Of a stretch of DNA of 64,000 nt, positions 1 to 64,000 are shown in pieces. The translations under genes were made by a program, and so were the position numbers. The number at the start of each line of letters is the position of its first letter. Positions within the stretch are counted from its first letter, which is position 1. This stretch comes from Candidatus Woesearchaeota archaeon (GTDB lineage Archaea; Nanobdellota; Nanobdellia; Woesearchaeales; 0-14-0-80-44-23): NCBI GenBank assembly GCA_038874135.1, contig JAVZCZ010000001.1, forward strand, positions 704,001 to 768,000. Direction: 5' to 3'. The notes under the pieces are model-generated. The model did not search any database. It saw only the letters and a list, made by a program, of their open reading frames with translations, and had not been told where the DNA came from.

Positions 1-565
1 ATATGGCGCTTACAACTTTTGCCGGAGCACTTTTTTTTCGGTAAAAATAAGCGCCCCACAAGGTTAGACATAGAGAAGCGAGATTGGCACTCAAACTCAT
101 AGCCTGATACAGAAAGGCAGGACTGCTTGCAAGTATTAGAAGTGCAATTCCTATTGTTTCTGACCTTGCTCCAAACTCTTTCATAAGGAAAAATATTGCT
201 ATGAGGGATAGGACAGAAAGTAATGCTGGAAGCCAAAACACTGCCCTATCTGATTCAGATTTTGCTAGTGCCAGTAGGTAGTAATAACCGCTAAATTGTT
301 TTTCAGAGCTGCTTAAGAGCCAGCGATTTTTTATTATGTCCTCTGCACTTTTTAGGTAGTAATAGGGCGTGCTTCCAGGCAGGAGTCCTTCAAAGTAGAT
401 GGTTCTGTAAGCGTAAAATATTACAAATATGGTTGTAAATAATATAATTGAATAGATTAGGGGAGCAAAATCTTTTAGAGTCTGTTTTGTTCTATCAAAC
501 TGCAGCCTGACAATCTCTTTCTTTTCCTTCTCATCTTTATTGCTGTCTTTTTTTCCGTGTTTCAT
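1..565 (-). CDS. Multi-pass membrane protein, GT-C-like (partial; 3' end runs off the window)
   Basis: Not in ORF track. Hand translation from ATG at 565 gives MKHGKKDSNKDEKEKKE...LLPGSTPYYYLKSAE...VFWLPALLSVLSLIAIFFLMK...LLILASSPAFLY, open to position 1. Hydrophobic pattern resembles the upstream gene. Confidence 0.7.
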   Translation of the reverse strand, partial: MKHGKKDSNKDEKEKKEIVRLQFDRTKQTLKDFAPLIYSIILFTTIFVIFYAYRTIYFEGLLPGSTPYYYLKSAEDIIKNRWLLSSSEKQFSGYYYLLALAKSESDRAVFWLPALLSVLSLIAIFFLMKEFGARSETIGIALLILASSPAFLYQAMSLSANLASLCLTLWGAYFYRKKSAPAKVVSAI

Positions 566-577
566 GTTTTTCAACCA

Positions 578-2128
578 TCAAGCTGAGATTGGAATAGCGC
601 TACACTTTCTAAGGTAGATTTGTACTTCTCCATTATCAAATATCTTTGAGAAGCAGTTGTCCTTCTCATATGGAAGTTCTGAGATGGAGTATTCTTCTCT
701 CTCCACTTTTGAAAGATATATTAAAACGGCATCATACTTTTCCATGAGCTCTATAGCTTCTATGCTGTAAGGTGTCGTATATATTCTTGCTAAGTCTTGA
801 TACCTTTGATTAACATCTTTGATGGTTAGAAAATCTGAGTCCATTATAGTTTTTTTCCCTGCAAAGTATTCTATGTAAAAGCCGTTTTCAGGAGCAGCTG
901 CAACTGCTTTTGAAGTGTTATATGAATTTAGAAATTGTAAAGCTTCAAAGGTCCCACTTTCAATGGAACTCTTAAGATTGCCGAGAGCAGAAGAGTATGA
1001 CGCGCTAATTGTTGTAAAAATCAATATTGCTAGTATGGAATTCATTATTAAGTTTCGCATCTTTGCAATTTTTGTCTTTCCAACATATTCATCTAACTCT
1101 TTGAAGAAATAAGCGAACAGCAGAGCAAACATGAGCCCGAGCATCATTAGGCCTATGCTGAATTCAATGAGTCTTAGCCAAAGCATTCCCAGCGCAGTAA
1201 ATATTATTCCTCCGAAAAGGTAGGTTTCTTCTCTTTTTTCTCTTATTAAATTTTTATACAATATATATGCTCCTCCTAGGAATGCCAACGCATTTATTCT
1301 ATAGATTATGGTTAGCATTCTTACATTGTAAAAATATCTTGAAGAGATTTGTGATGGAACATTTCTCCAAATTATGCTTATTCCATGGGTTAGTAAGGCA
1401 TTCTTGAAAATAACGAATTCCAACCAGAGAAGAAACACAACTGAGAATATGAGAATCTCTTTCTTGCCCATCCCTTCTTTTAGGTTATCTGATTCTGCAA
1501 GCACCATGTACATAAGTAGTCCAACCAATGTTACAAAAACTAGCCCGTCTATCAAGGCGGCACCCACGAGTGCGGCAATGAATCCTATGGCTGCTCCTTT
1601 TGATTTTTCGCTGTTAAGAAATAAATATATCATCAGAAGGTTTATAGGCACGCTTATTGAGTAGGTGCTTAGTTTGTTGAATGTGTTTTCAATAAGTATT
1701 GGGGAAAAAGCAGTTGCGAATGCTGCTATTAACCCCGCTTTTTTGCTTTTGCACACCTCAACAATTATCAGGTATGCTACCAGTGCAGAAAGTGATTCAA
1801 TTGCAGCTAGCAGAATCTTAAAAAAGAGCACTTCTTTTATGAATCTTCCGAAGATTAGGAACAATCCAGCGAGTAGATAGTGCATTCCAGGAACAAAAGA
1901 GAATGTCCTTCCCGAATAGCTCAGCTCATCCCTTATTATAGGGCGCCCACTTTTTTCAATGTTCTCAATCTGTCTAAGGTTAAAGTATGCATCAGAGGAA
2001 CTAAACTGCCCGCTCTTAAGACTTAGCACTGCCCTGAAAGCGAATGCAGAAATTATTATTAAAGCAAGGAACACTTCTTCAAATTTAATCTTGCTTTTAT
2101 TCTCAGATTTGTTCATAAGGAATCTCAC
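578..2128 (-). CDS. Multi-pass membrane protein, GT-C fold (PMT/STT3-like glycosyltransferase)
   Basis: TM1 followed by SDAYFNLR, many TM helices, C-terminal soluble domain (EALQFL..., GFYIEYFAGKK) typical of archaeal GT-C-like proteins. Confidence 0.65.
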   Translation of the reverse strand: MRFLMNKSENKSKIKFEEVFLALIIISAFAFRAVLSLKSGQFSSSDAYFNLRQIENIEKSGRPIIRDELSYSGRTFSFVPGMHYLLAGLFLIFGRFIKEVLFFKILLAAIESLSALVAYLIIVEVCKSKKAGLIAAFATAFSPILIENTFNKLSTYSISVPINLLMIYLFLNSEKSKGAAIGFIAALVGAALIDGLVFVTLVGLLMYMVLAESDNLKEGMGKKEILIFSVVFLLWLEFVIFKNALLTHGISIIWRNVPSQISSRYFYNVRMLTIIYRINALAFLGGAYILYKNLIREKREETYLFGGIIFTALGMLWLRLIEFSIGLMMLGLMFALLFAYFFKELDEYVGKTKIAKMRNLIMNSILAILIFTTISASYSSALGNLKSSIESGTFEALQFLNSYNTSKAVAAAPENGFYIEYFAGKKTIMDSDFLTIKDVNQRYQDLARIYTTPYSIEAIELMEKYDAVLIYLSKVEREEYSISELPYEKDNCFSKIFDNGEVQIYLRKCSAIPISA

Positions 2129-2607
2129 TTCTTTTTGCTCATGTTTAGGATATCGCCAATAGTAAGTTCAGAACCAGTTTTTGTTGTTCCTGTGACATGT
2201 TCAGCCCTCTCTTCACGCTGTTCTACTATGCGTATGTGTAGTATGCGTTCAATCTTTTTGGCAAGCTCAACCGGCGGGACAAACTCTCCTGTTTCTATCT
2301 TATGAAGCATAGACTCTTTTATAGATAGTGTTTTTGCAAACTCTTCCTGCTTTAATCCCATTTTCTCTCTTTTTTCTCTTATAATCCTTCCAGCTCCCGG
2401 GCTTACTACTTCTATAATTTCTACCTTATTCTGGCTAGTGGGCTGCTCAACCTTTTTTATAATGTTCTTCTTTTCAGGCACCCTCTTTGATATGACTTTG
2501 CCAAACTTAGAACACTCAGCACAAACATTCATCTCAGTCCCTTCAATGATTGCCCTGAAGACTGATTCAGTTTCCTTTCCACAGAGTTCGCACATCATGG
2601 GTACCAC
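2125..2607 (-). CDS. mbf1: Archaeal multiprotein bridging factor 1 (Zn-ribbon + HTH)
   Basis: CELCG...VCAEC Zn ribbon, IIREKREKMGLKQEEFA...HKIETG HTH, C-terminal LTIGD motif. Confidence 0.92.
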   Translation of the reverse strand: MVPMMCELCGKETESVFRAIIEGTEMNVCAECSKFGKVISKRVPEKKNIIKKVEQPTSQNKVEIIEVVSPGAGRIIREKREKMGLKQEEFAKTLSIKESMLHKIETGEFVPPVELAKKIERILHIRIVEQREERAEHVTGTTKTGSELTIGDILNMSKKK

Positions 2608-2658
2608 CCTCTATGGTTGTTTTTTCTAATCAAATATTTAATACTTATGGAGAAAAAG

Positions 2659-3270
2659 TTAATTCTTTTTCCTGCTTCGTATATAGAATGTGGCGAGCAT
2701 CACTACAACAGCAACAAGCCCCCCTAACAAGAACCACTGCCACACATTTTGCTGTGGAGCAAATTGCAATTGCTGTGAAGAACTGAGCGAGGTTTGTGGC
2801 TGAACAACCATGCATTTCGGCATACTTTTCTCTTTCCAAAAATGCATTCCAAGCCAGCTGCTTCTTTCCAAGATTGGAAGAGTCCATATTGTAATTGTGC
2901 CTATTACAACTGCTAGTGCTGCAATCAGAATGCTTCTTATGTCTGGAGACACTTTTTCTTCCTTTTTAGGGGTTATTATTATGTATTTGTTAGCTAAGGA
3001 GTAGTGATTTACCTCTTTGCCCTTTGAGCTGTAGTGGAATTCATTAGAAACCACAAGCCCACTTTCAATCAGCTTCTTGAGGTTATAGTGAACTGTAGAT
3101 ATTGGGACATTTAGCGCTTCCGATATTTCAGTTTCAGTAGCAGACTGCCTTTCCGAAAGCAGGCTCATTATTGCTTTGGCAGTCTCACTGGATAAAGCAT
3201 CTGCGATCTGCTTAAGCTTTTTCTCTTCAAGAGATACCAGCACAAAGGGCTCTCCCTTTTTCTCGCTCAT
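2659..3270 (-). CDS. ArsR-like wHTH regulator with C-terminal transmembrane helices
   Basis: ALSSETAKAIM...ATETEISEALNVPISTVHYNLKKLIESGLV...YSSKGKEV wHTH followed by two hydrophobic segments. Confidence 0.82.
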   Translation of the reverse strand: MSEKKGEPFVLVSLEEKKLKQIADALSSETAKAIMSLLSERQSATETEISEALNVPISTVHYNLKKLIESGLVVSNEFHYSSKGKEVNHYSLANKYIIITPKKEEKVSPDIRSILIAALAVVIGTITIWTLPILERSSWLGMHFWKEKSMPKCMVVQPQTSLSSSQQLQFAPQQNVWQWFLLGGLVAVVVMLATFYIRSRKKN

Positions 3271-3303
3271 GCGCTTTTAGAATTTTTTTTTTGACTATTT
3301 AAA

Positions 3304-3325
3304 ATGTTTGAAAGTTTCCAAACAT
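3304..3325. promoter_or_regulatory. Candidate operator palindrome ATGTTTG-N8-CAAACAT in divergent promoter
   Basis: Perfect 7-bp arms, abutting the minus-strand TATA box (about 3296-3304) of the regulator gene. Confidence 0.4.
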
Positions 3326-3397
3326 GTTGAAGTTAAAATAATCATTTAAAAGTAGTTGCATAACCTTTTATTTTTGTCAGATTTTTAAGAAGGTAGG

Positions 3398-4390
3398 ATG
3401 GATAAGCACGGCGAACGCCAAGAAGCAGAGCCAGTTTTAAAAGTTCAAGACATCTGCGTCCGCTTTGGCCAGAAGGAGATTCTTAAAAAAATAAGGTTGG
3501 ACATTCTTGAGGGAGAAGTTTTTGGGATAATCGGTATGAGTGGCTCTGGAAAGACTACGCTGCTCTCAACAATTATAGGTGCAATACAGCCAAACTCTGG
3601 AGATGTGCTCTTCCGTTCTAACAGGGTGCTTCAGGGTTTAAAATATCAGAGCGTCTTTCAAAACCAGTTTGCAGTGCGAAACCTTATGGGCTTCTCAACT
3701 CAGAGGCCATCCTTTTATCCCGAGCTGACTGTGCAGCAAAACATGGACTACTTCGCAGCATTATACGACCTCCCGCCCGACCTGGCTGAGGAAAACATAA
3801 AACGGGCTCTCAAGCTTGTAGGCCTTCACGGATTTGAGAATCTAGAGGCAAGATTCCTGTCTGGCGGAATGCAGAAAAAGCTGGATATAGCCTGCGCCAT
3901 AATTCACAACCCTTCAATCCTGATACTTGACGAACCAACTGCTGATTTAGACCCTGTTACGAGAGCTGAGCTTCTCCGGCTGTTCAAGAGGATAAACTCT
4001 GAAGGAAAGACCATAATTATTGCTTCCCATTTTCTTTCAGAACTGGAATACTTCTGCAACAGGATTGCCATACTTAATAATGGGGTAATAGCAGACATTG
4101 GAAGTGTTGAACAGCTTTCTAAGCGCATCTCCGCCAACAAGGAGATACACCTGCAAACTGCAAAGGGAAACTATTCTATAATAATTGAAAAGCTGAAGAA
4201 GGTAAGAGTTGTTGAGATAAGTCAGATAGTTGATAAGGGGCACAAGCTTATAATCTATACACCCTCTGCAGAGCATCTCTTACAACACATACTCCAAGCA
4301 GTCAGAGAATCTGAGGACAGCATACTAAACATAAATGTAACAAGGCCTTCCTTGAATGATGTTTTTAAACAAGTGGTAAAGAAGAGGTAG
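3398..4390 (+). CDS. ABC transporter ATP-binding protein (ABC-2/multidrug type)
   Basis: Walker A GMSGSGKT, signature LSGGM, Walker B LILDEPT, H-loop ASH. Confidence 0.95.
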   Translation: MDKHGERQEAEPVLKVQDICVRFGQKEILKKIRLDILEGEVFGIIGMSGSGKTTLLSTIIGAIQPNSGDVLFRSNRVLQGLKYQSVFQNQFAVRNLMGFSTQRPSFYPELTVQQNMDYFAALYDLPPDLAEENIKRALKLVGLHGFENLEARFLSGGMQKKLDIACAIIHNPSILILDEPTADLDPVTRAELLRLFKRINSEGKTIIIASHFLSELEYFCNRIAILNNGVIADIGSVEQLSKRISANKEIHLQTAKGNYSIIIEKLKKVRVVEISQIVDKGHKLIIYTPSAEHLLQHILQAVRESEDSILNINVTRPSLNDVFKQVVKKR

Positions 4391-4398
4391 TGTGAAGT

Positions 4399-6420
4399 AT
4401 GAGAAAGCTTTTTAAGATAATCCAGAAGAATATTAGGCTCCTTCTGAAGTCAAAAAGCTCTGCCATGATAGTAGTGCTCGGTCCTCTTCTGATAATATTC
4501 CTTGCAGGAATAGCTTTTAACAACTCAAACACTTATAGAATAAATGTTGGAATGTACTCTTCCAACTATACCTCTGATGTTATATCTTTCACTTCAGCAC
4601 TTTCAGACGCTCAATTCAGAACTTTAAAGTTTGAATCGGAACAGAAATGCATAGATGCCATAAGGCAGGGCATAATTCACACCTGCATAGTATTCCCGCA
4701 GGATTTTAAGATAAGCAGCAATGCCAGCACCGAACTCATATTCTATGTGGATTATTCTAAGGTGAATCTGGTTTGGATGGTTAGGGACACCCTGCTTTCT
4801 AAGATTTCAGAGCAGTCCACAGAGCTTAGTCAGTCCATGGTTTCTTCCATGCTCGGACGTGTCCAAACAGCGCTGAATGAGTTAAACAGCAGAAAGACAA
4901 TCCTTACAGACCTCTCTACTAAGACGGGGCAGACTCAGCAGCAGCTCATTGCAGTCAACGCCAGCTTAAACAAGCTGGACCTAAGCCTTGACACTAAGAG
5001 CTTCAACCTTGCATATGTTAGGGCTAGAATGGAAGAGCTCAACTCTCAGGGGCTTTCAGCAATAAGCACTGCTCTAGATGCGCTTTCTAAGATAAACTCA
5101 TCAACAGATAATGAAACCATAAAAGACATAGCCAGCTCAGCTTATTCTTCAATTTATTCAATGAAGAACTCGTTTGCAGAATCTAATAGTACTGAGATAT
5201 CTACGCTTATGGCATCTGTAGAGGCGAAGCTGAATGAAACCAAACAGAAGCTAGATGCTGCACTTGCCACTAGACAAAATGTTTCAAAACAGCTTACCTT
5301 ATCAAAAGAGCTGCTGGAGTCAAGCCTTAAGCAAGTAGCACTACTGCAGAGCTCCTTTAACTCAATTTCAGACAACCTACGATATGTACTAGGGCAGAAT
5401 CCTGAAGCAGTTTCAAGCCCGATAATCACTACCGTAAAGCCAGTTACAATTAAATCTTATCTCGGCTATATGTTTCCAATACTCTTAGCAATGCTTACTA
5501 TGTTTATAAGCATAATATTTGCTACAACTATAGTCATAACTGATAAGCGCTCCAATGCCGACTTCAGAAACAGGATAAGTCCAACAAGTGAGGAGCTGTT
5601 TACAACTTCTGCATACCTTACCACAATATTTCTTACAACAATCCAGCTCGCAATCGTGCTTATAATCTCGCTTATATTCTTCAAGGCGCAGATTCTCAGA
5701 ATGCTGCCCTCTCTTTTTATCCTTTTCCTTGAAATAGCTTCAATGTTTATTCTAATGGGAATCCTAATAGGAATGCTATTCAATTCAGAGGAAACAGCCA
5801 CGCTAGGAGCAATCTCGGTTGCAAGCATATTCCTGCTGCTTTCCAGCGTAGTTTTGCCTCTTGAGAGCATGCCTTCATATGTTATGAGAATAGCATCTTA
5901 CAATCCTTTCATACTCTCAGAAACCCTGCTGAGGCGTCTGATAATATTTGAAACCCCAATTAGTACCATAGGCGGGGAAGCGCTGATAATCCTAGCTTAT
6001 ATAGCCTTCTTAGTACTAATTATAGAACTTGTAACAATTCTTAGAAGGAGGAGGGTCCTAAAAGAGCCTCAAAAGCCGCATAATCTGAAAATAGAGCCAA
6101 ACGCCAGTGAAGATGATTCTGCAAGTTCTAACCCAGAGCTAAACAGCTCTGTGCTCAGCGCAACAACCCTCTCAGACATGATACGCCTCTTAGAAAGAAT
6201 GGACTCAGCAGAATTTGCCAGGCATAACAGCAAGGAGTTTGCAGACTGGGCCCGCTTGAATCTTCATGACGAGGAGCTTGCAAATAGGCTGAGCGGGCTT
6301 AGGACTAAGCAAGAGCTTCTTTCTGAGTTCAGAGCCGCATATGAACGCCATATTCAAAGGATAAGGGAGCTTAAAAGCAGGATAGAGGAGAAGAGAAAGC
6401 TTATGGGAAGCAGGCGCTGA
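4399..6420 (+). CDS. ABC-2 family permease with large extracellular coiled-coil and C-terminal DUF5752-like helical domain
   Basis: N-terminal TM, long heptad region, several C-terminal TMs (LLSSVVLPLESMP...YNPF), tail TLSDMIRLLERM...EFADWARLNLHDEELANRL. Confidence 0.8.
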   Translation: MRKLFKIIQKNIRLLLKSKSSAMIVVLGPLLIIFLAGIAFNNSNTYRINVGMYSSNYTSDVISFTSALSDAQFRTLKFESEQKCIDAIRQGIIHTCIVFPQDFKISSNASTELIFYVDYSKVNLVWMVRDTLLSKISEQSTELSQSMVSSMLGRVQTALNELNSRKTILTDLSTKTGQTQQQLIAVNASLNKLDLSLDTKSFNLAYVRARMEELNSQGLSAISTALDALSKINSSTDNETIKDIASSAYSSIYSMKNSFAESNSTEISTLMASVEAKLNETKQKLDAALATRQNVSKQLTLSKELLESSLKQVALLQSSFNSISDNLRYVLGQNPEAVSSPIITTVKPVTIKSYLGYMFPILLAMLTMFISIIFATTIVITDKRSNADFRNRISPTSEELFTTSAYLTTIFLTTIQLAIVLIISLIFFKAQILRMLPSLFILFLEIASMFILMGILIGMLFNSEETATLGAISVASIFLLLSSVVLPLESMPSYVMRIASYNPFILSETLLRRLIIFETPISTIGGEALIILAYIAFLVLIIELVTILRRRRVLKEPQKPHNLKIEPNASEDDSASSNPELNSSVLSATTLSDMIRLLERMDSAEFARHNSKEFADWARLNLHDEELANRLSGLRTKQELLSEFRAAYERHIQRIRELKSRIEEKRKLMGSRR

Positions 6421-6620
6421 AACTTTATATAGTTTCTTTCTTATATTGTTGTCCTATTTCCTATATCATATATAATTTCTCCATTTTCCTTATATAATCT
6501 GATCAATTGCAATAAAAACCGCTTAATCTCACTTTTTACACACACAAACAGCATAGTGCCCAAAAACAACATTTTTTTAACTCTTATATTTAAATACTTC
6601 TTCTTTTTACTCTGGCTTTT

Positions 6621-7202
6621 ATGAAAGAAAATATGCACCTGCCCATTATCCTTATTTCAGGCACGCCCGGAACAGGAAAAAGCACTCTTGCAAAATACCT
6701 ATCTGAAAAACTCACTTTTTACTCTATAAACTGCACACAGCTGGTAAAAGAAAAGAGGATTGCAAGCTATTTTGATAAAAGGCGAGAATGCTATGTCGTA
6801 GATGTCAAAAAACTAAATTCCACTCTAAAAAGTGAGATTTTGCGGCTTAAAAAGCTCACTAGCTCAAAAAAACTTAATCTAAAAGGCATAATCATAGATT
6901 CACATCTCTCCCACTTCTTCCCCGAAAAGGAAACAAGCTTGTGCATTATTTGTAAGTGTCCCCTCCCAATCTTAAGAAAGAGGCTTGAATCTAGAGGCTA
7001 CTCAAAAGATAAGGTCAGAGAAAATCTTGACGCAGAAATATTTGAGGTGTGTTTGCAGGAAGCAATAGAAAATGGCCACACCATAATTGAAGTGGATACT
7101 TCTAAGCCAGATTGCCTCGTTTCAACTCTTAAAAAGGTAAAAACTCTTCTGAACACACCCGATGACTTGTCCCGGACATGTCCCGAAATGTCCCAAAATT
7201 AG
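6621..7202 (+). CDS. Adenylate kinase 6 / Fap7-like nucleotide kinase
   Basis: ILISGTPGTGKST P-loop, IIDSHLSH, LRKRLESRGYSKDKVRENLDAEI. Confidence 0.9.
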   Translation: MKENMHLPIILISGTPGTGKSTLAKYLSEKLTFYSINCTQLVKEKRIASYFDKRRECYVVDVKKLNSTLKSEILRLKKLTSSKKLNLKGIIIDSHLSHFFPEKETSLCIICKCPLPILRKRLESRGYSKDKVRENLDAEIFEVCLQEAIENGHTIIEVDTSKPDCLVSTLKKVKTLLNTPDDLSRTCPEMSQN

Positions 7203-7218
7203 GACATGTCCCGGACAA
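7167..7218. repeat. TGTCCC(GGACA) repeat cluster 1, forming a 17-bp imperfect inverted repeat
   Basis: TGTCCC at 7168, 7179, 7189 and 7207; full TGTCCCGGACA at 7168-7178 and 7207-7217. Confidence 0.85.
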
Positions 7219-7265
7219 ATTAGGGATATCTACCTTAACTATCTTTGATAAAGATTTTTTAACTA

Positions 7266-8000
7266 TCACCTTCCGGAGATCAGTAGTTTGGTCTTTGCCG
7301 CAAGATAAAATCCTTTTTCCCTATTGCCTATTTGTCGGTCTAATATTTCAATTCCTTTTTTTCTGAGCTCACAGATGATGTTTCGAATGCTTTTTTCACT
7401 TCTTCCGACGAGTTTTGCTATTTCAGAATAGCTTATTGGTTTTTCAGTATAATGTAAAACTTTCAAAACTTCTAATTCGCCTGCTGTGAACCTGAATGTT
7501 TTTAAAGAATCTTCTGAGGCTAAAGGCATTTCAACACTTCTTTCTTTTAATTCCTTCCTAACTTTTTCTATTTTTTGAAAATTTTTTTCATTCTGTAAAG
7601 TGTCCCGGACATGTCCCGGACATGTCCCATTATCTGTCCCTGATTTTTCTGCCTCCTCGCGAACTTCTTTTAACTCTCTTTCTAATTCCTGAACCTTCCT
7701 TGAGAGTTCTGTTAGAATCTCGGCATTTTTTTCTAAGGTGCTAATCAGTTTTTCCTGCTCATTTTTTAATTCACTAATTTCTAGGCTTCTGGAATTGAGC
7801 TCTCTCCTGAAAAGTGAATGTTCTTCTTTGTTATTCAGGTGTTCCTGTGCAAAATACCTTATCCAAAGCCCAACCTTTTCTATATCCCCCCTAAGCCTTG
7901 AAAAGGAGAGCGAAATGCTTGATTCTATTGATTCTAAACTTCTACTCTTTTTCTCAGAATCCTCACTTTTTCCAATAAAAAACCTGGAAAGCCACCCCAT
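7266..8000 (-). CDS. Coiled-coil protein with C-terminal winged HTH DNA-binding domain
   Basis: Likely start MGWLSRFF at 8000 (TATA about 25 bp upstream at 8023-8032); heptad region; C-terminal FTAGELEVLKVL...ISYSEIAKLVGRSEKSIRNIICELRKKG. Confidence 0.8.
   Translation of the reverse strand: MGWLSRFFIGKSEDSEKKSRSLESIESSISLSFSRLRGDIEKVGLWIRYFAQEHLNNKEEHSLFRRELNSRSLEISELKNEQEKLISTLEKNAEILTELSRKVQELERELKEVREEAEKSGTDNGTCPGHVRDTLQNEKNFQKIEKVRKELKERSVEMPLASEDSLKTFRFTAGELEVLKVLHYTEKPISYSEIAKLVGRSEKSIRNIICELRKKGIEILDRQIGNREKGFYLAAKTKLLISGR
7601..7640. repeat. TGTCCC(GGACA) repeat cluster 2, tandem 11-mer inside the wHTH gene
   Basis: TGTCCCGGACA at 7601-7611 and 7612-7622; TGTCCC at 7623 and 7635; AT-rich tract 7561-7599 adjacent. 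Confidence 0.85.
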
Positions 8001-8123
8001 CTTGAAACTTTTAGTGCACTGGTTATATAAAAAGTTTGTTCTTGAAAAGTGAGTTTTAAGTTTATTAAGCAAGGCTTTACTGCTCAGAAAACCTTTTTAT
8101 ATTGCACCTACTTCAGATTAAAC

Positions 8124-9254
8124 ATGAATTTTCAGGCTATTCCAGAGTTGAAAGAGAAGAAGCTGGTCTCTTTTGAGATCTACTTCCTTTTAAAAGAACT
8201 CAAACTTTTAGAAGGTGCGCGGCTTCAACGCGTATACCAACCTTCTGAGAAGGACTTCCTGCTTGATTTTCATATTCCCTCTACAGGCAGGCGCTATCTC
8301 AGGATAATCCTGCCTAATTTGGCATTTCTAAGCCAAAATAAGCCGCAAATGCCCGCTAACATTATGCGGATGTGCGCCCTTCTGAGAAAACACTTAGAAG
8401 GGGCATTTCTCACAAAAATAGCGCAGGTTGGCATGGAAAGAATAGTCCAACTGGATTTCAGAGTGAAAAGTGAGTCTTATTCTCTATTCTTAGAACTTTT
8501 CAGCAGGGGAAATCTCATACTTTGCGATTCCAAGCTTAACATCTTAGGAGTTGTAGAAGAGCAGGAGTGGAGCTCAAGGAGAATTGCTCCAGGCCTAAAA
8601 TATGAGCTTCCACCCAAGAGTATAAACCCGCTTGAATTGTCAACAGAATCATTTAAGAGCCTTGCCTCATCTTTAGACAAGAGCGTAGTGCAGTTTATAG
8701 CCACGCAGCTTTCTATGGGAGGAGTATACGCTGAAGAAATCTGTCTGAGAAGCGGGATAGACAAAAATTTCAAAGCAGCAGCTCTCTCTGAAGATGAAAT
8801 TGAGAATATTTTGACCGCAATAAAAAACTTATTCGCAGAAAAACCAAGCCCAAGCATAATTTTTTATTCTGAAAAAATAGTGGATGTAACTCCCATACAG
8901 CTTAGACGCTACTCAGAACTTAGAACTCAAACTTTTGAGACATTCAGTTCTGCCATAGAAAACGCAGTGTCTGCTCTCTCAAATGCAGAAAGTCCAAAAA
9001 TTCAACATCTAAATAGAATAGTTGAAGAGCAGCAGAAGGCATTTGCTGATTTAACTAAAAAGGCTGAGCTGGCTGAAAAGAAGGCAGCAGCAATCTACTC
9101 CCATTATAATGAGATACAGAAAGTTCTAAACTTCCTTAGGGAAGAGCTGCATAGGAGCTCAATCTCAGAAGCGTTTGATAAATTGCAAAGTTTTAAAAAT
9201 ATAAAATCAGTAAACAAGAAGGAACGTAAGATCACATTTGAGTTTGAAGAATAG
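8124..9254 (+). CDS. Rqc2/NFACT (FbpA-like) N-terminal portion, ribosome quality-control family
   Basis: LEGARLQRVYQP, LLRKHLEGAFLTKIAQVGMERIV, LELFSRGNLIL, MGGVYAEEICLRSGID (HhH); start at ATG 8124 downstream of a TATA box. Confidence 0.85.
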   Translation: MNFQAIPELKEKKLVSFEIYFLLKELKLLEGARLQRVYQPSEKDFLLDFHIPSTGRRYLRIILPNLAFLSQNKPQMPANIMRMCALLRKHLEGAFLTKIAQVGMERIVQLDFRVKSESYSLFLELFSRGNLILCDSKLNILGVVEEQEWSSRRIAPGLKYELPPKSINPLELSTESFKSLASSLDKSVVQFIATQLSMGGVYAEEICLRSGIDKNFKAAALSEDEIENILTAIKNLFAEKPSPSIIFYSEKIVDVTPIQLRRYSELRTQTFETFSSAIENAVSALSNAESPKIQHLNRIVEEQQKAFADLTKKAELAEKKAAAIYSHYNEIQKVLNFLREELHRSSISEAFDKLQSFKNIKSVNKKERKITFEFEE

Positions 9255-10082
9255 ATGAAGTACAAAATGGAAGCAGAACCTAAGAACTTTTCAGTGAAGC
9301 CCAGCCCCTTTCTTTCACTGGCGTCAGCAATTTCAAAACTTGTCCTATTTTCAGCTATATGCTGGTTCTTTCTCATGATATTCAAATATTCTGCGGGTGA
9401 GGATACAATCTCAATGCTGCTTGAAACTTTCTCTCTTGATTTGAACCTCATCCGCACAACCGTTCTTCAACTATTTGTAGTCGCCTCTGTAATTTACATA
9501 GTCTATTCTGTGCTATCTGTGAATCAGATAAGTCTAGAAATAGGACGGGGCGTTCTGATCTATAAGCGAGGAATTCTTTTGGTGAAAAAGGATGTTGTTA
9601 GCAGCGATAATGTCGTGAGAATATACTCAGATAGCTCAAAGTTTTCAAGCATGGGAAAGCTCATACTGGAACTATCCGGACAGCTTCCCTTTATAGAGAT
9701 CCCATTTGTGCCCATGGTGAATAAGAAAGTGGAGCTCATTAAGCAGAAGATTTCAGAAGCGCAGGCAGAAGAGCTTGCTCGCAGGATATATGACATAGGG
9801 CGCGGCCAGATCGGCATTGAAATCGCACAGAAGATAAGCCGACTGATTTCTGTTCAGCAGGCATCTAAAGAAAGCATAGTTTCAGAGATAAAAAACATTT
9901 CAAGTCAGCAGAAGCTCGACAAAGACGTTTTTGAAGTTATCTTCTCTTATATGTTGAAGACTCACAGGATAACTAAGGACGAAGTGAAGGAGATTCTGTC
10001 AGAACTTATGAGGAGCGGCGTAATCTCACAGCAGGACGCCTCCGTGGTGCTTTTCAAGATCAATAATCTTCTAACCCCCTGA
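9255..10082 (+). CDS. Membrane protein, possibly with bacterial PH-like domain
   Basis: Two N-terminal TMs followed by beta-rich LIYKRGILLVKKD segment and helical tail. Confidence 0.55.
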   Translation: MKYKMEAEPKNFSVKPSPFLSLASAISKLVLFSAICWFFLMIFKYSAGEDTISMLLETFSLDLNLIRTTVLQLFVVASVIYIVYSVLSVNQISLEIGRGVLIYKRGILLVKKDVVSSDNVVRIYSDSSKFSSMGKLILELSGQLPFIEIPFVPMVNKKVELIKQKISEAQAEELARRIYDIGRGQIGIEIAQKISRLISVQQASKESIVSEIKNISSQQKLDKDVFEVIFSYMLKTHRITKDEVKEILSELMRSGVISQQDASVVLFKINNLLTP

Positions 10083-10640
10083 GCTTTTTTCTTTTTCCAG
10101 CTTCTCGTATAACATCACAAAGGTATCTGGCGAAACTTTAAGTCCAGCATTTATTATCAATCTAGCCAGAATTCTTCCGAGTTCCGGCTCGGATGTAAAC
10201 TCATTTCCCTCCTGAGATTCCTGTTTAAATCTTAATGCAGTTAGTAATTCCGTAATGGTCTGCTTGCAGATAAATCCCTCATTCGCCTTGAGAACGCATT
10301 CAGCCTCTCTCTTAGAACCCTTTCTTACAGTAAATCTCACTTTTTCTTCTGACAATTCTGCTTGAAGTGTTGTTTTTTTATCAACATCTTTTATGAAAAA
10401 CCCTTCTCTCTCCTCTGAAAAACCGCAGGCGAGAAGCTCCTCTGCAGTTATTTTAAGAATTGCCTTCTTAAAAGTTGTTTCATCACTAATTGTAAGGCTA
10501 GGCTCATAGTTTCTTTGAACATCAAACACCTTCCCGAGGTATTCTGAAACAGATTGTCTTGGACCATCTTTTGTCCATTTCTCACTTACCAAATAGGCAT
10601 ACCTATGCCTTCCATGCCCTTTAACCCTTATAAACGCCAT
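10071..10640 (-). CDS. Hypothetical protein with basic N-terminal beta motif
   Basis: 189-aa ORF, MAFIRVK...YAYLV...GPRQ...EYLG; upstream TATA-like element around 10667-10680. Confidence 0.7.
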   Translation of the reverse strand: MAFIRVKGHGRHRYAYLVSEKWTKDGPRQSVSEYLGKVFDVQRNYEPSLTISDETTFKKAILKITAEELLACGFSEEREGFFIKDVDKKTTLQAELSEEKVRFTVRKGSKREAECVLKANEGFICKQTITELLTALRFKQESQEGNEFTSEPELGRILARLIINAGLKVSPDTFVMLYEKLEKEKSSGG

Positions 10641-10731
10641 CCCAAAAAGTTATTTTTGGGCACTATGTTATAAATCTTTTGAAAAAGTGAGAGTTAAACT
10701 CATTTTAAAAATCCAACTCGAATAAATAAGC

Positions 10732-10745
10732 GAAAGATTTAAATA
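10732..10745 (+). promoter_or_regulatory. Archaeal BRE-TATA promoter of 5S rRNA
   Basis: GAAAGATTTAAATA about 25 bp upstream of the 5S 5' end. Confidence 0.75.
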
Positions 10746-10769
10746 GTGGAACTCTGCTGCTCCATCTCA

Positions 10770-10879
10770 GACGGCCAGAGTGGCCTGGTCCTACCCGATC
10801 CCATTCCGAACTCGGAAGTCAAGCAGGCCTACGTTCTGCGCGGTACTGCTCTCCAGAGCGGGAAATGCAGAAAGCCGTC
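10770..10879 (+). rRNA. rrf: 5S ribosomal RNA (unlinked)
   Basis: Terminal helix GACGGC/GCCGTC; conserved CCCGATCCCATTCCGAACTCGGAAGTCAAG; GTACT...GGGAAA loop E region; own promoter and T-tract downstream. Confidence 0.93.
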
Positions 10880-10880
10880 G

Positions 10881-10890
10881 CCCCTTTTTA
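10881..10890 (+). terminator. Oligo-T terminator after 5S rRNA
   Basis: CCCCTTTTTA directly after the 5S 3' end. Confidence 0.45.
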
Positions 10891-10945
10891 ATTCCGCTTT
10901 CATTAATTCCTAAATTCCCATTCTGAGAACTCTAAAATTCAAACC

Positions 10946-11848
10946 CTAAAGCTGGAGCTCCTTTAAGAACTGTTTAAGCTGAGGGCCAACATCTTCTCTT
11001 TCTAAAGCATATTTTATGACTGCTTTCAGATATGAAATTTTGTCTCCGACTGTGAGCCACTCCCCATCTATCTTATAGGCGTAGGCGCCTCTCTTTTTTG
11101 CAATAAAGCTGAGCGCATCAGTCAGGTTTATCTCCATATTAACTCCGGGCTTGGTTTTCTCCAGAACTTCAAATATGTCAGGCGTAAGTATGTATCTTCC
11201 AAGTATTGCCAGGTTGGAAGGAGCTTCTTCCCTCTTCGGCTTTTCAACCATCTCCTCAATTCTGAGAAGGCCGCCTTCCTTTTTTACCTTTACAACTCCG
11301 TATTTTGAAACCTCACTCATCTCTACAGGGGAAACAGCCACTACAGGGGCTTTTACCCTTGCGAATATTTGTATCATCTTCTTCATACACGGCTCCCTGC
11401 TTCTTACAAGGTCATCGCCTAAGAATACTGCAAAGGGCTCATCTCCTATGTGCTCCCTGGCTTTAAGCACTGCATGCCCAAGCCCAAGGGGGCTGCCCTG
11501 TCTTATGTAGTGAATGTTTGCCATACTGCTTATCTTTTCCATCTCTCTTATAAGCTCAGAGTTTCCCTTCTTACTCAGCTCTGCTTCCAGCTCGTAGCTC
11601 CTGTCAAAATGGTCTTCAATCGCCCTCTTGCCCCTCCCAGTGATTATGATTATATCCCTTATTCCAGAGGCGACCGCCTCCTCTATTATGTACTGTATTG
11701 CCGGCTTGTCAACTACTGGCATCATCTCCTTCGGCATGGCCTTTGTTGCAGGCAGGAATCTTGTGCCAAGCCCAGCTGCAGGTATGACGGCTTTTTTTAT
11801 CTTTAACTCACCACTTCTTTGCAGCTTTCCCATTAGTAAGTTCAGCAT
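10946..11848 (-). CDS. galU: UTP--glucose-1-phosphate uridylyltransferase
   Basis: KKAVIPAAGLGTRFLPATKAMPKEM, VDKPAIQY, LGLGHAV, VEKP. Confidence 0.96.
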   Translation of the reverse strand: MLNLLMGKLQRSGELKIKKAVIPAAGLGTRFLPATKAMPKEMMPVVDKPAIQYIIEEAVASGIRDIIIITGRGKRAIEDHFDRSYELEAELSKKGNSELIREMEKISSMANIHYIRQGSPLGLGHAVLKAREHIGDEPFAVFLGDDLVRSREPCMKKMIQIFARVKAPVVAVSPVEMSEVSKYGVVKVKKEGGLLRIEEMVEKPKREEAPSNLAILGRYILTPDIFEVLEKTKPGVNMEINLTDALSFIAKKRGAYAYKIDGEWLTVGDKISYLKAVIKYALEREDVGPQLKQFLKELQL

Positions 11849-11896
11849 TTTACAAGCCTACTGTAATGCTTTAAATTGGCTATTTAAATCTTCTCC

Positions 11897-13180
11897 CTAC
11901 CAACTCAGCCCAATGTAGTGTTTAGGCCTGTTTGAGCTGGCTCCGAAAAGGTTTTTGCAGTCAATTACCCGCTTTGTTCCAAAATTAAGCTTTCTGAATT
12001 CTTCCCACTCTGTAAGTATTAGAATCGCATCTGAATTTTTGATAACCTCCTCAGAATTTCTTGCAAAAGTGACACTTTTACTCTTTAAGAGCCTTCTCGC
12101 ATTTTCAATTCCTAAGGGGTCGTAGGCTTTTACAATTATGCCTTTTTTCAGCAGGGCATTTATAACTCTTAATGCAGGGCTCTCTCTTATATCGTCAGTT
12201 CCAGCCTTAAAAGTCAGTCCTAGCACGCCGAGCTTGACACCCCCTTTCAGCAGCCTTTCTCCTTTTAATATTTTTAAAAGCATTTTAATCTGAGTGTTAT
12301 TAACTTCTAAAACTGAGCTCAGCAGCTTTGGACTGACACCATTTTTCTCAGCATGCTTTATTATTGTTTTCAAGTCCTTTGGAAGGCAGCTTCCTCCAAA
12401 CCCTATGCCCGGGCTTAAAAAGCTGGGGCCTATTCTCGGGTCAAGCCCCATGATTCTTGCCACAGTGTTAGTGTCAGCGCCACTCTTCTTGCATATGTTT
12501 CCAATCTCATTTATGAAAGAGATCTTAGCTGCAAGGAAAGCGTTTGAAGCATACTTTCCCATCTCAGCATCTCTGAAGCTGCACTCTATTACTGGGCACT
12601 CCGTCCAGGAGTAGAGCTTCCTAGCCGCCCTTCTTGAATTCAGGTCAGAACTTCCTATAACTATTCTAGAAGGCTTGAAGAAGTCCAGCATGGCCCTTCC
12701 TTCTCTTAAAAATTCAGGATTCATTACAACTCCGAAGTCCTTCCCAAAACTCTTTTTAGACTCCTTTTCTAAAGTCTTAACTATCATCTCGCTAGTTCCC
12801 GGAGGTACAGTGCTCTTTATTATTATGAGATGCTTTCCCTTCTTCTCTGCAAGAGCCCTCCCAATCTGCGAGGCGCTTTCAAAAATATTTTTAAGAGAGA
12901 TTGTTCCATTCTTCCTTATTGGCGTGTTTACGCATATGAATGTAACTGAAGAAGAGAGTACTGCCTCTTTTACATCTGAGGTCGCTCTTAGCCTCTCTGG
13001 CACTAACTTTTTGAGAATTTCATCCAGGTGTTCTTCCCTTATCGGAGCTATTCCATTATTTATCATGGCAACTTTTTCTCTGTCTATGTCAGCGCAAACA
13101 ACCTCATGCCCTAATGCTGAGAATGCTGCAGCGGTTACAAGCCCTACATAGCCACTTCCAACTACTGAGATTTTCGCCAC
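11897..13180 (-). CDS. ugd: UDP-glucose/GDP-mannose 6-dehydrogenase
   Basis: GSGYVG, KSTVPPGT, NPEFLREG, GFGGSCLPKD, FKAGTDDIRESP. Confidence 0.94.
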   Translation of the reverse strand: MAKISVVGSGYVGLVTAAAFSALGHEVVCADIDREKVAMINNGIAPIREEHLDEILKKLVPERLRATSDVKEAVLSSSVTFICVNTPIRKNGTISLKNIFESASQIGRALAEKKGKHLIIIKSTVPPGTSEMIVKTLEKESKKSFGKDFGVVMNPEFLREGRAMLDFFKPSRIVIGSSDLNSRRAARKLYSWTECPVIECSFRDAEMGKYASNAFLAAKISFINEIGNICKKSGADTNTVARIMGLDPRIGPSFLSPGIGFGGSCLPKDLKTIIKHAEKNGVSPKLLSSVLEVNNTQIKMLLKILKGERLLKGGVKLGVLGLTFKAGTDDIRESPALRVINALLKKGIIVKAYDPLGIENARRLLKSKSVTFARNSEEVIKNSDAILILTEWEEFRKLNFGTKRVIDCKNLFGASSNRPKHYIGLSW

Positions 13181-13274
13181 AGAAGCACTATTCTATCAAT
13201 CCATTTTTAAATCTTCTTTTTTTACTTTCTAATTTTTAGTTAGTTTTTTATAATTCTTCTATTTCAATTTCATT

Positions 13275-14357
13275 ATGCGTGGTAAGATCAAATACTCTTT
13301 TGTACTTCCCTGCCGAAATGAAGAGCTCTCAGTAGCAGAATGCATAAGAAAAATTAAGAAAACAGCGCAGGGCTTACCTTACGAGATAATAGTTGTAGAT
13401 AATGCTTCTACAGATGATTCAGCCAGAATTGCCAAAAAGGAAGGTGCTAGAGTAATTAAAGAGCCAAGGATAGGCTACGGATCTGCTGTTCTGAAAGGGA
13501 TAAATGTTGCTCGCGGAGAAATAATAATAATGGGAGATTCTGACGGCACCTACGACTTTTCAGAGTTCAAAAGGCTTGTAGAAAAGCTTTCAGATTCCGA
13601 CATAGTGCTCGGCTCAAGAATGCGAGGCTCAATAAAAGAAGGTGCAATGCCCTTCATAAACAGGTACATAGGAAACCCGATGCTTAGAGGCACACTCAAC
13701 CTCTTCTTCAGAGCACACATCTCAGACCCACAGACCGGCTTTAGGGCTTTCAGAAAATCAACAATAAAAAAATTGGACCTCAAAACAACAGGGATGGAGT
13801 TCGCATCTGAAATGCTAATAAACGCGCTTACAAGGGGGCTCAAGATCTCAGAAGTTCCAATAACATACTATCCTAGAAGATCATCCTCAAAACTAAGACC
13901 ACTCTCAGATGGGTGGCGCCATTTAAGATTCCTTCTAATGTATAGTCCAACATACCTCTTCATAATCCCGGGAGCAATAATAATGCTTATAGGAATATCA
14001 TTATTAATTTTATACTTACTTTTCAACTCGCCAATATCTACAGGAATCTTGGGCTCAATGCTTGCAATACTCGGATATCAGATAATTGGCACAGGATTAT
14101 ACGCTAGAACTTATTCAATTGTTAACGGCTTCACACCACACGACCCAATCATAGACACTTTAGCCCGACATTTTCCTCTAGAGCGTACCCTTCTTATAGG
14201 GTTTTTAACCTTCATTGTTTCAGTATTTGGAGGGCTAATAACTGCTAAGCAAAATGTTAAGAGCATACCCCTAATAGCATTAACATTCCTCATAATCGGG
14301 CTTCAAACAATATTCTCAGGATTCTTCCTAAGCATAATGCTGGTGGAGAAGAGGTAA
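13275..14357 (+). CDS. GT2 glycosyltransferase (polyprenol-phosphate glycosyltransferase-like) with C-terminal TMs
   Basis: VLPCRNEE, VVDNASTD, GYGSA, GDSDGTY, ISDPQTGFRAF, GMEFASEM. Confidence 0.9.
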   Translation: MRGKIKYSFVLPCRNEELSVAECIRKIKKTAQGLPYEIIVVDNASTDDSARIAKKEGARVIKEPRIGYGSAVLKGINVARGEIIIMGDSDGTYDFSEFKRLVEKLSDSDIVLGSRMRGSIKEGAMPFINRYIGNPMLRGTLNLFFRAHISDPQTGFRAFRKSTIKKLDLKTTGMEFASEMLINALTRGLKISEVPITYYPRRSSSKLRPLSDGWRHLRFLLMYSPTYLFIIPGAIIMLIGISLLILYLLFNSPISTGILGSMLAILGYQIIGTGLYARTYSIVNGFTPHDPIIDTLARHFPLERTLLIGFLTFIVSVFGGLITAKQNVKSIPLIALTFLIIGLQTIFSGFFLSIMLVEKR

Positions 14358-14358
14358 A

Positions 14359-15366
14359 ATGAAACGCAGCATACTCGTAACAGGAGGCGCCGGCTTCATG
14401 GGCTCCCACTTAGTTGACGAGCTCATAAGCAAGGGACACTATGTAAGAGTAGTAGACAACCTCTCAGGGGGCTATCTCTCAAATGTTAATCCCAAGGCAG
14501 AATTCATAAAGGGAGACCTTCAGAATCCAAAAGTTTGCAGGAATGCAGTTGAAGGAGTAGAAATAATCTATCACCTGGCAGCACACGCTGCAGAAGGACA
14601 GAGCATATTCTGCCCAGTCTACAACGCAAAATCAAACTACATAGGCTTCTTACAACTTTTACAAGCAGCAATAAACTCAGATGTAAAAACCTTCATACAC
14701 ACTAGCTCAATGAGCGTATATGGCAAACAGGAAAAGATGCCCATGACTGAAGAACAGCCGCACAACCCTCAAGATCCATACGCTGTTGGGAAGGCAGCAA
14801 TGGAACAACTTCTAAAGATTTATGGAGAAATCTTCGGCTTCAACTACTCAATATTAATACCTCATAATGTTTATGGAGAGCGTCAAAACCTGCAAGACCC
14901 TTACAGAAATGTGATAGCAATATTTATGAACAGGGTAATGCACGGAAAGCCCCCAATAATCTTTGGGGATGGAAACCAGACCAGGGCATTCACATATGTA
15001 AAGGACTGCACACCCTACATTGCAAAAGCAGCGTTCACCCGGGCAGCCTTTAGCCAGCGCATAAACATAGGCTCAGAAGAAGCAGTTACAATAAATGAGG
15101 TTGCAAAGATGGTTCTAGAAGAGATGGGCCGCACAGACCTAAAGCCGATACACATGCCCCCCCGCCCGATGGAAGTAAGGCACGCATACTGCTCATCGCA
15201 AAAGGCTAAAAAAATACTAAACTACAAAACAACTACGCCGCTACGCGTTGGAATAAGCAGAATGGCAAACTGGGTAAAAAAACAGGGCCCAAAGAAGTTC
15301 AAATACTGGAAGCAGCTGGAAATAACAAAAAAAGCACCAGAGGTCTGGCTGAAGAGGATGCATTAA
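14359..15366 (+). CDS. NAD-dependent sugar epimerase/dehydratase
   Basis: ILVTGGAGFMG, HLAA, YAVGK, NVYG, GDGNQTRAF. Confidence 0.93.
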   Translation: MKRSILVTGGAGFMGSHLVDELISKGHYVRVVDNLSGGYLSNVNPKAEFIKGDLQNPKVCRNAVEGVEIIYHLAAHAAEGQSIFCPVYNAKSNYIGFLQLLQAAINSDVKTFIHTSSMSVYGKQEKMPMTEEQPHNPQDPYAVGKAAMEQLLKIYGEIFGFNYSILIPHNVYGERQNLQDPYRNVIAIFMNRVMHGKPPIIFGDGNQTRAFTYVKDCTPYIAKAAFTRAAFSQRINIGSEEAVTINEVAKMVLEEMGRTDLKPIHMPPRPMEVRHAYCSSQKAKKILNYKTTTPLRVGISRMANWVKKQGPKKFKYWKQLEITKKAPEVWLKRMH

Positions 15367-15614
15367 CCCTGCTTCTTTTCCATTATACGAGTATCCCTTC
15401 TTACTTCCACAATGTTAAAGAACTTGATATAGGTCACAATAGGGAGCAGTAGCAGCAGAACCAATAATGAGATTAAAAAGAAAGAAAACTTGTCCGAATT
15501 CAAACGCATAATGCCAAAGACGTGCACAACTGCAAGCGAGAACACAGTAACCACTGCGAGAATATAGGTTACAAGGCCAAGAGTTTTAAGCCTTCTGCCT
15601 GCCTCAGCATCCAT
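15363..15614 (-). CDS. Small two-TM membrane protein
   Basis: 83 aa with two hydrophobic helices, directly downstream of the epimerase at 15619-16545. Confidence 0.6.
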   Translation of the reverse strand: MDAEAGRRLKTLGLVTYILAVVTVFSLAVVHVFGIMRLNSDKFSFFLISLLVLLLLLPIVTYIKFFNIVEVRRDTRIMEKKQG

Positions 15615-15618
15615 AAAA

Positions 15619-16545
15619 CTACACCTCCTTTCTAAAAAAACTTACAGTCAGCCCTATCCCGTCCTTCAGATTAACCCTGGGAGTCCAGCCCAACAGCTTC
15701 TTAGCCAGGGAATAGTCAAGCGCAATCCTCCTGACCTCGCCCTTGATGGCGGGAGCATGCACAGGCCTAACTCCTGAGCGTATGAAGCTCTCCAGAATTT
15801 CAAAAATCTCATTAACAGAAGTTTCAATGCCGCTCCCAATGTTAATTGAAACCCCGTGAATATCCCTCTCCGCAGCCAGCAGGTTTGCTAATGCAACATC
15901 CCCTACATAAACAAAATCTCTCGTCTGAGCTCCATCCCCATTAATAGTTGGAACCTCCCCGCTCAGCATCTTCTTAGCAAATATTGCAATAACACCAGCT
16001 TCGCCAAAAGGATTCTGCCTGGGCCCATAAACATTAGAATACCTTAAAGCCACATACTTCAAGCCGTGCACCCTCGCATAATATGACAAATACTGCTCTA
16101 CACAATACTTAGCAACACCGTAAGGACACAATGGCTTCACTTCAGTATTCTCATCGCAGGGAATCCTTGACGGATTTCCATAAAGAGCCCCGCCGGTACT
16201 AGAAAATATAAGCTTCTTAACCCCGTGCCTAATACAGTTCTCAATAATGTTAATTGAGCCTAAAATGTTAACATTGGCATCATAAACAGGTTCCCTTAAC
16301 GACTTTGAAACGCTAATCTGAGCTGCTAAGTGAAAAACATAATCGGGCTTCTCAGCAGAAAAAATCGTATCAATAGCATCACTCAGGATGTCAGCCCTAT
16401 AAAATTTTGCCCTGTTATCCACATTCTTCAAACTTCCCGAATCAAGATTGTCCACAACCACAACATCATAGCCGTTTTCAAGAAGAACATCCACCACGTG
16501 GCTTCCTATAAAGCCAGCGCCACCACTCACCAAAGCTTTAGGCAT
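15619..16545 (-). CDS. galE: UDP-glucose 4-epimerase-like SDR
   Basis: Start revised to MPKALVSGGAGFIG; HLAAQISV, SSTGGALYG, YGVAK, NVYGPRQNPFGEAGV. Confidence 0.88.
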   Translation of the reverse strand: MPKALVSGGAGFIGSHVVDVLLENGYDVVVVDNLDSGSLKNVDNRAKFYRADILSDAIDTIFSAEKPDYVFHLAAQISVSKSLREPVYDANVNILGSINIIENCIRHGVKKLIFSSTGGALYGNPSRIPCDENTEVKPLCPYGVAKYCVEQYLSYYARVHGLKYVALRYSNVYGPRQNPFGEAGVIAIFAKKMLSGEVPTINGDGAQTRDFVYVGDVALANLLAAERDIHGVSINIGSGIETSVNEIFEILESFIRSGVRPVHAPAIKGEVRRIALDYSLAKKLLGWTPRVNLKDGIGLTVSFFRKEV

Positions 16546-16637
16546 AACCAATAATGATTTAAAAGCGTATATAAAGCTTTCCCAAATATGACCAATAAAG
16601 AGACAAATATTTAAACAAGGGCAAACCACAACTAAGC

Positions 16638-17630
16638 ATGCCAAAAGTGAGTGTAGGAATAATTGTAAAGAATGAATCGCGCTCAATAAAAAAGCTTATA
16701 GAATCACTTCTTAAACAAGACTTCAAAGATTATGAGATAGTAATTGTAGATGGAAACTCAACTGACGGGACTCAGCAAATAATTCAAGACTACAAAAAAA
16801 GGTTCCCTAAAAAAATTAAACTAATAATATCCGATTCGGGAAAGCGTGGCTTGGACAGAAACATAATGTTATCAAAATGCAAAGGAAAATATATTTGTGT
16901 AATAGATGCCGGCGTAACTCCCACAAAAAGCTGGATCTCAGAATTAGTATACCATTTTGAGAAGAACAGGAAGAGACTTCCAAAACTAGCAGGTATGGGA
17001 GGAAAAACAAAATTAATCAGAGACACTTGGCAGAAGAAAACAATTTACGCATTCTTGGAAACACCCATAGGCTCTGGAGGAAGTAAGCAGTTAAATGAAA
17101 ACATAAAAAAATTTACACTTGTAGATTCATTTCCCAACTGCAACGGCATATACCTCTCATCAATAATAAAAAGAACAGGTTACCCTCCTAGACATGGGGC
17201 TGAGGACTTCGGACTGAATAGGCAGCTCATCAAAGAAGGATACCTGCTCGGCATAAATCCCAAGCCAGTAGTAAAACACAACTACATAGAATCCTTTTCA
17301 GACTTCTTAAAAAAAATGATGGATTACGGCGACATGCAAGCCAGAGCATTTCTGCAGAGCAGAACATTTAGATGGTATGTTCCCATAGTTTTCCTATATG
17401 GAATATATCACCTAGTAGCTTTAATACTTCTATTTTTCAAGATGCGTTTGCCAATCCTGCTTTCAATCTATTCACAGCTCCTTTTCTTCCTGTTCTTTGG
17501 AATAATCTATTCAGCAAAAAAGAAAAATTTAATTTACATGTTTTCCTTCATTTTTTATCCATTGCAATACTTCGCATATTTCGTTGGACTTTTACGGGGA
17601 TTATATAAGAGGTATGGTGAAATTAGATGA
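16638..17630 (+). CDS. GT2 glycosyltransferase with C-terminal TMs
   Basis: IIVKNE, IVDGNSTDGT, VIDAG, AEDF. Confidence 0.88.
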   Translation: MPKVSVGIIVKNESRSIKKLIESLLKQDFKDYEIVIVDGNSTDGTQQIIQDYKKRFPKKIKLIISDSGKRGLDRNIMLSKCKGKYICVIDAGVTPTKSWISELVYHFEKNRKRLPKLAGMGGKTKLIRDTWQKKTIYAFLETPIGSGGSKQLNENIKKFTLVDSFPNCNGIYLSSIIKRTGYPPRHGAEDFGLNRQLIKEGYLLGINPKPVVKHNYIESFSDFLKKMMDYGDMQARAFLQSRTFRWYVPIVFLYGIYHLVALILLFFKMRLPILLSIYSQLLFFLFFGIIYSAKKKNLIYMFSFIFYPLQYFAYFVGLLRGLYKRYGEIR

Positions 17631-18703
17631 GAATAGCTTATATTGCTCACCCTCTGGCATTTCAGCTTTATGGAGGATCTGAACTGCAATTTGAAAGGTA
17701 CTACCAACTTCTCAAAAAGCATTTTAAAATAAAAATTTTTAACCCGACAAGAGATGATTTATCAACTTTTCAAGTTCTTCATAATTTTACTCTAAACCCA
17801 GATATGTTGCCTGTTTTGGAATATGCTAAAAAATTAGGAATAAAAATTGTAACAAATTCAAACTACTGGAACTTAGAAAAAATTGTTTTGAACAATCCGG
17901 AATTTTCTATTTTTAAAAGAATTGGATATGTACTCTCATCTAAGCTTACTATCTCTGGGAGATTCAATTGGCTGCTAAAATTTTTTAATCCAAAACTTGT
18001 ATATATATATGGACAAAAATTAGTCTTAGATTTGAGTGATACAATAATAGTGAACTCTCAAGCTGAAAAATACCTTTTAGTAAAAGATTTTAAAATTTGT
18101 AAGTCTAAAATATTTGTAATTCCAAACGGAGTAGACCAAAAATTCAGATACGGCAGCGCATCTGCATTTATCAAAAAGTATCGTATTAAAGATTTCGTTT
18201 TATATGTGGGCAGGATAGAGCCAAAAAAGAATGTTCTTTCACTCATTAGAGCTACAAGAAATATAAACACTCCTTTAGTGATTGTGGGGGACTACAACCC
18301 CAACTACCCTAAGTATTGTGCTGCTGTCAAAAAAGAGGCTGAAGCTTCAAATACGGTTATAATACCACGGCTACCGCACGATTCTGAAATGCTTAGAAGT
18401 GCATATAAAGCCTGTAAAGTATTTGCATTAGTTAGCTTCGGAGAAACTCCAGGCCTGAGCGCTTTGGAAGCAGGACTGGCTGGTGCAAATGTTGTAATAA
18501 CTGAAATAGGCTCCACTAGAGAATATTTTTCTGATTTTGCCTATTATGTAAACCCGGAATCTCAAATTGACATTGAGAACAAAATAAAAAAAGCTTATGA
18601 AACTCAGAAAAATAGAGCACTAAGCAAACACATCTACAAAAATTATTTATGGAAAAAAATTTTAACCAAGACTAAATTTGAGGAGGTATACTGTAATGAC
18701 TAA
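17627..18703 (+). CDS. GT4 glycosyltransferase
   Basis: YGGSE, VIPNGVD, VGRIEPKKN, ETPGLSALEA. Confidence 0.9.
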   Translation: MRIAYIAHPLAFQLYGGSELQFERYYQLLKKHFKIKIFNPTRDDLSTFQVLHNFTLNPDMLPVLEYAKKLGIKIVTNSNYWNLEKIVLNNPEFSIFKRIGYVLSSKLTISGRFNWLLKFFNPKLVYIYGQKLVLDLSDTIIVNSQAEKYLLVKDFKICKSKIFVIPNGVDQKFRYGSASAFIKKYRIKDFVLYVGRIEPKKNVLSLIRATRNINTPLVIVGDYNPNYPKYCAAVKKEAEASNTVIIPRLPHDSEMLRSAYKACKVFALVSFGETPGLSALEAGLAGANVVITEIGSTREYFSDFAYYVNPESQIDIENKIKKAYETQKNRALSKHIYKNYLWKKILTKTKFEEVYCND

Positions 18704-19457
18704 GCTTTCTGTCTTTATCATCGCAAAGAATGAGGAAGAAAAAATTGAAAATGCTTTGAAAAGCATTAAAAAAATTGCAGATGAAATAATTTTAATTGAT
18801 GATTTTAGTACTGACAAAACAACTTCTATTGCGAAAAGATATGGAGCAAAAATTTTCAGAAAAAAATTGAAAAGCTTTGCCACTCAAAAAAATTTAGCGA
18901 TAAGCAAGTGCAAAAATGAATGGGTCTTAGAATTGGACTCTGACGAAGTGTTGCCCGAAAAGACAGCTACTGAAATTATTCAAGTATTAAAAAATCCAAA
19001 ATTTGACGGATATTACCTGTATAGAGATGAATTTTTTTTGGGGAAAAAGATTTTTAGTGTTAAAAAACTGAGGCTCTACAAAAAAAGTTTTGCAAAATAT
19101 TTCGGGATAGTGCATGAAGAATTAGAATTTAAAGGAACTGTTGGAATGCTTTCCAATCATTTTATTCATGAACAGTATAAATACGAATCGGTTTCATACT
19201 TTATTCAGAAAAAGATCAATTATTATAGTGATCTTGAAATAAAAAAAATTGAACAAAATAACTTAAAATTAAGCAGAGCTAAAACAATCTGGTTGATGTT
19301 TTATGAGCCAATAAAGTATTTCTTTGGGCTACTCTTTTATAAAGGTGCAGTTCGTGCAGGATTTGTTGGGATTATGTACGCTTATCTTTTCGCTTTTTAT
19401 AGATTTCTGATATACCTGAAATATTACGAGAAATTTTATGTCAACCCAAATCCTTAA
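18696..19457 (+). CDS. GT2 glycosyltransferase (beta-1,4-glucosyltransferase-like)
   Basis: AGGAGGT RBS then MTKLSVFIIAKNEE, DDFSTDKT, QKN, LDSDE, VHE. Confidence 0.9.
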   Translation: MTKLSVFIIAKNEEEKIENALKSIKKIADEIILIDDFSTDKTTSIAKRYGAKIFRKKLKSFATQKNLAISKCKNEWVLELDSDEVLPEKTATEIIQVLKNPKFDGYYLYRDEFFLGKKIFSVKKLRLYKKSFAKYFGIVHEELEFKGTVGMLSNHFIHEQYKYESVSYFIQKKINYYSDLEIKKIEQNNLKLSRAKTIWLMFYEPIKYFFGLLFYKGAVRAGFVGIMYAYLFAFYRFLIYLKYYEKFYVNPNP

Positions 19458-20443
19458 TAAAAAATGTAATCTGGTTCGTCTCTTTTTTCTAACACATACT
19501 TGTAGTCTTCTCTGATTTTTAATATTTGTTTAGGAATTAGTCTAACATGATCTTTTTGATGATATGCCGATACGGATATGACTGGTTTAAATTTTCTAAT
19601 TGTTTGCTTTGCACCATCTATTACTTTCAATTCATAACCTTCCACATCAATTTTTATGAAATTTACTTTATGTATTTTTTCATCTTTAACGAATTTATCT
19701 AATGGAATAATCTCTATATTTGCAAAACCCGCTACGCTGCCTACACTCATATCTGAATCTTCTACCGCACTGATTGCATAGTTAAGTATTGCTCTGTTAA
19801 TTTTTTTATTCTTTATTTGTTCTCCAAGACCTTTATTTATGCAAATTACATTCCTTATACCTAATGCACTGATGTTATGTTCTAGACACTTAAAGATTTT
19901 TGGATCTGGTTCAAAGGCATAAATCTTATTTCTCGTCAAAAGTGAGGCCAATATGGAGAAGATTCCAACATTCGCTCCAGCATCAATTACTACATCTTTG
20001 CTCCGTATAAATTCTTTTGCATTATACTGGTCTGAAACCAGAATCTGTTCAGTTAAGGAAAGAGTAGTTAATATATCTGCAGGAGAATATGAAGGAAGTT
20101 TAAATTTATACTCCTTCAATATATTTTTTATGTTCTCAAGCTCCTCTATTGAGATAATCTTCTCAAAATAAGAAGAATATGCCTTTTTCAGGCGTCTCAC
20201 TTTAGCATTTCTTTTCTTTTCATTTAAAAATTTATTAGTTATTCTTGATGGCAGAACAGTTAAAATTTTATCTATCGCACTAACACTGGGCAGGTTTAAT
20301 ATTTCCTTAATCACTTTAAACCTGTATTCTAACATAGTATGTTTTCTGTGTTTATTTCTATACTCACAACTTACATCAGCCATCTCTTCAATAAATTTTT
20401 TTACTCTACTTTCTTCCAAATTCTTCACCAAACATTCTTTCAT
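19454..20443 (-). CDS. FkbM-family methyltransferase
   Basis: VIDAGANVG, YAFEP, FIKIDVEGYE; start uncertain. Confidence 0.88.
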   Translation of the reverse strand: MKECLVKNLEESRVKKFIEEMADVSCEYRNKHRKHTMLEYRFKVIKEILNLPSVSAIDKILTVLPSRITNKFLNEKKRNAKVRRLKKAYSSYFEKIISIEELENIKNILKEYKFKLPSYSPADILTTLSLTEQILVSDQYNAKEFIRSKDVVIDAGANVGIFSILASLLTRNKIYAFEPDPKIFKCLEHNISALGIRNVICINKGLGEQIKNKKINRAILNYAISAVEDSDMSVGSVAGFANIEIIPLDKFVKDEKIHKVNFIKIDVEGYELKVIDGAKQTIRKFKPVISVSAYHQKDHVRLIPKQILKIREDYKYVLEKRDEPDYIFY

Positions 20444-21590
20444 ACCTCTTTGCAATTGCATCCCAAGAAAATCTTTTCGCAGCTTGCCTGGGTTTATACT
20501 CTTTCTTGTGCAAATAGACATAATTAATATCTTTTGCAAGTTCTTCTTCATCTCTCATTTTTGAGTAAAACCCTCCATTTTTTATCATCCAACGCCTATC
20601 CTCTTCATCCCTGGAAATTACAGGTATGCCACAAGCCATTGCTTCTATAAAAACATTTCCAAATGGTTCATTCTTGCTGCATAGTACAAATAAATCCCCA
20701 CTTCTATAAACTCTTGGGAGTAAATTAAAATTAACAACTCCTAAATAGACAAACCTTTTTCCAAGAAGTTTTTTACCCAGCCGGATTATTGCATTTTTCT
20801 GTGAGCCATTCCCTGTTACTATCATACTTCCACTCCTTAGCTTAGCAACTGCCTTTATAAGAAAATCTACCTCTTTATTTGGTTCAATTGCAGCGGTTGA
20901 TATGATAACAGGATGTTCCAATTCAACTTTTTTCATTTTTGATATTTTCTTAATATCTCTTACATCTAATTTTGAAGCTCTTGGATTGAAAAGCTCTAAA
21001 TCAGCACCATTTGGGATAAGCACAGAATTAGTGCGAGGTGCATATCGCATGATAAAATTTAGTTGGGAAGGTGTTTGACAAACATAAATGTCAGGCCGTT
21101 TTAGAGCAACTTGTAATTCCTGCCAACAAATTCCTGATGCATTGACCGCAACACTCTTAAAATTCAATTTTTCCTTCTTTTTTATATTGTTTAAAAGCTC
21201 CTGAATACCAGGACCAGCCTGATGCACAATTATATCAGGAATGAACTTTTTTATTTCAGCTTCAACCTTTCTTTCAAATTTATAATCCATGTTTGTATAA
21301 ACCAATTTTCTCATGAAAGGAATCAATTTAAAGATGAAATAAAGCTTGTGATTTTTAAGCCAGGAACTAAATGTTTTGAGGTAAGAATGTCTTTCAACAG
21401 TTGCCGAATTTCTTAGATTTTTATCTAGGATTACCTCATTTTTAGATAGAGAAACTATTCTACAAAAATGTTTTTTAGACCATCTTTTTGTCATCTCCTG
21501 TATGAATATCTCCGCACCTCTAAATACAACTCCATAATACTTTCCCAATACTAGAATTTTTAGATTCTTTTTTAGTCCCATTATAAACAC
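20406..21590 (-). CDS. GT4 glycosyltransferase
   Basis: RGAE, LIPNGAD, EPFGNVFIEAMACGIPVI, FSWD. Confidence 0.9.
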   Translation of the reverse strand: MFIMGLKKNLKILVLGKYYGVVFRGAEIFIQEMTKRWSKKHFCRIVSLSKNEVILDKNLRNSATVERHSYLKTFSSWLKNHKLYFIFKLIPFMRKLVYTNMDYKFERKVEAEIKKFIPDIIVHQAGPGIQELLNNIKKKEKLNFKSVAVNASGICWQELQVALKRPDIYVCQTPSQLNFIMRYAPRTNSVLIPNGADLELFNPRASKLDVRDIKKISKMKKVELEHPVIISTAAIEPNKEVDFLIKAVAKLRSGSMIVTGNGSQKNAIIRLGKKLLGKRFVYLGVVNFNLLPRVYRSGDLFVLCSKNEPFGNVFIEAMACGIPVISRDEEDRRWMIKNGGFYSKMRDEEELAKDINYVYLHKKEYKPRQAAKRFSWDAIAKRYERMFGEEFGRK

Positions 21591-21665
21591 TCTAAATTTA
21601 CTTCTCTTGATATTCTATAAACAATTTTATTAATAAAATTTATTCTGGCATTTATGACGAATTTT

Positions 21666-22622
21666 CTATTTGTACACCTTAATTAAATCTTGATGTTCAG
21701 TCAGATACCTTACAGTTCTTCTTATTCCCTCTTCTATTGAAACTTCAGGTTTCCATCCAGCCTTTCTAAGTTTTGAGATGTCTAAGTGCACGAAAGGGCT
21801 GTCTCCGGGCCATCCACGCTTTCCTCCAGTGTATCTTCTCTTGACCTTCTTTAGTCCCATTTCTGATATTACAATGTCAGCTACCTTATTCACTGTTAGG
21901 TATTCTTCATGGCCAACATTTAATATGTTCACTTTTTCTTTGAAACTCTCTATGCCTTTGAATATGCCTTCCACTCCGTCCTTTATATATAAGAAGGATT
22001 TTTTCTGGCTTCCGTCTCCGAGTATTTGCAGCTCTTTCTGATTTTTTTTCAGTTTCTTTACAAAGTCAAAGATTACGCCGTGCGTGTATCGCTCTCCAAT
22101 CCACGAAGTAAACCTGAAAATCCAGGCTTGCATGTTGTAATAATTGCAATACGCTTCAATCATTGCTTCCCCTGCAAGTTTTGAGGCGCCGTATAGGGAT
22201 GTTTGTATTAATTCTGCATTTTCAGGTGTTGGAAACACTTTAGGCTCTCCATATACGGCAGCAGAGCTTGAAAATGCTATTTTCTTTATCCCATTTATCC
22301 GCATTGCTTCCAGAACATTCCAGGTGCCTATCGTGTTAATGTCTAAGTCCACTTTTGTGTTGTTTATTCCCCCCTTTACATCAGCATTTGCAGCCAGGTG
22401 AAAAATAAAGTCTGAACCTTTCATTGCTTTTGTAAGCGTATTAAGGTTTAGAATATCCCCCCTGATCAGTTTAAAATTTGGATTTTTTATATTCTCCTTT
22501 ATAAACTCAATATTTCCAGTCCTGAAATTGTCATAAACTACAACTTGTGCTCTCTTGCTGAGAAGTTTATCAACTATGTGACTGCCTATAAATCCGGCGC
22601 CTCCTGTTACAAAATATTTCAT
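21666..22622 (-). CDS. NAD-dependent sugar epimerase/dehydratase
   Basis: MKYFVTGGAGFIG, HLAANADV, SSSAAVYGE, YGASK, GDGSQKKS. Confidence 0.93.
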   Translation of the reverse strand: MKYFVTGGAGFIGSHIVDKLLSKRAQVVVYDNFRTGNIEFIKENIKNPNFKLIRGDILNLNTLTKAMKGSDFIFHLAANADVKGGINNTKVDLDINTIGTWNVLEAMRINGIKKIAFSSSAAVYGEPKVFPTPENAELIQTSLYGASKLAGEAMIEAYCNYYNMQAWIFRFTSWIGERYTHGVIFDFVKKLKKNQKELQILGDGSQKKSFLYIKDGVEGIFKGIESFKEKVNILNVGHEEYLTVNKVADIVISEMGLKKVKRRYTGGKRGWPGDSPFVHLDISKLRKAGWKPEVSIEEGIRRTVRYLTEHQDLIKVYK

Positions 22623-22623
22623 C

Positions 22624-25140
22624 TTAAGCTTCCTCATCCTTTTTATAAGTGCTTAGCATTATAAACATTCCAATTAGTGAAACCAGCGAGGTAGCATAGA
22701 CTATTTTCTCCCATAGTGGGAAATAATATTCCAGCTTTATAAGGCTTGTCTTGTTTTCTACTTTTACTATCATGGTTGCCAGATTGGATTTTAAAATTTT
22801 AAGTTCTTTTCCAGATTCATCAAAGGCGTGCCATCTTGGAAAGTATGATTCAGCAACATAGACCCACTCATTGGTTATATTCCCGTATATGGTTATGCTG
22901 GTGTCTGAATTCCGGATATATTTTAGCGAGGTGTTGTTTTTTATAAAAAACAAATCATAATTTGTTCCATTCGTATACGCCCACACATACCTGTTCCCAT
23001 CCGCTTTATTATAAACCTCTTTTTCTAATTTTGAGATTGGAATGCATCCATTATTGGAGCCTCTGAGGCATTCTTTTTCAGAATTGTCAATAAAAGAGCC
23101 TTCAAAGTTTAATTCATAAGCAGGCTGGACCCCGTTTAATTGAAGTATTAAAAAACAATTATTGTTACTAACATAAATCTGGCTGTAGCTTTCATCAGTT
23201 CTGTTTGCGAGGTAGGTGTTTTCAAAAAGGTTGTAGATTATCTGCCTTACTGCCGGATTGCAGAGATTCATAAGTACATATTTTACATTGCTTAGCATAA
23301 ACAGATTAGTGATATAATTCCTAGAATTTGGCAGGATTGTATATCCGTCATCATAGCGGAGTCTATACTGCAGATAAGCTTCCTGCGCTCCTGAAAAGCC
23401 AATTCCTATTGCGGGATGATTTGTGGCGTCATAAAAAATCCCATCTACGCTGAGCCCGAAAATTCCAAATGTGAAAAAATTGCCGGCGGGAAGCATCTTA
23501 ATATATCTGAAGGTGTCATTAAAAATGCTTTCAGAATGAATCGTCTCAGTAACAGTATTGGCAAATCTTTTATGCAGTCTGTAAGCGAATATGGAACTAA
23601 AAATCAAGATTAAAATTAAACACACTGCATAAGCCACTCTGTAAGATTTTTTATCATAAAACACGCTTTCAATTGCTAAAAAGAGCAAGAATGAGAAGGC
23701 AAAAGAGAGCACAATCTCTGCTTTATGGAACTCAATGTACTTTAAATTGTTCAATATGGGAAACTTGGTTGAATCTAAAGAGTAGACCACAAGCAACAAA
23801 AATGGGACAAGCCATACTAAATTATAATGAAGCTTTCCCTTTTTGGTTATAAGGAAATATAACAGAATAAGCATTAATAAAATTGACAAGCCCATAAATG
23901 CAAGGTTCTCCCTGACATACTCCGGAAAATTGATACTCATACTTGCGCCCAAGTTTTGAGTAACCCTATAAGAATAATGAAAGAACGGAACTATCCAAAA
24001 CATAAAAACCATTGAGATTAGGCACAACACACTCCAAAATTTCCAGCTGACAAAATGCTTCTTTTCTAATGAAAGAAGAGCAGAGATCATAACACCCATA
24101 ATGATATACAAAGCCACAGGGTGGAATAGAACAGCAATCCCTCCTAAGAGAAACAGCATAAAAAAGTATAGAACATTCTTCTTATTAACTAACATCACGA
24201 GAAAATATAAAGATAAGCTTCCAATACACAAGGCAGCAAACCCCTTCATGTTACCTGATGCCCCAACAGCAGCGCCGATTGTTGGAAAGCTGAAAAAAAG
24301 AAAAGTAATCATAAGTGATAACAGATTATTTGAGCTGATTCGCTTAAACGTCAAAAATAAGAAAACTGCCGAGACTATTATTAAGAAAATAAAAGCCTGA
24401 TTATAAATGAACAAAGCATTTCTGCCGAGAATAAATGCGGAAATGCCCGAAAACCAGAAGTAAGCAGGCGCATCAAGCGTATATCTCGCCTGGCCTAAAG
24501 TATTCTTTACTTCCCAAATGGGAAAATTTTTCTGTTCAGAGAGCACCCTCTCAACATACCTTGCCGCAGAGTAATATTCCACTGCAGTAGTCTGCGGAAG
24601 GGCTTTTTCATTAAAGAAGGGCGAATAAACTAATAGAATAAATGTGATTACAACAATTATTAAAGATAGTTTTTTATAATCAGGTTGGGAGTTAAATAGT
24701 TCTTCAAAATCATCTCTTACTTTCTTATTTAATAGTGCCATAAGTGGTGAAGAGAAAATGAGGATCATCAACATTCTGCTGATATGAATACCAAGATAGG
24801 ATAATAAAACTGAGAACAAGATTAGAGATAGAGAGAGTACTAATCCAATAGCAATTCTTGTTTCAGTATCAATTTTTTTTAGGAATAAAAAACTAATTAA
24901 GAATCCTGGAAGAATCCAGACAACTGACAATAAGAACATTTTCGGCAGGACCAAATAGGAATTGACAAGCAGAAGCATAAAAACAATACGCTTACGATTC
25001 GTAAGAGCAAAACCGGCTGTGATTAGCATAACGGCTGTAAAAATAAGATATGTCAAAATTTTAGCACCTGATACTTTGAGAGCAATAAAACTAAATAAGC
25101 TGAATATTAAATAAAAAATAAATGCATAAGATATCTTCAT
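22624..25140 (-). CDS. Large multi-pass membrane protein, YfhO/GT-C-like
   Basis: More than 12 TMs, FPIWE..LG..., C-terminal VAESYFPRWHA...N-L-A-T-M-I-V and terminal TM resembling YfhO-type tails. Confidence 0.65.
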   Translation of the reverse strand: MKISYAFIFYLIFSLFSFIALKVSGAKILTYLIFTAVMLITAGFALTNRKRIVFMLLLVNSYLVLPKMFLLSVVWILPGFLISFLFLKKIDTETRIAIGLVLSLSLILFSVLLSYLGIHISRMLMILIFSSPLMALLNKKVRDDFEELFNSQPDYKKLSLIIVVITFILLVYSPFFNEKALPQTTAVEYYSAARYVERVLSEQKNFPIWEVKNTLGQARYTLDAPAYFWFSGISAFILGRNALFIYNQAFIFLIIVSAVFLFLTFKRISSNNLLSLMITFLFFSFPTIGAAVGASGNMKGFAALCIGSLSLYFLVMLVNKKNVLYFFMLFLLGGIAVLFHPVALYIIMGVMISALLSLEKKHFVSWKFWSVLCLISMVFMFWIVPFFHYSYRVTQNLGASMSINFPEYVRENLAFMGLSILLMLILLYFLITKKGKLHYNLVWLVPFLLLVVYSLDSTKFPILNNLKYIEFHKAEIVLSFAFSFLLFLAIESVFYDKKSYRVAYAVCLILILIFSSIFAYRLHKRFANTVTETIHSESIFNDTFRYIKMLPAGNFFTFGIFGLSVDGIFYDATNHPAIGIGFSGAQEAYLQYRLRYDDGYTILPNSRNYITNLFMLSNVKYVLMNLCNPAVRQIIYNLFENTYLANRTDESYSQIYVSNNNCFLILQLNGVQPAYELNFEGSFIDNSEKECLRGSNNGCIPISKLEKEVYNKADGNRYVWAYTNGTNYDLFFIKNNTSLKYIRNSDTSITIYGNITNEWVYVAESYFPRWHAFDESGKELKILKSNLATMIVKVENKTSLIKLEYYFPLWEKIVYATSLVSLIGMFIMLSTYKKDEEA

Positions 25141-25970
25141 GTTGAAGCCCTCTTTTTCTTTGCAATTACCATGTAGGATATGCAGCGCCCGTCCCATGCA
25201 AACAGGGTTTCATCAATAAAGATGATTAAATTATAGATTGCCTTCAAAAAATTCGGAAAATTATAATCAGTATAATCTCTTATTTCAACTACACTTTCCC
25301 TATTGTTGCCTTTGTTTTTATAATTCATTTTGATGAATCTAGCAAAAATTGAAGGCACATAATTCTCAATAAGCCCAATTAGACTATGTGACAAATATTT
25401 TTCTTCTATTATGTCAAAATGTTTAGTTATTAAAGCTCTTATTTTTTTGATTGAATATAGCTTTTTATGTCCAAACCCGTATGCGCCAATAGGTATTGTT
25501 TTCTTTCTAAGCATTTGAAGAACTGCATTTATTGGGTCATATGTGAATGGAAACTCTTTCACCGGCAAAGTTATTATTACTTGACCATTCTCTGCTAGCA
25601 CTCTGGCTAATTCGCTTAGGGCTTTTTGAGTTTCTCTGACATGTTCTAATGTTTCAATACAAATTACAGTATCAAAAAAATTTTTTTTAAAAGGAATTTT
25701 TCTAATGTCACCCTTAAGGAAATGTATGTTTGTGTTTTTTTGATTAAGTCTTGAAGCCAAGCTTATTTCCGATATGCTTATGTCAACTCCGTACGATTCT
25801 TCAAAAAAATCTCTCAGATAATAGTTATAATCTCCAAAACCGCAAGCTATGTTCAAGAGCCTTTTACCTTTTTTGATATGCTTATGCACATTCTTTAATC
25901 TATTAAAATAAGTTAAAGTCATTCGCGTATTCATCCAATACCTCCTATAACAGCTAGGACATTTTTTCAA
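25137..25970 (-). CDS. Class I SAM-dependent methyltransferase
   Basis: LLNIACGFG, GVDIS, IPFKKNFFDTVICIETLEHV. Confidence 0.88.
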   Translation of the reverse strand: MKKCPSCYRRYWMNTRMTLTYFNRLKNVHKHIKKGKRLLNIACGFGDYNYYLRDFFEESYGVDISISEISLASRLNQKNTNIHFLKGDIRKIPFKKNFFDTVICIETLEHVRETQKALSELARVLAENGQVIITLPVKEFPFTYDPINAVLQMLRKKTIPIGAYGFGHKKLYSIKKIRALITKHFDIIEEKYLSHSLIGLIENYVPSIFARFIKMNYKNKGNNRESVVEIRDYTDYNFPNFLKAIYNLIIFIDETLFAWDGRCISYMVIAKKKRAST

Positions 25971-26797
25971 ACTATCCTTTTTGCAATTACTAAAATATTA
26001 ATTTTTAAATGGCTTAATAAAAAATTTGTTGCCGATTCTAATTTTAAAAAACAAATCAGTTTTAATAATTTTTTAATTTGCTTCTTTTTGGAAGTTGTGC
26101 TGTATAGTAACGCGCGCACCGACCTTTTTCTGCTAATATTTTTCATGTAAAGAACTTGAAATCCGTTCTTTTCTAGAATCTTCTTTAAAACTTCTTTTTT
26201 AAAGTAGTATAGATGTTCGTCTGGTTTGATCTGAGTTGCTCTCACAATTGATTTGTCAAAGTCCGGAGTTGAAATTATTGGTAAACCGTTCTTCTTTAGA
26301 AGATTTTTTACTTCATTGATAAATTTGATGGGATCGCTAAGGTGCTCAATCAATTCATGTGCTGTGACGATGTCAAAGTTTTTATGGTTAGAATTAACGA
26401 TAAATCCTTTATGCCTACTTGTTTTTATTGAATTTTTATTTATTTCCCTTCCCTCTACTTCAAAGCCGTGTTCCCTCGCTACTTCCATAAAAGTTCCATT
26501 GCTGCACCCGTAATCTAGAATCTTAATCTTCCCATTCTTCTTCGGTATATGCTTAGTTATGATTTTTAGTTCTGAATCAAAGCTGATTTTATCTAAAGGC
26601 TCACTTAGTTTGTAGTATTCAAAATTTTTTGTTTTATCTATTGAGTACATTCTTCTTAGTTTAAAATGGTTTGGAAATGGATCTAGGAATATAATCCCGC
26701 AGTCATTGCATTTCATTAGTCTAAATTCTCTTTCTTTTTTTATTATCTTAAGATTTTCTGATTTGCACAATCTACATTTATTGTTTGTCTTTTTCAT
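25967..26797 (-). CDS. Class I SAM-dependent methyltransferase with N-terminal Zn-ribbon
   Basis: CRLC...CNDCG, ILDYGCSNG, LIEHLSDP, EHLYYF. Confidence 0.88.
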   Translation of the reverse strand: MKKTNNKCRLCKSENLKIIKKEREFRLMKCNDCGIIFLDPFPNHFKLRRMYSIDKTKNFEYYKLSEPLDKISFDSELKIITKHIPKKNGKIKILDYGCSNGTFMEVAREHGFEVEGREINKNSIKTSRHKGFIVNSNHKNFDIVTAHELIEHLSDPIKFINEVKNLLKKNGLPIISTPDFDKSIVRATQIKPDEHLYYFKKEVLKKILEKNGFQVLYMKNISRKRSVRALLYSTTSKKKQIKKLLKLICFLKLESATNFLLSHLKINILVIAKRIV

Positions 26798-27509
26798 AAA
26801 CTCCCTTTGCATCATTAATTTTTATTTTGATCAGGTCTCTTTTAAATCTTAGAATCACTTCAAATGTTCTGAAATTGCTCATGTCTGAATCAATCCAGGT
26901 TACGGGAACCTCTTTTATCCTGAAACCCATCTTTTGAGCAAGGTATAGTATCTCAACGTCAAAGGCGTCTGATTTGATCCTTTGCTTTTCAAATAGAACT
27001 CTGCACTTTCTCTTAAACATCTTGAATCCGCATTGAGTATCTTTAAACTTAATTCCTAGCAGAATCCTTTTCAAAATTGAGAATATCCTGCTTAAAAGTA
27101 TCTTAAACGGCTTTTTTTGAACTTTTGAATCTTTGAGGCCTCTTGAAGCAATTAGTATGTCATACTTCGGGATTAATTCTAAAAATTTATTTATTTCGTA
27201 TAGGGGCGTGCTTAGATCCGCGTCGTAAAACATCATTAACTCGTATTTTGCTCTGAGCATACCAATCTTTACAGAGCCACCCTTCTCTTCTCTCTTTTTA
27301 TTTACAATTAACTTTATTCTCTTTTCTCTTGCTGCATGTTTCCTAATAATATCTATAGTTTTATCTCCTGACTTGTCTGCTACAAATATTATTTCAAATT
27401 TGTTAATCTTTTTACAGTTATTCAAGAAAAAGAGCGACTCTTTAATGCACCTTTCAATCCTGTTTTCTTCGCGAAATACTGGAATTATTATTGAGAGGTT
27501 CCATTTCAT
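26778..27509 (-). CDS. GT2 dolichyl-phosphate beta-glucosyltransferase-like
   Basis: IIIPVFREE, KGGSVKIGM, DADLSTP, DTQCGFKMF, FDVEIL. Confidence 0.9.
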   Translation of the reverse strand: MKWNLSIIIPVFREENRIERCIKESLFFLNNCKKINKFEIIFVADKSGDKTIDIIRKHAAREKRIKLIVNKKREEKGGSVKIGMLRAKYELMMFYDADLSTPLYEINKFLELIPKYDILIASRGLKDSKVQKKPFKILLSRIFSILKRILLGIKFKDTQCGFKMFKRKCRVLFEKQRIKSDAFDVEILYLAQKMGFRIKEVPVTWIDSDMSNFRTFEVILRFKRDLIKIKINDAKGVYEKDKQ

Positions 27510-27519
27510 CTTTTTTTAG

Positions 27520-29151
27520 CTAAAACCTGTTATCTCTGTTTTTTCTTTTTTTGTTTTTATTTCCTTCAACCCTGTTTATAAATGCTTCAACTAAGTGGTG
27601 TATTATTTCATGAATGTCCTCAACTATCTCATACTCCCCATGCTCAGTAGGTATCCATAAGGTTATGTCTGATATCTCTTTAAGTTTTCCCCCGTCAAAG
27701 CCGACAAAGCTTATTGTCTTTGCACCCACCTTTTTAGCATATTCTACGGCGTTTATTATGTTTGGAGAGTTTCCTGAAGAGGATATGCTTACCAGTATGT
27801 CATCCTTATTTAAAACATTTTCAAGCTGTTTTGAGAATACATGTTCGTATCCCAAGTCATTGGCGTATGCTGTGAATGTTGAAAGATTGTCTGCCAAGGA
27901 TATCGCTTTGAACATCTTGTTGGCTTTTTTTGTTCCCTTTCCAATGTCGCAGGCGAAGTGCGTGGCTATTGCAGCGCTTCCCCCGTTTCCTATGAAATAG
28001 ATTGTTTTTCCCATTCTTTCAGCATTTAGAAATTCTTTGATTACCTGCTCTACTACTTCGTGGTTTATTTTTGAGAATGTTTCAGCAAGGTATCCGGAGT
28101 ACTTCTGAGAGAACTCGTGAATGCTTTCTGAAGTTTCATATATCTGGTCTAAAGTGTCCATCTCATGCGTTCTCAGATGTACAATTCTTGAACCGAAGTG
28201 TTCAAAACGAAAATGCATTCTTTCCAAGCCTAACTTCTTTACTAACAATTCCTGCTTCTCTTTGGGACAATAGAAGAGTAGGAAGCCTCCACCGCCAGCA
28301 CCCAGAATCTTTCCACCAGTTGCTCCAGCTTCTAATGCCTTCTCATAGTATGCATCTATTTTCTTATTTGATATTCCTTCTGATAGGCTCTTTTTTAGCA
28401 GCCAGTTCTTGTGAAGTATCTCTCCCATACTGTTGATGTTCCCGGATTTTAGTTCGTCCCTGAGCGTGAAGGCGAGGTCGCGCATCTTAAGCATTGTCTC
28501 TATCTTTTCCTTCTTCTTCATTTCCTTCTTCTGTTTTGATAGGACTGTTCTCGCCTTTCTGGTAATTCCAGTGAATAGCAGCACTAGGTTTTCTTGCAAC
28601 TCGTGAAGAGTTTGCTTAGGTAGATATATTGGTTCTACGCCTACGCTGCCGTCCTTATTGAATGTGAGTAGATTAAGCCCACCTATTGCACACGCGTACT
28701 GGTCCTGCTTGCCTATTGGCTCTTTAAGGCGTTTTATCTCTACATCGCACGCTTCTTCTGCAAGTTCAAGATTAGTCTTTGGGGTGCTTTGATGCATGTA
28801 TAATGCTTTTAGCAGCCCTACTGTGAAGGCAGAGGATGAGCCGAGCCCTGTGCCCGATGAGGGAATGTCTGCAAAGCTTGCGAGTTCAACTCCCGATTTT
28901 ACACCCGCTTTGAGAAAGCATTCCCTAATTATCGGATGTTTTATCCTTTCAGGAGTACTCACGAGTTCAGTTTTAGAGTATTTTAAGAATATCTTGTTAT
29001 AAAAATAGTTGTGAAGTACTATGTACACATATTTATTTATTGATGTTGAGACAACTGCTCCTTGGTGCTTTCTGTAAAAGTCCGCAATATCTGTTCCGCC
29101 ACCAGCAAAGCTTATTCTCAAAGGCGTCTTGGTTATTATCAAAACTTCCAC
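27520..29151 (-). CDS. Fusion: heptose 7-phosphate kinase (HddA, GHMP family) + phosphoheptose isomerase (GmhA-like SIS)
   Basis: TPLRISFAGGGTD, GTGLGSS, IGKQDQY, GKILGAGGGGF; then GNGGSA, AND..Y..VF, SSSGNSPN, VEDIH. Confidence 0.9.
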   Translation of the reverse strand: MEVLIITKTPLRISFAGGGTDIADFYRKHQGAVVSTSINKYVYIVLHNYFYNKIFLKYSKTELVSTPERIKHPIIRECFLKAGVKSGVELASFADIPSSGTGLGSSSAFTVGLLKALYMHQSTPKTNLELAEEACDVEIKRLKEPIGKQDQYACAIGGLNLLTFNKDGSVGVEPIYLPKQTLHELQENLVLLFTGITRKARTVLSKQKKEMKKKEKIETMLKMRDLAFTLRDELKSGNINSMGEILHKNWLLKKSLSEGISNKKIDAYYEKALEAGATGGKILGAGGGGFLLFYCPKEKQELLVKKLGLERMHFRFEHFGSRIVHLRTHEMDTLDQIYETSESIHEFSQKYSGYLAETFSKINHEVVEQVIKEFLNAERMGKTIYFIGNGGSAAIATHFACDIGKGTKKANKMFKAISLADNLSTFTAYANDLGYEHVFSKQLENVLNKDDILVSISSSGNSPNIINAVEYAKKVGAKTISFVGFDGGKLKEISDITLWIPTEHGEYEIVEDIHEIIHHLVEAFINRVEGNKNKKRKNRDNRF

Positions 29152-29159
29152 CCCCCAAC

Positions 29160-31028
29160 TTACCTTTCTACCACTAAATCTGCGAATACTTCCTCATTTT
29201 CAATGTAAGGATACTCATCTTTAAACCTCTGATCCAAAATCCTTTGAATCTCACCCTCACTAAGCCCCTTCCAGCGATAGAAATTGCATACTCTTTTAAT
29301 AAATTTACCCTTCTCTTCCTTACAGAACACCCTTAAATCATATTTGCTTCTTAAAAATTCTGAAGAGAGCGCAACCACCCCTTCAATTATAATCACATCT
29401 TCTCCGGAGAGGAAGTATTCTTTTTCACCTTCTGATTTTTCTCTGCTGAGTGCGTTGTAAGGCCTTATCCTTATACTATCACCAGCCAGGACTTTCTGTA
29501 TCTCTTCTTCAATCCTTTTTAATTGAAACCTTTCGTAAACATTCTGATCTGCACTTCTTTCAGAAGCTGGAATTAGCCAGTCGTCCAGTTCTATTATTTT
29601 AACCTTTCTTCCTTCTATTTCCAATAGTTTTTTAAGGTATTTTGAGAAGGTGCTCTTCCCACTTCTGCTCTTTCCCCCGACACCTATTATGAATGGTTTC
29701 TTATCAATTTTTTTAATTATTTCTTCTGCGAACTTTCTGTAAGGCTCATTAATTATGAAATCTATCGCTTCATTCAGATCTTCAAACATGTAGTCCGGCT
29801 TAACCTCTGAGTCTCGGCATCCCCTGCCTGTCATTAGACCTATTGTTGTTATTCCAGCGTTTATGCCTGTGAGAATATCTGTTTTTGAATCGCCTATTAT
29901 AAAAGAGTTTTTTAGGTCAATGTTGAAGTCTTCTACTGCCTTTTTTATCATTCCTATTTTTGGTTTTCGGCATTCACATTCAATCTTGAATTCAGGAACC
30001 TCTTCAGGGTATCCCCTGTCCGGATGGTGAGGGCAGAAGTATATTGCGTCCAGGTATGCGCCCTCCTTTCCGAGCAGAGTTTCTAATTTTTTGTGTATCT
30101 CGTATAATTCTTTTAGGGTGCAGAGCCCCCTTGCTATGACTGACTGATTAGTTACAACTATTGCTAGGTATTCTGATCTGTTTATCTGAGCTATTGCTTT
30201 AGCAGCTTCAGGTATTAGTTTTAAGTCTTCAATCTTGTGTAGCAGGTTTACTTCCTCATTTATTACCCCATCCCTGTCCAGGAATATTGCCTTTCTCTGC
30301 TTTTCAATGTTTAAGCGTTCAATTCTGCCCGAAGAGTAATCTCGTCTTACCTGTTCCAGCCTTTCAGGAGTTCCCATATCTTTCAGATATTCAGCAGTTC
30401 TATAAGCATATATAGGCTCCCTGTCAATTATCTTTGGGAATATGTCCTTTCCGAAATCTGCTTTAACTCCTTTTTCAATATAATCTAGGATTTTTGGCGA
30501 TAAGACATAAAGGGCTGCACTTACAAGATTATGATACCACTTTTCAGGATCGTGAGGCTTAGGATGTATTGCAATGATTCTTCCGTTCTCGTCAGTTTCC
30601 AACAGGTCGCTGTCGTGTGGATGATCGTTTGGATGTACCACAAGAGTTGCTATCCCATTTTTAGTAAAGTGGTATTCTATTAGGCGCTTAAGATTCATGT
30701 TTACCATCACGTCGCCGTAAAGTAATAGAAAATCGGAGTTCAGTTTTTTTTCAATCTCTTTCAGCCCACCTGTTGTGCCGAGTGGCACTTGTTCTCTGTA
30801 ATATTCAATGTTTACCCCGAATCGCTTACCATCTTTAAAGTACGATTCTATCTGCTCAGCAAGGTGCCCTGTAAGCATTATGATGTCCCTTATTCCGTAC
30901 CTTTTTAGAAGTTCAATTTGATGTTCCAGCACAGGCTTGTCCCCTATTCTTATCATTGGCTTTGGAATCTCAGCTGAGATGCTTCCAAGACGAGTCCCCT
31001 TGCCTCCACACAGTATTACCGCTTTCAT
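29160..31028 (-). CDS. Triple fusion: nucleotidyltransferase (HddC-like) + GmhB-like HAD phosphatase + uridine-kinase-like P-loop domain
   Basis: ILCGGKGTRL...PKPM, LYGD; FLDRDGVIN, CPHHP...CECRKP; GVGGKSRSGKST, LDDW, IIEGV. Confidence 0.88.
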   Translation of the reverse strand: MKAVILCGGKGTRLGSISAEIPKPMIRIGDKPVLEHQIELLKRYGIRDIIMLTGHLAEQIESYFKDGKRFGVNIEYYREQVPLGTTGGLKEIEKKLNSDFLLLYGDVMVNMNLKRLIEYHFTKNGIATLVVHPNDHPHDSDLLETDENGRIIAIHPKPHDPEKWYHNLVSAALYVLSPKILDYIEKGVKADFGKDIFPKIIDREPIYAYRTAEYLKDMGTPERLEQVRRDYSSGRIERLNIEKQRKAIFLDRDGVINEEVNLLHKIEDLKLIPEAAKAIAQINRSEYLAIVVTNQSVIARGLCTLKELYEIHKKLETLLGKEGAYLDAIYFCPHHPDRGYPEEVPEFKIECECRKPKIGMIKKAVEDFNIDLKNSFIIGDSKTDILTGINAGITTIGLMTGRGCRDSEVKPDYMFEDLNEAIDFIINEPYRKFAEEIIKKIDKKPFIIGVGGKSRSGKSTFSKYLKKLLEIEGRKVKIIELDDWLIPASERSADQNVYERFQLKRIEEEIQKVLAGDSIRIRPYNALSREKSEGEKEYFLSGEDVIIIEGVVALSSEFLRSKYDLRVFCKEEKGKFIKRVCNFYRWKGLSEGEIQRILDQRFKDEYPYIENEEVFADLVVER

Positions 31029-32554
31029 GCCCTATTACCTGTTACTAATTTTTTAAATTCTTTCAACTCTTTAATGTTTAATATTCCTAATAGAGTTATT
31101 AGGATGAGATAGCTGCCAAAATATGTAAGAGCAGATATAGCCAATTTTAGTATTGTGTTTTCAAACAGATTTTTAAGCAGGAATATTCCAAATACGCTTA
31201 TCAATGCTGCCAGAGTATTGAGAAAAATATTTTTCCATTCCAGGCTTATTTGCAACCTTTTTGAGGCAATACTTCCAGCAATTATAGCTTGGATGATAAA
31301 AGCAAGCGTAGTCGTTATTGCCGCTCCGCTCATTCCTAGACGGGGTATAAGAATAATGTCGCCTACCAGGTTTAGAAGTGCGCTTACATAAATTATTTTC
31401 ATAGGCGTTACTGAATCCCCAGACGCTCTTATAAAGCTTGAGAATATTACGAAAATAGTGTAGAAGATTATACCAAATGATAGAATCCTCAGCGCATTCG
31501 CTCCTATTATGTTCTTAGATGTCCAAAGAAGATTTAAGATTACAGTTGGGAATATGGATATAAACACTGCCAGGGGAAGTATTATTAATAAAGAATATTT
31601 AACCACCTTCAATATCCCTTCACCAATAACTCTCTTCTTTCTTTTTTCCCAGAGTTCGGAAAACATGGGAAATAGCACAGCAGTTATTGCAGCAGGCAGA
31701 TACATTATGAGATTTACAGTCGGAACTACTGCATTCTTGTAAATTCCAACCTGTTCTAATCCTACGAAGTAGGTTAGGCATATTCCATCCACACTTATAA
31801 GAATTATGATACCTATTGAGCTCGCAGCTAAGGGTAGTGCATATCTAAATATACTTAAAAAAAGTTTTCTGGAAAACTGAGCCTTCACTCTAAAAAATTC
31901 TGGAAATATTTTTTTAAAAAGAAAATAAGAATATATCAAGAATATTATAAGCGGCGTTACCAGATAAGCTATTGCGGGGACTAGAGCATTTTTAATTCCG
32001 AATATAAATATCATCACAGCAGATACTGCCAGGACTGAGCCCATCTTGATAGTGTTTAAAAAGGAATAAAGCTTCTGTTCCTGAAATCCGAGCACTGAAG
32101 ATACAGATATGCCCGATAGGCAGTCTATAACTGCACTTACAGCGCCTATTATTATAACTGCAAGCGCAACATCAAAGCTAGGAATAGCTGTTTTCCTAGA
32201 CAAGTAGTATGTTATAATCTGTTTAGAAAAAATTATTGTTAAAATTGTGGCAAAAATTCCTATGGCTAACTGGGCTCTTACAGTAGTTAAAATTGCTGCC
32301 TTTATAAGCCCCTTTCTTCCTTGCGCTTTAAACTTTGGTATGAAATGAATTAGCGAGTTGCTAAGACCGAGCTCTCTAACTACTGCAATTATTCCGAGTA
32401 GGTCCAAGGTTGCGTAGAAGAGCCCAATCTCAACGATGGGAATGTTTCTATCATATATTATTCTTACGAGATAACTCAAAGGTGCTGAGATAAACATCAT
32501 AAGGAAGTGCCAGAAAAATCCTGAAATCGCCCTTTTTTTGTATTCAGCATTCAT
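31025..32554 (-). CDS. Oligosaccharide flippase (Wzx/AglR, MOP superfamily)
   Basis: About 14 TMs, GL..SLIHFIP, VGIY, VLFPMFSE, LIPRLGMSGAAITT; divergent from aglB. Confidence 0.88.
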   Translation of the reverse strand: MNAEYKKRAISGFFWHFLMMFISAPLSYLVRIIYDRNIPIVEIGLFYATLDLLGIIAVVRELGLSNSLIHFIPKFKAQGRKGLIKAAILTTVRAQLAIGIFATILTIIFSKQIITYYLSRKTAIPSFDVALAVIIIGAVSAVIDCLSGISVSSVLGFQEQKLYSFLNTIKMGSVLAVSAVMIFIFGIKNALVPAIAYLVTPLIIFLIYSYFLFKKIFPEFFRVKAQFSRKLFLSIFRYALPLAASSIGIIILISVDGICLTYFVGLEQVGIYKNAVVPTVNLIMYLPAAITAVLFPMFSELWEKRKKRVIGEGILKVVKYSLLIILPLAVFISIFPTVILNLLWTSKNIIGANALRILSFGIIFYTIFVIFSSFIRASGDSVTPMKIIYVSALLNLVGDIILIPRLGMSGAAITTTLAFIIQAIIAGSIASKRLQISLEWKNIFLNTLAALISVFGIFLLKNLFENTILKLAISALTYFGSYLILITLLGILNIKELKEFKKLVTGNRA

Positions 32555-32660
32555 ACTTTAAGATGTAAATTATGATCTGTTTTAAAACATTTGTTTTCAA
32601 TTGAACCAAATATTGGTAATATTTATAAATTAACTGTTTTATCACATAGCGGGGTGAGTT

Positions 32661-35492
32661 ATGTCTGAAGAAGAACCCTTTGCAGGAGAAGAAAATTTGC
32701 AGGAAGAACCTTCACGAGATTCAGAGGTATTAAAAGAAGACAGCGAAACTGAAAAAGAGGACAAAAAGTCAGAAGGTAAGGAGATTTCTCACAGCAAAAA
32801 AAATCACATATCAAAAAAAGAAAGAAAACATCCTTCTGAGGAAAACGATGAGGCTGACACTGAGGAAGTAAAGATTGACTGGCACAGAATCTACTCAACA
32901 TTTAAACAGCCTTGGCTTTGGGCGTTTCTAATTCTTATTCCTCTAGTTCTTACAATTGCAATTCGCATTCAGCCAAACAAGTTAGACATAACCAGAGACT
33001 GGGCGCAGAGCACTGTTTATAACTATTATAAGAATATGCTGGCACAGCAGATAGCCCAGCAATTCCCAAACCTTCCCGAAGCAAATAGGGCAGCCTTTGT
33101 GGATCAGCAGTTTCAGTCCTTCCTAAAATCTAATTCTGCACTTATCACCATGCAGGTAGACCAGACTGCAAACTATTTCAAGTCTAAGCTGCAGTATGAT
33201 TCAAACGGCACGCAGTATACCTATCTCGGAGATTTGGACTCTTACTACTTCTTGCGATATGCTGATAACTACCTCGCAAACGGAATGCAGGCAGACGAGA
33301 TAAGAAACGGAACCTACTGGGACAACCACATGTTAGCTCCAATAGGAACGCCGATGACTCCAACGCTCCACCCATATGTTATAGCTTGGCTTTATAAAAT
33401 ACTCAAAATCTTCCAGCCCAAAATGACTACTATGCAGGCATCTTTCTATGTGCCACTAGTTTGCGCCATAATAGCAGCAATAGTAGCTTTCATGATAGGA
33501 AAGCGCCTTTTCGGAAACCTCGCTGGACTAGCAGTTTCAGTCCTCTTAGCTGTAAATCCAATGTTCCTTAGTAGAACAATGGGCTCGGACACTGATGTAT
33601 ACAATGTGATGTTTCCACTACTCATAATCTGGATGATAATAGAAGCCCTGAATGCAGAGCAGAAGTGGCAGAAAATCCTGTTTGCAGTTCTTTCAGGAAT
33701 GTTTGTAGGAATTTTTGCATTGGCCTGGATGGGCTGGTGGTTCATATTTGACTTCCTCACAGCAGCTTTTGGGATCTACATAGCATATTTGCTAATCTTT
33801 GAAGTGAAAAAATCAAAAAAGAAGGCGTTAAGCAGCTTAGCACAAACAGCATTAGTACTCAGCATTTTTATTCTATCCTCATTTACTTTCACATCAATAA
33901 TAATAGGAGCGAAAAACTTTTCAGCAATTATAAAAGGACCTTTTGAAGTTATGGGCCTTAAGAATGTGGCTCATTCCACATACTGGCCAAATGTGTATTT
34001 GACAGTTGCAGAGCTTAACCCCGGAAGCATTGACACAATAGTTGGAGTTATGGGCGGTGCAAGCTTGGGAATCTTATTTGCAATACTTGCAATTTTAGGA
34101 GTTGTGCTCTTCACAATCTTGCACTTTGTTGATATTCCAATATTAAAGGGCTACAAAAAGTCGCACCACAACTTGATACTGCCGATCCTGCTAATAATAT
34201 GGTTTTTCGGAACTGCATACGCAACTTACAAAGGAGTGAGATTTGCACTTCTCTTTGTTCCAGCATTTGCCCTTGCAGCGGGTCTCGGCATAGGAATACT
34301 ATTTGAAATGATACTTCAAGTACTCTCTAATGCAAAGGTGCACAAATTATTCTCTTACTTGATTATAGCTATACTTTTAGTAGGGCTTATGATTCCTCAA
34401 ATAAAGATGGGCTATGCAACTGGAAGGGCCTATGTGCCTTCCATGAATGACGCCTGGTATGACGCACTTTCAAAGATAAAACAGGATTCTGCCCAAAACG
34501 CTATAATAAACTCATGGTGGGACTTCGGACACTGGTTCAAATATGTGGCTGATAGGGCTGTAACCGCTGACGGGGCCTCTCAGAATAGCCCGCAGGCATA
34601 CTGGCTGGGCAGGATACTAGTTACAGACAATGAGGACGAAGCAATTGCTATATTAAAAATGTTAGATTGCGGCTCAAACACTGCGTTTGAGATAATAGAT
34701 AAAAAATATAATGATACCCTAACTTCTATAGCGATACTCCGAAGCGCACTTATGCTTAACAGGAGCGAAGCCAGAAAGTATCTCTCCAACTATTTGGAAT
34801 CAGAAGATGTTGAAAGGGTAATGCAGGCAATGGACTGCACACCCCCAGAAGACTACTTCATAACAAGTGGAGACATGGTAGGCAAAGCAGGAGTTTGGGC
34901 ACATTTTGGACTTTGGGATTTTGAAAAGGCAAAGCTTCTGCTAAATGTTAAAAGCTCAAACTTTTCGTATGTAAATTCTTATCTCAGCAGCAAGAATTAT
35001 AGCGAGTCGCAAATACAACAACTCATTTACAACATCACATCACTTCCAGATACAAGGTATGAAGAATCATGGATATCTCCATGGCCTTCATACATAACTC
35101 AAGGCTACTGCACAAGCCAGAGTGAGAACACAACCTCGTGCAGCTTCAATTTTAACGACCAGCAACTATTATTAGTAATAAACTGGAGCGACACTCCCAA
35201 AACTTTCATATCCACTGGCAAAAATCCAATCACCCCATACTCTCTCGTTTATGTTGAAAATGCATCTTTGAAAGAAGTGAAATACGCCCAGCCAGGATTC
35301 CAATACTCAGTAGTTTACACGCCCGACAATACAGCCGTAATCTGCTCACCTGAGCTTGCCAAAAGCATTTTCACACGCCTGTTCTTTCTCGGCGGAGCAG
35401 GCTTAAACCACTTTAAACTCTTTGACCACGAGAGGGAGCTCACAGGTTCAGAGATATATGTCTGGAAGATTGATTGGGGAGAACACAAATAA
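32661..35492 (+). CDS. aglB: Oligosaccharyltransferase AglB (STT3 family)
   Basis: DLDSYY, SDTD, TVAEL, R-F motif, SWWDFGHW (WWDYG-type) and DMVGK motifs. Confidence 0.93.
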   Translation: MSEEEPFAGEENLQEEPSRDSEVLKEDSETEKEDKKSEGKEISHSKKNHISKKERKHPSEENDEADTEEVKIDWHRIYSTFKQPWLWAFLILIPLVLTIAIRIQPNKLDITRDWAQSTVYNYYKNMLAQQIAQQFPNLPEANRAAFVDQQFQSFLKSNSALITMQVDQTANYFKSKLQYDSNGTQYTYLGDLDSYYFLRYADNYLANGMQADEIRNGTYWDNHMLAPIGTPMTPTLHPYVIAWLYKILKIFQPKMTTMQASFYVPLVCAIIAAIVAFMIGKRLFGNLAGLAVSVLLAVNPMFLSRTMGSDTDVYNVMFPLLIIWMIIEALNAEQKWQKILFAVLSGMFVGIFALAWMGWWFIFDFLTAAFGIYIAYLLIFEVKKSKKKALSSLAQTALVLSIFILSSFTFTSIIIGAKNFSAIIKGPFEVMGLKNVAHSTYWPNVYLTVAELNPGSIDTIVGVMGGASLGILFAILAILGVVLFTILHFVDIPILKGYKKSHHNLILPILLIIWFFGTAYATYKGVRFALLFVPAFALAAGLGIGILFEMILQVLSNAKVHKLFSYLIIAILLVGLMIPQIKMGYATGRAYVPSMNDAWYDALSKIKQDSAQNAIINSWWDFGHWFKYVADRAVTADGASQNSPQAYWLGRILVTDNEDEAIAILKMLDCGSNTAFEIIDKKYNDTLTSIAILRSALMLNRSEARKYLSNYLESEDVERVMQAMDCTPPEDYFITSGDMVGKAGVWAHFGLWDFEKAKLLLNVKSSNFSYVNSYLSSKNYSESQIQQLIYNITSLPDTRYEESWISPWPSYITQGYCTSQSENTTSCSFNFNDQQLLLVINWSDTPKTFISTGKNPITPYSLVYVENASLKEVKYAQPGFQYSVVYTPDNTAVICSPELAKSIFTRLFFLGGAGLNHFKLFDHERELTGSEIYVWKIDWGEHK

Positions 35493-35507
35493 GTTCCTCA
35501 GTTTATC

Positions 35508-36215
35508 ATGAAGACGGCAGACCTAAAAAGGAACTTGAAATCCAGAGTAGCGATAGTAGTTCCAGCATATAATGAGGAGAAGGCAATAGGAAATGTGCTT
35601 TCTTCTTTAAAGAGGGCGGGCTACAAGCAAATACTCGTAGTAGATGACGGAAGTACTGATAGCACATCTGTCATTGCAGAAAAACACGGAGCAATCCTCC
35701 TTAGGCATTTAATAAACAGAGGATTGGGAGGAGCTCTCGCTACGGGAATAAAAGGCGCTTTAAAACTTACAGACGCTTCTGTCATAGTAACATTTGATGC
35801 AGACGGCCAGCACGCTGTGGAAGACATTGAGCGCCTTGTAAAGCCAATATTCAATGGAGATGCAGATGTAGTTATAGGCTCCCGCCTTATTAATCCTAAA
35901 GGAATGCCCCTCCTTCGCAGAATTGGAAACTGGGAATTGAATGTGCTCACCTTCCTGCTCTTCGGCAGGATGGTTACCGATTCACAATCCGGCTTAAGAG
36001 CATTTTCTAGAAAGGCAGCAGCCCAGCTTGAAATAACCTCAAACAGGATGGAGGTAAGCTCGGAAATAATAGGAAGGATAACTGAAAAGAAACTCAGATT
36101 AAAGGAGGTTCCAATAAGGGCAATTTATACTGATTACTCGCTCAGTAAGGGGCAGAGCATATTCAACGGATTCAGAATAATATTCAAGCTGCTTATAAAG
36201 TGGATAACCAGCTAA
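35508..36215 (+). CDS. GT2 dolichol-phosphate glycosyltransferase (DPM1-like)
   Basis: VVPAYNEE, VVDDGSTD, NRGLGGAL, FDADGQH, TDSQSGLRAF. Confidence 0.92.
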   Translation: MKTADLKRNLKSRVAIVVPAYNEEKAIGNVLSSLKRAGYKQILVVDDGSTDSTSVIAEKHGAILLRHLINRGLGGALATGIKGALKLTDASVIVTFDADGQHAVEDIERLVKPIFNGDADVVIGSRLINPKGMPLLRRIGNWELNVLTFLLFGRMVTDSQSGLRAFSRKAAAQLEITSNRMEVSSEIIGRITEKKLRLKEVPIRAIYTDYSLSKGQSIFNGFRIIFKLLIKWITS

Positions 36216-36235
36216 CCCGATTGGAGGTGTAAAAA

Positions 36236-36577
36236 ATGTGGCTCTTGTACGTTTTGGTCAGCATATTCGTATTATTTGCCTGGAGCAGGGCGCTACACAG
36301 GTTCAGAGAGCGAAAAATACAGCTAAACCAGTTCATATTCTGGACGATAATCTGGACGGGAATACTCTGCGCAGTATTCTTCCAAGGCTGGACAGTCTGG
36401 CTTTCTTCTCTCCTGGGAATTGGAAGGGGCTCTGACCTCATCGTTTATGTAAGCGTGGTGCTACTATTCTACCTACTCTTCCGCTTATATGTTAAGACAG
36501 AAAAAATAGAACAAGAAATAACAAAGATAACAAGCTATCTTGCTATTGAAAGAGCAAAAATTTCAAAGAAAAAATAA
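36236..36577 (+). CDS. DUF2304-like membrane protein
   Basis: Three TMs, LLGIGRGSDL, EQEITKI; usual partner of DPM1-like GT2. Confidence 0.82.
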   Translation: MWLLYVLVSIFVLFAWSRALHRFRERKIQLNQFIFWTIIWTGILCAVFFQGWTVWLSSLLGIGRGSDLIVYVSVVLLFYLLFRLYVKTEKIEQEITKITSYLAIERAKISKKK

Positions 36578-36581
36578 AGAT

Positions 36582-37682
36582 TTATTTTTCATAATTCTTC
36601 TCATAATCTTTACTGATTATACTGATTATCTTCTTAGCAGCATTTCCATCTCCAAGGGGATTCTTCCAGTTCCTATTGCGAGCCAGCATCTCTAATGCGG
36701 CATTCAGGATGCCTTCAGGATTCGTGCCCCCTATCATGTTAGCCCCAGCTTCAACAGTCTCAGGCCTTTCTGTTGAGGTGCGCATTGTCACGCAAGGCAC
36801 TCTCAATATGCAAGCCTCTTCCTGGACTCCTCCCGAATCAGTAAGTATGAGCCGTGCGTTTTTTTCAAGAGCCAAAAAGTCCAAAAAGCCAACAGGCTCT
36901 ATAACCTTCACTCCTTCAGGAATCTTAAGTTGAAACTCTTCAATCTTTCTCTTGGTTCTAGGATGGATTGGAAACACAACTGGCAAACCAATGTGCTTCT
37001 GAACAGCGTCAACCCCTTCCAGCATTCCCTTTAAGATGTCTCTGAATTCTACACTCTCTTGCCTGTGCATCGTGACAAGCAGGTACGCGCCAGGTTCAAG
37101 CCCTAAATCTTTAAGAATACTCTCATCTGCAAGCTCAACATTCTGAAGAACAGAATCTACGATGGTGTTTCCAGTAACGAAAATCCGCTCCCTAGGAATT
37201 CCCTCACGCCTCAGAAGTTTTTTTTCCAAGATGTTAGGTGCAAACAAGTATGTTGAACAGTGATCAGCTAAAACCCTGTTAAGCTCCTCAGGCATCCTCT
37301 CATCATAATTTCTTAATCCAGCTTCAACATGTCCAACCTTTATGTTAAGCTTCCTGGCAGCAATTGCCCCCGCAGCAACAGTGTTGGTGTCACCCTGAAC
37401 TAATACAACATCAGGCCTTTCAGATTCAAAGATTGGGCCTACCTTTTCCATAATCTTAGCAGTCTGCGCATACCCTGGCAGAGATCCAACTTCAAGATTA
37501 TAATTAGCATCCGGAAGCTCCAGCTGTTCAAAGAATAGCCTATCCATATTATAAGAGTAATGCTGCCCTGAGTGCACTACAAAATAATCAATACCTCTTC
37601 TTATGCACTCCCTTATGACTGGAGCCATCTTTATAATTTCAGGCCTAGTTCCAAGAACGATGCACACTTTCATTTTTGACAA
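36582..37682 (-). CDS. wecB: UDP-N-acetylglucosamine 2-epimerase (non-hydrolysing)
   Basis: GTRPEIIKMAP, SGQH, VQGDT, HVEAGLR, MPEE.NR, TDSGGVQEEA, TERPE. Confidence 0.95.
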   Translation of the reverse strand: MSKMKVCIVLGTRPEIIKMAPVIRECIRRGIDYFVVHSGQHYSYNMDRLFFEQLELPDANYNLEVGSLPGYAQTAKIMEKVGPIFESERPDVVLVQGDTNTVAAGAIAARKLNIKVGHVEAGLRNYDERMPEELNRVLADHCSTYLFAPNILEKKLLRREGIPRERIFVTGNTIVDSVLQNVELADESILKDLGLEPGAYLLVTMHRQESVEFRDILKGMLEGVDAVQKHIGLPVVFPIHPRTKRKIEEFQLKIPEGVKVIEPVGFLDFLALEKNARLILTDSGGVQEEACILRVPCVTMRTSTERPETVEAGANMIGGTNPEGILNAALEMLARNRNWKNPLGDGNAAKKIISIISKDYEKNYEK

Positions 37683-37697
37683 AAAGTTCGGTGCGTG

Positions 37698-38810
37698 TTA
37701 TAAAGCTTTTGATTTCGTAAAAAGCCTTCTTGCAAATTTTAGGAGCTTAGGCTCTCGGAGCAAGGCGCTAAATCCTAATGCAAGCATGGAATCCCTGCTT
37801 TTCATTTTAAAAAGCTTTCTAAGTTTTTTACCTTCCAGCATTCCAAAAAGCTCATCCAGTTCAGCATTGCTACAATTATCCATTATCCTTCTTACAATCA
37901 GAGAAGCATACAAATCCGGAAAAACTCTTGCAAGATACCTGGCAGTATAGCCGTAAGGATTATAAAAGTCCATAAAGGATTTTGAAAGCTCCTCAGCACT
38001 TCTGAGCCCAGGTATTATTCCGCCAAGCGTAGTCGCCTTAACCTGAAGTGCAGCATCTCCAACCAGGAAGACCCTTCCCCTCTGAACCGGCTGTAGCGGA
38101 CTGAACTTCGGAATTAGAGACGCCTTAAGCCCGCGCACCTGTCTCCTTCCAAGCATCTTCTTACAGAAAGCTTTAAACTTGTGTTTAGCATTTTCCTCAA
38201 AAGCCACACCCAATAAAACTCTTTCCTCATTTAAAGGCACAATCCAGGATAGCCCTCCCTGCTCAGGCCAGAAGAGTATTTCATTCTCATTCTTTAGCTT
38301 AGCTTCAACCTGTATTCCCGTATAAAACTTTCTACTTCCATAAATTCCAGCAAGCTTGGCAACTTCTGAGAAGGGCCCATCTGCACCAATCACGTAGTCA
38401 GCCCTAAAGGTAAATTTCTTTCCCTGAAAGCTGCGCATCCTAAGCAGGAAACTCCTCCCAGCCAGGTTCCAGCCATCAAACCTTGTGCCAAGATAATACT
38501 CTGCTCCTGCAAGTGCTGCCCTCTCAGAAAGCCACAGGTCAAATTCAACCCTGTCAAGCACAAAATTCTTTGCAAGAGAAATCTTAAACTCTCTTCCTGA
38601 AGGAGAGAAAATTCTTGTGCCTTCAATCCGGTTGATAATAAGCCGTTTGGGCACATCCAATATGTTTTTTATATCTTCAGATACGAGGCCAGTGCACTCC
38701 AGCTTTCCAATTCTCTTCTTCTCTTCAAAAACTTGAACCTTAAAACCGTTCTTTGCCAGCAGGTATGCTAAATGGCTACCCGAGGGTCCAGCGCCTATTA
38801 TGGCTATCAT
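37698..38810 (-). CDS. Geranylgeranyl reductase-family FAD-dependent oxidoreductase
   Basis: IIGAGPSG, CTG, DR.EFD, IGADG, SWIVP, VGDAA.QV..T.GGI. Confidence 0.85.
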   Translation of the reverse strand: MIAIIGAGPSGSHLAYLLAKNGFKVQVFEEKKRIGKLECTGLVSEDIKNILDVPKRLIINRIEGTRIFSPSGREFKISLAKNFVLDRVEFDLWLSERAALAGAEYYLGTRFDGWNLAGRSFLLRMRSFQGKKFTFRADYVIGADGPFSEVAKLAGIYGSRKFYTGIQVEAKLKNENEILFWPEQGGLSWIVPLNEERVLLGVAFEENAKHKFKAFCKKMLGRRQVRGLKASLIPKFSPLQPVQRGRVFLVGDAALQVKATTLGGIIPGLRSAEELSKSFMDFYNPYGYTARYLARVFPDLYASLIVRRIMDNCSNAELDELFGMLEGKKLRKLFKMKSRDSMLALGFSALLREPKLLKFARRLFTKSKAL

Positions 38811-38890
38811 GTTTTTTCTGTTTATCCGCCGTTTTTATATTTTTTCCCATTCTCTCCATCAGGTTTCGGATGTTCTTCAAAAGCAAAAGG

Positions 38891-38904
38891 GAAAGATTTA
38901 TATA
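38891..38904 (+). promoter_or_regulatory. BRE-TATA promoter
   Basis: GAAAGATTTATATA; GGGGGTG RBS-like sequence before ATG 38964. Confidence 0.65.
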
Positions 38905-38963
38905 CAAGACATATTTTTTTTATTAAAGAGTAGTAACAAAAGTTACCATTTGGGGGTGTCAGA

Positions 38964-58833: not shown

Positions 58834-61800
58834 ATAGCTCCAAATTTTTCAAACTAATAATTTTAGGGTTTATAATAGTGGTAGGTCTCCTAAGCCAGTC
58901 AAAAGCAGACAGCATCCAAGCAGTATATGGCAATACTCAACTCATACTCACAGACAAGCCGCAGTACACTTTGGGAGAAAGTGTAAAGATAAACATACTA
59001 ATCCCAACACAACTGCTTTCAGGAATGAATGTTGAAATAGATACCCCTGCTAGCAGATACCAACTTCTTGATTCAAATCTTTCAGAAGTATACTTCACTC
59101 CACAGCAAGAGGGAAACTATACTATTAAAATATCTTCAGCAGCTGGGAATTTAATATCATCAACTTCTTTTTTAGTACTAAGAAAATCTGAAGTTGAAAT
59201 TCCCTCATCAGATAGCACCAGCCCCAAATTGTCTGCAAAAAACTGGAAGGGAAATTATCAAAAAATACTAAGACAGGAATACCTACCTGCCAACAAGAAG
59301 CTTTCAATAGAATTCTCAGAACTTTCAATACAGAAGATTGATTTTTACAATGTTTCAAATCCGAATGGAGAACTGAAAATAGAAGATGTGCCTCTATCTT
59401 ATGTTGAAAACTTTTCAGGAAGAGCAGCGCGCTCATTTGCAATAGACCCAACTTTATTAGAATTTACTTATGCTGAAATTTACTTTACTGCAACTGCCAA
59501 CGAGCTGTGGAAGTGCCGCGAATACGACTTCTCAACTAGAAGCTGCGCGGGAAGATATGTAAAAATAATGGACACCATTCCGGGCAGGCAGTATATCTTA
59601 CACCTCACCAAAGAGGATCCTCTCTACACAGAAGTATGGAACAATATAACCTGCACCTGCCAGAATACAGGCCCAAATAACGGCTGGGCATACTGCGAGG
59701 TATTCTGTCCGGTCAACATTCCAATACCAACAGACGCTTTAGATGGATTCATTCAGATACTAGGCTATAATGTCACCATCACTACATCCTACCCGGCAGG
59801 CGGGTACATCACGCCTAATTCTGGAATGCACTACGGCTTCTTTGATAGGGACCAGCTGAAAAGCAACGGAAACGAATCCCTAATAGGCTATGTGGCTTAT
59901 GATGGCCCCGGAACAACCACTCAGCTCATATACAACACCAGCATGGCACCGTCTGGAGCATATGCATTTAACAGGGCAAACTGCCCGACTTGGACCTCAG
60001 GATACTGCACCTGGTATGTATTTCTCAACTCAACTGCAAAGAGCAGCAAGGTTAAAAGGCCTGTGACTGTTAATATAACTCTTAATAGCATAAACTGGAC
60101 TTGGAATTATACAACCCCTGCGCCTTCAAACATTACAATAAACCTTACAAGTCCAGCAGACAATACTGCCCTCGGATTTAGAAATGTGAATTTTTCCTAT
60201 ATTCCCATTTCAAGTTCTCCAGTTTCAAACTGCAGCCTTTTTATAAACATTACAGGTAGTTGGAATGCAGTTGCCACAAGCTACTCAATACAAAATAATT
60301 CTGTCAACAGTATAAATTATACTCTTTCTAACGATGGCGAATACCTCTGGAATATCAGGTGTTATGCTGGAGACATCAGCAGTTTTGCACTATACAACAG
60401 AACTCTAATAGTTGATACCGCACCCCCTTCAGTCACACTTCTTTCTCCTAACAATAACTCATTTTCTAACACATCTATAATCTCTTTCATTTACAATGTG
60501 AGTGACAACTTTAACATTGCTAACTGCTCATTAATACTGGACAATGTTCTAGTTGCAACTTCATACGCAGTTACTAAATATGTCCCGCAGAATATTACCT
60601 ACGCGTTATCTAATGGCGTCCACAACTGGAGCATAACTTGTTTTGACTTTGCAGGCAATTTTAACATTTCCGAAAGTAGGATCATAAATATATCCGCAGT
60701 ACCTACCATCTGGGACAGAAGGTGGTATGAAACTTCAACATCAGATTATACCTCTACAGCAAACATTTCTCTCGCAAATTTAAGGGACTCAACAGAAAAT
60801 TCCATATCCGTTTCAGTTCCAGTTTCAACATCTTACACCCTTGTAGATGCGATTTCTCCATACATTGGAAGCAACGGGGCATTCGTTCCCAAAGGCACAA
60901 ATGTATCTTTCAGCGGAGAATTCTCTACCAGCCCAAATGCAAAGGGAGTTATAAGCTGGTTCTTATACCAGACTGAGGGTTCAACAAAAAACCTTCTCTG
61001 TAATTACGGAAATGGCGGCTCGCTAGGCGCACCCATCTCATCAACAACAACTGCAAGCTGCACTATACAAAATGACACTCTAATGCTCCCAACAAATAGA
61101 TTACAACTTATTATAATCTACTATAACAATTTCAAAAATTTAGTGTCTGTAACCCACTATTGGGATGGCACTAGGCTCTCGTTCGTTGAATTTTCAAACT
61201 TTACTACCTTAGGAACATTAAGCGTTGACCTCTCCTATCCAGACACGGATATAACAGTGGGCCAGAACGAACTGTTCAATATGAGCTGCACAGTTAACTG
61301 CTCAGGAGGAAGCTGTCTTAACACACTCGTCTATGCACAGTATAACACGAGCTCAACGGCATTCACCAACATAGGAAGCTCCGGAAATCTCATTCTTAAC
61401 ACTGGAGAGACAAATCCCCATTCTCTCGGGAATATCAACCAGAGCTACACTACAACATTCTTAATAAAAGGAAACCTTGCATCAACAAACAACATAAGAT
61501 GCGTAGCAGTTTCAAACTATTCAAACGCTACAGGCCAGATTATAAGAAGGGTAGTTGTGGGGGACACTACGCCTCCAACAGTAAGTCTTGGAAATCCAGC
61601 AAACTTTTCTTGGCTGAAGAGTAAAACAGTAACAATCTATTACACGCCCTCAGACAACAGCGGAATTACTAACTGTTCAATATACTTGAATGATATTTTG
61701 AATTATACTCTTAATTCAGTTCCGAACGGGATTGAGCAGAACTTCACATTCCATAATCTTTCAGACGGACTTTACAATTGGACTGTAGCATGTACTGACA

Positions 61801-64000
61801 ATTCGGCACTAACTACCAGGGCAGCTGAAAAATGGTTCTATATAGACACACAGAATCCCTCAGTAGAATTGCACCAGCCGGAAAACTTCATAGTTCTAGG
61901 AAGCAGCCTTGTGTTGTTCAACTTCACTGCATATGACGAAATGGCTTTCAACCTATCATGTAACCTGACAGCTGATAATATAATCAGAATTTCCGGCATA
62001 AACTCTCTAAACAGTACACCTACAATAGTTAATTACACCCTTTCTATGGGGCAGCACTACTGGAATGTCACCTGTAGAGACCTTGCAGGAAACATTAACA
62101 CGAGCGAGACTAGAACATTTAATATAACAAACACTCCTCCTGAAGTTACCCTCATCTCCCCTCCTAACAACTACTGGGATAGAATAGGCAACATAACATT
62201 CATATTTAATGCCACAGACACAGGCCTAATTTCAAACTGCTCACTAATAATAAATGGCCAGCTGAACCAGACTAAAAATTCAACTTTCTTAACTAACGGC
62301 ATAAACAACTTTACTATTCTAAATATGGAATCGGGAGTTTATCTTTGGGAAGTAAACTGTACTGATGAGGGAAACCTGAGCACAATAGCAGGACCTTTCA
62401 CGCTAAATGTTGATAAGAGCGTACCTTCTGTTCAGCTCGTATTCCCATCAAACTACTACAACTCCTCAGCTTCCTCTATTGTTCTGCAATTCATAACTAC
62501 AGATGCTCATTCAGCAAACCTCTCCTGCAACTTAACAATTGATGGCATTCTAAATTCAACAGACATAATAGCCCAAAATAATAGTTTAGTCTCACAGCCC
62601 ATAACCTTCTATGATGGAATTCACAATTGGAGTGTCTCCTGCTCTGATCTTGCTGGAAACCTGAATTCTACAAACACCTGGTATTTCAACATTTCAGAAA
62701 AACCTTCAGTATCGCTAAGCAGTCCTGCACCTAACGCCTGGACTAATGGTAATGTCACTTTCACATTTACAGCGTCTGACAATGACGGGCTTTACAACTG
62801 CTCTTTATTAATAAATGGAGCAGTCTATCAAACAAAGAATTCATCGCAACTTACAAATGGCGGACAGAACAACTTCACTGTAACAAATTTGCTTGAAGGA
62901 ATAAACCAGCAGTGGACAGTAATCTGCTTTGATTTGGGAATATACAAGAACTTCTACTCACCATCTACAAGAATATTCCATGTGGATAAAACGCCTCCAG
63001 CAATAACTCTTAACTACCCTGCTGATTCAGCTCAGATAAAACAGAAGAATGTCAGCTTTAATTTCAGCGCCTCAGATAACTTCGCTTCTAACCTCTATTG
63101 CAACCTGTCCATAAACGGCCAGATTAACACTTCTGAAATAGCTGTTCAGTCAGGAAGTTCAGTTATCGTGAATGTTTCAGGATTTCCTAACGGTTTATAC
63201 TACTGGAATGTCTCCTGTAGGGATTATGCTTACAATGTGAACTGGAGCGAGACAAATTCTTTTAATGTTTCAGTTCCTCCAGAGGTGTTTTTAGAATACC
63301 CCCTTGAAGGGCAGTGGGACAATTCTGAGAATGTAACATTTTATTACTTAGTAACATCAAATGCAGAGTTACAGTCATGTTCTCTCATAATTAACGGGCA
63401 GTTAAATCAGACTGACAATTCTCCAGTTAGTTCAGCATACAACAATTTTACCATTTTCCTAATGCCTGAAGGCTATTACACTTGGATGGTAAACTGCACT
63501 GATTCATATTGGCTAACCGGTTCTTCAAATTTGAGGAACCTCACCATTGACAGACAAGCTCCTTGGATAGTGCTAAATTCTCCTTCTAATTCTTCAATTG
63601 TTGACTCTAACTATGTAACATTTAACTGGACTGCTTTTGACATGATGGCAGATAATATAAGCTGTGACCTATACGTAGATGATTATTTAAGAGAATCAGA
63701 AATATATTCTAAAAATGGAACACCTACCACTAGAACATACATATACTCTGACGGCACCTACTATTGGAATGTTTCATGTCGCGACCCTGCCTATAACATT
63801 AATTGGAGCCAAACTTATAATTTCACTGTTGAGGCACCTCCAAATGTCACTCTCATAAGTCCTTCTAACTATAACTGGAGCACCGCTTATAGTATAACTT
63901 TTGCTTACTTACCTCAAGACCCAATAGGGATAAGACAATGCACACTCTACTTTGATGGAAGCCCTAATCAGACTGATTACGACATAGAAGCTAACCAGCT
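58830..64000 (+). CDS. Giant secreted Ig-like repeat surface protein (>1720 aa, truncated by window end), not in ORF track
   Basis: ATGA overlap at 58830; signal peptide MNSSKFFKLIILGFIIVVGLL; repeated D..PP.V.L.SP...F.Y...D...NCSL...W.V.C.D..GN...SE.R units; the same frame reads as this repeat at the window end (FAYLPQDPIGIRQCTLYFDG). Confidence 0.88.
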   Translation, partial: MNSSKFFKLIILGFIIVVGLLSQSKADSIQAVYGNTQLILTDKPQYTLGESVKINILIPTQLLSGMNVEIDTPASRYQLLDSNLSEVYFTPQQEGNYTIKISSAAGNLISSTSFLVLRKSEVEIPSSDSTSPKLSAKNWKGNYQKILRQEYLPANKKLSIEFSELSIQKIDFYNVSNPNGELKIEDVPLSYVENFSGRAARSFAIDPTLLEFTYAEIYFTATANELWKCREYDFSTRSCAGRYVKIMDTIPGRQYILHLTKEDPLYTEVWNNITCTCQNTGPNNGWAYCEVFCPVNIPIPTDALDGFIQILGYNVTITTSYPAGGYITPNSGMHYGFFDRDQLKSNGNESLIGYVAYDGPGTTTQLIYNTSMAPSGAYAFNRANCPTWTSGYCTWYVFLNSTAKSSKVKRPVTVNITLNSINWTWNYTTPAPSNITINLTSPADNTALGFRNVNFSYIPISSSPVSNCSLFINITGSWNAVATSYSIQNNSVNSINYTLSNDGEYLWNIRCYAGDISSFALYNRTLIVDTAPPSVTLLSPNNNSFSNTSIISFIYNVSDNFNIANCSLILDNVLVATSYAVTKYVPQNITYALSNGVHNWSITCFDFAGNFNISESRIINISAVPTIWDRRWYETSTSDYTSTANISLANLRDSTENSISVSVPVSTSYTLVDAISPYIGSNGAFVPKGTNVSFSGEFSTSPNAKGVISWFLYQTEGSTKNLLCNYGNGGSLGAPISSTTTASCTIQNDTLMLPTNRLQLIIIYYNNFKNLVSVTHYWDGTRLSFVEFSNFTTLGTLSVDLSYPDTDITVGQNELFNMSCTVNCSGGSCLNTLVYAQYNTSSTAFTNIGSSGNLILNTGETNPHSLGNINQSYTTTFLIKGNLASTNNIRCVAVSNYSNATGQIIRRVVVGDTTPPTVSLGNPANFSWLKSKTVTIYYTPSDNSGITNCSIYLNDILNYTLNSVPNGIEQNFTFHNLSDGLYNWTVACTDNSALTTRAAEKWFYIDTQNPSVELHQPENFIVLGSSLVLFNFTAYDEMAFNLSCNLTADNIIRISGINSLNSTPTIVNYTLSMGQHYWNVTCRDLAGNINTSETRTFNITNTPPEVTLISPPNNYWDRIGNITFIFNATDTGLISNCSLIINGQLNQTKNSTFLTNGINNFTILNMESGVYLWEVNCTDEGNLSTIAGPFTLNVDKSVPSVQLVFPSNYYNSSASSIVLQFITTDAHSANLSCNLTIDGILNSTDIIAQNNSLVSQPITFYDGIHNWSVSCSDLAGNLNSTNTWYFNISEKPSVSLSSPAPNAWTNGNVTFTFTASDNDGLYNCSLLINGAVYQTKNSSQLTNGGQNNFTVTNLLEGINQQWTVICFDLGIYKNFYSPSTRIFHVDKTPPAITLNYPADSAQIKQKNVSFNFSASDNFASNLYCNLSINGQINTSEIAVQSGSSVIVNVSGFPNGLYYWNVSCRDYAYNVNWSETNSFNVSVPPEVFLEYPLEGQWDNSENVTFYYLVTSNAELQSCSLIINGQLNQTDNSPVSSAYNNFTIFLMPEGYYTWMVNCTDSYWLTGSSNLRNLTIDRQAPWIVLNSPSNSSIVDSNYVTFNWTAFDMMADNISCDLYVDDYLRESEIYSKNGTPTTRTYIYSDGTYYWNVSCRDPAYNINWSQTYNFTVEAPPNVTLISPSNYNWSTAYSITFAYLPQDPIGIRQCTLYFDGSPNQTDYDIEANQ

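Follow-up and report, generated by a model that had tools for sequence, protein, structure and literature searches.

The locus described here raises the question of why a gene on a small archaeal chromosome carries phased arrays of short DNA repeats both inside its coding sequence and just beyond its stop codon. The gene lies at about 711 kb in the 909,956-bp (~910-kb), 99.4%-complete genome of a woesearchaeote (G000), one of the tiny symbiotic archaea of the DPANN group, and the positions given below are those of the window, that is, the whole 64-kb stretch of this genome that was analysed. The original prediction reported eight TGTCCC hexamers in one orientation (7168, 7179, 7189 and 7207; 7601, 7612, 7623 and 7635) and proposed that the encoded coiled-coil/winged helix-turn-helix (wHTH) protein binds them as a non-Orc1/Cdc6 initiator, a segregation factor or a looping autorepressor. 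All eight hexamers were present at these positions on the plus strand, and the dyad symmetry of the unit and the junction GGACATGTCC read from the sequence as first described. The palindromic GGACATGTCC makes up two of the four units of the internal array (cluster 2). The downstream array (cluster 1) lies 49–99 bp past the stop codon of the coiled-coil/wHTH gene, and its units form an imperfect 18-bp inverted repeat centred on one unit. The features of the locus are collected in Table 1.

Table 1. Features of the coiled-coil/wHTH locus, with positions in the 64-kb window.
Feature	Position	Strand	Description
AK6/Fap7 gene, convergent conserved neighbour	6621..7202	+	Pfam AAA_18 1.4e-26; NCBIfam PRK03839
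Downstream array (cluster 1)	7167..7218	-	four sense GGACA units plus inverted copies
Coiled-coil/wHTH gene	7266..8000	-	244-aa product; ORF list, alignment, AF2 model
wHTH segment (aa 173-233)	7302..7484	-	AF2; Foldseek MarR/ArsR-type
Recognition helix (aa 202-214)	7359-7397	-	K203-S204-I205-R206-N207
AT-rich tract	7561..7599		adjoins internal array; lineage-specific, outside conserved element
Internal array (cluster 2)	7599..7641	-	four sense-strand GGGACA units, spacing 11/11/12 bp
Long N-terminal helix/coiled coil (aa 4-119)	7644..7991	-	alignment A1 and AF2
N-terminal hydrophobic-then-basic peptide (MGWLSRFFIGKSEDSEKK)	7947..8000	-	family-wide pattern
Probable TATA box of the coiled-coil/wHTH gene	8023..8033	-	TTTTTATATAA read on the minus strand

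The clustering of TGTCCC units at the locus is real and far beyond chance. The hexamer occurred 27 times in the window against 16.6 ± 3.9 expected, a count that none of the shuffles reached, and the 11-mer TGTCCCGGACA had four copies in the 909,956-bp genome, all within the two clusters. When GGACA/TGTCC pentamers separated by at most 16 bp were chained genome-wide, the two clusters (7 and 6 pentamers) and a trivial triple at 222.8 kb were obtained. The motif is therefore not scattered, and this locus holds the only site clusters in the genome. A regulon was considered and dismissed, as the isolated GGACATGTCC sites, one at 222.8 kb and one at 836.8 kb, fit chance (~0.5 expected by our own base-composition estimate). 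In relatives, a large share of GGGACAWGTC copies also fell at the orthologous locus (6/9 in G001, 5/5 in G002 and 5/9 in G022).

The ATG at 8000 is the likely start codon of the gene, because all orthologues begin with MGW or with M followed by hydrophobic and then basic residues; the probable TATA box ~28 bp ahead of it implies a leaderless or near-leaderless mRNA. In the AlphaFold (AF2) model, the 244-aa protein consists of a helix (residues 4–119), a disordered stretch (121–134), a second helix (135–154) and the wHTH (173–233), and its coiled-coil segment contains a conserved block (F33, D39, W46 and H61). Cluster 2 had been placed in the linker between coiled coil and wHTH, and it indeed encodes residues 121–134 (GTDNGTCPGHVRDT), the stretch that AlphaFold leaves disordered. 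Foldseek searches with the wHTH returned MarR/ArsR-type proteins as best matches (MepR, E 2.4e-4; MepR, ScoC, ZitR, NolR and SmtB together, E 2e-4 to 5e-3). Pfam sequence matches to HTH_11, HTH_36 and TrmB were weak (best, 21 bits against a gathering cut-off of 25), and every Pfam or NCBIfam HTH match to the protein fell under the curated cut-offs. Pfam, NCBIfam, AF2 and Foldseek revealed no domain beyond the coiled coil and one MarR/ArsR-like wHTH. In structure the C-terminal domain matches MarR/ArsR proteins, but the MarR dimerisation helix bundle is missing, the domain follows a 115-residue coiled coil, and site clusters occur only at the protein's own gene. The N-termini of 142 family representatives had 3.7 hydrophobic residues at positions 2–9, 3.3 K/R at positions 5–16 and 0.75 acidic residues at positions 2–10. 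An amphipathic N-terminal helix was rejected, since the hydrophobic moment was not raised (0.33 versus 0.34 in controls) and only the hydrophobic-then-basic pattern holds. Orthologues 45–60% identical to the 244-aa protein are annotated "hypothetical" throughout, and full-text searches found no literature description of the family or its arrays. A paralogue at 185.9–186.5 kb of G000 is free of arrays.

The conservation of the arrays was assessed in 22 genomes of the same order, covering at least 12 GTDB families with protein identities of 28–53%; one further related locus in genome contigs (L035) lies outside this set. Internal repeats were found in the same linker of the relatives as well: 21 of the 22 genomes had an array of 4–10 GGACA units between coiled coil and wHTH, and 21 of the 22 had a downstream array of 2–10 units within ~140 bp of the stop codon, with 8–20 units per genome over both arrays. 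In G026, the array lies upstream of the gene. Neighbouring units were 10–12 bp apart in 97 of 111 cases in the linker arrays and 10–11 bp apart in 55 of 88 cases in the downstream arrays, and such a period in coding sequence, which is not a multiple of 3, indicates that the DNA helix and not the peptide is what counts. The motif occupied codon phases 0, 1 and 2 almost evenly in the linker arrays (46, 47 and 43 times), so that the odd linker peptide is a by-product. The linker residues that appear conserved in alignment A1 (G121, G129, R132 and D133) arise from the motif in three different reading frames, and the motif's imprint (GQV, GTS, DKS, GHV, GTC or DMS) was present in 35 of the 47 closer 50%-identity representatives (P0001–P0051) and in 2 of the 27 representatives listed below P0051. 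Judged from these sequence patterns, selection acts on the repeats as DNA. They offer a clear case of a non-coding signal overlaid on coding sequence in all three frames, which bears on the evolution of overlapping codes; for annotation, it means that what looks like a "conserved linker peptide" can in fact be a DNA element. The family itself is patchy, with members in 51 of 401 sampled genomes of the order (E ≤ 1e-8).

The type of repeat changed together with the recognition helix of the wHTH. The helix sequence K-[ST]-[IVL]-R-N was present in all 22 GGACA-type members and in none of the 10 members with other repeats or no repeats. Distant family members carry other repeats at the same positions as the GGACA arrays. 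Members of the GTAACATG type have the helix Y-G-T-I-K-N. G007 and G212 carry the repeat GTAACATGTTAC and the helix YGTIKN, whereas G006 and G029 combine the repeat CAGGTTCG with GRT.FY, and NTVKN occurs in G010 (repeat TAGTCGAC) and G135 (repeat CCATGGGCG). Because repeat and helix change together, the protein very probably binds its own arrays, and we consider with high confidence that the two clusters serve as cognate DNA sites for the protein whose gene contains them. Recognition of the repeats by the wHTH protein, as originally proposed, is thus strongly backed by conservation, helical phasing, frame independence and helix co-variation. The architecture was retained in the family while DNA motif and recognition helix shifted jointly. 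Exchange of a wHTH-plus-arrays module between lineages was rejected, because N- and C-terminal halves showed no incongruence.

The two arrays evolve in concert, the unit flanks of linker and downstream arrays matching at 0.76 within a genome and at 0.62 between genomes; in G006 and G135, the downstream array is approximately a copy of the linker array. An explanation that we find hardly credible in either of its forms is that the linker peptide itself is selected, or that the arrays are a recombination or phase-variation cassette that deletes and restores the wHTH-coding segment. The linker does look conserved in alignment A1, but the motif uses the three codon phases equally and also occurs in non-coding DNA, which excludes selection on the peptide. 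A cassette would fit the flanking of the wHTH segment by direct-repeat arrays that evolve in concert, and the draft assemblies of G003, G072 and G056 break exactly at the internal array. However, these breaks may stem from variation in unit number within the population, and the deleted form was seen in none of the genomes examined. Perfect identity between the arrays extends over short stretches (~17 bp in G000), the gene has no linked recombinase, and its N- and C-terminal halves bear no sign of module exchange.

Among the three roles first proposed, that of a non-Orc1/Cdc6 initiator fared worst. It would make the arrays the iterons of a secondary, non-Orc origin that lies within the gene of its own initiator, a lambda-O-like or WhiP-like wHTH protein. 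In lambda, the dyad-symmetric ori repeats lie in the linker-coding part of the O gene, and the specificities of site and protein co-vary among lambdoid phages. The layout of our locus recalls this arrangement, with dyad repeats in the linker-coding region, an adjoining AT-rich tract in G000 and a repeat type that co-varies with the recognition helix; direct-repeat arrays lie in and beside the gene of a putative initiator, as in iteron origins, and the patchy distribution would suit a captured accessory replicator. A broad, flat minimum of the amino/keto (A+C versus G+T) disparity curve at 700–760 kb also includes the locus. Against this, the protein has no helicase-loading domain, no AAA+ domain and no second WH domain, and a helicase-recruiting or melting module of the known kinds (O C-domain, Rep WH1-WH2 or AAA+) was not found. 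A second array follows the stop codon here, unlike in lambda, and the gene sits in a conserved chromosomal housekeeping neighbourhood and not in a mobile element. The AT-rich tract that had been noted beside cluster 2 is present in G000 (the 45 bp that follow the array are 78% AT) but is not conserved. Ranked among all 45-bp windows of the respective gene, it reached the 90th percentile or above in only 3 of the 21 orthologues and was absent in the other 18, so that a conserved unwinding element (DUE) was rejected.

The genome carries a canonical Orc1/ORB origin elsewhere, ~123 kb from the locus. The single orc1/cdc6 gene of G000 lies at 588.6 kb, and immediately upstream, at ~587.5 kb, inverted ORB-like repeats (GTTCCAAnnGAAACAAAGGT) surround an AT-rich stretch of ~200 bp. 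Both the gene and the repeats, which the original prediction had asked to be looked for, are thus present beside the maximum of the cumulative GC skew (598–602 kb; minimum at 88–93 kb). With orc1/cdc6, ORB-like repeats and skew extreme all 110–123 kb away, the locus was rejected as the main origin; the GGACA units are not ORB-like, and no Orc1/Cdc6-ORB arrangement was found at the locus. Between 680 and 740 kb the GC skew fell steadily; it had no local extremum at 711 kb, and the inflection that an origin might leave near 7.2–7.6 kb of the window did not appear. With an Orc1/ORB origin elsewhere, no skew signal and an unconserved AT-rich tract, we regard a secondary origin at this locus as very improbable.

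Alternatively, the repeats could work at the RNA level: a 3'-end hairpin might terminate or stabilise both convergent transcripts, for example, and the protein (or another factor) would bind its own mRNA to exert translational feedback. The motif is on the sense strand in all arrays, and these lie either within coding sequence or 3' of it. A folding energy of -35.9 kcal/mol (z -4.9) was obtained for the downstream element (its counterpart in G149, z -4.4), and one apparent compensatory change was seen in G068 (CGTCC-GGACG in place of TGTCC-GGACA). However, the long hairpin forms on either strand (z -4.9 and -5.3), since palindromic units bring hairpin potential automatically and equally on both strands. 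The internal array folds weakly (z -1.9), and for most units (GGACAAGTC) the transcript contains no complementary sequence to pair with. A direct-repeat phasing of 10–11 bp makes no sense in RNA, the co-varying partner is a wHTH recognition helix of the type that reads double-stranded DNA, and the array of G026 lies upstream of the gene. No Rfam 15 family matched over the arrays; a scan of positions 6500–8300 gave one sub-threshold match outside them (CRISPR-DR43, 8095–8123, E 0.53). An explanation at the RNA level is therefore improbable, although RNA may contribute to array function.

At most orthologous loci, an AK6-like P-loop gene lies convergent to the coiled-coil/wHTH gene, beyond the array. 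In G000, its product matched hCINAP (3iij) and Fap7 (4cvn) in the PDB at about 1e-20. Matches to solved AK6/Fap7 structures stop near residue 170 of 193, and the tail of the ORF enters the downstream array. The overlap of cluster 1 with the end of the AK6 gene had been noted before and is real, but it involves only the non-conserved C-terminal tail of AK6.

This arrangement allows the view that the protein merely stops transcription between the convergent coiled-coil/wHTH and AK6/Fap7 genes, as a roadblock terminator or insulator that tunes AK6 and has no chromosome-level role. TTF-I and Reb1 stop transcription at terminator arrays. The downstream array lay between the 3' ends of the two genes at most loci examined, the orientation of the repeats is fixed relative to the gene, and some lineages have extra upstream sites. 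In G010, however, AK6 is co-directional with the homologue at a 2-bp gap and the homologue keeps its downstream array; the array also tracks the stop codon of the coiled-coil/wHTH gene (6–140 bp) and not that of AK6 (up to ~400 bp). Termination only would leave the long conserved coiled coil, the N-terminal peptide and the linker array unexplained, and we consider it unlikely as the whole function.

Our best reading, which we put forward with moderate confidence on the basis of the sequence comparisons, is that the protein binds its own sites and so forms, at one chromosomal locus, a nucleoprotein complex that limits itself. The N-terminal 115-residue helix would mediate dimers or higher oligomers, and each C-terminal MarR/ArsR-like wHTH would read one GGACA unit through its K-S-I-R-N helix. 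A disordered linker of ~50 residues would let adjacent wHTH domains reach units one helical turn apart on the same face of the DNA, so that both arrays, flanking the 0.2–0.4-kb wHTH-coding segment, could be filled cooperatively and one compact complex per chromosome would result. Such a complex might block or terminate RNA polymerase in an autogenous feedback, and the protein level would then be kept at about the saturation of its own sites.

No GGACA/TGTCC pentamer was found in the 250 bp upstream of the start codon in G000, and since this promoter and those of most orthologues have no site, classical operator repression is unavailable to the protein. Because the complex would occupy transcribed sequence within the gene and its 3' end, not the promoter, autogenous roadblock or termination feedback appears the most likely immediate effect, and we give feedback by roadblock about an even chance. 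To our knowledge, such feedback has little precedent in archaea, and a roadblock autoregulator alone would still be an unusual form of gene control for this domain. Sites 60–85 bp before the start codon were also found in G033, G155, G223 and G005, as an autoregulator would predict. As there is no other site cluster in the genome, the complex itself is probably the functional product. We tentatively suggest that it serves as a single-copy chromosomal landmark of the centromere or operator type, comparable to R1 parC-ParR or KfrA, and does not regulate other genes. The protein may be a segregation factor or a looping autorepressor, the other two roles of the original prediction; the sequence data fit either.

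The R1 parC site consists of two sets of five 11-bp iterons, which ParR binds cooperatively and through which it also autoregulates (PMC2241845). ParR is small and dimeric, with one dimer per repeat, and the complex is both a landmark and an autoregulatory operator (PMC2241845). Our locus likewise has two separate direct-repeat arrays with a period of ~11 bp, tightly linked to the gene of a putative binding protein. ParR is, however, a ribbon-helix-helix protein with no sequence homology to the wHTH and coiled coil found here; parC flanks the promoter, whereas our arrays lie in the linker-coding region and the 3' flank; and ParR partners the actin-like motor ParM, whereas a ParA/MinD-type ATPase was not found in G000. 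KfrA combines an HTH with a long coiled coil, contributes to plasmid maintenance and binds 9-bp repeats that occur nowhere but at its own gene (PMC7783346). It self-associates, regulates its own gene and, through contacts with other proteins, plays an accessory part in DNA maintenance (PMC7783346). The likeness to KfrA of RA3 and RK2 lies in an HTH-type domain joined to a long helix and in short repeats solely at the own gene. The order of domains is reversed, the HTH being N-terminal in KfrA and the wHTH C-terminal here, and the operator of KfrA overlaps its promoter; KfrA is also bacterial and plasmid-borne and partners ParA/ParB (IncC/KorB). The KfrA Pfam family was not among the matches to the 244-aa protein at E ≤ 0.1.

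In type III partition, the wHTH protein TubR coats phased 12-bp direct repeats of tubC in two blocks, and a parS site lies inside the spo0J coding sequence of B. subtilis. TubZ or ParA serves as the motor of these systems, and ParB includes domains for CTPase activity and spreading; ParA-type proteins and such domains were not found here. As in partition cassettes, phased repeats lie beside the gene of a putative binding protein, with binding inferred from co-variation, but a cognate NTPase motor of the ParA/SegA Walker type is not encoded alongside. In the 99.4%-complete G000 genome, no ParA/MinD-type ATPase and no CbiA/ParA or AAA_31 match above the cut-off was detected; the two weak ParA-type matches were a 456-aa open frame, possibly SRP-type, and RadB. 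AK6 as a disguised partition NTPase was ruled out, as it is a clear Fap7/hCINAP orthologue. With no ParA/MinD ATPase and a bona fide AK6/Fap7 neighbour, a motor-driven partition system is not supported.

The locus bears on how the small chromosomes of DPANN archaea are arranged and passed on. In a genome that lacks ParA/MinD, a compact two-part system of protein and cis sites could mark one chromosomal locus. More specifically, though still speculatively, the complex could be a self-encoded, origin-proximal landmark, acting in ParA-less DPANN archaea as a motor-independent centromere or as a tether of DNA to the membrane or division site. The coiled coil and the hydrophobic-basic N-terminus would then connect the marked locus to the envelope or division apparatus, and sites inside the gene could not be parted from their reader by recombination. 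The patchy distribution of the family implies that any such role is dispensable or replaceable; should the complex prove to act in this way, archaea would possess a chromosome-positioning device of a new kind. Noc tethers DNA to the membrane through a DNA-binding domain and a membrane-binding peptide, and we take the hydrophobic-then-basic N-terminus of the family to resemble those of Noc and MinE. RicO similarly combines a sequence-specific DNA-binding domain with a short membrane-binding peptide and has few chromosomal sites (bioRxiv 10.64898/2026.03.06.710092). Noc and RicO differ from the present protein in having many or several origin-proximal sites and not arrays in their own genes, and the N-terminal peptide here, whose membrane binding is hypothetical, has no raised amphipathic moment.

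The coiled-coil/wHTH locus lay 45–142 kb from orc1 in all five genomes that had both on one contig. The orientation of the gene relative to the orc1-derived fork was mixed (three head-on and two co-directional), so that a polar replication-fork barrier is not supported. Proximity to the origin was also rejected as independent support for a centromere and attributed to inherited macro-synteny; 68–74% of the ORFs in the stretches fetched around and between the locus and orc1 mapped to 570–730 kb of G000.

The genome under study (Candidatus Woesearchaeota archaeon GCA_038874135.1, here G000) comprises 909,956 bp in one contig with 40.8% GC, of which the window covers 704,001–768,000, and its closest named relatives are Candidatus Woesearchaeota/Nanobdellota metagenome-assembled genomes (MAGs). 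The locus consists of a gene for a coiled-coil protein with a C-terminal wHTH (cc-wHTH) and the gap from its stop codon to the convergent AK6/Fap7 gene. All eight TGTCCC units of the original prediction were found at their positions and in one orientation. The 11-mer TGTCCCGGACA has four copies in the whole genome, all at this locus, and a genome-wide chaining of GGACA/TGTCC pentamers with a maximum distance of 16 bp returned the two locus clusters, one trivial triple and nothing else. As had been noted, cluster 2 lies between the coiled coil and the wHTH: it codes for residues 121–134, which are disordered by AlphaFold2, between a helix (residues 4–119) and the wHTH (173–233). Cluster 1 begins 49 bp past the stop codon, and its already noted overlap with the end of the AK6 gene affects the non-conserved tail of that ORF only. 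The cc-wHTH promoter of G000 carries no repeat site.

Features of the locus and of the origin region (window positions unless stated)
Feature	Position	Strand	Remark
AK6/Fap7 gene	6621-7202	+	convergent to cc-wHTH gene; genuine AK6/Fap7
Cluster 1 (downstream array), TGTCCC	7168, 7179, 7189, 7207		
cc-wHTH gene	7266-8000	-	244 aa
Cluster 2 (linker array), TGTCCC	7601, 7612, 7623, 7635		
TATA-like box of cc-wHTH gene	8023-8033		~28 bp before ATG; read from sequence
NFACT gene	upstream of cc-wHTH gene		divergent
ORB-like elements	344-363 and 561-580 of fetched locus L005		G000 ~587.3-587.7 kb, outside the window

The cc-wHTH family was searched for in relatives and then in 401 genomes of the order, of which 51 carried it (E <= 1e-8); other orders of the class yielded distant relatives only. 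A profile search against 1.8 billion representatives gave 236 matches, and the atlas places the family in Nanobdellota. The arrays were compared across 22 genomes, which represent 12 or more GTDB families and have protein identities of 28–53%. Homologues had been expected to show internal repeats, and linker arrays of 4–10 sense-strand GGACA units were present in 21 of the 22 genomes. A further 2–10 units formed a downstream array in 21/22, starting 6–122 bp past the stop codon and frequently opening with two or three inverted copies. The consensus unit was R-GGACA-W-G-T-C-A, and the majority of genomic copies of GGGACAWGTC in G001, G002 and G022 were at the cc-wHTH locus. Extra sites were located 60–85 bp upstream of the start in G033, G155, G223 and G005. 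Across these genomes the protein has diverged, whereas the repeats have been kept.

The internal array is the exact break point in three draft assemblies (G003:C24/C50, G072:C56 and G056:C50; loci L009, L025, L051 and L056), and a contig of G001 ends just past the downstream array; these breaks may result from unit numbers that differ within populations or from the two arrays rearranging with each other there. The downstream GGACA array of G155 (locus L042) runs directly into a ~75-bp (AG)n/(GA)n microsatellite, 120–195 bp past the stop codon.

Of 111 distances between neighbouring units in the linker arrays, 97 were 10, 11 or 12 bp, and of 88 in the downstream arrays, 55 were 10 or 11 bp; such a spacing corresponds to one turn of the helix and is not divisible by three. 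Scored by its first G, the motif fell in codon phases 0, 1 and 2 in 46, 47 and 43 cases, so that the invariant linker residues G121, G129, R132 and D133 of the orthologue alignment, as well as the peptides GTCPGT and GQVRDKS, represent one DNA word read in three frames. The tripeptide imprint of the motif was seen in 35 of the 47 closer family representatives (P0001–P0051, clustered at 50% identity) versus 2 of the 27 listed below these. The same word fills non-coding DNA past the stop codon. It is the DNA, and not the linker peptide, that is under selection.

In more distant members of the family, other repeats take the place of GGACA at these positions. Several distinct repeat classes obey one rule: with the type of repeat, the recognition helix changes too. 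The K-[ST]-[IVL]-R-N helix was present in 22/22 GGACA-type proteins versus 0/10 others, counts that are non-independent because the groups are partly clades, and pairs sharing a repeat also have the helix in common. Flanks of linker and downstream units were more similar within a genome (0.76) than between genomes (0.62), and the downstream arrays of G006 and G135 are close to copies of their linker arrays. It is very probable that the protein recognizes these repeats, and conservation, phasing and helix co-variation give strong support to self-binding, the central idea of the original prediction. A distant paralogue in G000 (185,929–186,492; 187 aa, N-terminus AF..LKKEMD..H, plus wHTH) has no repeat arrays inside or around its gene.

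Repeat type, array position and recognition helix in the genomes compared
Genomes	Repeat	Array	Helix
22 GGACA-type genomes	GGACA	linker + downstream	K-[ST]-[IVL]-R-N
G010	TAGTCGACTA	downstream	NTVKN
G007, G212	GTAACATGTTAC	downstream	YGTIKN
G006	CAGGTTCGGTTC-type	linker + downstream	GRT.FY
G029	CAGGTTCG-type	linker	GRT.FY
G135	CCATGGGCG	linker + downstream	NTVKN
G061	GTGTAAT	linker + downstream	YGTVKN
G026	TGGGAAT	upstream	SKSTFY

The downstream element can also form a long hairpin (z -4.9), and a secondary role at transcript 3' ends is possible. However, the hairpin forms on both strands, as expected of any palindromic-unit array, the internal array folds weakly, and an Rfam search gave no family match. 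Recognition of double-stranded DNA is favored by the helical phasing, by the lack of complementary partners for the direct repeats and by the wHTH helix that co-varies with repeat type.

Among the three roles originally proposed for the protein, that of initiator is disfavored. G000 has a single orc1/cdc6 gene, at 588.6 kb, and directly upstream of this gene ~200 bp of AT-rich sequence is enclosed by a pair of inverted ORB-like elements (GTTCCAAnnGAAACAAAGGT); the canonical archaeal origin lies there (~587.3–587.7 kb), close to the cumulative GC-skew maximum. The skew peaks at 598–602 kb, bottoms at 88–93 kb and falls steadily through the cc-wHTH locus without an origin signal. The protein itself, which joins a coiled coil to a MarR/ArsR-like wHTH and has nothing more, also speaks against an initiator. 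A weak secondary origin at the locus is improbable, the one pointer to it being an architectural analogy with lambda O. The AT-rich tract noted beside cluster 2 is present in G000 but is peculiar to it, being matched in just 3 of 21 orthologues. The locus lies 45–142 kb from orc1/cdc6 in all five genomes with both genes on one contig; this origin-proximal region is macro-syntenic among them, so the proximity is inherited and not independent support. A polar fork barrier is not supported, as the orientation of the gene with respect to the fork differs among genomes. Genome-wide, the amino/keto (A+C vs G+T) disparity curve is lowest at 707.5 kb, a distance of 3.6 kb from the locus. This minimum, which follows strongly skewed genes at 690–700 kb, is flat and extends broadly (700–760 kb), and it does not resemble the signal of an origin.

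A conventional regulon is unlikely, given that these are the only site clusters in G000. The cognate arrays are likely to be bound cooperatively by the product of their own gene. With no site at the G000 promoter, binding would act on elongating polymerase or DNA topology, and there is perhaps an even chance that the arrays form a single nucleoprotein complex on each chromosome, which restricts its own synthesis by acting as a roadblock. With clearly lower confidence, the favored reading would make this complex a chromosomal landmark rather than a gene regulator. The family N-terminus is a hydrophobic-then-basic peptide, which recalls the peptides that target MinE and Noc to the membrane. The helical hydrophobic moment of this peptide is not raised. 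S. aureus RicO was recently described as a site-specific DNA–membrane tether (bioRxiv 10.64898/2026.03.06.710092).

Plasmid centromere/operator arrays come closest in architecture. The parC region of R1 carries 11-bp iterons in two sets of five, with a ParR dimer on each iteron, and also serves as operator (PMC2241845). KfrA combines an HTH with a long coiled coil and binds repeats that occur at its own gene only; its maintenance role is accessory (PMC7783346). A motor-driven partition system is not supported, since no ParA/MinD-type ATPase (CbiA, AAA_31) was detected in the 99.4%-complete G000 and the conserved P-loop neighbor is a genuine AK6/Fap7; the best weak matches were a 456-aa open frame (possibly SRP-type) and RadB. 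The searchable literature yielded no description of the family or architecture. Iteron/centromere-type self-binding arrays are a known kind; what distinguishes these is an array written across all three frames of the sequence that codes for the linker, co-evolution of motif and reader across an archaeal order, and no apparent motor.

The conserved adjacency to AK6/Fap7 is striking: an AK6-like gene is convergent to cc-wHTH in most orthologous loci, and the two genes of G010 run in the same direction, 2 bp apart. In many orthologous loci (e.g., L029:4757-5659 and L028:4819-5769), cc-wHTH is co-directionally preceded by a gene whose ~300-aa product carries an ArsR-like wHTH at its N-terminus and gives a weak S-layer-like match at its C-terminus; NFACT occupies this slot in G000 and in some other genomes. 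The divergent cc-wHTH and NFACT genes of G000 share a 123-bp promoter region, and TATA-like boxes (for NFACT, 8094–8104) ~25–28 bp ahead of their ATGs suggest leaderless transcripts. A 189-aa protein (10071–10640, minus strand; N-terminus MAFIRVKGHGRHRYAYLVSEKW; no Pfam match) has homologues beginning with M(A/G)FIRVKG... or MFVRLKKIKG..., which are conserved neighbors in G001, G002 and G010.
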